From the NCBI GenBank assembly GCA_964188305.1, contig OZ076890.1: a DNA stretch of 64,000 bases. One strand, 5' to 3'. The position numbers and the translations under genes are program-made. Positions 1-64,000 of the stretch are shown piece after piece (within the stretch, counting starts at the first letter, position 1; the number at the start of each line of letters is the position of its first letter). Source of the DNA: Podarcis bocagei (taxonomy: Eukaryota). The notes under the pieces were generated by a model. That model worked only from the letters and a program-made list of their open reading frames with translations. It did no database searches and was not told the origin of the DNA.

Positions 1-553
1 AAAGGATATTACTGACATCTGAGGCTGCTTCAGAGGCACCCAGTGGTCTAAGGTTGTTGTGTGTGTGGTTTTTTTGGGGGGGCAGGGAAAATACATTGAA
101 GGAGGTGTTCCCATTGGTGCAAAAACCCGCCATAGATCTTTGAATCCTGTTCCATTTGTTTACAGGCCTAGTATAAGCAAGCTAATAGATTTACAAATCT
201 CTCAAGAATGCTAGTGATCTCTAAATAGTATAATTATTTAAAACAGGAGTAGGCAGTGTAGTGTCCAAAACACTCGGTGGGCACCATGTTGACTATCACT
301 GATTTAAGGGGTACTCAATTTTTAGCTGCTTTTTATTGTAGGCTTCATTTTGATTAAATGCAAATATCAAATCTGAGATTTTGTGTGCCAAGGACTGGAA
401 TAAGAATATATACTTAGTAAGTCTCATTGATCAATGGAACAGGCTTTGAAATGAACTTATTCCGTACTAGGGTATTAAGTTAATGGCTGTTCAGAAGTGT
501 ATAGTTTTATTCAGAAGCTGAGCTAATTTTCTAATACAATTGATTTCTCCTAG

Positions 554-774
554 CTTGTGAAGCACTAACAGAATGGGAGTATCTTCCACCTGTTGGACCA
601 CGACCACCAAAGGGATTTGTAGGGCTAAAAAATGCAGGTGCCACTTGCTACATGAATTCTGTCATTCAGCAGCTGTACATGATTCCTGCCATCAGGAATG
701 GAATCCTTGCAATTGAAGGCACAGGAAGTGACGTAGATGATGATATGTCTGGAGATGAGAAGCAAGACAACGAG
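554..774 (+). CDS. USP9X: USP9X coding exon with the catalytic Cys box ([40 protein letters not shown]...)
   Basis: ag/gt boundaries; [16 protein letters not shown] Cys-box; phase matches next exon. Confidence 0.96.
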
Positions 775-2049
775 GTAACACTACATTGTTCTTGACAAAT
801 TTTAATGTAGTTTAAGACTTTCCCTCCTCCCATAGCTCTATACTGTATATCTAGTTATAATGGGAGATATTCAACTTTACGCATACTCAGAATGGATAAT
901 AACTTAAAGAGAAAGAAACGGGAATTTATGGCCACTGGGGGGGGGGGGAGACCATAATGTGATACTATTTGTGAAAACCGGAGAACAATTCCAAACTGGT
1001 GCAACACAATAGAATGCCCAGTATCAAAACAATTGATACTGCTATAAATAAGCAATCAAAAGTTGGTAGTCCCATGCTGCTTTTTATTGTTTAATTAAAC
1101 ACAAAGATCTCAACCCATTGGGTGACACCCAAGTAAGGTCATATTCAGAGTAGTTCAATTTATTTTTGGAACTATTCTTTAATAATGTTAGTGGTACATT
1201 TTATTTAGCTTTTTTATTACTTAATCTGCAATTTTCTTTTACATTGATAGCTGTAGAAAGCGTAATTTCAATAAAATGTAGCAATTTTTGAAGAATTGAT
1301 GTGCTAGTTTTCTTAAGCAAAAACAGTCTTACAATGCCTTAAAGACTAGCATATTGATTACGGCAGAAGCTTTTTGTTAGTCTTTAAAGTGCCATAAGAC
1401 ACTTATTGTTGTCAATAAGTAATAACAGTAACTCTTTGGTGGTTGTTATTAATTAAAGTAACATTTCCCCCTTTTCGGTATATGAGATTTAGTAATAAGG
1501 GTCAATTATAATGGGTAATGAGATAAAAGTATAATGACAATAAATCACCTTGATTGTATTTAATCTGAAAAAAGAGTAAAAAAAATAAACCATGAGGGCT
1601 GCTTCTCATGAGTCTTGTTTTTGTACATGAGTATAGATGTCCACATACATAGGTGGAAGTAAGTGGGTGCAAGATGGCTTTCTAGTCCTTTGAAAAGCCT
1701 CTCACAATGGTAGGAGGAGCTTCCTATGCATGGCAAAGTCATGGTGTTTTGGACTTACTGAAAAAAGTAATTGGAAAAGACTGATGTCTGTTTCCGTATC
1801 TGTAAAAATCGCAAGCTGAACAATCCTGTTGCTTACTTATGAGAATCTTTAGGTTGCCCGCCTGGACTTTGGAACTGAACTGCTTTAGTTGAGATTAGAA
1901 CCTTCATAGGGTTTCGTATGTACTTGCATTTAATCTGAGCTACTACTATTATTTCTCTAGCAGACATTACTAGGTTTTGTTCATAAGGCATATTAATTTC
2001 TATTTATTTTTTCATGCTTACCATTTATATTACATTACTTTTTTAAAAG

Positions 2050-2240
2050 AGCAATGTTGACCCACGGGATGAAGTATTTGGCTATCCACATCAGTATGAA
2101 GATAAACCAAGCTTAAGTAAAACAGAAGACAGAAAAGAATACAACATAGGCGTATTAAGACATCTCCAGGTCATCTTTGGTCACTTAGCAGCTTCTAGGT
2201 TACAGTACTATGTACCCAGAGGGTTTTGGAAGCAATTCAG
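2050..2240 (+). CDS. USP9X: USP9X coding exon ([19 protein letters not shown]...GFWKQFR)
   Basis: aaag|AGC ... CAG|gtaaat; open frame; recognisable USP9X peptide. Confidence 0.95.
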
Positions 2241-2455
2241 GTAAATAGGAAATTAACTTACGTTGAACTGTGTTTATGTGAAGTCTTATGATAGAAACAG
2301 TATATGTTTAATGAAATGCAGTGGAATTTAATATATACTCCTTAAGTGACAGTGTGATGTGTATCTTTTTAATCATGCAGAAGGCAATGTCAGGAAACCC
2401 CAAAATCACTGTATAGATGAAAATATTGGGCTAGTTCAGACATGGGCTGAGTGGA

Positions 2456-2643
2456 AGGGCCACAGCTGAGGGGTAAGAGCACCTGCTTTGTATGCAGGCC
2501 CCAGGTTTGATCCCTGGCATCTCCAGGTACAGCTGGGAGAGACCTTAGCCTGAAACCCTGGAGAGCTGCTGCCAGTCAGTGTAGACAAGTATGTTAGATG
2601 GACCAGTGGACTGACTCAGTATAAGGCAGCTTCCTGTGTTCCT
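2456..2643 (+). mobile_element. tRNA-derived squamate SINE (Squam3-like)
   Basis: tRNA-like head with B-box (ggtttgatccc); body ctggagagctgctgccagtcag; tail ataaggcagcttcctgtgttcct; related copies near 45241 and 47883. Confidence 0.8.
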
Positions 2644-3286
2644 CTGCGTAGGCTGTAAATATGGCAAGAACAAGCCATATTTACCCTGCTCTACAATAGG
2701 CAAAAGTCTTCAGTGTGAAATGGAACTTAGGCTTATACATTTCTATATGAGCAAGCCCCACTCATGAGAGTGGTCTACTGGTGGAGGAGGTGACTGGAGC
2801 ACTTGACTAAGAGCCCAAGTTTCAGGCCCAGGTAAACAGTAATGGTTCCAGGGCCTTAAGGCTCATATCTCTACCACGCTGAACATTTAGTCTTTTTATA
2901 TCTGAACTAGAGCCGGGTCATTTCCCCCCAGTTTCAGAGTTCATCCAGTTTTGAGAATACTTTTCACATTGCCCCTCCCTCACCTCAATAAGGGGAAGGC
3001 AGTGCAAAGTGATTTATCGGAGTTCAATTTGTGGTTCCCCAAATGGGCACTGCCAGTCTGCTATCTGTGTATGCTGAGTGCCACCCCGAGTAAGCCAGAG
3101 TACTAGCTTACATATTTTAAGAGCTGTGCAGCACTTATGAGGATTGCTAGCTAATTGTAATGCTCAGCTTATATGAAGATAGATTTATATAATAGTGATG
3201 TAAAACTACTTTAATTTTTTCATGCTACTTGATTTTGCTGTTAGAAAATCTGTGTGCTTTTATTATGAGAATCTCTTCCATCCTAG

Positions 3287-3460
3287 ACTCTGGGGTGAGC
3301 CTGTAAACCTACGTGAACAGCATGATGCTTTAGAATTTTTTAACTCCTTGGTGGATAGCCTAGATGAAGCTTTAAAAGCCTTGGGTCACCCAGCAATGTT
3401 AAGTAAAGTTTTGGGAGGCTCCTTTGCTGATCAGAAGATCTGTCAAGGCTGCCCACATAG
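3287..3460 (+). CDS. USP9X: USP9X coding exon ([21 protein letters not shown]...ICQGCPHR)
   Basis: QHDALEF motif; cctag| and |gtaagt; ORF 3222..3464. Confidence 0.96.
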
Positions 3461-4680
3461 GTAAGTGTTTCTTCTCTATCATCTCATTTTCATAAAATCA
3501 AAGTAATAATGCTCATCCACTAAAAATATGCTACAAGTCTCCCATTTATGGAAAAGTACAGAGACCATTTAGGAGTGGTTTATATTAGCAAGTTACTCTA
3601 AATACAGCTGATGTAACGTTCTGAGCCATGTTGAGGAAAGTTATCAACCAAAGTTTCAAAAAAAAATTCAGAGTCAGCTCTATGATAGCAAGACACACAT
3701 TTTCTGATGTAATTAAGACGGCAATCACCAGATGTTACATATCAGTTACATATCTGAGTATAGCCTGGTTCGTGCTGATATCCCCAGAGAAGCCTAGGCA
3801 ACTCTATGGCTATGGCTGCTGACACTCAAGGCAACATGCTTTTGTGAGCCCACACTTAACGTTTGTAATTTGTCATTTGGTTTGACAAGATGGACTTGCA
3901 ACAAAATGCTGCAATATGGAGCACTCCTCTTCTGGTGCCAGCCAGACATGCCTTTATCCAGGATACTTCATTTCGCACCCACCCACCAGCCACCCCAAGA
4001 TGCTCATAGTTTGTGATCTTATTATACCTTATTAATTCGGGTCGTCCGTCCCCCCCCCCCCGCCCCTTAAAGAGTTTTGTCCTAAAGTCATTTTTAGAGC
4101 CTGTAATATCTCCCTATTGTACATGGATTGTGCTGTTTTGGTTACAAAAGGCAACTGGAGAATGAATTTGTAATATGATCAAAATAAATACGGTACTATA
4201 GAGTAAAATTTCAAAATGCTTTTTTGAAAGCTGATGCTGTGTAAATGTTAAATAATAGTGAAGCACCCTAAATGTTCCTTAAGTGTATTCAAAATACTAG
4301 ACTTTATGATATTTTACATTTTCAGATTAAGATGTACAATACTCCCTACCAAAGTTTAAGTCCAGATTCAGAGACTGACTTGCTGCTTGGCTTGTTCACA
4401 CATTACAGTTGTGGGTACTGATAGGAAGGTCTTGGTGCTGGTCATCATCCACTCGTGTCTATTGCTATTTTTCAGGACTGATAAAGTTGTTCTGAGACAG
4501 TTGAGAAAAAAATGTCATAAGCCTATTTATAACCTCTATGGAACAGATTTCTTGAGCATTTTGTACACTTAAAATACACATTTTTGGTACTGTTTTCAAA
4601 ACATTGCTTCAGGATGAAAATATTTTCTTGAATTCATACTGTGTCAGCATAACTTAACCTAATCTGCCAACAATTAATAG

Positions 4681-4822
4681 GTACGAATGTGAAGAATCTT
4701 TTACAACGCTGAATGTAGATATAAGAAATCACCAAAACCTGCTTGACTCTTTGGAACAGTACGTCAAGGGAGACTTACTGGAAGGTGCAAATGCATATCA
4801 TTGTGAAAAATGCAACAAGAAG
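4681..4822 (+). CDS. USP9X: USP9X coding exon ([16 protein letters not shown]...YHCEKCNKK)
   Basis: Splice sites; fingers-subdomain CxxC; ORF 4751..4963. Confidence 0.96.
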
Positions 4823-5291
4823 GTAACTGAAATACAGCATTTTTCTTTTTCCTTTTTCTCTTTTTATAAAAAAAACTTTGAAAATTCATATGAACGTGTC
4901 AACTATTTATTTAATTTTGGAAGACCTAATGCAGGCATGGCCAAACTTGGTCATGTTAGCTAGGGATAATGGGAGGTGTAGTCCCAAAACAGTTGGAGGA
5001 CCAAGTTGGAGGCCTGAAACATTTTAAATGGCTTCATTGTGTAGGAGAACTGAGAGTTACAGTTACATACTTCATAACCACAATTCAGGAAGGACTGTTA
5101 AAGCTGCAAACCGATCTTTTCAGTATTATATCAAATTTGTCTGTGATATGCAATGCATAATATATTGATATATTGGTATATTATAGCACTTTGACAAAGA
5201 ATTGTGGCAATATTTTTCACTTGCATTTGTAATTGGCATTGATAATTTACACAGATAGAATACATTAACATGTGAATCTTTTATTCCTTAG

Positions 5292-6042
5292 GTTGATACA
5301 GTTAAACGCTTGCTAATTAAAAAGTTGCCCCCAGTTCTTGCCATCCAACTAAAACGATTTGACTATGACTGGGAAAGGGAATGTGCAATCAAGTTCAATG
5401 ACTATTTTGAATTTCCGCGAGAGTTGGACATGGAACCTTATACAGTGGCAGGAGTAGCTAAACTAGAAGGGGATGATGTAAATCCTGAAAATCAGCTGAT
5501 ACAGAATGAACAGTCTGAAAATGAACATTCTGGAAGTACTAAATACAGACTTGTTGGTGTATTGGTGCACAGTGGTCAAGCCAGTGGTGGACATTACTAC
5601 TCTTACATAATTCAGAGAAATGGTGGAGATGGTGAGAAAAACAGGTGGTATAAATTTGATGATGGTGACGTAACAGAATGCAAAATGGATGATGATGAAG
5701 AAATGAAAAATCAGTGTTTTGGTGGAGAGTACATGGGAGAAGTATTTGACCATATGATGAAGCGCATGTCTTACAGACGTCAGAAGAGGTGGTGGAATGC
5801 TTACATTCTCTTTTATGAACGCATGGACACAGTAGACAGAGACAATGAACTAATAAAATATATTTCAGAACTTACAATGACCACTAAACCCCATCAAATT
5901 AAAATGCCATCTGCCATTGAGCGAAGTGTACGGAAGCAAAATGTCCAGTTCATGCATAACCGAATGCAGTACAGCCTAGAATATTTCCAGTTCATAAAGA
6001 AATTACTGACTTGTAACAGTGTCTATCTAAATCCTCCTCCAG
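5292..6042 (+). CDS. USP9X: USP9X large exon with the His box ([16 protein letters not shown]...WYKFDD)
   Basis: ORF 5310..6047; USP His box; ttag| and |gttagt. Confidence 0.98.
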
Positions 6043-6604
6043 GTTAGTGTTTGGATATTTATAATATATTTTGACAAGAGGTAGTGAAAGTACATAGCTT
6101 TTAACATTTCTCATATTTTTGTGTATCATTTTAAACATTACAAATTTGGATAAGAGACTATTATTCCTCAGGCATTTTCTAATATGTAAGAGTGATAGAA
6201 AAGACAAGGTTGCTGTTTCCTTGGTATTAAGCATTATTTACATTTGCTTAAAAAACGTATTTGGCCGATAAATGCAACAAAAAAGATACTGGTGTCTAAC
6301 TGAAGTGCTGTGGTCTGTAAGTCCAACCGTTTTATAGATCACAAGAAAAAATGTTTAGCAATGCTGGCTGACAACTTAAGTTTGAGTACTGAATTCTCTT
6401 AAATATCTTTCCTGGTTTTTTTAAAAATAAAATTTATATACCACTTAATATAAAAAGAAATCTCTGAGAGGTTTACATAAAATATAATAATTTTCTAATA
6501 ATTTAAGATTTATATTGAGAGTCAGGTTGACAAACAACCCGGAATAATCTGTTGTATCACTTTCAAATAAATTTCTTAACATTTTGTCTTCTGTTTCTCT
6601 TTAG

Positions 6605-6728
6605 GTCAGGATCATCTATTGCCTGAAGCAGAAGAAATAACCATGATTGGTGTTCAGCTTGCTGCTAGGTTTCTCTTTACCACAGGATTTCACACAAAGA
6701 AAATTGTCCGTGGTCCTGCCAGTGACTG
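6605..6728 (+). CDS. USP9X: USP9X coding exon ([24 protein letters not shown]...PASDW)
   Basis: Polypyrimidine+ag, gt donor; phases agree with neighbouring exons. Confidence 0.93.
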
Positions 6729-7023
6729 GTATATTTGCCTTTAAGAAGAATTTGACTGTCATAAGTTTTATTGTACTGATTATATGGTACAATTTAATCA
6801 TTCAGAATGTGAAATAACAGTGCATTGAAACTGAGCCTCAAAACCACTGTTTCTAGTTGTTTTTAATTTGGTTAAAACTTGGGTTAATAAGGAATCCTGG
6901 TTCATATTAATCATGGTTAACAAAGCTCCTACTACTAACATGCAGTGCTAGAGTTGAAGTGTCCACCTTTATACACAAGTCTGTTTTCTGGGTATGTGAT
7001 GCTGTTAATTTATTTTTTTCCAG

Positions 7024-7249
7024 GTATGATGCTTTGTGCATTCTCCTTCGTCATAGCAAGAATGTACGTTTTTGGTTTGCGCACAATGTCCTTTTCAATG
7101 TTTCAAATCGCTTCTCCGAATACCTTTTGGAATGCCCTAGTGCTGAAGTGAGGGGAGCATTTGCAAAACTTATAGTATTTATTGCACATTTTTCATTGCA
7201 AGATGGACCATGTCCTTCACCTTTTGCTTCACCTGGACCTTCTAGTCAG
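7024..7249 (+). CDS. USP9X: USP9X coding exon ([18 protein letters not shown]...PGPSSQ)
   Basis: ORF 6959..7321; splice sites. Confidence 0.95.
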
Positions 7250-8088
7250 GTATGCTTTTTCTACAATCAGAATACAATAGTAGAGAGCTGTCAAATTCTA
7301 TATAGTCTAAATATAAATTGATATAATAGAATTTTTGTATAATCTCCATTTAGCACAGGGTGGGGAACTGTTGACCCACAAAGGCTTTTTATGTGACCTG
7401 CAAACCCCCAACACGTTTTGTGGCCACAGAAGTGTTGCTGCTTGGGCGAGGAAACACCATTGCTCACTGCTTCTCCTCCTGGCTTCCTCCACCACTTCTG
7501 CAAAATTTAATTGCTCCTTGCTTTGAGGCACTACATGTCGCTTTTACTGTAATTCCCAAGTAAACTGTCACTCCAAGAGTATTCGGTGATAATCACCTGT
7601 GCTCGGCTATCTTTAGACACCCAAGCACTCAAGAAGCAGCCGTTCCATTGGGAACTGTAAGAGAAGCCAGCTATACCTTGCAGCAAGGGGCAGGGTGAGA
7701 GAAGCCAGTCCCTTGGAAGTTTGGTGGTGAGGAAGTTGCAACCCTTGGGCTCAAAACAATTTCCCATCCCTGGTTTCAGAATTATTTATTTATTTGGTCT
7801 TTCTCCTAAGTTCTTGACTACCTTCCTGAAGGTTACTGTTTGAATTGGTCTCATATTTAGTACCCCTGCCTCTCCCAGCTTAATCTGCTAAGTAATGTGT
7901 GATACATTCCTCTATTATTCAGTATAGGATAAAACATTTTAATCACAGAAATTTGATACAGTGAATAGTTCAGGAATTTGATATCATTAGTTCTGATAAT
8001 TAAACAATAAAAGTTGCATTTCATTCTGGTTTGAGAATTTACATTCAGCTGGTCTTTTAATAGGCTGTAGTGAAGCAGCTTTACATGT

Positions 8089-8090
<2 letters not shown>

Positions 8091-8144
<54 letters not shown>

Positions 8145-8150
8145 AATAAT
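8091..8150. repeat. (AAT)n then (AAAT)n microsatellite just upstream of a USP9X acceptor
   Basis: Seen directly. Confidence 0.97.
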
Positions 8151-8174
8151 ATCAACCTTTGTGTTGTTTTGTAG

Positions 8175-8304
8175 GCCTATGACAATTTAAGTTTGAGTGA
8201 CCATTTGCTGAGAGCAGTACTGAATCTTCTTCGAAGGGAAGTGTCAGAGCACGGGCGCCATTTGCAGCAATATTTCAACTTGTTTGTGATGTATGCCAAC
8301 TTAG
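8175..8304 (+). CDS. USP9X: USP9X coding exon ([19 protein letters not shown]...YANL)
   Basis: ORF 8193..8396; splice sites. Confidence 0.95.
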
Positions 8305-8805
8305 GTAATGTGATGTTTCACCCTAAAGGCTTTGTCCATGTTGTTCTGTCACTGCACTTACTTAATAGTCTTGACTCTTGCCCATTGAATGCTTAATGGT
8401 GCGGCATAAATTGTTATTAATAGCTTAAATCCGTGGTTTTCAGTCTGTGCTCTGGGGATCCCTTAATGCAGGACAGTCTTCTCTGGAAGACAGCCACCCA
8501 CCACTACCAATTTTTCCGTGATCCCACAGCTGCAAGGGAAAAGAGTGTTGGTTGGTTTTTCCCCAGAGCTATTCCTCAGCAGACAATTGATGCGTTCTTA
8601 ATCTTGTTGAATCAGAAAGGTTTTGAGTGATTCTGGCTGGATTGTTGAAGGCATGGAGTATTGTATTCACAGTAAATGCCCATTTATGGATTTCCCAATG
8701 TGAACAGTTATCTGAATATTTTTTGTTTATATGATTCAGTTCAGTAGCTTAAATGTAGCTAAGTATGTTTTCATTATTCTTCCTCTTTTTCCAACTTCCC
8801 TTTAG

Positions 8806-8991
8806 GTGTAGCAGAAAAAACACAGCTTTTAAAACTAAATGTACCTGCCACATTTATGCTTGTGGCACTGGATGAAGGCCCAGGTCCTCCAATCAAATAC
8901 CAGTATGCTGAACTAGGCAAACTCTATACTGTGGTGTCCCAGTTAATCCGCTGTTGCAATGTGTCATCACGTATGCAGTCTTCTATCAACG
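8806..8991 (+). CDS. USP9X: USP9X coding exon ([16 protein letters not shown]...MQSSIN)
   Basis: ORF 8856..9113; splice sites. Confidence 0.95.
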
Positions 8992-9142
8992 GTACTGTTA
9001 ACTCTGGAGCATTTAAACAGAATATATTTGTGATTAAATGTGTGTGGCAGTTTATTATTCATCATGGCATCTCACTAATCTTTTGTCTGTTACGCTGGCC
9101 TGTGTTTACTTAAAGATTTGGAAAAGTTTCAAATCATTAAAA

Positions 9143-9372
9143 TACAGTAAGCTCACAACTTACACACGTTTAAGTTGTGCTCGTTAAGCTTTTCATGCTT
9201 GGCATTTTTTAAAGAAAAGAAATTAGAAAGGAGACTGGCATCCAGGAGAAAAGACTTCAGCAGTCCCACCTGCCATTGTACCCAATGTGTTTTGACTATA
9301 CTTGATTTTTAGTTTAGGCGTGATTGTGATCCCTGGAATGTAACCTTCCATGTAAGTTGAGGATTTTCTGTA
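9143..9372. mobile_element. Tc1/mariner (Tigger/pogo-like) MITE
   Basis: TA-flanked imperfect TIRs cagtaagctcacaacttaca / tgtaagttgaggattttctg; related copy at 58669-58859. Confidence 0.65.
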
Positions 9373-9795
9373 TTACCAGAACTGTATGTGCAAAGGTTGG
9401 TTCTCTTAAATGTGTCTAGATGTGACACAACTATTCCATATTTTGCTAGTGCAAGTTAAGCCTATTCCAAGGGAAGTCTTAGAAAAGCCTTGTTTAATTG
9501 TCCAGGCTTTGATTTTTCACTAAGGAATACTACCAAACCCCATGTTTTACAAAACCAGCCGCGATGCTTTACAGTGATCATAACTGTTACATCAGAAGTT
9601 GAATCTGCATCTGTCAGACTTGGCCTAGGTGAATACTTATAGAATAGCGATTTTCATAATCGAACAAGAGACATTTCACATATGTATGTAATGTACTTCA
9701 CATGTTCTGTGAAGTAATTAAAAAGATGACATTAAATAGTACCTTGTTGGTTTCTGTAGTTCAAATAAAAAATAATATAACAAATTTCTTTTTAG

Positions 9796-10016
9796 GTAAT
9801 CCTCCACTTAGCAACCCTTATGGTGATACTAATTTATCACAGCCTATAATGGCACTTCAGCAGAATGTGGCAGACATCTTGTTTGTGCGAACTAGTTATG
9901 TGAAAAAAATAATTGAAGACTGCAGTAACTCAGAAGAGACCATCAAACTACTTCGCTTCTGCTGTTGGGAGAATCCTCAGTTTTCATCTACAGTCCTTAG
10001 TGAACTACTTTGGCAG
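9796..10016 (+). CDS. USP9X: USP9X coding exon ([10 protein letters not shown]...LSELLWQ)
   Basis: ORF 9702..10031; splice sites. Confidence 0.95.
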
Positions 10017-10353
10017 GTAAAAAATGATTAAAATGTCAGGAAAGGTGTGTTTTATTCAAGAGGTTGATGTGCAGATGTCATTGTCCCTTGATTTTCATCC
10101 TCTTAGTCTTTAGAGTTGCAACAAGTAGTGGTTACTTTAAAAAAAGTCACCACCAGAGAAAATGAATGCTCTTTCAATGATAAAGCCTAATTTAACAGAA
10201 ATATTTCCTTAGCTTGCGGCGTTGAAACGAAAGCTCATTCATAATATAATACTGTACCCATCCAGTTATTCATAGCATGAATTCTCCTGTACTACACACT
10301 TAAATAATCATTAAGTGCATGTTAATATTTTCCTCAAATTCCACTTTTTAAAG

Positions 10354-10442
10354 GTTGCATATTCATACACATATGAACTTCGACCGTACTTGGATCTCCT
10401 TCTGCAAATCTTGCTAATTGAGGACTCTTGGCAGACTCACAG
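10354..10442 (+). CDS. USP9X: USP9X coding exon ([30 protein letters not shown])
   Basis: ORF 10315..10554; splice sites. Confidence 0.95.
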
Positions 10443-10663
10443 GTTAGCACTTGGGTTTCTTGTGTTTTTGGATTCTGCATTTTTTGCATTAATAATGTGG
10501 TGCTTCTGTGTGAAAGTCTTGGTGATTGCTTCATGGAGACATAGCATATTTTAGTTGCCTACTGGAAACAATAAAGTACCTTAAGCCATATCCAAAGTGA
10601 CTGTTAACAGAGCATATGGGGACTGCCAAATGGTCATGCACTCTGTATACCTATACCTATACC

Positions 10664-10664
<1 letters not shown>

Positions 10665-10702
<38 letters not shown>
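10665..10702. repeat. (TA)n(GA)n microsatellite
   Basis: Seen directly. Confidence 0.95.
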
Positions 10703-10705
<3 letters not shown>

Positions 10706-11728
10706 TGTATGATGTATATGATAAATTAGCTAGCAAGTTTTTTGTGCAATTGTTACTTTAAATTAAATTTTACAGATGAGTTTAGTTGTTAAAACTGTTA
10801 ATTCCTTGGTTCAGCTATCTTCTCTGAGAATGCACTAGGTGGTTCTGGATAAAGCATTATTCTCTTCTCTGCTTCCCATCTGTTACATGGGGGTGATAAT
10901 ACTGGTGTACCTTCTTTGGCGATCACTCGTAGCCGAGTAAGATTGTCTTCCATGAGCACAGTCTTAACAGTGAGTCCATAAGTGACTGGGGGAGCCAATT
11001 CTGGATCCACACATCTTTCCAGATTGGGGACATAGGTTTCTGGGTGGACGTTGATCATGGCGGCATACTTTAGCAGGAAGAAGACAAGAAGGACTACTGA
11101 GATGAGGGGGAACTGTTTTGAGTACTTGGGGAAACTGCTATATAAACACTGAGCCTTATTAAATTGGTTGACTGTTCTATTTTGTGTGAATCAATCTGCT
11201 ATGAAAATCATTCAGGCTATAGCTCAAAAGGATTTTTAATTTTATTTCTGCAGGGAAGTGGAGGGAGTTTATGGTAGAGAAACAGCAGCTGGGTTCAGGA
11301 AAGCTTAGGCAGAAATGGAGACCTGAGCTCACTTTGCATGGGCCCTAAAAAAAATCTGGTACAGGCCATAATGGTGATTACCAAGTGAGAAAATGAACAC
11401 ATTCTGCATATTTAGATGTCACCCTTTTAGAAGAGGGTGTGAAGAAAAAAATTAAAAATATCACTGACAGTGCTTCACAACTACTGGTACTCTGTAATGA
11501 TACGGCAAGATCCTAGAAGAGAGACATTCCATCTTGTTATGAGTAGAGGGGGCGTGCCTCTCCTAAGATTGTGTCTTACGCCCACAGTTTTGCAAGTACA
11601 GACACTGATTATCTGGATCTGCTGGGTCTAAGCTTGTGCAACATTTTAATTTATGATGCTGACATTTACATGCATGTTTATAGTCTGTGTGAAATTCTGA
11701 CTTTTTGCTGTGTTTGGGATTCTCTTAG

Positions 11729-11885
11729 GATTCACAATGCACTTAAAGGAATTCCAGATGACCGGGATGGGCTATTTGATACCATTCAACGCTCTAAGAA
11801 TCATTATCAGAAAAGGGCTTACCAGTGTATAAAGTGTATGGTAGCTCTTTTCAGCAACTGTCCAGTAGCCTACCAGATTTTACAG
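11729..11885 (+). CDS. USP9X: USP9X coding exon ([16 protein letters not shown]...AYQILQ)
   Basis: ORF 11571..11969; splice sites. Confidence 0.95.
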
Positions 11886-12307
11886 GTAATTACTTTTATC
11901 TCAAGAAAAAATTACTTTCTCTATTTTTCTAATGCTACAAAAAGAGGGACAGGGCTGAGCCAAGTTTAGTTATAACAGAACTCTTTCTGCAGAGTCACTA
12001 AGATAAAGCCATGGTCTTGTATATTTTATCCAAATAAATTGGGGAAAACACCACCAAGAGCAAATGTCTATTCCCTCATAGAAATAAAATTAGAACAGAA
12101 TTGTAGGATTGGAAGGGATTATCGAGTTGAACGCCCTGCAATGGAGGTATCTCAACTAAAGCATCCATGACAAAATAGAACCGCAGGGACCTTACTGGAG
12201 TATTTTTTGTTTGCTTTGGTTTTTTGTTTTACAAAAATTAAGAGTAATGAATGGGAAACTATACACCCCGTTTAAAAAGCTGCATTGGACTGAGGTGTGT
12301 TTAGAAG

Positions 12308-13723
12308 TACTGTAAATTTCGCTCTATAACACGCAGATTTTTTCTCCTAAAAAGTAAGGTTTGTGCGTGTTATTGAGCGAATGCGTGGTCCCTGGAGCTG
12401 ACTCGCCAGAGCGCAGGGGCAAAATAGGCAAAAATCAGGCAAAAATAAGATCGGGGCGGGCTGGCGGAGGGAAGAGGAAAGGCGGAAGCTTTGCTGCATT
12501 CTGCCTCAGGGTCTTACTGCCCACCCGCTTCTGTTGCTGCGTTTGCTCAAACTCAACAAAGAGCAGGGAATCCCCTGCCCTCCTGGCAAGCAGAGGGTTA
12601 AGGAAAGGATCGAGTCCTTCCTTCTAATTCTTTCCTAGTCACACTGCGTGCAGGCTCCAGCCCACCACCTCCTCCTCTCCGTGCTCTAGGGACTCGCAGG
12701 CAGCCGAAAAACATGCAAGTGGGAGAGAGAGAGAGGGCTGGCTTGGGTGGGGGACTTTTGCTTTACAATGGTAGGTTTCTCATTTCTTTTCCAAAAGCAG
12801 AGAGCCCTGCCCCCAGGCCCCCTCCAAATTACAGCTTCTCCAAGCAATGTACTGCTGGAGGGAGACAGTATGCTTGTTTGGAAGAGAAACCCTGCTTCCC
12901 TGCTCGTAAGTAACAGCAGGTTGGATTGCAGAGTGAGACATGGAAATCTCTGGATTTATATGCTGTATATCAAATATCTTAATCTATACTTTCTACACGC
13001 GGCTGGTAAATCAGAATCTCCTGAGCCAGGAGGATTACAGCATCTCTCCTCTCCCCTTCATTAAAAGCCTAATACTCTTCTTTGAAGAAGTATAACGTGA
13101 GAATGTTTTTTATATATATATTTTAAAGTTCTTTTCCTCATTGTGCGCTATACACTGATAATTGCTGCCACAATAACAATTGATTGAAAATGGAATTTAG
13201 TCTCCCCCCCCCCATAGAGAGCTGTTCTTCAAACGTTTAGCCTTAATACAGTGGCTGATGTAATACCCTTCTGCTTCACTAGGCATTTTATATAGGGACA
13301 TTAAAATTGATTTTCTACATCTTGGCAGATGAAAAAAAAGTGTGTTACATGCCCTATTGCCCAAAAGTGTGCAAGCACAGAGCAAAGGTTGCTGTGACAG
13401 AGGTGGCCAAAAAAGAAATACCGTAAATAAAAAAGAAATCATACTTCGTATATCCTGTCTGGCTTGGGGGGGGGGGACTTTTGCTTTCCTTCCCTCCCCA
13501 TTTAAAACATGGTTACAAAGCATGGATCCACATGGATTCTCAGGATTTTTGCATTGGGCTACTCCAAACTCACTGTCAGATCACATGTCTGTGGCCACAG
13601 CATGAACCACAAAAATCATACATCCACTGTTTCATTTAGAATATTTTTTTTTCTTGTTTTCCTCCTCTAAAAACTACGTGCGTGTTATGGTCTGGTGCGT
13701 GTTATAGAGCGAAAAATACGGTA
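12308..13723. mobile_element. Non-autonomous Tc1/mariner-superfamily DNA transposon (~1.4 kb)
   Basis: TA-flanked TIRs ctgtaaatttcgctctataacacgca / tgcgtgttatagagcgaaaaatacgg; no transposase ORF. Confidence 0.8.
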
Positions 13724-13762
13724 ATTTTAAAATATTGAATGGCCTTTTTTTCATCTTTTCAG

Positions 13763-13975
13763 AGTAATGGAGATTTGAAGAGAAAGTGGACCTGGGCAGT
13801 AGAGTGGCTTGGAGATGAGCTTGAACGTAGGCCATACACTGGCAATCCACAATATACATACAACAATTGGTCTCCTCCGGTCCAGAGTAATGAAACATCA
13901 AATGGCTACTTCCTAGAGAGATCACACAGTGCAAGAATGACCCTTGCAAAAGCTTGTGAGCTGTGCCCAGAGGAG
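13763..13975 (+). CDS. USP9X: USP9X coding exon ([16 protein letters not shown]...ELCPEE)
   Basis: ORF 13739..14119; splice sites. Confidence 0.95.
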
Positions 13976-14672
13976 GTAAGGAGTGAATTTACAACTAACG
14001 TTGCTTTGGCATTCTTTGGAAGACAAACAACTTGTTTCATAAAATTCCTGATAGAAATATATGTTAGTTACATAGTTGAAATGCTAGCTGGCACTATAAG
14101 ATTTAAGAGTTGTTTCTAGCTTAGTGAGACTTCGGAACTCATAAGTAGGCAGGAGTTAAGTCCTCCACTGTACCAAGTGCCCCCAGTTATCACTGTGAGA
14201 GGCAAGGGAGACTGAGCACTCCTCTGTCCACAGCCTCCAAACCTGTAGTTCTTAATATAGCAGCATCTACTTCTGATAGCTGTTACATAGTATAGGATTT
14301 AGAGAGGTGCCTGCAGAAGGGGTTGGCAGAAGCTGAATTTCTTTCTTGTTCCTTCTCAAAAGGAGCTTCTTCCAAGTGTCTGGGTATTCTGATTCATTTT
14401 GGGTGGGAGAATCTGCCCAGATTTTTATTTTGGAGTTCCTCCCTTATGCTCCATGTCATAGCCAACCATATATCAGGGTTGCCCAAACCCTTAAAAGAGG
14501 CTGGGATAGTGGGCAGTGATGTGATGGAAGCGGCAGGGTAATCAGCTTCCACCCACACATTCTGCAGGAATTTCTCTGGGTCCAATCAATTGCCAGACGA
14601 AAATAAGGGCAAGGAATTTAAATGTGAAAAGTAGTTTTATTTTTTGTTTTAATGGACAATTTTCATTTTTAG

Positions 14673-14768
14673 GAACCAGATGACCCAGATGCCCCTGATG
14701 AGCATGAGTCCTCTCCACCAGAAGATGCTCCATTGTATCCCCATTCACCTGGTTCCCAGTATCAACAG
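14673..14768 (+). CDS. USP9X: USP9X penultimate constitutive exon ([32 protein letters not shown])
   Basis: tttag| and |gtaagc; 96 nt, phase 0-0. Confidence 0.94.
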
Positions 14769-15999
14769 GTAAGCAGAGAATTATCTTTAAAACATGTCAA
14801 TTCATTTTGGTATCCTTTGAACTTTTTGCTTCAGCTTTTAAAAAACATATTGCCAGTTTTTTTCCTTTTAGGACAAGGATAACTGTTTCACAAGAACATC
14901 ATAGAATGTGATTCAGGGCTCTTCCAGCAAAGTGTAATGTGCAGGCAGGTTTTTTGTTTTAAGTATCTTGTGAATGCCCTCACAGACAACTATTATATGG
15001 GAACAATTATCTAACTTTTTTCTCTGTGAGCCAGCAAGCCAACTTGAATCAACTCACAGGTGCATCCAGAGAAAAACTAAATTCCCCCAATATGACATGT
15101 CCATTGATGCTTTGAAGACCACTTTAGAAAACAACCTATACATTGTAAAATGCCTAAAATTTCACTTAGGTTTTGCACACAGTAATCTGCTAATAGAAGT
15201 TTCTGAACCAGCATTGCAGTCTGATTCTGCCATGCTATAGTTCATGTATAACACCATGTGACCTTAAGTTGCATGTATGTACATCTCTTAAAAGTTAAAT
15301 GCCTTTGTAAATGTAGTGCTAACTCCAGAAAGCTAAAATTGTAATTATCTTGCATTACCTTCGTAACTCATACATAACCAGTATTTGTTCCCTTTCCTTT
15401 CCTAAATAATTAATTCTATATCCTTAATCTGTTAATTTCCTTTCCTGCTCATTTTCCTTCATCTTGCTTTCTTTATCGATGTGTTCAGCAGAGCAGTTGG
15501 TAAGTGATATAGACCCAATCTCCTCAAAGTTGAAACACGTATAACCACCAGCTCCCTTATTTGTTAGTGTGTGGTGTCTTCACTTTCTCACAAGAGCTGG
15601 CTTTTTTCACCTGCTAACATGCACAATGGCTATATTTTAAGTCCAATTTTAGCTTCATAGTTGACCCAACTTCACATTACACAAAGGTACACGAATGTTT
15701 TACATCTGCCAGTTTAGGTGTGTTAACAGTTAAAACAAACATATTTGATGATGATCACCTCAAGTCATTTTATTAAGTTTGACACAAGAAATATACTGTC
15801 CCTTTGGAAGAAAGGCCATTCACAATTATCACTTCCTGTTTCTGTGTACTAATTAAAACTTTCCTCCCCACCATTCCATTTCTGAAGATTTGTTATGAGG
15901 ACCTTCACATAAAGCTTCAGCTTTTGCATGAAGTTGGAATTAATTAACTGTAACCTTGACCTTTCAATTTCAGTGCAAATTTATCTGTTCTATTTTTAG

Positions 16000-16005
16000 T
16001 TGGCG
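16000..16005 (+). CDS. USP9X: Candidate 6-nt microexon of USP9X (TTGGCG, Leu-Ala)
   Basis: tctatttttag|TTGGCG|gtaagt; frame-preserving in a phase-0 intron; TGC motif upstream. Confidence 0.5.
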
Positions 16006-16127
16006 GTAAGTGTGAGTAGCTCTCTAGTTGTAATTTAAAAATATAAATTATTGCTTGCCCAGTTCCCTGAGCTACTTCTTTGGGGAAATATAGAAGTTAT
16101 TCTTAACATGTGTTTTGTCTCTTCCAG

Positions 16128-16262
16128 AATAACCATGTGCATGGACAACCATATACAGGCCCAGCAGCACATCATATGAACAACCCTCAGCGAACTGGCC
16201 AACGAGCACAAGAAAATTATGAAGGCAGTGAAGAGGTTTCACCGCCTCAGACGAAAGAATAG
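16128..16262 (+). CDS. USP9X: USP9X terminal coding exon ([16 protein letters not shown]...PPQTKE*)
   Basis: cttccag| acceptor; 45 codons to TAG. Confidence 0.93.
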
Positions 16263-17880
16263 TGGAAATGCACATAATTAACTTGCCCCATCAAGACTGT
16301 GCACCCAGGCCTTACAGTCCAACTTTTCTCTGTGTCTGGNNNNNNNNNNNNNNNNNNNNNNNNNNNNNNNNNNNNNNNNNNNNNNNNNNNNNNNNNNNNN
16401 NNNNNNNNNNNNNNNNNNNNNNNNNNNNNNNNNNNNNNNNNNNNNNNNNNNNNNNNNNNNNNNNNNNNNNNNNNNNNNNNNNNNNNNNNNNNNNNNNNNN
16501 NNNNNNNNNNNNNNNNNNNNNNNNNNNATTCTTAAGCAAGAAACATTTTTTTGTCTTGATGAGACTCACAGATCTACAACAATTAATTTCTTGATATATC
16601 CGCTGCGCTCTACAACCAGTGTTGCCTGCCTAATGGCAGTTGGATCAACTTCTTTCCCCAAAAAAGTAAGCCTCTCCATGTCAACCAGAAAAATAGTTTC
16701 ATGTTAATTCTTTGCCACTGGAGTCAATTTTACTATGAGCAACGTAATGACTGGTAACCTTTTAATTATTTGGTTGATGTGGAAAATTGGTGATGTAACA
16801 TTGTTTCTAGGTCTTTTTTCATTGCCTTTTTCATTCTGGTATTAGGTTAATCACTTTGAAGCTATAGTTAAGCTGTAACATTTAGCATGGCTTCACACCA
16901 GGTTAGTGTAGCCAGTGAGGAAAGAAAAATTACAGTTGTCCCAGAGTGACAACTGTGTTGTTCAGAGCCTATTCTTCTGCCACCTAGAATATAAAACATG
17001 GAGGGGAGGGTTGGGCAATGTGACAAACAGGTGGTTTTCAGTTGCACATATGTTCCTCACATCTGATGTTTGACAGTTTTGTCTCTGGGTGGGATAAAAG
17101 AACACTTAGTTTTCAGTAATAGGAAATTAAAAGATTTAAAACAAATATGCAAATTTTTGCTATGCCAGGATGCCTGGAGCATAATAGACTGTATTTGGTG
17201 TGCTTGTTTTGTTTCTTTGGTAGAGCTTATTTGATAAACTTCTAACACTTTCCTTTCTACTGCATTGCAGTGAAGTGGAAGTCAACAAAATCACACAATA
17301 CTTGTGAGTGCCACTGCACCAAGTTAACTTGCTGGTTTTCTGCTCGTTCACAATTCTACTTGAAAACAAGAATTGAATCTTAGCTCTTTGTCCATGATAA
17401 GAGAAATCGAAACCTTAGAAGCAGAGATTGATTATTAAAAAAACAAACAAACTACTGGTTAGTCAAATACAAAACTGAGGTATCTCTATTCCAGAGTAAA
17501 CATTTGTTTAAGGACTTCAAGGAAGACATCAGTAAATACTGTATTTAAATTAAAATTGGTAACTTGAATGTGTGTAATTATTTTGGAATCTGTCGAAAAA
17601 CCAAATACCCCTGCAAAACAGATACAGCCCACCCTATACTATTTAAATATTTGCTGTTTTATTTTATAGAAATTATTTTGCTGAATTCACAAATAGAATT
17701 TGATTTAAGAAGACCATTTTTGTCCTGTGGTGTGTGTGTGGTTTTTTTTTTTAAAACAGACTGCACAGGTAGTTGAATTCTGTGCACTATACCGAATTCT
17801 GGAACTAAAGTCGCATTGAGAATTGGTGAACAGAAATTTGACCCTTGACAAGAATAAAAAAGGAAAACTGTAATAGTTTC
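16263..17880 (+). other. USP9X: USP9X 3'UTR (3' end approximate, may extend further); AATAAA at 17853-17858; miR-26 8-mer TACTTGAA at 17357-17364
   Basis: AT-rich, repeat-free sequence after the stop; poly(A) hexamer. Confidence 0.6.
16340..16527. other. Run of 188 N (assembly gap or masked segment)
   Basis: Seen directly. Confidence 0.99.
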
Positions 17881-20800
17881 TTAATGTGACTATCTTGTAC
17901 TTTTTGTATGTTTTATATATACATATATATTTAATGAGCACAAGCTTGAAGGTATTTTATACAATTGAGTTAATACAAAAATGCTGCTTATCAAACTGAG
18001 GATTTATAGTTGAACAAAGTGAGAAACTCACAAGTGCGTTCTTTTGCATTTAGTGTAATAAGATAGTCTTAAACCATTTTTAAATATTCTATGTAGCAGC
18101 GATCACTTTACCCTTCCAGATTTTCTCTAGTATTCATGTTAATTGTTATGTTTCTAACAGCAGTTAATTGGATTGGTTGACAACGTTTGAGTGAAACATT
18201 CCCCGGGTACGTGGGTATGTTTAGTGTTGACTTAAATCAAAATATTAGCCTGTTTTGTATTAGAGCTGCAACAGTTCATATTTCCTTAGACCAGTAATTA
18301 TTGTTAAAAATGTTTTTTCAAAGACTATCTTTCTATACAGGAACATGGAACTTGTTACTTTGGCCTTGGAAAAATGATTAGTGTCAAGTGATTGTGAAAA
18401 TACTTTTTCTTTCTTTTTTAAACTTACTTTCACAAGGCTATGACAAAACCCTCCTGGAGATAGTTTTCAGACAACTACTTAGGAGGTATTGCGGGTTATC
18501 TTTTCCCCCTGGAAGAGAGACTCCGGAGACTATTGCCTCTTTAAAATTAATGTGTAGCAGAAACCTGAAAAATCATTTTCTTCCTTCTTGGCAAAACGTC
18601 TCATTTATTCATTTTAAGTGAAAATGTTCTGAATAATAATTAATGCATGCTTCTGTCAGAGTTTTGGCAGCAGTCACTTTAAAGCTGTAATGTAATACCT
18701 CAATATGAATGGCACACATTAAAACAAGTCCTCAAAGTGCCTAAAGGTTTAATTTTACTCTTCTGCTAATTATTGAATCCTAATTTTTGTTTGTAACAGC
18801 TAATGGGAAATCCCTGTCTTCCATAAAAGCAATCCATCCAACAGTAATCCTACATTTTTCCTAATCATTTGACATTAAATATATAGAAACTGATCACCCG
18901 TAGGAAAAGCTTTTAGTGTGTTTGTATCAGACTGTGTTCGTGTAAATAGCTTCCTTTGCTTTACCAGAAGCAGTTCTTTGTGCAAATGAATTTTTGCCAC
19001 TGACTTCAGTGAGCAAACCTTAGCGTTCTGTTTTTGTGTTAGCGCTGTTAAATCACTCAAGTTAAGGAGGTATGCATGGCTACCAACTTGCTGGGTCTTC
19101 ATTACATATTGTCACTTTGGGAGAGCTTTTGAATACTGAAAGTAATGGAAGCCTCAGTTTTCATTTAAAAACTAATAGATTTTAGTGGTTGTGGAAACAA
19201 AAGTATGTCTGCAGTGTCCACTGAAGATTCAAAAAGCAAAAGAGAAATAAAAAGAATCCAAAATGGAATTTTAAACCTCATGATTCTTAAGCCATGTTAC
19301 GTCTTTTTAAAAGGACCATTAATTTTAAAGAATTAGCTTTAGAAACACAAATGTAATGAATAAATTTGCTTCCCAGTTGGATTTAAGTTGTAACTAGCAA
19401 ACCTTTTCCAGGCAGTGTATTAAACTCTGGGTGTCATTAATTCATGTCATTACTAAATTACAAAGGAAAGTAAAGAGATGGGAGTAGAATAAGTATGCTG
19501 TTGTTCCTTTAGCTACACATTTGTATAGAAGCGAATGTTCATCACCACAGTGGTATTATCGCAAAGTGCAATTCCATTTTGAACTGAATGCAAAATATTA
19601 ATTTGTTGTGGTGTCCATCTTTTCTATAAGGATGTTTCCTAAGTGTTTCCTTCATACCTCCCTTTCATTTCAGTGCAGCTTTCCTGGGACAATTTTCCTA
19701 AGTTGTACCAAGAGAATCCCCCCCCCCAAAAAAAAAGCTCTGTATTATTCATAAACATGCTGGTAACACTAGCAAATGTTATATGGCTAAACATTTACAT
19801 TTGTTTTTCTTTCTCTGTTAAGCAAGCTATGGTAGTATGTATTTTTTTAAAAAAAAAAATCTTCCCAAAAAGGAAAATGTAGGATGCTAGAGAAAGTTAT
19901 AGGGAAAAACAATTGTGGGGGAAAACAAGCACTCCATGAGCTTAGGATGACTGAACAAGGAAGGAATGTCTTGGTGTTTGGAACAGTTTTGTGCAGTTTG
20001 TGCAGAGGCAGATTATAAGCAAGACTTCCCAGGATGCAAGAGAAAAGGAGCAAGGCTTCCCCATAATGCAGCAGTTATGGGCAGAAGGAGAACTAACAGC
20101 TATGTGCAGAAAGAGGACTTCCCTTTACTTATTGAGTGGAGATTATGGAAGATAACAGAATATTGTGGCTGGCATAGTAGCGGCTCATCATGACTGTAGA
20201 TGCATCACCTCATTTACAGTAGATTAGTAGATCTTAGGAACCACTCATTAAAGGAAATGGGCAGAAAAGAACCTCCCTGCTCTCCCTCCTAAATCTCCAA
20301 ATCACCTTTTCTGAGGATTGAAAATCCTGGGTGGGTTATGGGAGCTAGGGGAAAGGGGAGAATTGGCCAAGATTTTGAAGCGTCTTCAGCAAAGATGCAC
20401 TTGCACAAGGTTCTGCTGTCTGAGTTGGGACAATCTCCCCATCCCACTGTGCCATAGCCCACCCCTCAAGAAACCCTCAGAAAAGGGTGTTGGACAGTGT
20501 AGGGAGAAGGACAATCCCCTTTTGTTGTTTTCCTTCCATGAGCAATTCTTAGGATCCAGCCCAGTCCTTTTCAGGGAAGCCCATTCACACATGTGGAAAT
20601 AAGCTGCCATGTGTTAATCACACACTATAAACGTGTGTGAACTCATCTTTTGTCTCTACCATTTTCTTGTGGCTAGTAGGAGACTATTATTGCTTGAGTC
20701 CTTATTCGTTGAAAGCCCTAAATGGACAGGGAAGCCTTTTATTGTGTTAAACCATTGATAGTTAAAATGGGATGAAACTCATATGCACCTTCAATTTATT

Positions 20801-23800
20801 TTACACAAAGCATATAAGAGGGGCTTGACTAGTGTCTAGAATTTTCTCTCTCTTCAATTTTGAGAACTGCATGCAGCATGAGCAGGAAGAAAAATAATTC
20901 TTTGTGACTAGATGCTTGTGCAAACATTGTTCCCTCTCCTGTCTTCTCATTGTGAGTAGCTTGCTATCAGATGTCCAATGAAATACTAAATTCCAAAGGA
21001 TTTACTTGCTATATTGTAGAACTGCAGCTGGGCTTTATCTGTGTTAACTGTGAAAGAACCTCATTGCAGCAGAAGTAGTAGATTACCTGAAGCTTTTTGC
21101 GGCATATCATCTGTGCTGGCCTATGAAGACGGTTTGACTTAATGAATTGCATGATTTTGCTCAGATTATCAAAATCCACTTGTGGCATAAATTCTGTACT
21201 GCTGTGGCTTTAAACCATAGTGAATTCCAGCATGCTTAACAGCAAATACTGCAGAAGCAGGAACGCTCAGGTAAATCACAGGGTGAGTTAAAAAGATGGT
21301 GCTTAAATAGTGCTAGAATACTGCAGTGGCTTAAGAGATTTTAACTACAAATCAGGATGTTCCTAGTTGTAAATTCACCTCTGCCATATACTCACTAGGC
21401 AGACTTTTGGGTCTCAGAATTTCAGCAGTGCCATGTGTGATGCCAAAATTCAGCGCACGCAACTGCCTCTTGCACTCCGTTCTAAATCATAGTTGCGGAG
21501 TCCCCTGTGGGGCCCCTAAAGCTCCACACCCAATGAAGCCAAACCAGTTGTGCTCCCCTAAATCTGCCTTTGCCCTAGGTTCCCTTAGGCAAACTACTCT
21601 CAACCTCAGGTCCCCCTAATTTTGTACTGGGTTGGATAATAAAACTGATTTGGCTCAGTGTTGTAAGGATTACAGCTAGATTATGTTTGAAGCACTTTGA
21701 ATGCTTGAAAGTTATATACAAAAGTTAGCTATTATCCTTCAGAGAAATAATTCTTTTTGGAATGTGGTGTTCCTATGCGTCTTGTCAATATATGATACTG
21801 ACCATCAGCAACGCACTATTCTGTCTTAATTCAAAGTGTTAACCTTCCAATTAGCAGTTTTTGTATCAACTTCACACGTTTGCTCAACACATTCCCTGCC
21901 TTGCAAATACATTGGTGTGAACAAAATTATTGGCACATCAATCAGTTACAGATAGGCAGCAGAAATGCCTGGGGTTACTCCTGTCTGGGCATTGGGCAAG
22001 CAGCTATACAGCCAACAGTGATCCCCATGACTGAAACGAAGTCTATTTGCTCAAGCACAAGACCTGACTTGTTCATAATGTTTTAATGTGTGGGATTTCT
22101 ATTGTTTGTTAGTTGTGTCAAGCATTTTTTTGGAAGTGATTATGGAGTTTATTAAGCAGCATATGTGATAAGCCAGCCAAAGGTTTATCTCTTATCTGCC
22201 ATGATTATATATGAAACTTTCTCATATCTAACTGGTGCTGCCTCATTTTCAAACTTCCTCTAAGAAATTGATATATTTGCAGAATTGTATTGTGCTAATT
22301 ATTGGATCAAATTGGCTGGCATACCTATATTTTGCTACTTACTACTTTGAACAGCTGTTAAAAAATTATGTGTCGCCCATTGCATTGGTTGTTCCTTGGT
22401 GTAAGCTTCCTAGTTTATCAGCTTAATTCCTGCTGCACCTCAATTCCTCAAAACAAGTTCCCGTCAGTGCTAAAGGTTCCGTGTGTGTTACTCCACATTT
22501 GATTCCTCTACCTATACTTGCCACCTCATTATGTACTTTTATTTTGTTATTGGACATGCTTTCTTGCTTGGTACATAATTATTAATTTTTTCTTTCTTCA
22601 GTGTATGAATCTCACAAATTAACTTCTAGTTTTCAGCATAGAAGATTGTTTAGGTGACTTAAAAACTACGAATGTTTTGAACTAAACATTTTCAAAGAAA
22701 GGCACATAAGCAGGGATCATAAGAGTTATATAAATTTATGCTTAGTGTGAAGGAAATACATAGCAAAGTTTCTCTCCCTCATAATTTTGGAACCTGATTC
22801 AAGATGGGTAATGTCCACCCGTATCTCCTAATAATGACTAATATATGTTACTTCAAGGACCTGGGGTTCTGTCCGCACTATATTTTTAAAGTACCTTTCC
22901 CCTCTTAAAGAATTCTGGGCACTGTAGTTTGTTAAGGGTTGCTGGAAATTGTAACGGGGGGGTAAACTACAGTGCTCCAAACCCTTTGAGAAGCCATGTG
23001 CTTAGAATGTGCTTTAATGGTGGTATGAGCACACAGAGCTGGTATTCCATTGGGTGCTGGTAAGAGCAGGAGAGTGCTGTTGCATTCATGACCTAATTGT
23101 CGGCATCCCAAAGGCATCTGCTTGACCACAGAGAAATGGGAACCTGCGCTAGATAGGCCTTTGGTCTCATGCAGCAGGGCTCTTGCTATCTTACATTTTA
23201 GGTCCTTGCTCAGCAATTAATTCCCCTGCGAGATCAGTTTCACACAGGAGTAAGCGGGTTAAGTTTCAATTCCTACCCCATTAAGTGGCTGCTAGCTAGT
23301 TCTGTTGCCACAAATGGCATTTCTTCCAGAGATACTTTACCTCTTAGGGTGGTAACTGTAGGCTGGCAGCACCTTTCAGAACCAAATGCTGATTCCTGTA
23401 TTATGTTGACCTTAGTGATCAAGGCAGAAAGAGTCTAGTTGGGAAGAGGAAAAGTTAGCATATACTCCCCCCAATTTAACAATTTTGATAATCCTTGTTT
23501 CATCTGTTAAGACTGCTGTCACTTAACACACTGGCCCTTCATAGGCTAATATCCAGCTTAGTGCGCGACCATATGCTCTGGCCAGCAATGGCAAGGCTTG
23601 ATGGAACAGCACAGCCCCAGAACTTGTCCCAGCCAGAGTGGAGGGGAAATTCCCCTTTGCTGCACTAGCTCTCAGTGCAACAATGACCTAAAATGAGTCA
23701 ATGCCATCCAGTAGATCCAGTGCTGGCTTTCCCCCCACAACACCCCATTGCAGGGCTTCCTGCTGACTACCAACGGGAGAGGCTGCTGGGTGGTGCAAGG

Positions 23801-24881
23801 GGGTTCTTGCCTGCGGGGCTGGGCAGAGGGATACATTTGCACCACCCAAACTCCTTCCACTATAGCAGATCAGGGGCTTGGATTTCTCTGTAAATCATGC
23901 TTGGGGTAGATCTGTTGAAATCAGTGCACTTTGTCCATTGATTTCCATGAGTCTTATTCTGAGTGTGACTAGTGTCAAAACTTACATGGCCTATTCACCA
24001 TGAGTTTCCTGTTAGTCCTATTAGGACTGAGAAAATTGTTCCAGCTATGGGAAGTATTTTTCTCTGTCTAGAGATAAATGAGCTAAGCTTAACCCACAAT
24101 TCTGTAGCCACCTCTATAGGAATTCTATTTTTGGATATAAATGCTACTGACACATTTTTCATTTCTAATATTGCATTTATTTTGGCCATGTTACTTTGAT
24201 TCCGCTGCAGCCCACGTTCAATTGTATTTTGAGTATTTCTAAGCATTAATTACAATTGAGAGTCGCCATTACCACAAGCAAGCATTAGGGGGAAAGACAG
24301 TCGAGGGGAAATTTAGTTAAGTGTGACAGGCCTTTTACTAGACTAATACTGACTTTCTTGCATGTTACAAACTTACAAAAACTGTACATTGTGGTGGTGG
24401 AGCAGCTATTTCAATGTGTAAGCCTATTCTGAAATACTTAATAGCTTTTAGTATATCTCTGCTTCACCATCACCCGCCCCCTGCAAGTATATTCAAATTA
24501 CACTTTACGTCACCACGAGCGTCAACTACTATTTTGCATTTGAACTAAATTTAAAGTTTTCAGAAATTCATAATTTTAAATTCAACATAGATCTATGGGG
24601 AATATGAAAACTTAGAAACACTCTATAACTGCTTTTTTATACAGAAGTATTGGTTTACAAGACATACTGTAGATGGTTTCTAGTTCAGCACTTTCTGAAA
24701 CTAGTACAGTACTAACTTGCAAGATTAGTCTTATGTTTAAGGGGAAAGTTCATTTATTATGTACATTGATGTCTAGCTACTTTAATGCAGTTGAGCTTTA
24801 TGCTTTTCACTGATCTACAGGAATGCTGGAAATTTGGTTTCAATTTATTGTGGTTTACTTCAAAGTGTGCTTTCAAGTGTA

Positions 24882-25219
24882 CAGGTAAAGGTACCCCTGA
24901 CCGTTAGGTCCAGTCGCAGACAACTCTGGGGTTACACACTCATCTCACTCTCTAGGCCGAGGGAGCCTGTGTTTGTCCGCAGATAGCTTCCGGGTCATGT
25001 GGCCAGCATGACTAAACCGCTTCTGACAAACCAGAGCAGCGCACAGAAATGGTGTTTACCTACCCTACTTGCACTTTGATGTGCTTTCGAACTGCTAGAT
25101 GGGCAGGAGCTGGGACCGAACAACAGGAGCTCACCCTGTCACGGGGATTTGAACCACCAACCTACTGATCAGCAAGCCCTAGGCTCTGTGGTTTAGACCA
25201 CAGTGCCACCCGCGTCCCT
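24882..25219 (-). mobile_element. Sauria SINE (lacertid-type)
   Basis: Minus-strand head gggacgcgggtggcactgtggtctaaaccacagagcctagggcttgctgatc; accttt-like tail. Confidence 0.9.
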
Positions 25220-25621
25220 TCAACTCTATACTTCAATATAAATGAAAGATTGCATGTACTATCACACTAAGGAGAGTAGTAGAAACTACTACTTGCTGTA
25301 GAAATTATTTGCAGTTCCTTAACTTTCTCCTCTAGAATGCTTTGTGCCTCATGATTGAAAGTAGCCCTTTTTATTGGAAAGCAATGTTTTAGGAATAAGT
25401 TACTTTGTTACTATCTTTTCAGGGTTTTTCCTGGTTGGTTAATTCTGTGAAATAATTTTGGTCCCTGTAATTTTAAGTTTTCTCTCCAATGTTCATATGC
25501 TGGACAGAGCAACATGTCACTGGACCCTTGTAGCAACATGCATGACCGGTATACCACTCTGTGCTGCTATTCTAACACAAGAACAGTTTGACTATAGCCT
25601 ACTTGTTGCAGTGAACAATCA

Positions 25622-25813
25622 TACAGTGGTACCTCGGGTTACAGACTCTGCTAACCTAGAAATAGTACCTCGAGTTAAGAACTTTGCTTCAGGATGAGAA
25701 CAGAAATCGTGCAGTGGTGGCAGCAGCGGGAGGCCCCATTAGCTAAAGTGGTACCTCAGGTTAAGAACAGACCTCCGGAACGAATTAAGTTCTTAACCCG
25801 AGGTACCACTGTA
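25622..25813. mobile_element. Tigger-like MITE
   Basis: TA + cagtggtacctcgggtta ... taacccgaggtaccactg + TA, perfect TIRs. Confidence 0.9.
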
Positions 25814-27999
25814 CACCTGTAGGCTGTCTCAAGTGTCCTACATATGGTGAAAATCATTATATTCTGCTAGATTGTACCGGTATTGTTAATCTGTAATCTA
25901 TTGCTGCATGCTACCTACCTTTTCATAGAGTTAAGAGTTTATAATTGTTTCATGGGTTATAAGTATGGCCAAGACTAACATTTTTGAGAGCTCTACAGCT
26001 TTCAGGCTGTCAGCAGGACACCCCCAAAAATATTTTAATTCATTTTTATTTACATACATTTGGTGTATATTGAATATTGGACAATACTAAAATCACAAGT
26101 AACTGATAGGTTTTAGTCTCTAGCTGCACCTAGCAGCAGTTTTCAAACTATATAGTCAACGTGTTGACTTTTTCTGCATTGCTATTTTACTTCTAATTAA
26201 GCAATCTTCATTCTTAGCTCAATGATTCCTTTCAAGAGATTGTTCTTCACTAAGAGTTACATCACTGTTTTTCTAAAGGGTTGCTGTGGACTTACAACTT
26301 TATTCAACCCCAACCAACAGATCCAGTGGTAAAGGATGTGTAAATTATAGGTCAGCAGGCCACAGCTCCCACCCCCCCTCCCTGGTAGCCATGCACTTAC
26401 AAATGCAAGCAGTAGTTTTCCAATTGCCGTACATCTAGGAAAAGCCACACCTGCTTCTGAGACTTACTGGGTTGCTCTTTAAAGCAATTTGTGCTCACAC
26501 AGCTTTGCTCCACACATACGTAAGACAGCAGCCTGTTATTTTCAGATAGTGTGCTCTCTACCACGTGTATTCTAAAGGTTACGCTATATAGTTCTTGAAA
26601 GGAAATGAGAAAACTGCTGCCTGTGACATCATTAAGAGTACATGTCATTAGCTCAGCTTCAAAAATATTCCAATTTCTGTTTTCCAGTTAGCAGCACTGT
26701 TTTCACAGTTAGCAGTGTATATTTCTTACATGCTTCAACTTCCTTTTGTGAAAGCCGCCTTCCCTCCACCTCGTTTATCAGCAAAATACAGCATGCTCGT
26801 GATAACATCATGCAAAGCAAGAAGTATGTTAAGTGTCTAGAAAATGTATGCTCCCACAGCGTTGCTTTTACTATCTGTGGTCCTCTGAAAACTATTGCAT
26901 CTACTAAACATTGAAACTTGTTTTCTCTATATTTGCGCAATGTACTTAGGGCACCGATAAATCCTTATGCTATTTACATGGTATGGGGCAAAGCAGACTA
27001 CAGAACAGGAGTTCACTTCAGTCTTTTCATTAAATGGAAAGCAGGAACTTCTACTTGCACCTGCTGTAGCAATCTTTCTCATGTTGTTGTGCTGCTGCTG
27101 TGAGAGCTGTCACAAGAAAAAAGGTGGGGAAGCTGGAAAATATATTGTATAAGCAGTAGCCTTAACTCTGGATGCAGTCCTTTGAGCCATGTTCCAAGCA
27201 GCCCAAAATGACATTCTAGGGAAACTGATGTACCATCAAAACATCTCTCCACTATTTGGATATGGGCTGCTTTGACTATCCCTCTTTCCTTGAACAGGTG
27301 ACCATGTGAAACGGCTTTTGGAGGGAGACACCCTCCTCCCAAGTTTGCCAAAAGACCCTTGGGTGCAGCTGCATAGTTTTGGTCCTTATTAAACAGGCTT
27401 CTTTAAGACAAAACTGGGCTTTTGTATCCAACACTGCAAACCGTTCTGCTCATGCAACAGGACTTCTTCCACTTGTGTGTACCCCCAACCCTCTGGAGAA
27501 ATTTATAGTGTGCCAGGGAGTAAAGGGGACAGGAAGGCCCTATTACACAAGCAGAACATTATAAGTGCCTTAAACATACCTAACATTTTGTTCAGCATTA
27601 TAGAACTGTTTAAAGGATTCTATTTTGCCATTAATCTAAGCATATCACTCTCTTTCTACTCCCATTTGACATGTCTTTGCTATATAGCAAAGTGTAAGAA
27701 TGTTGCATTGTGTACTAAGAACCAAGTTTGAGATCTTGCCTTCCTGAAGCTTGATGAAACAGCACACAGACCTGCTGGATCAGAAGAAAGGCCCAAAGTC
27801 CTGCTTCCTGTTCTCAAACTGGTATACCAGATACTTGAGCTATCTGGACAACTTCATACACAATCTAAAACAGTTCCTTTGTAAGGTGATTAAAATTTCA
27901 GGACCATTTACACATCTATAAAATGTTTAGACAAACTGTTAAAACTAAAAAGAAAATGCCTCTCACACACATTGTACCAGTTTTGAACAAAAGGTAGCA

Positions 28000-28005
28000 T
28001 TTATT
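28000..28005 (-). terminator. RPL8: RPL8 poly(A) signal AATAAA
   Basis: tttatt on +, 27 nt downstream of the stop. Confidence 0.85.
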
Positions 28006-28032
28006 TCTTTATGAATATATTGAACTGAATAT

Positions 28033-28191
<159 letters not shown>

Positions 28192-28856
28192 CTATGAAAG
28201 AAAAGCAGCAACCAGAGTAAAAAATAAGGCAGGAAATTATTTCCAATACAAAAAAAAGGGGGGGAAGAGAGAGAAACCAGCAACAAAGTTTATCACTAAG
28301 CTCTATCTGCATAGTTTGCTTAGATAAAAGGCATGATTTGATGACCTTCAGGAAATGCTACAAAGTGAAGGTGTTACATTCTGCTGTTGATTTAACAACT
28401 TAGCTTGTTTTACCTTTGAACTGAATGCTGATTTTTTTAAACATTCGTTATGGGGACAGCACCACTACAGATATATATATTGAATTACAAGCCTTAAAAC
28501 TTAGCTTGCTTCATTAATGTAATGGTTGTAAAGAAAACTTGGATGGACACTTAGGGCATATTAGCACTATCTCCATTAGCAGCCATTTTATCTGGCTTCA
28601 TCTGCAGGAGGAACCAGTTCAATCCCCTATCTTTGTTGGAACCAGCTACCTGTTGGTTCCTATCCTTGTGGAACCGTATTCTCCATACTATGAAGGAGTC
28701 ACTAGCCAGGTCTGATTACATTTCTTCTCCCTCTCCATTCCATTTTCCTTGTCTAATGTCACTAAAATAGATTACATCTTAAAACTGCGAACCACCATCA
28801 GTGTATCAAGGTAGTAGGTTAAGTAACTAGAGGAAGCAGGTGCAAGAAAGACTTAC

Positions 28857-28972
28857 GTTCATAGCTACACCACGGACACGTGGCCAGCAGTTTCTCTTTG
28901 CCTTGTATTTGTGGTAAGCCCGTCCAGCTTTCAAGATAGGTTTGTCAATACGACCACCACCAGCAACAATAC
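28857..28972 (-). CDS. RPL8: RPL8 coding exon ([38 protein letters not shown])
   Basis: uL2 motif; ag/gt sites. Confidence 0.97.
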
Positions 28973-30944
28973 CTGGAAGATTTTTTGCAAGAGATTTCCC
29001 CTGTTATTATTTTCCAAAAACAGTATTAGTGCTTTAACTGTTCCCATTAAACATGGTTAGTTATGCTCTTTGTAGGCCTTCCAAGTGCTGAGCACTAATA
29101 GTAGCAATAGACAATGTTTACCAAATTATTTCATTCGAAACTTTCCATTTGCTTTGCTTCTGGGAAATGCTTTCATATTGTCTCACAGTTCACTTTGGTA
29201 AAAATATTTGAACCTTCCATATTTAGTACTGTGATCAGACTTCTAAATGAGACTGCAGCACTGAGGATGCTAATGTGTGCCCTTGAGGCTGCCCACAAGT
29301 CTCTTAGACTCCGTTATAAGGTGGCAGGGGTGGCAATTATTATTTGTATACTGCCTTATACCCATAGATCTCAGAACAGAACACAGCCACCACCTCCCAC
29401 ATCAAGGCTAAAGGAAGAAGTGGTAGGACCTTTCCCACTCACTCTTTCAGCACTATGTGTATTCTAAGGTTCAGATTGGCCCCTGATCAGAAAGCAGAGT
29501 GACTTGTGAGGGTAAGTAGGGAAAGTGAAGCAATCTAGCCTGGGGGAAGAAAAATAAGACTGAAAAGTGAAGTCCGAAGACAATGAATTAAGAAACTTGA
29601 GTAAATGTAAATGTCTTGAAATTAAAAGTTTTTCCTACAGGTTCTCTTACTACCATATTATCACATACTGCATCAGTCTCCATTGAATGAATGTCACATT
29701 TAGTACTTTCTAGTGTCACCATGGTGCAGAAACATGGATCCAAAACACAGAACCCCATTGTTTATAGGGACTCCATCAAAACCATTATCTATCCACACAT
29801 AACCAGATCACAGATGTATTCTGTGATTCTGTTGTCGTACTATGTAAAAATCATGATTCATGGCATGGATCAATGATTTCCCGGTGCTGGCAAGGAATGA
29901 TTCTGTGAAGTCTACCTTTTTAAGCTAAAATTTGACAATGCTTTGGGGGGGGGAGACCATGTAAAACCATGCAGATTCAAGAGGATCTGTTTTAATTCTG
30001 CTGAATGATTTTATCCAGACCACCTGGAAAAGTGGAAGTTTGTCTATGTTCGCTTTTTGGGTGGGCAGGAAAAAAGCGACCAGAGGGAGTAATGTCCATG
30101 GCACTCTCAAAATTCCAAATTTGTGTAATCCACAAAGAAAAGCTAAAAGTGGAATATTATGTGATTACCTGTAGCTGTATTATATTTATGCTGTTATGAT
30201 TATTAGTTATACACTTTCCTTTTTCTGTATATTTCTTCATTATTGTATATTTGGATAATTTGCAGTAAAACATTTTTTTTAATTCCAAATGTGCCCAGGG
30301 CAAAAAAAGAGGAAAAAAATAAGAGGTTGGTGACCACTGCTGTGGCAACACAGTATTAAATAATGACACAGAACACATTTTGTGCAATGTCATTTTTAAA
30401 GACTGGATTCTAATTTCTTAAGTGCTTACAAGCAGCTATAGTGACAAATACCAAGACACCAATAAGAATGCAACAATGTCAGGGGCTTAATCACCTTCTC
30501 ATTCTTGCAATGCAATATGCCCATTGTCTATCAGCAATGCCCTTCTGCTGTCAACAGAGACTAAAGAGGTCAGACTCAATGCAAAATAATATATGCTAAA
30601 AAAAAATCTCTTTTAAGACACCCAGCTGCCAACTCAAAGTCACAATTATTCAATAAAGAACATCAAAGACCAAATGAATTTGCTTGACTAGACAGTTGGA
30701 AAATCTTAAGCTCCAAATAATCAGTCATGGTTATGTTCTTCTCTTTCACTACAGGCCTTAAATTAGTATAAGAAAGTTAGTAAAATGGTGATATCATGGA
30801 TTGCTGTTGTAGTAAATAGCCAATTCGGTTGAGTTTGCAGAAAACCTCCTCCATGTTAAGCCCTTTTTCGAAGTGTTATTAGTTGGAAGCGCCAGAACAC
30901 CTCTACAATCCAGATTCTGCAAGTACTGCAGTGTCCTTAAACTA

Positions 30945-31250
<306 letters not shown>

Positions 31251-31352
31251 TTAGAGCTGCAGTATCACTCTAATGTGCCACCTCTCTTGAAATCTACATT
31301 TTCAAGTTACCTAACTATTTCCAAAAATATGCACAACTGTTTATTGTCTTTA

Positions 31353-31499
<147 letters not shown>

Positions 31500-32472
31500 C
31501 TATTGAAATATAAATACAGTTTAAGAATCTTATAATTTCAGATAGTTAGCAACACTGCCAATATACTCAGTGAATTACATGCACTTTCCAGATCAAAAGG
31601 CCAGGCATTTGAGATAACTGTTTAGCCCTACTAGGTAATATTACATATCTACATAACTTATGAGCTGCCTCATTTCCACATATTTTCCATTTGGGAATGG
31701 CTGAGGTTAAACAAAGTTGGAATAAAGGCAATCCTCCCCTAAATCAATCAAAAGTTTTGTCCCTTAGCCTCAGTGCTTTTCAACTCTGCCACTGCCTTTT
31801 AAATGGAAGCCTATAGTTGTCTTGCTCTCAAGCAAGCTTAAATATTTTTCAGAACTACCTTATTGGTATGCACTTACCTTCTTCCCTACCATCTCGTTTT
31901 TCTATTGTTATCAACCATCAGCAGAACAAAACCATTAAGAAAATATAGTGTGACTTTAGGATTTTTCTTAAGACCTGCAATGTTGGAGCCTGTCAGAGCA
32001 CAGGTTACTGACTGAGTTTTGGAGATATGGGGGCCACTGCAGAATTCCCCATCCAAGGTAAGTTATAAACCATGTCATGATGCAGTTTATTTCCTTACCC
32101 ACAGTCAGTACCTCAAGTCTTGTCTGGGTCTCAACCTCAACTTGTTTGTTCTCACTGCCCCCTAGACTGCCTCCAGACACTGACTTCAATAGCCTCCATG
32201 GTATTATTAAATGGAAACAAGACAGTATGATTTGCATACTGCTGACAGTGGTTTCATGTAGATGTTAATATTTACATAACCCACATTCAACATACTACCA
32301 GATTCATCAAGATGATAAAATACAAATATAAACATGCATCGTATTAATACATACTGTGTCAATCTTAAAAACATCAAATCATTTCAGAAATTTTGTACTT
32401 TAGAATTTCACAAAAGTATGCATAACAAAATAATACTGCCTGCACTAGTTCTCTTGACTGTATAAACTGCTA

Positions 32473-32724
<252 letters not shown>

Positions 32725-33339
32725 TTATTAGGATGCTTATTTAGAAAATCCAGCTGTCTCTAGTGTAGAAAGATTCTTTAGTATGGGTCTCTGTCCCACC
32801 CATCTTTCAGTTTAAAACACTTTCAGTATCTAGTGTGCTTGTTTTCTATATCACAAGTATTTTAACTGCATTTCTAGATCTCACACACAGTGTTCCTATC
32901 AATCTAATGCACTATTTATGGTTTCTCAAAGCCCTCTCAAATGCCAAAGTTTGAGAGTGCAGCTTTTTTGTATGGGAACTTACTTTCTCCTCTATAGTCA
33001 TGGTCTCACACAGCACTGTACAGGTTAAACACACACAAACACATACCCCAATGTTTTTATGTTCTTTTGAAAGTTTTTCAATGAAAATGTTTGCAACCCA
33101 TACAGTACTGCTTTCTGCACCAAGTTTTTCTTGGTGTATGGACCTCAAGCTTAAAGACTTGCAATATGAAAGTTAGCTCATTTAAAAAATACAACAGGGC
33201 CTTTGACTAAAACGGAGTAGAAGAAAAATATTTGTGACAGCAGGAGTTTCATATATCTTAAGAATCCTCTAACTGTGTTATTCTATTCTGTTCTGAGGGA
33301 TCGCCCTGAATGGCTGCCGTTACAGACATTTTTTAAAAC

Positions 33340-34030
33340 ACAAAATCACGAGGACAGAAATATCCCCCTCCGCCTGTTCCCCTCGAGCTCGGTCTCCCGT
33401 CGGAGCCCATCCTCCGCTGCTCGTGGCCTCGGCAGCCAAAGGAAAATCCAGGCTCGCCCGGCAGCGGGAAGTGAATCGTTCATGGGAGCCGCACGAAAAG
33501 AAGCGCGAAATGTTTCCCGCCGCGAAATCGGCCGGGGGAAGCGGAGGTCGATGCCGGCCATAGATGGCCGGCGGGGTGCCGCCGCGGCCCCGATGGACAC
33601 GGATACGCTCCCGAGGCCTGTTTCGTGTCTTACCTCAGCCGGGGCTTGGCTCGGAAAGAAGGAAGCTCCGGAGGTCACGGTGCCACCAAGTCCTTCCGGC
33701 CTGGACGGCGAGCGGCAGGCGTAGAGGCGTCAGGGGCCTGACGGGTAATGTAGTTCCGGCATCCGGGTACTTAAACTCCGCGGAAAAGGCTCTGGGGCAC
33801 GTGACGCGCTCCGAGCCTCCCCGTTCTGTTCAGTGCAGGACGCGGCTTCTCCGTCTCCCCTGCCATAAAAAAGCGCAAGGATGCGCAAAATGGCAGCGAA
33901 GCGCCCGCCGCTCCCGCTTCTCCTTTCCGTCACCCATGACGAGAGTTCGTGGGAAAGGCGTTGGAGAGCCGCTGCTGCTGCCCGTGCCCTGGAAATGGCG
34001 GGCTGTCGGCGAAACATCCCCCGTGTATAT
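33340..34030 (-). promoter_or_regulatory. RPL8 CpG-island promoter: ZNF143/THAP11-like ACTACAnnnCCC (33733-33754), E-box CACGTGAC (33798), ETS/GABP CGGAA cores, YY1 GCCAT cores
   Basis: High CpG; motif matches read by eye. Confidence 0.75.
33634..33665 (-). promoter_or_regulatory. RPL8: RPL8 non-coding exon 1 starting with a 5'TOP/TCT tract (CTTCCTTCTTTCC)
   Basis: Pyrimidine tract in a CpG island followed by GAG|gtaaga donor; typical of ribosomal-protein genes. Confidence 0.8.
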
Positions 34031-35679
34031 TTACCCCGAAGAAAATCGCAATAAGTTAAATGGGACTTAATGCCCCCACCCCACTTTCTGGTATGTTATG
34101 ATTCATAGGCGGTTCTTGCTGTTTTGTAATTGACTTGAAAATTGTCTTTAAAAAAAAATATCCACTGGGCTCCTTCCGCAGCAAGTTGGCTTAATAAGAT
34201 TGCCCCTGAAATTTGTCGCCCTCCCTTTCGAATCTGCGCTGTCCCTGCAGCGGATAAAGCGCCGGCTTGATTCCAGCTGCACTGCTGCTCCCTTTGCGCG
34301 GCCACACCAGGTTATGTAACGCGCGCCGCCTTCCTTTCAGCGGCAATGGAGCTTGTGCTCTTGTCAGGGCTTTTTTCCCTCTCTCTCTCACTCTCCCCTC
34401 CCCGCCCGCCGGGGCTGTGTTGGCATTTAAAAGCTGCGTCACGACAAGCAGCAGTTCGGCAGGTGAAGCTGTCAGTGCAGATACAATGGGCGAGAAAAGC
34501 TTCACATTTGCTGATTTCCTGCTTGGCAGGAGGCTGTTGGAAGGCATCGGAGCCATCCTGAAAAACGAGTCGGGGTTAGGCCATTAGAGAATTGGGAGGC
34601 TTTCATTCAGGCAAACTAAAATATCCTTGCTTGCTGAGATTAGGTAATGCTGTCATGTTTCTTTTAAACCAGTGGCTCTTAACCATGTTTGGGTCATGGG
34701 CTCTTCTGAGAACTTGATGAAAGCTATGGACCCCCCTCCCCAGAAAAAATATACACAAACACATATAGGCACAAACACTAAACACAAAATATGCATACAA
34801 ATTTTATTTACAGCATTGGGAGAAAAAAGTATTTTTTGGGTACAGATCCCCTGAAACATAGGTAAAGAACCCCATTTTTAAACTAAGAAGCTGCTCTGCT
34901 GACACCTTTCAACTCAGACCCAAGGTCTACAACATCCCTTGTTAGTTTCCAATTTTGGAGAAATACTGTCTGTTGATCCCTAGGACAGGCAATATCCAAA
35001 ATGTTTCAAATAATACCTTTTTATAGTGTTCTTTATTTTTATTAAATTATTTCAGCATACAACAACAGTTTGCAGATAAATAATGAAATATCCTAGCCCA
35101 GAAGCTGGTGTTTAGGCAATACATGCATAATAACAGCCAAATAACACAAGTTTTTATCCCAATCTACTCTTTTACAGATGGTGATGAACAGTTTAGGTTA
35201 ACCAAAAAGTTTTAAAGTGTGAGGGGACCTCTCTACTTTTGTTTTTAGCTGTGTGCATAATAAAACTGTCATTCATTTACAAAGGAGTCTTTGTGCTTCA
35301 TTCTAATAATACCTTTTTATTGGATGAATTGCATTGGCAGGTAACAGACTTCTGATATGTACTGAATTCTTTCTTAGATCCAATGGAAACTATATGAACC
35401 ATTTCAGATATTGTTGCCTTTTTAAAAAACAGCATCTAAACTAATATCCAATTCAGTGCTTTGTTTGGATGCAAGGCATGTTATTGGCTCAAAATACAAC
35501 TAGGTTGTTCTGTTTCTTTATTTGGATTGAAGCTGGTGTGTGTGTACACCACTTCCCAAACCAGCAACAGGAGCACATGGGAGTAAATGGGAGTGTGTAC
35601 ACAACCACTGTACACCTCCAGTTTCTGATTGTCTTTTACATATGTAACACCCGTGTCTGAGAAATTAGCCAGTTGCCTG

Positions 35680-36610
35680 CCCTGGAGACGGTTGTACTCC
35701 CCTTGAAGGAGCAAGCATACAGTCTGCAGACGCTTTGGGAACCAGCTTTTGTCACTGGAGGCACAGCTGACAATAATACACACAGAGCTTGCAACAGAGT
35801 CCATCACTCTGCTGCTACAGATTAAGCCACATTGGTGTATGCGTTGGAGCTGTGGGACTGAAGGGAGAAAAGAATAAAAATACCACCGCCAGGAAAACCA
35901 ATTATTCTAAGGGCCTGGGTAAAAGGGTAACTAATCCATTAACTAGAGGCTTTGGAAAAAGCAAGAAAGTAGTGCAACTTCAAGTCATGGATGTGATTCT
36001 AACAGTGGGCCTTATACAGGCAGGTTGATGGTTTCTCATGATATGACAGATACTTGAAGCAAATCTGCAGTGACAAATATTTCAGTAATGTCTGAATGTA
36101 AGAACTAGAAATGTCTTTTGTCAGTTTGGCTGGTACAACAGCTACAGCCATTGCTGGACTTGACCACAGTACAGTAGTAGTCCAGGCACCGTTAAAGATT
36201 TGATTTCGTCAATGAACTCTATGTAAGGCTTCCCTTCTGCTTGGTCTGGAAACTGCAGTTAGTGCAGAATGCTGCACGACTGGTAACAGGAGTGAGACCC
36301 TGTCAGCATATTACACCTCTGCTCAGAGATCTGTACTGGCTGCTGGTTTGTTACTAGGTCAAATTCAAGGTGTTATTATTAGTATATAAAGCCTTCAACA
36401 GCTTGGGACCAGTTTGCTTGAAGGATCGCCTTACCCCATCTACGCCCATTTGACGGCTTCGATCTGTGCAGCTGGCGCTTCTACAAGTGCCACATAATAA
36501 CCATTCTGCACCTACATTCTGAAACGCCCTGCCAATTAATATTAGGCAAGTGCCATCACCATGTTGTTTTCAGCACCTGCAACAGACGTTTTTGTTTTGG
36601 CAAGTCTGCC
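35680..36610 (+). mobile_element. Degraded L2-clade LINE 3' fragments
   Basis: Broken translation resembling KLQLVQNAA(A)RLVTG...HITPLLRDL.WL...QFKVL.L.YKA and PLKEQ..SL. Confidence 0.75.
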
Positions 36611-36779
36611 AAGGCATGCAACTTTAACATGCAATTTTATTATAAACCCTAAACAACATAGGGCCCAAATATCTGAAAGATGCTTCCAGCTCTACAGACC
36701 CTCTAGGTATTAACCCTTTTGGTTCCACCACCCACCTGCAGTCTCTTGTGTTTATTTTTCAAGGAGAGGACATTCCTTG

Positions 36780-38070
36780 AGGACGTTTTCAAGGGAGAGG
36801 ACATTCCATTATGATTTACAGTGTCGAAGGCCTTAGTCAGGTCAATAAACACCATATACAGGGGTTGGGTTTGCTCTCTGCATTTTTCTTGAAACTGTCG
36901 AGCAGTGAAAATCATACCCTCTGCCCCCCCTAGAAGTTCAAAAACCATTTGGGTATTTAGGAAGGGTGCCCTCAGATATAGTTAGGAGAAGGTTTGCTAA
37001 GATCCTTCAAGAATTTGTTAATAAAGAGATGCCTCAATATTTGCACGATACATTCTATCACCTTTTTTTAAAAAAAAAAGATTGATAATTTTGGCATCCC
37101 TAAAGTCTGCTGGGATCTCTTCTCTCGCCCATATTTTTCAGATGAGCTTGTGTGTAGTAAGTTCAATTCTGTTCACTTTGAAGACTTTGGCAGGTATCCC
37201 ATCAAGTTCGATGACTTTTTTGTTTTTCATTTGGTTAATGGCAGTACACAACTCTCCCAGATTTGGAGATACTGCAAGCTCATGTCTAATTTGTTTTTGC
37301 AGGGCCACCATTTTTATCTGTAAGCTGTCTTGAGTCCTTGGCAGGGAAAAAGGTAGAGAACAGCTGCCTGGATGCTTGTGGAGCGACAAGAGAAACATGA
37401 GAACAGTGATGACTAGATGCTCATTGCGGGCAGGTGGCGCTGTTACGTGAGTGAATATGGGGAAGAGTGTCATATCACCTAGGGATTCTTACAGTCCGCA
37501 TATCTCATCTTTGTCCTTCATCTCCCAATGAAAAGCTCCCAGGGTCTCCATTCCAACTGCACCAGTTGTAGAACACAAGGTAGCCATTTGCAACGTTGCT
37601 CATCTTTTCTACAGTAGGGAGTTGCTCTGTAGTTTCAGTTTGTTCTGTTCCATATGCCCTGGTTCATATCCTGCACGCATGAGCGTCGTGACTGTTTGGC
37701 CAGCAGTGGCAATACCCAAAGACGAGTCTGCTATTGTGCTCCTCGTTGCTTTCCCTGGGATGTAGTGGAAGTTTGTTTGCAGTGGGGTTATAGCGGCCAC
37801 CAGGGCCTCTGTTTTTACACACTACAGATTTACCCTATATCCCCTTGTACAAGGAAAACTCGCAGGTAAGGTTAAGCCAATCCACATTTTGTCCCTATTC
37901 TGGTGAGAGATACTTTGTGGCCTTGAGTGCTTTCCACGTCTTTCTTTCCTTGGGGAAGTTGGAGTAAGTGCAGGTGCCATACTTTGAGGCATGGTCTCCC
38001 CTTCCATGCTTACCCGTGTGTCGTGGGGGGGGGTGCCTTGTTCTTAGACCACCATTTGCAGGAGTGGAGA
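36780..38070 (-). mobile_element. Degraded RTE (BovB-like) LINE
   Basis: MIFTARQFQEKCREQTQPLYMVFIDLTKAFDTV reverse-transcriptase motif; DGIPAKVFK segment. Confidence 0.85.
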
Positions 38071-38081
38071 TTTTTAATGGG

Positions 38082-38307
38082 TACAGTAATACCTCCATGA
38101 CCGTCCGCCTTGTCTAGCGTCCATTCTGGCGAACGTCCACGTTAAACCCGGAAGTACCGGAATGGGTTACTTCCAGGTTTGTTGCTTGCGCATGCATGGA
38201 AGCACAAACCGTTCTGTGCACAGATGCGGCACTTTGCCCTGCGTCCTTTTCAGCTAGCAGCCGGGGCTCTGGAACGGATCCCAGCCGCAAGACAAGGTAC
38301 GACTGTA
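38082..38307. mobile_element. Tigger-like MITE
   Basis: TA cagtaatacct ... aggtacgactg TA. Confidence 0.7.
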
Positions 38308-39659
38308 TTAGTGTCCTGACATGCGCTCACAGCAGCCTAAAGAACAAAAGATGAACAGACTCTGGGCCACAACTAGGATAGTCATGTTTACAGACGTTGG
38401 ACTTTACATGTTGGCCTTTGGCAATCCAATATGTGGCTGTGTGATAGGACAGGCTTGCCTGCATGGAGGCTCTGAACCATTATCTGAACCATTACCTGCA
38501 CCATTCTACTTTTTGTAACAGCATTTTAAGTTAACCAATGTGTTTTACAATCTTCTTATCCTCACGATGACATTGTCAAGCAGATCATAGTGCTGCTTGA
38601 ACATTATAACAAAACAAACAGTACTAGTCTCTTGAAAATACAGTGGCATGAACTGTCTTGGGCTAGACTCCACTTCACTAGATGCATCATTCTTAGTAAC
38701 CCACAAAAGCATATTGTTACACTTGCCAGCTTTAAACTGCTGCTGGACTGTTGTCTTATTTCTGGTGTAAGCCATGGCTAGCTGGCTACCTCTTTGATTA
38801 AAAGTGTGCCAGAGTTGTGTACTCAGTATCATACAATGAGCCATATTCTGGTGGGCTGGTTTTGTTTTTTTAAAAGGTATAAGACAAGGCTCTTGCCAGT
38901 TGGATTACTGAGAAGGAAAATGTGCTGCCAATATTGTGCCCAATCAAAATGTGACACAACCTAAGTATTTTAAGTTGTATAGGAGGAGACACAATTAAGA
39001 ATCATGAGCCTCAGAAATGAATAAATAGCATGAGCATGTACAAGAGTGTGCTTGCCTCCCCAACATAGAATTTGTTTGTATTTAATAACTTCAGCCTAAA
39101 CCCTTAGTCAGCTATGTGATACATGGAATCACTTTTTTTTACCAAAATGCCAAGGGGAAAAAAGAAAAAAAGACGAAAGTTGATTTAACAGCAACAAATA
39201 ATTATTATTGTATTGCTAAGGCGGGGGGCAGGAATCAGGACTCGGCTACATTGGCTACATTGGCAAAGTAAAAGGGCTTTATATGCTTTCTAACACTGTG
39301 ACACCAGGTGGCGCTGTAGAGTTCTGTTTTTGCCAACCCGATTTCTCATACAAAGTTTAGAACACGTTTATGAAATGCTTCTTTGATGTGTCTTGATCCA
39401 GCCTCAGTTTCTTACGTGTTCCAGTTCCCTAGAACAGCTCCAGTCTAGGTTTCACAAAAAACACAGGAACCTAGGCTCTGTGGCAGATTTTTGGTGGGCT
39501 ATATCACACCTAATCATGGAGTTTGTGATTTGGTCACCATCATTTGCCCACCTTACAATCACTACAATCGAGTTCTGCAATCTATCCGCCCAATGGCAGT
39601 TTGTACACATACACAATAAATGTCCCTAGGTCCATTCAAGCTATAAGTATGAGCACACA

Positions 39660-40044
39660 CCCGTTCTCAGGTGGTACGGGCAGAGAGTGGCAGCGGCAGT
39701 TGGGACTCACATGCCCCTCGGTGGGCTAAAGCCAGGCACCTCGGTCGGCTAGCGCCAGTCGCAGCAGACCGGCTGCATCTCCTGTTCCTCCTCCTAGCAG
39801 ACCTTCTCGCTCTCTCATCCACGCTCCTCCCTCCCTCCCTGCTCCTCGCCGCCTTCTGACTCCCTCTCAGGGACCCCCTCGCCACACCGCCATCTTGGGA
39901 GCCGGTCCAGCCGAAACCAAGCAACATCTGGGGACGAGCCTGCTCCAAGCCAATTTTAGTAAGGTTGCGAATATAAGCTGCACTTTAACGTTTCACGGTC
40001 GGAATTTGGGGGAAAGTGAGGCTTATATTCAGGCCAATACGGTA
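39660..40044. mobile_element. Partial Tc1/mariner (Tc2/pogo-like) element, one end
   Basis: Ends ...cttatattcaggccaatacgg TA, similar to termini at 13723 and 45542; GC-rich interior. Confidence 0.55.
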
Positions 40045-41958
40045 TTTTTATATGACATTCTTGTTTCAGAGCATCAGCCTTTAAACCAACTTCCTACTAT
40101 GCACCTGTTTCCAGGTTTCCAGCTCATACTGGTCAAAAAGAAATATATGTCCCAGCACATCTCTCCTTTCCTCTCAGCATAATTACCCTGTGACTTCCAT
40201 CAGCTGTTAATGAGGGTTAGTTGTTGTAGAATTGACAGATTAGCATTTTAAAAAATTACTTGAATTCTCAATCTCCCAGTCATCAAACAAAAATGGTATA
40301 ATTGTAGTAACAACAACATTTATTTTTTATTTTATTTTTTTACAAACAAGAGACTCGCAGTGTGTCCAGTGGTGTTCACTCACACAAACACGCAGGGCAG
40401 TGAAATGAAATGAGATAAGAGAACAGCAAGGCAGCACAGAGAAAGAAACACGAAGGCTTGGTTCTGCTGCTGTGTAGGTGTGGCCTTGGAAATGAGCTCG
40501 GACCATGTTCAGAGCAGATTTGTGCTTCTGATAGGTCTACCATGGCAGCAGCCCTGCTAATATTGCGTATGCCATGGCTGAATTGCCATCATGAGAACAG
40601 GAGGAAGGGAGAACTTGCGAAGCCAGGGCCAAGGAGCTTGCAGTTCTAGTAACATACAAATTTATCACCTGGCGTCAAGATGTCGCCAAATCCCTTGCAA
40701 CTTATCAAATGGCATTTGATCTCTCCTGAGAGCTTGCAGTTCTTTGCATCTCTGCAATTGATTGCAGGCAATTCAGAGGAGAACAACATGCACCAACAAT
40801 ACAGAGGCCAATTGTATGCCTTGTGTCCCTTCCAGGAATGATCTATCCAGCATGTACATAACAGCCTCCTGGCAGTGGCTGTCAGGAGTTCCTTTATGAA
40901 GGTTTGCCAAGAAAGGAACAATATCACATACCAGGGCAGCTTGTTGGCAAAACGGAAGGGGTTGCTTTGCCCTGCCGCCACCATCTACCTACTCCTGCTG
41001 CTGCTGCATCTGCTACTGGACCAAAATCAGTGCCAATGGTGGGGCACCCACGGAGGCATCTGCTGCCCGAAGCAGTGGTCTCATCCTGCCCTATAGCTGG
41101 GCCAGCTCTGCCACATACCATTTCAACAGATTTCACTTCTTGCCCCCTGCCTGTCCTGTCAGTAGCCTCCTTGAACAAGGAGGGACTTTCCAAAAAAAAG
41201 CCCCAGTAACTCCTCCATTTCAGCTTCCAATGGGAAATGAGATGTCTTTGCATAAAGATCCCTGGTACCATGTATTCTATTATCTAGATGTGTAGATTGT
41301 CCAGCACTTTTTATTGATATTTTCTTACTGATGTTTTATTGATCCTGCAATAATGTATGTTGTTTGCAGGCTTAATAAAAGTGTGGTGTATGCATAGCTA
41401 AATAAATAATCACAGTAATCCCTGGGTAGTTTCCAGAACATCATAAAATTAACATCAGTTGCAAAAATACATGTCAGTTAAACCAACAATTAAAAGTATA
41501 TTTTAAAGAAGCACAGAACAGTATAAAACCATGCAATTTTTTCTTTAAAGTCTCGCTGGTTCTCTCCAAATGCCTGAGAGAGTAAGAATGTTTGGGGTTG
41601 ATGTCAGAAGAGCTTCTGCAAGTAATTTGAGACTCTGCTGAGCTTGATGGATCAGTGTTTTGACTCAGGATAAGGCAGCTACCCAGGTTCTTTGTATGCA
41701 GAAGTTATACAATAATTTCTGCTTGTTTTTATTTTTTCTCTAACAGAAACATGCCAGGTCAATTGTTATGTCAATCAATGTCAAAATGCATAAAGTATGA
41801 GACAGATTCAACTAACAGATCCCACTACTAGAAGCCTGCACAAGGACATCCTGTAATGCAATAGGGTCCTACTCAGAGTAAATCCATTGAAATCAATGAG
41901 CATGACTAACATGCCTATAAATTTCAGTGGGTCTACTCTGAGTAGGACTTGCATTGGC

Positions 41959-42006
<48 letters not shown>
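41959..42006. repeat. (AAT)n microsatellite
   Basis: Seen directly. Confidence 0.97.
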
Positions 42007-43497
42007 TTGATATTTATACCCCGCCCATCTGGCTGGACTTCCCCTCTTACAACTCTTCATTGACGGTTTTTACAATGCTACATGGGTGCATAGACCATTC
42101 TAATTTAGGATCATAATTCTACATCAAACAAATACAAACTAAAATTATTTGTGGGAGGGAAAGGAAGTGTTAGAATTTTTTCATTTTGGTTAAAATAGTG
42201 CTATACCATCATTTTCTAAATGCATGGGAAAGTATGCAAAATATTCAGATGTACTGTATACATTTCCCCTTTTTAAAAAAATGTAAGAAGATTCAGCTGG
42301 GTGAAAGGAAAGCAGAGAAATCATTGGGTGGTAGCCAAAAAGCCATTTTTAAAGTAGGTACTGGAGAAGACAAAGTGGCTAAAAAAAATGATCTCATTGG
42401 GGTGGCATATTTTAAAATTTATAAACTAAAACTGCAAGGGAAGCTATAAGAGCAATGCATGCATTTGCCAAATAGATCTGTTCTTTTAAAATGCATTTTT
42501 AATGCATGCATATTCCATGGCAACCTTATGGAAATCTCAGCAAATGTTCCAAATATAGCGTTTACCCAATTCATCCTAAGGGTTTGTTTTTAAGTTCCCT
42601 TGTTTTTCCCTTCTTTATTTCCTTCTGGACCTCCCAAACACTTTAATGACAGCATTGATTTCATAGCACCTTCCCAGGAGGTTTAAGTGAGGGCTGCAAT
42701 GCACTGGCAGTTTAAAGACCAAGGAACGTGAAGGGCTTCTCTCCTTTCATAAAGGTTACTTCTTATAACACCACATTTATTGGGAGATGAAAAAGAAGAA
42801 CTAATACCTGTCTGTTGGAAGCAGGAGTCTTGTGAGTTTTCCCAGTGGAATGTGCCCCCCCGCCCCCGCTTCTTCTTATGCGACATTAATCTGGTGTCTG
42901 CTGCTTTGTTTTTGCTATGTGCTCTTGTAGGCACTTGGAGAACTATTGGGATTATCAGTGACTTCACCAGAGACCGAAACTTCAGCTGCTAAGAGGAAGA
43001 GGGAGTTTTCAACACCTAAACACCTTAAAAAGCAAAACAAAACTCCACGCACACATGGCAGAAAAATGATCTGAATGCATCCTGTAGACAGTTGTGTGAG
43101 AAAGGGCACAGTATGCAAATACAACAAAGGATCTTGTGGCACCTTCAAGTTCTTTGTTAATCTTTAATGTGCCATAGGACTTTTTGTTGTTGTTTCTGCT
43201 ACCCTTCTGGGATTTGTACACGAAGAGCCACGCACGTGGCACTTTTGATTCAGGTACCCATCTGCATCCATGATGAGACCTTGATAGTAATTTTGGGAGG
43301 AAAGACTGGCCTTTCATGCTGTGTTGCCACCATGATTCATTTGATACGTGCAGATAGACACCCCCCATAGGGATCCTGTTGAAATTTCTAGGCTCTTTAA
43401 GGAATATTGGAGGATTTACAATACTATATTAATCATAAACAAACTTTCGATTCCTGAGGTAAATTTCAGCACCTGTTTTTCTAGAAAAATAGCACTG

Positions 43498-43734
43498 AAG
43501 AAGAAGAGTTTGGATTTGATATCCCACTTTATCACTACCCTAAGGAGACTCAAAGCGGCTAACATTCTCCTTTCCCTTCCTCCCCCACAACAAACACTCT
43601 GTGAGGTGAGTGGGGCTGAGAGACTTCAGAGAAGTGTGATGAGCCCAAGGTCACCCAGCAGCTGCATGTGGAGGAGCGGGGAATCGAACCCGGTTCACCA
43701 GATTACGAGACTCTTAACCACTACACCACACTGG
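43498..43734 (-). mobile_element. tRNA-derived CORE-type SINE (Squam2-like)
   Basis: Minus-strand ccagtgtggtgtagtggttaagag...gggttcgattcccc head; (CTT)n tail. Confidence 0.8.
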
Positions 43735-45240
43735 ATGTCCCTATTTTCATCAGAGAAATATTGGAGGATATGCACTCATCAGAATCATGCATAACTGATG
43801 ACTGTGAGAGGAACATGCATTTGCCAAGGAGAGGCTCCTTGCCCCTGTCTCCCCCCATCCCGCCTTCTTCTGGGTCAAAAAGGACCTGCACATTGGCGAT
43901 TGTGCATCAGTTGGATGCACCTAAAATGGACGCCGCCTGTGTATCCTGACCCCAGGATACTCCACAGCCCAGAAACTCTGGGAAATTGCAGTCAAATATC
44001 ACTAGCAAGCTTAGGGCTAATTAATGCATGAAGGGGTTAAGATCACTGAACTGTATTGCTAGACTCAGTTAAGTCACACCCCTCATATTTAGTGAAGGAG
44101 GAAGTGAACCTTTCTTCATTCTGTTCCACCATGTGAAGCCAACCAGGCAATATGTCTTGGCTCGACTGATTCAAGTTAAGACCATGTGTTCAGAAGAATT
44201 TTTCCGTATTTTGCAAACCCAATATTTCTGCCTGTGTTCTTTTTGCTGCTGCTTTTTGCTGGAGCTTTTAAGCAAAGCATTTAAATTTATGAATGCTATG
44301 GTCTGTTCATTGCAAGAGGAATGGAGAAGGGAAGCACTGTAAGCAGACTAAATGGGATATTTAAAGTGTCTGCAACCTGCGCTCCACATGCTTCACTGTG
44401 CTGCACAATTTTGTAATTTTATGACTCTGCTGTGTAATTTTATGACTCTTGCTGAATCCAGCCTTTTTATTATTATTAATTACCTCACACAGGCGATTGT
44501 ATTTATTGCACGGAAACCTCAGCCACCCCAACCAGAAACCTCAGCCACAAGCCACAACAAACAACCTGAGGCATTCTCCACCCAGTGCCAGCACTACAGT
44601 TCCACAGCTGCTAATGGGACAGACCATAGTCGGGATGGAACTGCTGCAATAGAACAACATGGGCTTTGAAGCCCAGAGTTTATATACCTCTTTAAACAAA
44701 AGCTTCAAAACCTGTTTCAGACTGAGTATGTGCCCCCATGCCTTTTCCTATGGACTAGTGTAGCCAGGATACTACTTGGCAGGGTGTGGTAGATTCCTGC
44801 CCTGTCAGGATACTCTTCTTCCTTTCCTTTATGGAGCCCAAATGCATATGCAATCCTTTAGCCAGTGTAGATAAATGTAGACTCTTGACTAATAGGACCG
44901 CCCTCATTGAGAGGGGGCACTTTTTTGTAATGTTGGTCTGATTCGATCACATTCCCTGAGCTAAGGTAAACTTGGCTTATAGAGACAGGACATTTATCAT
45001 GAAGCAATCAATGTAACTCTTTAGATACTTGTTTCCCGGATGCTTCCAGCTTGCCTCCTTTTTCTGAATAAACCAATTCCATTCTAAACTCTTACGAACA
45101 CAGCTGAGATAAAGCATATCCCAGGCTCCCTGCAGCAAGCAGATGACCCAACAGTTTATTTATTAAATTTGTATCCCGCCCACCCACTCCAAGGTGCTCA
45201 GGGTGACAAAAAACAAGTGAATAAAAACACATTTGGGGGC

Positions 45241-45665
45241 AACATAGGAAGCTGCCTTATACTGAGTCAGACCATTGATCTACCGTATTTTTCGCTCTAT
45301 AAGATGCACTAGACCACAAGACGCACCTAGTTTTTGGAGGAGGAAAACAAAACAAAACAATTCTGAATCTCAGAAGCCAGAACAGCAAGAGGGATCGCTG
45401 CACAGTGAAAGCAGCAATCCCTCTTGCTGTTCTGGCTTCTGGGATAGCTGCACAGCCTGCATTCGCTCCATAAGACGCACACACATTTCCCCTTACTTTT
45501 TAGGAAGGAAAAAGTGAGTCTTGTAGAGCAAAAAATATGGTATTTAGCTCAGTGTTGTCACTTGCTGGCAAATGCTCTCCAGGATTTCCAGTCTTTCCTG
45601 GAGACGCCAGGGATTGAACCTGGGGACTTCTGCATGCAAAGCAGATGCTCTACCATTAAGCTACT
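45241..45665 (-). mobile_element. Squam3-like SINE interrupted by a Tc1/mariner MITE (45281-45542)
   Basis: SINE tail and head flank TA-bounded TIRs ccgtatttttcgctctataaga / tcttgtagagcaaaaaatatgg. Confidence 0.8.
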
Positions 45666-47497
45666 GGTGACTGCAACTTCTCCAGCACTAACATGTAACT
45701 ATATTGGTGTAAACCTTTCAAGCAGTAGTGCTGTGCTCTGCTGGTCCAAGTGATTTAGTCTCAATCTCTATTCCTGCATAAGTCATAACTAGACAAAAAG
45801 ATCATACTGTTGTTAAAAACAGTGTTATTTTTCTAGAAAAAGAGGTGCTGGAACTCATCATGAATACCTCCCTCATTCTCTTAGAATGGCAATGGCACCT
45901 ACCTGGTTGGTGCTGGAACTGAGTTCCAGTGAGTTTTGGCTGAAAAAAATCCCGGTTTAGAATGATTTTTTAAAGAACATTAATCTATAGGTGCCACCCT
46001 CCACCCTCCCAAATAATGCTTGGAAAGCAGAGTAATCATGGTACAAGCTATTCTGTGTTGTTCTGCCTTCTGCATAAAGCAAACACAGCTGCACAAAAAT
46101 ATCCTCAGGGTTTCTCAGGCAAAAATTAGCTTGCTTAAAGAAGGTGAACTTCAATAATGGAGCTTTTAGAATGTAGGCCAAACAGCAGTAAATGTTCAAG
46201 TCATGCATAAAACCAAGAGAGGGCATCAAAGCAGATGTAATTAAAGTTCAAGGTTCTGTGCGTAGGCATACGGTATTAAGGCTGCTGGCAAGCAGAGAGC
46301 TGTTATGTAGTGAGGCCATTTTCTCCAGTAAGAAGGCATTTTGCTGTTATAAACAACAAATTTCCTTCAAAACACCTGGTGACCATAATATAAAAGAACC
46401 ATCCCTGTACAACTTAAGATGGCATTGATACCTCAGCTGGAAGCTGCACTATATGCTTAGTCTGCAGACTTTGGGAGACTGCATCAACAAGAACCCACAT
46501 GTCAGGCAGTCCCTTGCTTCTAAGCTTGGCTCTTCTGGTTCCTTCTGGATGGTGTCTTTAACAATATCCAATAAATTCTTGTCCTGGTCACCAGCTCCAC
46601 TGTATAGCATATTACTTTCTTGTTCAATTCTCTTCCTTCCCATCAGAATTCCTTCCTAGTATATAAACTTGGGTGCAAGATCCCTCATTCTACTAAATCT
46701 GCAGGCTAATGCAAGTCACACAAAGGATTGCAGCTCTTCCCATTCGTAGAAATCTGGATTAACCTCCTTTACTTTGATTTTTAAAAAACCTTCGATTCTG
46801 GTTATCATTGCTTTTAAGTGCAAATTAACTATGTTATGCACATTTCAAAAAATTGCACATTTATTCCATTTGCAGTACAGCGTTTCTGGGAAATTGATCT
46901 GAGGTTTATAGCACAGAATTATGGAACCACTCACATGGAGTGAAGCAGAGCTCATAATTCACATACGAAAAAGTATCATGCCGGATCAGACCAACGGTCC
47001 ATATATGTTCCTCTAGACGTAGGGGAACCAAACACTGCCTGCCAGCTGACAGGGCTTTACAGAGCCGCAAGTCTGGGGCAGAGGTGGGAGGCTGGATGGT
47101 TGCTGCATGTGCTCCTGGCTGGTGCTTCGTTTGGGCCTGGATCAAGCTTGCTGTCATCACACAACCTCAGTAGGATTGGCTCAGGATTCCACAGATCCCC
47201 TCACTGCCTCTCAAGGTTCCAAGCGGAAGTTCCAATGAATGGAGGTACCATGGGCAGGCTTTATTCATCTTCCAATCGGGACACTGAGGGCTTCAGTACC
47301 TTGAGTAGGCTGGGAAATGAAGCCCTGTGGTTACTTAGACACCCTCCATCACTTCCCTGGAATGTTCAGACATGTTCTCTCCCCTGGCAAGTTCTCTGTA
47401 TCTAGGAGGAGATGTACCAAGAAGGAGGAGTGATGTGCAGGATAGGCTCAGGCAGAAGAAAATGGCACACAATGCGTTATCACATTTATGTGTTGTT

Positions 47498-47691
47498 CAG
47501 GGGTGCCAACTTGAATAAAATATTGGGGGGGGGGTCATGTAAGCCCCACCCCACATAATTGATCACATGATGTGGCACATGCACATTATTTGAATGGTAA
47601 TGCTGATCAACTTGGGGGGGGGGGCTCGGTCCCTTCAAATATTTTATTGGGAGACCAAAGGGACCTAGGCCCCTAGGAATTGGCTCCTATG
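47498..47691. mobile_element. hAT MITE
   Basis: caggggtgccaa / ttggctcctatg ends; 8-bp TSD gtgttgtt/gtgttttt. Confidence 0.7.
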
Positions 47692-47882
47692 GTGTTTTTG
47701 TTTTAAAAAAAGTGCGGCTGTGGAAGCGCCCTATCTGGATTGAACTCCAAGGGGGCTTTAACCATTTCCCATGATCTCTATTTTCCCCTATGAAAATTGC
47801 TCCCCCAAGCTTCTATTGGCCCCAGAAAGGAAACTGAAATTTGCAGCTATAGTGCAAGGGGGGGGGCTCCCCACTCTCCCAA

Positions 47883-48271
47883 AGGGCTGTAGCTCAGTGA
47901 GAGAGCATTTACTTTGTATGGAGAAGGTTCCTGGATTCATCTCTAGGTAGGAGTAGGAATAGGGTTGCCTGAAAGTTGCTGAGGGCTTTTCAGGAAGACC
48001 CCAAAAATTCCAAAAAAAGAGAGCGCTTTTTTGATTGACTTGCCTAAGGTCCAGGACAAAGTGCCACCTCTCAGAAATTCCCCCTGGAATTTCTATTCCG
48101 CCTTTGAAATCCTGGTAATGTCTGGGAAAATCCGGGTACATGGCAGCCCTAAGTAGAAAAGTCTCCTCACTTAAAACCCTGGAGAGCTGCTGCCAGACAG
48201 TGTGTACAATACTAAGCTTAATGGACCAGTGGCCTGACTCCAGGTAGCTGTAAAGCAGCTTCCTGTGTCCC
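47883..48271 (+). mobile_element. Squam3-like SINE with a nested hAT MITE (47960-48151)
   Basis: TIR tagggttgcc/ggcagcccta; TSD agtaggaa/agtagaaa. Confidence 0.8.
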
Positions 48272-48275
48272 TTCA

Positions 48276-48499
48276 CATGGGTCGGCAAACTAAGGCCCGG
48301 GGGCCAAATCTGGCCCAATCGCCTTCTAAATCAGCGTGTTTTTACATGAGTAGAATGTGTGCTTTTATTTAAAATGCATCTCTGGGTTATTTGTGGGGCA
48401 CAGGAATTTGTTCATCACCCCCCCCCCCATATAGTCCGGCCCCCCACAAGGTCTGAGGGACCGTGGACCGGCCCCCTGCTGAAAAAGTTTGCTGACCTG
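48276..48499. mobile_element. hAT (Charlie-like) MITE
   Basis: catgggtcggcaaact ... agtttgctgacctg ends; ggccc subterminal repeats. Confidence 0.7.
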
Positions 48500-49947
48500 T
48501 CCCTGCATTTCAAAGAGCAGCTTTCACAGTAGCAGAGGAAATAATTAATTTCCCCTTCCATGCCTGTAGTGACCCTGATCATTATCACATGCCCCAGTTG
48601 GTTGATATTTTCATTTTAAAAGCAACAACCCTGCAGGCTAAATGCAAAGATACATTTAGCATTGTATCATATGAGAGGAGGAAATGATAACTAGCATACT
48701 TGTAGCAGCCTGCTCCACCCTTCTTCTTCTTTTTTTGCCAAATTATCAGAGCATTCCTTTTTAACCTCACATCCCATGCTCCATCCTACATCAGTCTGAA
48801 GTCTCCTGGTGCTCAGCAACATTCCATGCGGCGGCTACTGAATGAAACTCTCTTGGAAAATATAATTGTTTCAGAATAACAGGTCACTCCACTTCATCTA
48901 GAACACTTTGCCTTGGCAGTTTTCTAGGTATCTGTTTAGCTGGGAGAACAAGCAAACCAGGAAGTTGAATCTGAGAACTGATTCACACAGTCAGGCTACT
49001 CGAATCACAAGCACAAGCAATCGTGGCATTTCATGATCATGCAGAGGGAAACCATGGCCAGATTCAGGGTGGTGTGGGTACCAAGCCGAGGGGGCACAAA
49101 ATAATAACAAAAAATAATTTAAAGAATTAGGAATTACTGTGAAAATAAGAAGTATTTTTTTTGGGGGGGAAGGGAATAAAATTTGGTCCATGCTCAGAAT
49201 GCCATATGACCAAAATCGGCCCCTGCAAACTGGAAGAAGTGAGTGAAGAGCTAAGGAATACGACTGGAGCTGCTTGCATATATGTGCTCTCACCATCAGC
49301 ACATGGTCATATGGGATGGCTGCATTGAGGAGGGGCTGGAGGATGGTGGGCTAAGCCCCCTTCCACATCCAACCGCATGGACTATGAGAAATATCTGTTT
49401 TCACAGCCAGCAGCTTTTCCACACCTTTCTCTTGCCTCTGGGTTGTGAGCAGCAGATGGGAAGGAGGGACAACTCTGCAGAAAAGGTTCCGGTTTGGCCT
49501 TGAGGGTCTTCCATTGTGCAGCATGATCCCTAAAGTAAGGGAACTGACTGCAAAACAACCCAAGGTCTTTACCATAGCAATATTAACCAACATAGATGGC
49601 TATCAGTTATTATTGGCTAGTGTTGAGAGATTCCCACAAGAGCCTGTCCAGTGTTCAGGCATGATGAGAGTTGTACTCCAGCAGCTTCCAAGATATCCAG
49701 CAGCAGTGGAAGCCACCCCTGTTTTCAATGCTATTTTATCTGTTGTGGCCTGTCTTTGATTTGACCCATTCCCTATTCATGTGCCTTTTGTGTGGGCTGA
49801 TTCTGAATGTTATTTCTCTCACACACAGTTCCTTATTCAACACAAGAAATAATAAAGGAGACATAATATGTTTGCACACCTCTACTCTCCCCATCCAAAA
49901 GTCCCTCATTTGGAACAGCTGAAGTCATACACCTTCAGGTCCATGAG

Positions 49948-50071
49948 CATGGGCATAGCGGGGGGGGGGCAGGGAGAGGCTGCTGCCCCCCCAGTCAATA
50001 AAAATACAATAGTGGGGGGCAGGCCCTAATAAAAAGCCTGCTTCCCACTAAAAATCCTGGCTATGCCCATG
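49948..50071. mobile_element. Short hAT MITE
   Basis: Perfect TIR catgggcatagc/gctatgcccatg; partial TSD tccatg. Confidence 0.75.
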
Positions 50072-50112
50072 TCCATGTCTGATGTCAGAGATGCTGTAGG
50101 ATAGGGTCTGAT

Positions 50113-50573
50113 CAGGGACGCGGACTTAGAAAAAATATTGGGGGGCCCCGGGAAAGCTCATGAATAATAAATAAGCTCATGAATATGCAAATAAAGTGGC
50201 TCCGGCCCTAAATAGGGCAAGCCACGCCCCCCAGCCAGCCGATTGGCTGGCTGGGAGGTGTGGCCAGTTGGGATTCCCCTGTTCTCGCGGGATTTCCGGC
50301 AGTGCCTTGGCAGTGGCGGTGGTGCTGCGAAGCAGCGAGGCAGGAGCCCCCGCTCCCGGGGATTCCCTAATCTCGCGGGGGACGGCCGGGGCTCTCCGAT
50401 TAGGGCGCGCGGCTGGCTGGCTGGCGAAGGAGCAGGTGGGGAGGAGGCGGGGGGCGGCGGCGGCGCTCTGCTGGAAGGGCGCCCGCCCGAGATTATTGGG
50501 GGGGCTGAGCCCCCCCAAAATTTTTTTTGAGGGGGCTCGAGCCCCCTCAAGCCCCATGGAGTCGGCGGCTATG
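50113..50573. mobile_element. Young CpG-rich hAT non-autonomous element
   Basis: Perfect 8-bp TSD ggtctgat (50105-50112 and 50574-50581); imperfect TIRs. Confidence 0.85.
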
Positions 50574-50879
50574 GGTCTGATCCAAATCTTCCTTTTTTTC
50601 CTCACAGCACTCCAAAGCTTCATATTTAAAAGGCTGAACACGGTTAAAACAATTTTGGCCCACTGAAAAAGGAACTGCTCTGGTTCTTCCAAAATGGATT
50701 TTTAAGTGGTGGCAGGTTTATAAATACTTACACTCTGTTTCCACACACACACACACACACACACAGACAGAATGGCAGCACAAAACCAGAAAACTGCACA
50801 AACAACTCTAAAAATTGTGCACGGAGAATCTGCTTGTGTGCTTTTGCACACTTATTGGGCAGCTTCTTTTTATTCTTTA

Positions 50880-51505
50880 TCTTTTAAAATATATTTTTAT
50901 TGAAATTTTCTGGTTTACAAAAGCATGTGCAATGCCTCTTTTTCAAGTTACATTTTCTACAGATCAGTTTCATTTGTTGAGACATTGGTATTACATTAGG
51001 AAGAAAAGGGGGAAACAGGTGGAGGGGGGATGGTAAAGGGTGTGTGGGGGTTGGGTGGCAATGCTACTGTATTCCTGTTTGGTGTGTGTGTGCCACTTAT
51101 GTGGGTTCTCTTTACTAATTGCATGTATTTCTTTGGGGTTTAGAGAGGTTGGGGGTGGCCTAGGCTAGGGTGTGGCTGGTTGTCTTTGGCTGTAGTGAAA
51201 ATTGTTTCATGTGTGAGTGGGCTGGGTGGGTGTTTTTGGATCAGGTTAGCCAGATTGATTTGAATGCTGTTGGCAGGTTCTTGTTGGGCTGTGTATGTGA
51301 TAAAGGGTAACCATACCGGGTTGAAGGCGTCTTCTTCTATTTGTCCCCACGTCAGTTTCAGTTTGTTGGTTAGTTTTTCTAATAAGGCTGTTTCCCATAC
51401 TATTTGACACCATTGGTCTATGCTTGCTCCAGACAGGTCTCTCCAGTGTCCGGCTATGATGCTTCTGGCTGCTGAGAGTAGGTGCGTTATGAATACACAC
51501 ATTTG
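50880..51505 (-). mobile_element. L1-clade LINE 3' end (ORF2 C-terminus + 3'UTR)
   Basis: ITHLLSAARSIIAGHW...W...EKLT...F..VW.PFI pattern in ORF 51140..51613; A-rich tail. Confidence 0.75.
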
Positions 51506-51999
51506 CCTCAGAACAAGGGGCACTTGCAGCACTCTTTTATTTTGATGGGACTTACTCAAATAAATTTGCCTAAGATCATACTGGGTCAGATAGTGCAAAT
51601 GTGAAGTTAGCATGTATACACGGGGAGAAACTACCAGTAACTTTTTGAGTATACAAAGATCTACTGAAGTAAGCCAACAATGTCAAATTGCTTTTCCTCA
51701 GGTGTTTTGGGGACGACGTTTGGGGGGGGGGAGGGTACTATGAGCTATGCTCCTTTGTCAAAATGCGTCCAAGGCGACAGGCATTCTGGAGAAGCATCCT
51801 GAAGAGCTAAAAATACTGGGCGGCCTCTCAGTCCTTAACCTTGACCTCTGGGGTCAGAAGCCTCCCGCACTTAAGACGGCAGAGGCCAAACTCCTCCTTG
51901 CAATGGAAGGCAGCATTTTCCATAGGCAAATGATGCGAGAGGCCCAGACAAGGTCATCGCTGTGCTTCCTTTCTTTGCAGAGGGTTTTTTGTGACCAAG

Positions 52000-52960
52000 C
52001 GAAGCAAGGGCATTAGGCGCCAGAGGGAAGGGGGTGGGAAAGGCGCAAGAAGGGGAACTCCGCCAGGAGGCCATCGCCTCCTCATTGTTTAGGGGTTACA
52101 GGGCGTCGGGAGGGCTGCTGGCCGCGCTGCTGGTTGCCAGGCGACCCCTCCTAGGTCACACACAAGGCAGAAGCGAGTCGCGCAACGTCACTCTGACGTT
52201 ACCGCCAACTCTCGTGCTGCTTCTCGCAATCCTCGGGACATAGGTGGCGGCCTAGCCGCCTCGGCTCTCCACTTTGGGCCCCTCACACTACATCCCCACC
52301 CCCACCCGAAGGCTGCGCCACTTCAGCAGCCGCATACAGCCTAAGATGGCGGCAGGACCGAACGGAAATGCCCACGTGACCTAGGGAGCCCCTCTCTGTT
52401 CCCAGAGCCTTATTTCATTTGGACAGAAATCTCGCGAGATCTCAAAGAAAACGAGGAGGGGGGTGACTCACCAGTCTTTACGAAACGAAACGCGAGGGAG
52501 GGGAAGGCAAACCAGGGCGGGGAGGGGTAGAGATCTCGCGCGAGCAGCGCTGTAAACATTGTGTGAAGAAACCTCGCGATAACACCTAGATCCTCCTGAA
52601 TCGGGAGGAGTCCGCAGCCTCCCTAGTTCTCGCGGTAGCCTTGGGATTTCTTCGCCCTCCCCCCACCTCTTTATGCGGAGCGGAGAGTTCTCCCCGCGAT
52701 ACCTTTTGCTGCAAGCAGAGGTGGGGGGAGGGGATCGAGAGGAGGAAGAAGGGGCGTGGTTTGCGCGCTGAAGTCAGCACGGCGCCTGCGAGGGGGCGGA
52801 GGAATATATAAGGGCCCGGGCCGAACTGGGGGGGTTTCAGTTAGAGACGCGATTCCGAGGCGAAGTAGCGGCGATAGCGACAGCGGCCCAGGCTAGTTCT
52901 ACGTCTAGTGAATCCGAATTTCTCTACGCGGAGCGGGACCTCCCGACACGATCTCTCGTT
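52000..52960 (+). promoter_or_regulatory. DDX3X CpG-island promoter/5'UTR: YY1 AAGATGGCGGC (52343), CACGTGAC (52373), TCTCGCGAGA palindrome (52430), GC box, TATATAA (52805), Inr TCAGTT (52837)
   Basis: Motif matches; TATA-Inr spacing ~30 nt; directly upstream of the ATG. Confidence 0.8.
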
Positions 52961-53005
52961 ATGAGTCATGTGGCAGTGGAAAATGCCCTCGGTCTAGATC
53001 AGCAG
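52961..53005 (+). CDS. DDX3X: DDX3X exon 1 (MSHVAVENALGLDQQ)
   Basis: Recognisable DDX3X N-terminus; CAG|gtaaac. Confidence 0.97.
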
Positions 53006-54634
53006 GTAAACGGGGGCGGGATGGCGGGTGGGCCTGGAGGACCGAGGCGTATCCCCCCCCTGCTCCCCGGCCTGTTTTCGGGGGCCCTCCGGACTCATTG
53101 AATCGATCCTAGTTCGCCCCTTTACTCCTTTTATTCTCGCCCCCCCCCCGCATCCTCCTCACGCCGCTCTCTTGGTGGCGCATTTAACTGTGACGCAGTT
53201 CCTTTTGTGGGGTTCGCCCCATTGGCGCCTCGCGAAGCCCCGAGCCTCCCTCGGGAAAGGGAGCGGAGCGAGGCCAGCGGAGCCCCCGCGAACGAGGAAA
53301 GGGAGCGGCGCGGCGGAGAGCGGAGGGTAGCTCGGGTGAAGCGCCGCCGGGCCCTTTGAGGCCTGCTGTGGGGGCTTTGTGCGTCGCTGGCGACTGCTTA
53401 CATCTGCCGGGCCCCCTAGCGGCGGCGGCCGGGAACTGCAGCGGGTGGGGGACAACGGCGGCCATTGTGCGTGTGACGAAGCGAGGTGGGGGGGGGGAGA
53501 AAGAGGCTGCTTGGCGGCGGAGGCGCGTGCGCGGCTCCCTCTGTCTGGGGAAGGGGAGGAGGAGGGGAGTGGGAGCCACAATGGCTCTGGTGCTGCTGCC
53601 GCTGCTCCTCCCGCTCCGCCTCGCGCGCGCCCCCGACTCCTTTGTCCTCGAGGCCCACGAGGTGGGGGGGGGGAGGGCAGGCCTAAGGCCGCGTCTTCTT
53701 CTCGCCTTGGCTTCTCGGAAGCCTGTTTAAAATGAAGTTGCGCCTTCCCTCTGCCCGGTTTGGGGCGCGGTGGCGCTGCGCTAGAGCCGGCTCCCGAAGT
53801 AGGTCACGAAGCCGGCCGGGAAGGGGAAAGAGGAAGGAGCCACGTGACGCGGCCGGATTAGCGGCCGCCAGTGAAAGCCGAGCGCCGCTGCTTGTGTCGC
53901 TCCGGCCGTAAACCCCCCGGGGGGGGGCGGCGCTCCGTCTTCGCCAGGCCCGCTTGGGGGGCGGGGAGGAGGGAACGCTTTCCCCCAAGGCTCACCCGGC
54001 CGAGCGAGCCTGCCTTGTACAACTGCTAATAGCTCTGTCTGAAGGCCGCGCGAGATGATGTGCATCCATCTTAAGTTGAAAAAGGGGATTCTTAGATATA
54101 AATGGACTTTTTTATTAACCCCCCCTTCCGCAAACAAAATTCATTTTCACGAGTATATGAAAATATTCAGCAGCGGTATTTTTTACCTTGGTTGTATATA
54201 CCGCTTGGACAATCCTAAGGCCTAGCCCCTTTTTTCTTGACAGCTTCAGTAAAACTACACGAAGGCTAAGGTATACAGTGCAAGCTTAAGTTCCATTTTA
54301 TTTTTAAAAGCATTGGCATAAGTAGTTACGTTTGAGGAAAGGGGAATTTGGGTTGTAGTCTACTGTATTTTTGAATGCAAATATTAAGCATATTGGAAGA
54401 CAGCACTAAATTGAGGCCTTTGTCCATAATGTCACATGCTTTAAGTAAAACCAAAGTACGTTTTAAGGAGGTATGGTTTAAATTGACATTAAATTTTCAA
54501 CAGCAATATCAAAGCTATTCTGGTGTTTAAGGCTGAGAGCCTGCTAATTTACAATGTGAGATGAGATTAGAAATTATTTACTAGTTGAAGTATTTTCAAT
54601 TAATCAGGTTGAATGACTATTCTTTTTTAAAAAG

Positions 54635-54692
54635 TTTGCTGGTCTAGACTTGAATTCTTCAGACGATCAGAGTGGAGGAGGTACAGCAAGCA
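54635..54692 (+). CDS. DDX3X: DDX3X exon 2 (FAGLDLNSSDDQSGGGTAS); completes the NES
   Basis: Splice sites; peptide. Confidence 0.96.
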
Positions 54693-55670
54693 GTAAGTAT
54701 ATAATTCAGAATTAAAGCATCTTACTGCAGCTAGTAGAGAATATTTGATGGCATGTTTGTCCAGTACAATAGTAGAAAAATGGCAGATTTTGATGCTTGA
54801 GAGAGCAGATCTATGGCATCCTGCAAGTACTGTAATTGTAGACTACTAAATCTCATTGGTTTTCTGTGTAAATCAGTTACACCTAAATCTGTTGTACATT
54901 ACATATTACCATGCTAGAAACTTGCCTTTAAAATGAATGTTAAGAACCTTAAATTGGGTGCCTGCTTAATCAATTAATTGCAGACCTTAAAGGAGTAGAC
55001 TGCAAGTTGCATACAGTTTTGGTGCACAATAGTATGAGCATGGTATCAAAAGGGATTTAGTGATTGTGTTACTCAAGAGTACATAAATTGTTTCATCTGC
55101 TAAAACAGGGTATGTATTCATTTCCTATAGTGAGGCAGCAGCACATTCCAGTTATTGTTGTTACTATTATGTATTAAATTTGTGTATTGTCTGAGAATAC
55201 AAAATACATTAGAAAACAAAGCAAACTAATAACCCACTTCCCACAAACACATTTTGAAAGCCATAGAATGTTAATTAGCCAAATGCCTGCTTGAAGAGCA
55301 AAGTTTTCGTTTGGCACCTTTATTACATACATTTAGGTGTCCCTAGGGGAGAGCATTCCACAAATGGGGAACCACCATCCAAAAGGCTCGTTCTCGTGTT
55401 GCCACCCTTTGGTTGTTTGCATATTTATAACAATGAAAATGCTTGGGAAGGGGTGCTATATGTTTAGACTAAATGCTTAAGCATGAAGTACTTAAACACT
55501 TCTTAATGTGCATGTTGGTTTGGTTTTTTGTAAGTTATTTAAAGTTGGTATAGCAAAAAATGACCAAGTTTAATCAATAAACAAAATAAGGTGTTAATAT
55601 TATTGGTAATAAAAGAGCAACAGACCTTGCTGCATAGAGTTTTAATCTGAAACTTTTTTCCAACTTTCAG

Positions 55671-55721
55671 AAGGCCGGTACATTCCTCCTCACTTACGGA
55701 ATAGAGAAGCTTCAAAGCAGG
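55671..55721 (+). CDS. DDX3X: DDX3X exon 3 (KGRYIPPHLRNREASKQ), eIF4E-binding motif
   Basis: YIPPHLR motif; splice sites. Confidence 0.96.
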
Positions 55722-57607
55722 GTATGTTCGTTGGTACTTGAATATATAGAACATCAGGGTTAAAAAAATAGGCTCACAAATGAATTGAACTGCAAGAACC
55801 TGAAAATGTTTGGTGCTCAGATTCAGGGAGATTTGGTACAAGGGGTTGGACATATGAGTACCTAGGCTTTTGAAAGTAGGGAAAGGTATTAAGAGTGCAC
55901 ACTTAAGTAACACCTTATTAAGTCTGTGGCAAAAATTAGATTCCCTCATTCTACAGTGGGTATGGGGAAGATTTGGGATCAATGTAGTTAGCTAGGCAAG
56001 TCTAAGTAAGCTGCTGATTGATGAGCTGTATATTTGGCTTGAGTAATAAAGCTACTGAAGTAACAGTGCAATCTGTTGTAAAATGTAGTGCTTGCATCCA
56101 AGCAGAATAAGATAATGGTTTGCTCATTTTGAAAGTTATGGTAATCATGGAGTCAGGCAGTGATTCCTGTATTGAAATGTCCACTCCATTATCAGAGTCT
56201 GTGTCAATAAAGAATGTGTAAGGGAGTGGCCCACACACATTATGAAAATGTAAAATAAATCGTGACTGTATACCCGTACCATCATCTTGATTGACACTGG
56301 AAGCAATTTTCAGTAGTTCCTGTATACCCTCTAAATCTGCTGTGGAAGTTTCCTTAAACCTCTGGAGATCTAGGAAGGATGTGGTGGGATGTAGAGCTGA
56401 TGGAGTACTGGTGAAGATCCTCCACATTCTACTAATGGAAGCCTTACGGTCAGCTCATTGACATTTTTTTGTTTTCATAGCTTGGTACAATCCGTTCTAA
56501 TAAGTTGGTGGCTATACCATGCCCTGAAAAACCCTATGTGTAGCCTGTAACCATCAAGCCTGTTTATGGGGAAGTTTGAACACAGAGCTTTGTCCAAGGA
56601 TTCTTGAGCTTTAAGCTGTTGGTTGATTAAGCTCTTAATCTCCTGCTAAATTGCATCATGATACTCTAAAAATTCAACCCTCCAATGCTATAGGGGAATA
56701 TGCTGCATTAATAGTGTCTGATCAACTACTAAACTTGGGCTGCAATCCAATACTCATTTACCTGGGAGCAAGTTAGTGTTTTACTCCATGTGGCTTAATT
56801 CAAATAGGATTGAAGTGCTGGAGAACATCAGGTCTCACCCCTCTCCCAACCTGTGACAGCTTGTCTTGGATGCCTCTGCAAAAATTACCTTGCTTGTGGA
56901 CTGGCAGGGAGGCACCAAGAATACTTTTCTAGAGAATACTTTTTACTTTCAATTGTGATCTTTCAGCATTTTAGCTTAAATCGGCTTCATGGGTAAAAGC
57001 CAGAAACTAATTTACTGTGACTATAAATCGGTTTGTTGGTAAGTAGCTCTCCAAGTTAATAGAGGTCTCTCCCTACTTTGCTGCTAGAAGTCTTTAAAAA
57101 TAGGTGTGAGAACCTATGGCCTTCCATATATTGACTGGTCTACAACTCTGGCCATTCTTGGCTGAAGGGGATAGGAGTTGCAAGTCCAGCATCTTCTGGG
57201 ATGCAGGTTTCCAAGCCCACTTTAAATATCTACAGATTGAATATTGTAGATAGGATCTCTGCACAGTTCAGCAAAGCGGTCTGGAAGTGCTACTGAATTT
57301 GGGAGCAGGGAAATAATGTACAGATACTACTTTTGCAAGTATTCTAACTGCTAGATAGGAAAGTTTAGGTATAGGGTGCTTATTGTCAGGACAACTGACT
57401 CTGCCCACTTCGTTGCTCAACTGATAGAAGTTGTGAATAGTGGCAGAACAAGGCATAAGATGAAGCTTGTTCAAATTCACAGATTCTAATTTCTATTCGA
57501 AACTAACAGCTCTTTGCAAGAAAACTCAGTTGTATTGGGGCTAACAAATACTGAATGGCATTGATATCCAGCTATTTGTAGTTGTCCTTACCCCTTCTCT
57601 CGTGTAG

Positions 57608-57679
57608 GTATGGATACTGTAAAGACCAATAGAGTTGTTGTATCGCAAATCCACAGAAGCTCTTATCGCAGTTGGTCAA
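57608..57679 (+). CDS. DDX3X: Candidate DDX3X cassette exon (GMDTVKTNRVVVSQIHRSSYRSWS), 72 nt
   Basis: Polypyrimidine+tag acceptor, |gtatgt donor, phase 1-1, open frame. Confidence 0.4.
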
Positions 57680-58431
57680 GTATGTCACAAGTTCCTTTAT
57701 TTTTGCAACAGACTGATACAGGTGCCTGTGCCCATTTGGAAGTTGTTGCCTCACAAGGACATGCTTAGAAACATTGAAGAGTGATTCCTGCTGCTTCCAA
57801 GGACTACCCAACACAAGATAGGATGAACCTTTCCCAGGGGAAAGCTTATTCACTCTCATACACATGTGGTTCATTCTGAGTTCCTCTCAGTAGATCCATA
57901 GAAATTAATGGACCTAAGTTAGCCATGTTTGTTTATTTCAGTGGGTCTACTATGAGTAGGACTAGGACACAACCCTTAAACGCAGCTGTACAAATTATTG
58001 AGTGTGACGTTGCACAATACCTGTTGAATCAGATGCATTGCCCTTTTCTTGAGGGAAAGGACTCCTTGTGTTGGACTGTTTGGAGCTGTTGAGAGTTTAT
58101 CTTGGCTTCTCAGGGTGTCTTGACCTGGTGAGAGGCTGGCTCCTGCCATTCCTAAGTCCTCTGTACGTGTGCTTTGGCAGCAGGACGGGGTTCCCCTATC
58201 CTGGTCACCAGGAGGCAAGAGAGTGCTCTTGTTCCCCTTCCCTCTCCGCCAAAGGTGAGCTGGTGAGTGATTGTAAATGTGGAAGCCTGGAAAGTTGACA
58301 TCTTCACACGGATATTTTGAGTAAAATATCTTTTACAGGTTGAAGAAATTCTACTGTACCATTATATTGAGTTTTTATGCATTTGAACTGGATTGAATTA
58401 TAATGCTGGGAGTTTTATGGCTCTTTTGCAG

Positions 58432-58491
58432 CAGGTAATGCCTATAACTATGCAGCAAACTACTATTCCAATTCGATGCCACCAAGAAGCT
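58432..58491 (+). CDS. DDX3X: Candidate DDX3X cassette exon (AGNAYNYAANYYSNSMPPRS), 60 nt, NAGNAG acceptor
   Basis: cttttgcag|CAG... T|gtaagt; phase 1-1; Y/N-rich low-complexity peptide. Confidence 0.65.
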
Positions 58492-58668
58492 GTAAGTTGG
58501 TGTCAGGATGGAGTGGTCTTAAAAAATTGTCATTTGAGAGCATGCCTCTAAGCATATTGCATAGTTATAACTTGCAGTCAACTAACAGTGTGAGCATTTG
58601 TTCCTTTACGCTCATTGTCAGGCATGCTTCCTTTGCCTGCAACTTAACTTTTTTAGGATTAATTTGAA

Positions 58669-58859
58669 TACAGTAAACCCACAACTTACACACAGTTAGC
58701 ATTCAGCTTTACATGTGTGGCAAAAAATAAAAAGGGAGCGGGGTTCAAGAAAATATTTATTTGGAAATCCCACCCGCTATTGAACCCAATGTGTTTTGAA
58801 TTTGGCTTTAGGTGCAATCCCTGGAACGTAAATTCTGCATAAGTTGCGGGTTTAATCTA
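58669..58859. mobile_element. Tigger-like MITE (same family as 9143-9372)
   Basis: cagtaaacccacaactta / taagttgcgggttt TIRs. Confidence 0.65.
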
Positions 58860-61725
58860 CTGGCTTGCTGTGTTTAAGGAAAACTACACATTAAGGAAAC
58901 TACAACTTCAGTTGCACTTTGTACCTGAGCAAGCTTTTGTTTCTTCTAATGGATAGACTGAAAAATACAAGGAAAGGTTTCCAATTCTGCACCTTATAAA
59001 ATTTAAACCCACAACAATCCTAATACTCAGGTCTTGGCAAGTGCTGGAATTGTGGTTTTTTTTGGATCTTCAGATTTATTAAACATGGCATAAAAGAAGC
59101 TGGCCCACAAGACACTTGAAAGTTACCAAGCCTTTTTAGTGCTAATTTTCTAGCATGTTTACCATGCCCCACAGTTTTAGTTACATGTTGAAGCTAAACA
59201 GTGTGCAGTGCTGTCTGGTGTGAGTAAGATATAAGAAGAGCCCTTCTGGATCGGTGGAAACGCCCATCCAGTCCAGCATCCTGCTCTCACACTGGCCAAC
59301 CTAATGCCTATGCGAAGCCAACAAGGAGAATTCTAGTTCTTTCCTCTTGAATACAGTACTTGGAGGTAGTAAATAGCTACTGTAACTAGTAGCCATTAAT
59401 AACCATTCTATTTGGATATAGAATTTTAGACACCTAATAAAATCTTTTTAAATATGGAAGGAAATACACAATATACTCTGAACTTAAATATTAATAATTT
59501 ATTTTCCTTAATTAGTGGAGGGGTTGTGTGCTTAATCCTATTTACAGAATTTCCCAATTTAAAAAATCTATGAACTTCTCCCCTGAGCCCTTGGACAGGT
59601 TCTCTAAGCAGGTTCACAGAACTTCTATAAGTTTACATATTAGCATAATGTACTACATCTTTGAAAACTATTATTCCAACAGATGTCATGTTGCTTTTTT
59701 CAGTTCTTTTGCATTTTGGTTGCTTATAGGTTGGATAAGTAATTGAAATATTTAGAATAGATTGTTCTAGGTAATTTAGTAGAACTTGGCATTTGGAAAT
59801 CTGTCACAAACTTCAGGTTTTTGGAATGTTAAAGAATAACAATTAGATGGAGCAGAATCTTACTTCATCCAGTCTAGAGATGTAAAATCTTTTTAACAGC
59901 GAACAAACAATTTTTCTAGAACTTCTTAAAAAAATGAAATACATGTACAGTAAATTGTTAATTACAGAAAGTATAAATGTTAGGGTGCTGTCCAACTCCC
60001 TAATCTACTGTGGTGGCAGGGGGCTCACTCTAGTGAGTCCAGATCAATCTGCTCCCTATTCGCCCACTGAAAATGTTCACTGGTAGGAGTACTGCCAGCA
60101 AGCTTCACTCCACCATCTCATAAAAAGTCCCCAACTGGGGAGGGATCAGGGTAATTCAGCTGGCCTGGGATCCTGAGCTGACCCCACTGTTGTCAATTGA
60201 TTGCATTGGTCCTGATAGCTACAACAACTCTGCTCTTGCCTTCCAACCTGACCAGAGTGAGTGACAGTGCTGTGGGTGTGGCAGTGGCTCTGCTAAACCC
60301 TGCAGCTGCCTGGACAGAGGTTCGATTGGTCTGCTAGTCAGACAAATAAATTCAGCATCTTGGAAGTACCAAACGTGTCTCAGTGGAAGGATCTTGTAGT
60401 GAACAGAAACCTTGTAGTGAACAATATTCTTACTAGGGCTTAGGTAGTTAGGATCATCTAGGAATTGAAGAATCAATACAACCCCCTAAGGTAACAGTGG
60501 GATAGTTTGGATATCATGCTAAATCACAGTCAAGTGTGATGCAAGCAAGCCTTGGACTCGTACACTTCCTTCTTGTGCTTCCTTTGGTGTGCAGCCATCA
60601 ACAGGAGTTAAGAATTCTTTTCTGTTAAGTGCAGTTTGTTATGTCCAAATTGACAAGCCTGTTAATGCTAATTCTGGTTTCAACTTGGCTTGTTGCAAAT
60701 GGTTCTGTAGTTAATATTCACCAGTTTGTCAGTTTGGACATCTAGCATTGATATCAATCTTTTTGGGCTATCGGGCACATTTGGAACGATGAGAGTTCTG
60801 TGGGCGTCACCACCTCTGGTTGCTTCTTTCTCATCTCTTTCCATCTCCCCCTGCAGACAGAAAGCACACGTTTTTGACTTGAGTAAACATTGGATCCTGT
60901 AGAAATAAGATACCCCAAAAATGACCATGAGAATAAAGCTTGCAGTGCGAGACTGCACAGTAAAAAATGCAGATCTGATGCTTCCCACTATCACAAACAT
61001 ATCAATGGCACAAATTCTAATGGATGTCCTCCAGAGTACCACAGTGGCCACCCCAGGCATAACAAGTTGTGGTCAAGCACAAATATAAGTTGAAGCCTTC
61101 AAGAACTCCTTGTTGGCGTGTCAAGGAAAGTGTGGGAGCCCAAGGCTCACCAAGGTTCATTTGCATCACTAAACTGGCTTAGATTCAAACATCATTTTAT
61201 GAACTTTATACTGCAATCTGCTCTTACTAGGAAGCAGGATTTGTAATCAAAATAATACAACACTCATCGTTGACTGGTCTGTCATTCCATTCATAATAAA
61301 ATATATATTTGCCAAGTTTAGCACAGGATCTTGAATCTTGCTTCAGTCGGTTTGACTAGCTTTCTTTAGGACATGCTTCTGTTTTCAGCATGGCAGCGAG
61401 CATTGATGCACAAAACTAATACACATACGAATCACTGCATTAGTTTTTTTTTAAAAAAAATAATCTCTTGGCTCAACTAAATACACAACTTTCCATAAAA
61501 CCTGGTTTGCAGCTTTGTAAAGTGGCTTACAATGCAGCATCCATGTCAGGTGAAGGCTTGCATCTCTAATCAAGAATTTAGGCCCAACACTACTCTGCTT
61601 TCCCCAGAAAGGAGCCTTTCATGTAAATTTCTGGCAGCAAAAGTCGCACTGAGGCTGTGGAGCTTGCAAAAACTTGCTAGCGCATTTTACCCTTTAATTT
61701 TGTAACTTTTTATTCTCTGCCAAAG

Positions 61726-61857
61726 ATTCCCCCAGCTGGGACTCTCGTGGAGGTAATGGCTATATGAATGGATATGATCGTGACAGCCGGATGAATGGCT
61801 ACGATCGTGATCGTGGTGTGTTTGGATCCAGAGGAGGATCTGGACGTGATGACAGAG
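61726..61857 (+). CDS. DDX3X: DDX3X RG/RD-rich cassette exon (DSPSWDSRGGNGYMNGYDRDSRMNGYDRDRGVFGSRGGSGRDDR), 132 nt
   Basis: Strong acceptor, AG|gtgggc donor, phase 1-1; resembles the Xenopus An3/fish Ddx3 N-terminal insert (from memory). Confidence 0.88.
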
Positions 61858-62829
61858 GTGGGCGAGGGAGACCTGGCACCTTTCATCCAACAAAACTTGA
61901 GTGTCCACTGCTGCTCTTGGCAATAAAGACAGCTTCTTTCTAGAGAGCTTAGATCAGGTTATAGTAGCACAGGTTGAGACTTCTTAGGGGAGTTTGAGGC
62001 TTTGTTTATCAAGTGCCATTTGCAGAGCTGTTTTGCCCTCAGCTGGAAAGCTACAGAATTAGTACTCATTCTCTTTGGTTACTTGAATTTGGATCCCGGA
62101 GCCTTAATTACAGTTACAGCTACAGGATACTACCGTAGAATTCTGGAGTTGTACAGTTATCCAAATAAAACAGTCATACGAATGTCTCAAGAACAGTGAA
62201 GCTTCTCACTGAGTGGCCTCATTATACCAGTTACCACCGACTCCAGATTTTTCCTGTCAGGAAATACCATCAGTCTCCAGGTCTTTTCACTGCTTTCTGT
62301 TTCATCATCTTTGCTTCAGTGTACCTGTGGACACATTGATGGACTCCGGGAAGGTCTCGTTTTCAGCCCAGGTTGCCATTTTTTTTCTTGAGACAAATTA
62401 ATTGTAACTACAATTAAGATAATGACATAATTTTTGGAAGTGGTTCACGAAAGGTTGCCTAATGGCCATTCTCTACTACAACGCCATGGGCGCAAAAGTA
62501 GGCAGGGTCCTAATGGACATTTCTAGGCTTTGCTTTTGGGGTTTGCTGCAGTTCGAGAGAATCATCGGCTGCTGCCTCTTGAATATAATTTGCTACATGA
62601 TCACCCTGGACCAGCTTTTTAAACGCTGCCATCTTGCAATATTGGCAGTAAAACACCTGATTTCAGTGCCTTTTCTTGATTTAAAATGTGCAATAAAATA
62701 TGGGAATTTCTCTTAAGACAGGCTGCTAATTACTCAAACATTTTCATGGTGATGGTTTGAGGGATTTTGTATCTTTACAGTGAGCATCTACACAATCAGT
62801 GATTTCATTGGTGATTTTATTATTCCTAG

Positions 62830-62956
62830 GATTTGATGGTGGGTGGAATGCTGGCAGAGACAGGGATGCTGCATACAGTAGCTTTGGTGCAAGGAGTGAC
62901 CGTGGATCAGGAAAATCAAGCTTCTTTGCTGAGCGTGGTAATGGTTCAAGAGGAAG
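62830..62956 (+). CDS. DDX3X: DDX3X canonical exon 4 (GFDGGWNAGRDRDAAYSSFGARSDRGSGKSSFFAERGNGSRGR)
   Basis: AYSSFG/KSSFF motifs; splice sites. Confidence 0.95.
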
Positions 62957-63737
62957 GTAAAAATGTAGCTCTTTTCCCATTAAAAATGTGAATGCCACCA
63001 CTGTTAAACATTCAGTAATCTGTAGAAATAGGGGAGAACTGACCAAGGTTAAGACATGTGTTTTTTGTGTTGAAAGCCTGCTTTGTAGCTCTTAGGCTTG
63101 CATTGACTGTAGCATGTTAATTTTTATGTGTATAGGGCTACCCTCTCATTTCCACCAACTTACTGCTGTAGGACTTCTAAAGTTTACATCCACATAATAG
63201 AAGTCCTTGTGCCTTCTTAGCATTAGCACATATGCCCCAGCAGAAAGACAGGGGAATGACAATTTAGAGCAACTGTGCAGTTATGGCATATATCTGGGAT
63301 TGGAAGGAGCTCTTTCAGTAAGCTTTCTCCTTGTTTGATGAAGGACCAGGAGGCTGGGGCGTTCAGGGGATGTGGCAGAATTGTGTTGTGAGAGCAGTAG
63401 AGGAGTTAAATGATCGTCCAATTCCCAACGTTGATTAAAATGCAATCTGAACAATTAAATGCCTCTACCTGGCAGGTGTGCCACCTCAAATTTCATTGGT
63501 ATTCTGTCCACATGCCTCATATATATGAGACAGTTGAAATATTGGGGTAATACATCCTTCTCAAGGGGATGTCAAATCTTGGGAAATAGATAGCGGTGGT
63601 GTTATACTGATTTATTGTTTAATTATATCATGAAATACTTTGAAGCTGCCTAGCAGCCAGGCAGCTTCATTAGTGTGTTTAGTACATCACATCACAGAAA
63701 CTGTCATGAAAACTGGTTTTAGTGTAATTTCATGTAA

Positions 63738-63914
<177 letters not shown>

Positions 63915-64000
63915 TAAGTACTAGCAGTGGGATCTGGTGGTCTGTAAGTCAGGTATTCAGTGCTGTGTGATGGTACATTGAATGTTTATCTTCTAGGGAG

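Follow-up and report, generated by a model that had tools for sequence, protein, structure and literature searches.

The DDX3X locus and its two alternative exons

The window, a stretch of 64,000 nucleotides from Podarcis bocagei, contains the 5' part of a lacertid (Podarcis-type) DDX3X gene. Its first 190 codons encode exactly residues 1-190 of Podarcis raffonei DDX3X isoform X2 (P0040), and all exon peptides of this segment are located exactly in the window at the boundaries given below. By virtue of this match the exon coordinates of the first-pass annotation coincide with the annotated ones, with the exception of the start of exon 3, which had been placed at 55672 and is found at 55671 (cag/AAG). 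In the following list a slash marks an exon boundary.

52961..53005, + strand: coding part of DDX3X exon 1, ATG at 52961, peptide MSHVAVENALGLDQQ, donor CAG/gtaaac, identical to residues 1-15 of P0040
54635..54692, + strand: DDX3X exon 2, peptide FAGLDLNSSDDQSGGGTAS plus one base, donor A/gtaagt, exact match to the P0040 peptide
55671..55721, + strand: DDX3X exon 3, eIF4E-binding YIPPHLR region, ending CAGG/gtatgt on G in phase 1
58432..58491, + strand: 60-nt alternative coding exon, ttttgcag/CAGGTAAT...AGAAGCT/gtaagt, peptide AGNAYNYAANYYSNSMPPRS plus a terminal T
58491..58491, + strand: terminal T of the 60-nt exon, first base of a split codon
58540..58544, + strand: GCATG motif, 49 nt downstream of the 60-nt exon, kept in squamates and turtle
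61726..61857, + strand: 132-nt alternative coding exon, ccaaag/ATTCC...ACAGAG/gtgggc, peptide DSPSWDSRGGNGYMNGYDRDSRMNGYDRDRGVFGSRGGSGRDDR, starting AT and ending at a weak donor (GAG/gtgggc)
62830..62957, + strand: DDX3X exon 4, starting cctag/GATTTGAT, first two bases GA
63743..63839, + strand: start of DDX3X exon 5, matched by the P0040 peptide

The 60-nt and 132-nt exons are genuine alternative coding exons. Both are phase 1-1, a multiple of three in length and open in the DDX3X frame with canonical boundaries, the former being Tyr/Asn-rich and the latter RG/RD/Tyr-rich (Arg/Gly/Asp/Tyr). The acceptor of the 60-nt exon is of the NAGNAG type (gcag/cag) and its donor reads GCT/gtaagt. Exon 3 likewise has a NAGNAG acceptor (cag/aag) with an alternative start at 55674, and gecko isoforms reading either ..TASKGRY.. 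or ..TASSRY.. are compatible with the use of both exon 3 acceptors. RefSeq models from more than 20 squamates and turtles carry both alternative exons, the 132-nt exon alone, or neither; in Podarcis raffonei these arrangements correspond to X1/X2, X3/X4 and X5/X6, respectively. The 132-nt exon is annotated in reptiles, coelacanth and lungfish, and the assembled transcript L003 shows it spliced to exon 4. The same exons recur in the long non-mammalian DDX3X isoforms of RefSeq from reptile, amphibian, coelacanth, lungfish and sturgeon, some of the last being named 'an3'. The exons are thus already present in public gene models, and only the observation of a stop at one of their junctions is new.

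Among 199 full-length DDX3X proteins, 57 contain both exons, 68 the 132-nt exon without the 60-nt exon, 64 neither, and none the 60-nt exon only. The protein search used a five-row alignment (57 bits, as opposed to 27 bits for a two-row version) that included the unrelated long protein P0004, a work-around that served only to set the length filter at full-length proteins. The 132-nt exon peptide, when searched exhaustively against a representative protein set, recovered only three small genomic ORFs and one unrelated repeat protein, since the exon is hidden by clustering at 50% identity; a profile built from the small ORFs added one further ORF only.

Reading frames across the exon junctions

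The sequence itself bears out the first-pass reading that the 60-nt exon preserves the frame and ends on a lone T, and translation of the joined exons confirms both codons that were proposed to follow from it. Followed by the 132-nt exon, the T is completed by AT to TAT (Tyr), and exon 3, the two alternative exons and exon 4 together form an open frame, ..KQAGNAYNYAANYYSNSMPPRS-Y-SPSWDS... Followed directly by exon 4, it is completed by GA, and the frame ends after ..PPRS at a premature TGA composed of T 58491 and GA 62830-62831. The same GA completes GGA (Gly) behind exon 3 or the 132-nt exon, and the joins of exon 3 to exon 4, with or without the 132-nt exon between them, are both open. The 60-nt exon can therefore be read through only with the 132-nt exon next to it, as had been stated, and indeed 0 of the 57 isoforms that contain it are without the 132-nt exon. 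The 'AND-gate' is not a symmetric one, since the logic is one-sided: the 60-nt exon needs the 132-nt exon, whereas the 132-nt exon is productive alone. As to screens, only purely length-based ones would miss the stop; any annotation of transcripts based on open reading frames would flag it.

The junction TGA lies 126 nt upstream of the exon 4/5 junction, with more junctions following, so that nonsense-mediated decay (NMD) is predicted by the 50-55 nt rule. It also lies 213 nt from the AUG, with termination at codon 72, and NMD is often less efficient at stops this near to the AUG. The lack of a 60-nt-only form among the annotated isoforms is a tautology: a transcript that carries a premature stop does not enter the annotation as a protein. 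An exact look-up of the predicted truncated product of 70-73 aa from 10 species in a collection of 15 billion proteins found none, which is weak evidence, and a literature search for a DDX3X poison exon returned no relevant report. The junction stop is a correct observation of coding logic on annotated exons, any regulatory significance being hypothetical.

Conservation of the 60-nt exon and of the stop-forming bases

Identity of the 60-nt exon to the window amounts to 75-93% in squamates and turtle; in alligator the exon has decayed. The exon and its intron flank are conserved above the intron background, general intron identity to locus L002 being about 75-81%, and the upstream flank is nearly invariant over its final ~30 nt, as is typical for regulated exons. 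The conserved GCATG at 58540 may possibly represent an RBFOX-type element. Indels within the 60-nt exon are multiples of three, and its variable columns are distributed over the codon positions as 9/19, 9/19 and 4/19 (five species; a small sample in a low-complexity region). This distribution appears unlike that of ordinary purifying selection at the protein level, and a function at the nucleotide level is possible. A candidate recursive splice site at gcagcag/GTAATG was rejected, as its GT is absent from L002 and gecko (GGAAAT), turtle (GGAATT) and snake (CATACA).

Beyond reptiles the 60-nt exon is found in sturgeon, coelacanth, caecilians and one salamander. In these deep lineages the junctions were read from proteins, the genomic comparison covering squamates, one turtle and alligator. 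The residue at the junction is Tyr in squamates, turtles, sturgeon, caecilians and salamander and Cys in coelacanth. As it is always one of these two, the terminal T goes back to the bony-vertebrate ancestor, and as it was kept even though coelacanth has Cys, what is conserved is not simply a tyrosine; this suggests some constraint on the base itself. The proposed conservation of this T across orthologues therefore stands, both in the protein junctions from sturgeon and coelacanth to lizards and in the T/gtaagt of five genomic loci (Podarcis, another squamate, Pantherophis, Eublepharis and Carettochelys). All five also have ag/GA at exon 4, so that the complete T/GA pairing is upheld for four squamates and one turtle; it does not extend to alligator, where the 60-nt exon has decayed and exon 4 starts with GG. 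Coelacanth protein junctions place another cassette always after the 60-nt exon, and direct joining of its 60-nt and 132-nt exons would be predicted to create a stop (TAA/TAG); a second lineage with a partner rule would hint at design. In caecilians every listed isoform has a counterpart of the 132-nt exon, which appears constitutive there.

These patterns must be set against what would be expected by chance. For an exon ending in T the probability of a junction stop is about 0.20 if any partner dinucleotide (AA, AG or GA) is allowed, and 0.28 if only the A is counted and the G is taken as fixed by the Gly codon, and so the T/GA coincidence alone is not significant. Across five lineages the A of the exon 4 GA shows no more conservation than neighbouring fourfold sites, which are themselves identical in 50-90% of species pairs, making the A unremarkable. 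The T, for its part, also encodes Tyr/Cys and sits in the donor site. The comparison thus shows no selection on the stop-forming bases beyond that on neighbouring neutral sites.

A model for the origin of the junction stop

We propose a model in which the junction stop is most likely a historical by-product, and we consider it probable that it is not a selected poison switch that sets dosage. Between the constitutive exons 3 and 4, two old phase-1 cassettes lengthen the N-terminal disordered region. The 60-nt exon ends on the T that opens a split codon dating to the bony-vertebrate ancestor; this T forms Tyr with the AT of the 132-nt exon, while exon 4 happens to start with GA, giving TGA. Three combinations are then productive, namely with the two cassettes together, with the 132-nt exon alone or with none, and an mRNA with the 60-nt exon only would stop at codon 72 and be a predicted NMD substrate. 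The old T-ending exon would normally adjoin the 132-nt exon, and quality control would remove the fourth combination if it is formed at all. The exon structure, the reading frames, the conservation and the repertoire of annotated isoforms are observed; we infer that the 60-nt-only form decays, that it is rare and that it plays no part in dosage.

In mammals DDX3X is autoregulated although exon 3 joins exon 4 directly, as in the human sequence, which would mean that the junction stop cannot be the conserved autoregulatory device. This bears on the reading of the first-pass annotation, which we consider unlikely, that T and GA have been retained to make an NMD target of any transcript with the 60-nt exon alone, coupling the make-up of the disordered region to DDX3X dosage and possibly to autoregulation. 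Such a selected poison exon is favoured by the T/GA of four squamates and a turtle, by a T conserved since the bony-vertebrate ancestor whatever the partner, by the second partner-dependent stop predicted in coelacanth, and by the conserved flanks of an exon that lacks a codon-position signature. The loss of both the 60-nt exon and the GA in alligator points the same way, albeit with n=1. Furthermore, DDX3X shows unusual sensitivity to dosage and represses itself by destabilising its mRNA through an unexplained mechanism, inferred to date from the amniote ancestor (PMC11789639), in which an NMD-coupled switch could find a place. NMD-enforced co-inclusion also exists elsewhere, for example in TBRG4 (10.1101/464404). 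Weighing against selection are the background-level conservation of the exon 4 A, the chance expectation of 0.20-0.28, the failure of the 10-species look-up to find the truncated product, and the short distance of 213 nt between AUG and stop, at which NMD tends to be inefficient. Finally, an exon that is coding in 57 isoforms is not a dedicated poison exon.

A different possibility, fairly unlikely in our estimation, is that the two exons are mechanistically co-included through the same tissue-specific regulator or the order of splicing, such that the 60-nt exon would hardly ever be spliced to exon 4 and the stop would be without consequence. The presence of the 132-nt exon in all 57 of the proteins with the 60-nt exon would fit this, although annotation cannot display premature-stop forms and the 57/57 is accordingly no proof of coupling. 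The absence of the truncated product from the look-up and the conserved GCATG downstream of the 60-nt exon are also in keeping with it, but no motif has been demonstrated as common to both exons. Likewise, the apparently constitutive 132-nt counterpart of caecilians would make the T-ending exon there a plain adjoining cassette, whereas in squamates, turtles and coelacanth the 132-nt exon can be skipped (64 isoforms with neither exon). The most far-reaching reading, and to us a very doubtful one, would see in the 60-nt exon a 400-million-year-old 'junction-codon' device that specifies Tyr, Cys or stop according to the next exon (TGA in squamates and turtles, a predicted TAA/TAG in coelacanth), with NMD enforcing the exon grammar and a possible share in DDX3X autoregulation in non-mammalian vertebrates.

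The junction stop has partial counterparts among known systems. In-frame joins of exons that create a stop at the junction are known exceptions to the reading-frame rule in exon-skipping genetics. There too the change is a multiple of three and a split codon supplies both parts of the stop. Such joins result from pathological deletions or skips, whereas in DDX3X the combination of exons is a natural one. Exons 4 and 5 of TBRG4 are NMD-enforced mutually inclusive exons (10.1101/464404), and as with the DDX3X 60-nt exon protein is made only when the neighbour is co-included, the forbidden combination having a premature stop with NMD expected. Both TBRG4 exons, however, are not multiples of three and either alone shifts the frame, while both DDX3X exons are multiples of three and the stop comes from a split codon. 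The DDX3X exons also do not form a mutually inclusive pair, as the 60-nt exon alone gives TGA and the frame stays open with the 132-nt exon alone, a form with abundant annotated examples. Poison cassette exons of RNA-binding proteins, reviewed with alternative splicing coupled to NMD in PMC7764535, share with the 60-nt exon a host gene for an RNA-binding protein, conserved intron flanks and one outcome with a stop more than 55 nt before later junctions. Unlike them, the 60-nt exon is without an internal stop and is bona fide coding, its non-productivity being set by the downstream partner.

Few RNA helicase genes are as dosage-sensitive as DDX3X. If the selected reading were true, the partner-dependent stop would be a concrete candidate for unproductive splicing in reptiles, as well as an example of a premature stop overlooked by screens based on exon length. 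If, as we consider more likely, the stop is a by-product, the outcome is descriptive: the N-terminal disordered region of DDX3X in non-mammalian vertebrates consists of a set of very old phase-1 cassettes of which only some combinations are translatable. Further DDX3X cassettes, beside the 60-nt and 132-nt exons, are seen in coelacanth, frogs and crocodilians.

Coding logic of the DDX3X cassettes

The 5′ part of DDX3X lies on the + strand of the window, and its exon peptides are identical over residues 1-190 to Podarcis raffonei isoform X2 and P. muralis X1, which places the window in a Podarcis-type lacertid and equates the exons of the first-pass annotation with the annotated exons. That exon structure was confirmed, the sole correction being the start of exon 3, now at 55671 (cag/AAG). 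Within the window's USP9X portion, 188 N (16340-16527) represent an assembly gap or masked stretch.

DDX3X features in the window (a slash marks an exon boundary)
ATG at 52961, +, exon 1, coding start
54635-54692, +, exon 2
55671-55721, +, exon 3, end ...CAGG/gtatgt, phase 1
58432-58491, +, 60-nt exon, ttttgcag/CAGGTAAT...AGAAGCT/gtaagt
61726-61857, +, 132-nt exon, ccaaag/ATTCC...ACAGAG/gtgggc
62830-62957, +, exon 4, cctag/GATTTGAT...
from 63743, +, exon 5

Conceptual splicing of the four combinations leaves the frame open when both cassettes lie between exons 3 and 4 (...KQ-AGNAYNYAANYYSNSMPPRS-Y-SPSWDSRGGNGY...DDR-G-FDGGW...), when the 132-nt exon is included alone and when exon 3 is joined directly to exon 4. 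When the 60-nt exon is joined directly to exon 4, the product reads ...PPRS followed by TGA, formed from T 58491 and GA 62830-62831, exactly the junction stop that had been proposed. This coding logic is correct and agrees with every annotated isoform.

Rules for exon combinations enforced by nonsense-mediated decay (NMD) are already known: TBRG4 exons 4 and 5 are "mutually inclusive", either alone shifting the frame, and U2AF1 exons 3a and 3b are mutually exclusive, likewise by reason of a frame shift (10.1101/464404). In DDX3X, by contrast, both cassettes are multiples of three, the stop is formed by a split codon and the rule is one-sided, in that the 60-nt exon depends on the 132-nt exon, which is itself productive alone; the earlier description as an "AND-gate" therefore fits the protein output of the 60-nt exon only. 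Both exons are already present in public gene models, and our literature search found no publication on a poison exon in DDX3X. We describe the DDX3X case as a candidate for partner-dependent unproductive splicing, with a putative regulatory role.

Isoform repertoire

The 60-nt and 132-nt cassettes are real exons. An initial exhaustive search, with the peptide of the 132-nt exon as query, returned small genomic ORFs only; their contigs supplied orthologous DNA of two other squamates (L001 and L002). L002 keeps both cassettes, splice sites included, with an in-frame CCA insertion in the 60-nt exon relative to the window, and in L003, an assembled transcript contig, the 132-nt exon is spliced to exon 4 at exactly the predicted junction. 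Full-length proteins were sought with an alignment of 132-nt exon peptides, tried locally beforehand, whose first row was a long unrelated protein included solely for the length filter, and with the N-terminal 190 residues of P. raffonei X2 as a second query. Both searches, together with cluster listings, yielded 199 full-length DDX3X proteins, classified after five regex misclassifications had been corrected by eye.

Cassette content of DDX3X proteins: class; annotated P. raffonei isoforms; proteins among the 199
both exons; X1/X2, 751/736 aa; 57
132-nt exon without 60-nt exon; X3/X4, 731/716 aa; 68
neither exon; X5/X6, 687/672 aa; 64
60-nt exon without 132-nt exon; –; 0
exon 3 absent; –; 10

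The difference of ±15 aa within each pair of the six P. raffonei isoforms is a separate event further downstream, and all three classes seen there are found again in Lacerta, Zootoca, Anolis, Sceloporus, Pogona, Varanus, Elgaria, Rhineura, geckos, snakes and turtles. Fisher's exact test on the class counts gives 2e-13, a value that is not independent evidence for the gate, because no protein isoform can represent a transcript that stops prematurely and because isoforms from related species are not independent.

Among the gene models and the assembled transcript, P0064, P0065 (Podarcis lilfordi) and P0066 / L003:1-340 have their start Met inside the 132-nt exon (MNGYDRDS..), in L003 because the upstream intron is retained. 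This suggests slow removal of that intron, or that transcripts retaining it are common.

Age of the 60-nt exon and meaning of the junction stop

The 60-nt exon has homologues in turtles (GNICSYMKNYHSNSGPPPRS-Y), sturgeon (AGNAYTSGRYSGYSLPTVRS-Y), caecilians (..HSVPPARS-Y), coelacanth (AGTVYSYMKNDRFYSEPSARN-C) and a salamander; a junction residue of Tyr or Cys in every case means that the exon has kept its terminal T since the bony-vertebrate ancestor. We compared genomic DNA of Carettochelys, Pantherophis, Eublepharis and Alligator beside Podarcis and L002, and the 60-nt exon ends ...AG[C/T]-T/gtaagt in turtle, snake, gecko, Podarcis and L002. Exon 4 begins ag/GA in the same five, so that T/GA extends across these sauropsids but not to the alligator, where exon 4 starts cag/GG, the junction would read TGG and the 60-nt exon has decayed to a pseudo-exon, with 1 nt deleted and the gtaagt donor lacking. 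In coelacanth the exon 3/132-nt exon junction encodes Glu (G/A[A/G]), so that, judging from the proteins only, the 60-nt exon joined directly to the 132-nt exon would read TAA or TAG; every coelacanth isoform with the 60-nt exon has a further cassette before the 132-nt exon.

The evidence does not show selection for the junction stop. A T-ending phase-1 exon with a random partner is expected to create a stop in ~20% of cases, or ~28% when the Gly codon imposes the G. In productive isoforms, the A of the initial GA of exon 4 occupies a fourfold-degenerate position. At other such positions of this exon 50-90% of species pairs agree, so conservation of the A in squamates and a turtle is not exceptional. 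The conserved T can also be explained as the opening base of a Tyr/Cys codon in a region rich in Tyr, or as position -1 of a donor with a perfect GTAAGT on the intron side. The alligator, having lost the exon and changed GA to GG, fits relaxed constraint, although this is one event only. Nucleotide-level conservation of the 60-nt exon and its flanks, without a codon-position signature, fits a regulated alternative exon in a region of low complexity and does not tell these hypotheses apart.

If made, an mRNA with the 60-nt exon only would have 71 codons ahead of its stop, with the exon 4/5 junction 126 nt further downstream, and by the 50-55 nt rule (PMC7764535) is a predicted NMD target. An exact-sequence look-up for ten species found the predicted truncated product (70-73 aa, from M1 to the last residue ahead of the junction) absent from a collection of 15 billion proteins, a weak negative. 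The junction TGA lies 213 nt from the AUG, and degradation is often less efficient for stops this near the AUG. In mammals, DDX3X is autoregulated, yet exon 3 is joined directly to exon 4 (human protein), so the junction stop cannot be a shared autoregulatory mechanism. The idea of a dosage switch draws some appeal from the negative autoregulation of DDX3X through destabilisation of its mRNA, inferred to be ancestral in amniotes (PMC11789639). A role for the 60-nt exon in setting DDX3X dosage as a poison exon is putative, and on the comparative evidence at hand the proposal fares no better than chance.

A GCATG at 58540-58544, 49 nt downstream of the 60-nt exon, is kept in four squamates and the turtle as the surrounding intron diverges, and may act as an enhancer of the RBFOX type for tissue-specific inclusion.

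Tandem acceptors and cassette turnover

The acceptor of exon 3 is itself a NAGNAG (55668-55676, ttcag/aag/GCC), and gecko and Anolis isoforms one residue apart (..TASKGRY.. vs ..TASSRY/..TASRY..) fit the use of both sites. The 60-nt exon also has a NAGNAG acceptor (58426-58437, gcag/cag), annotated at the upstream AG, with an extra Ala, in lacertids, geckos and snakes; L002 and turtles have the downstream AG only (caacag/). As coelacanth X1 and X2 differ by exactly that Ala, this tandem acceptor looks ancient.

Past the 132-nt exon donor, the intron (61858-61880, gtgggcgagggag...) reads in frame as GGRGR.., resembling the extra GRGGYRSRGG.. segment after this exon in coelacanth and lungfish isoforms, and the weak GTGGGC donor may be left over from an older, longer exon or from an alternative 5′ splice site. 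In the alligator a different cassette (GSWSPGASGFCSSAADTSPSMQ) is annotated, upstream of the decayed 60-nt exon (L007:8275-8340 and L007:9425-9528 of the alligator locus), frogs and axolotl have yet another (GYPRCQYPAVDVYKGYGDWWSQR / DFPQCHYRDVAAYNHRNAWCSDR), and in coelacanth as many as three separate exon 3 from the 132-nt exon. The region between exons 3 and 4 is a hotspot for the turnover of phase-1 cassettes.
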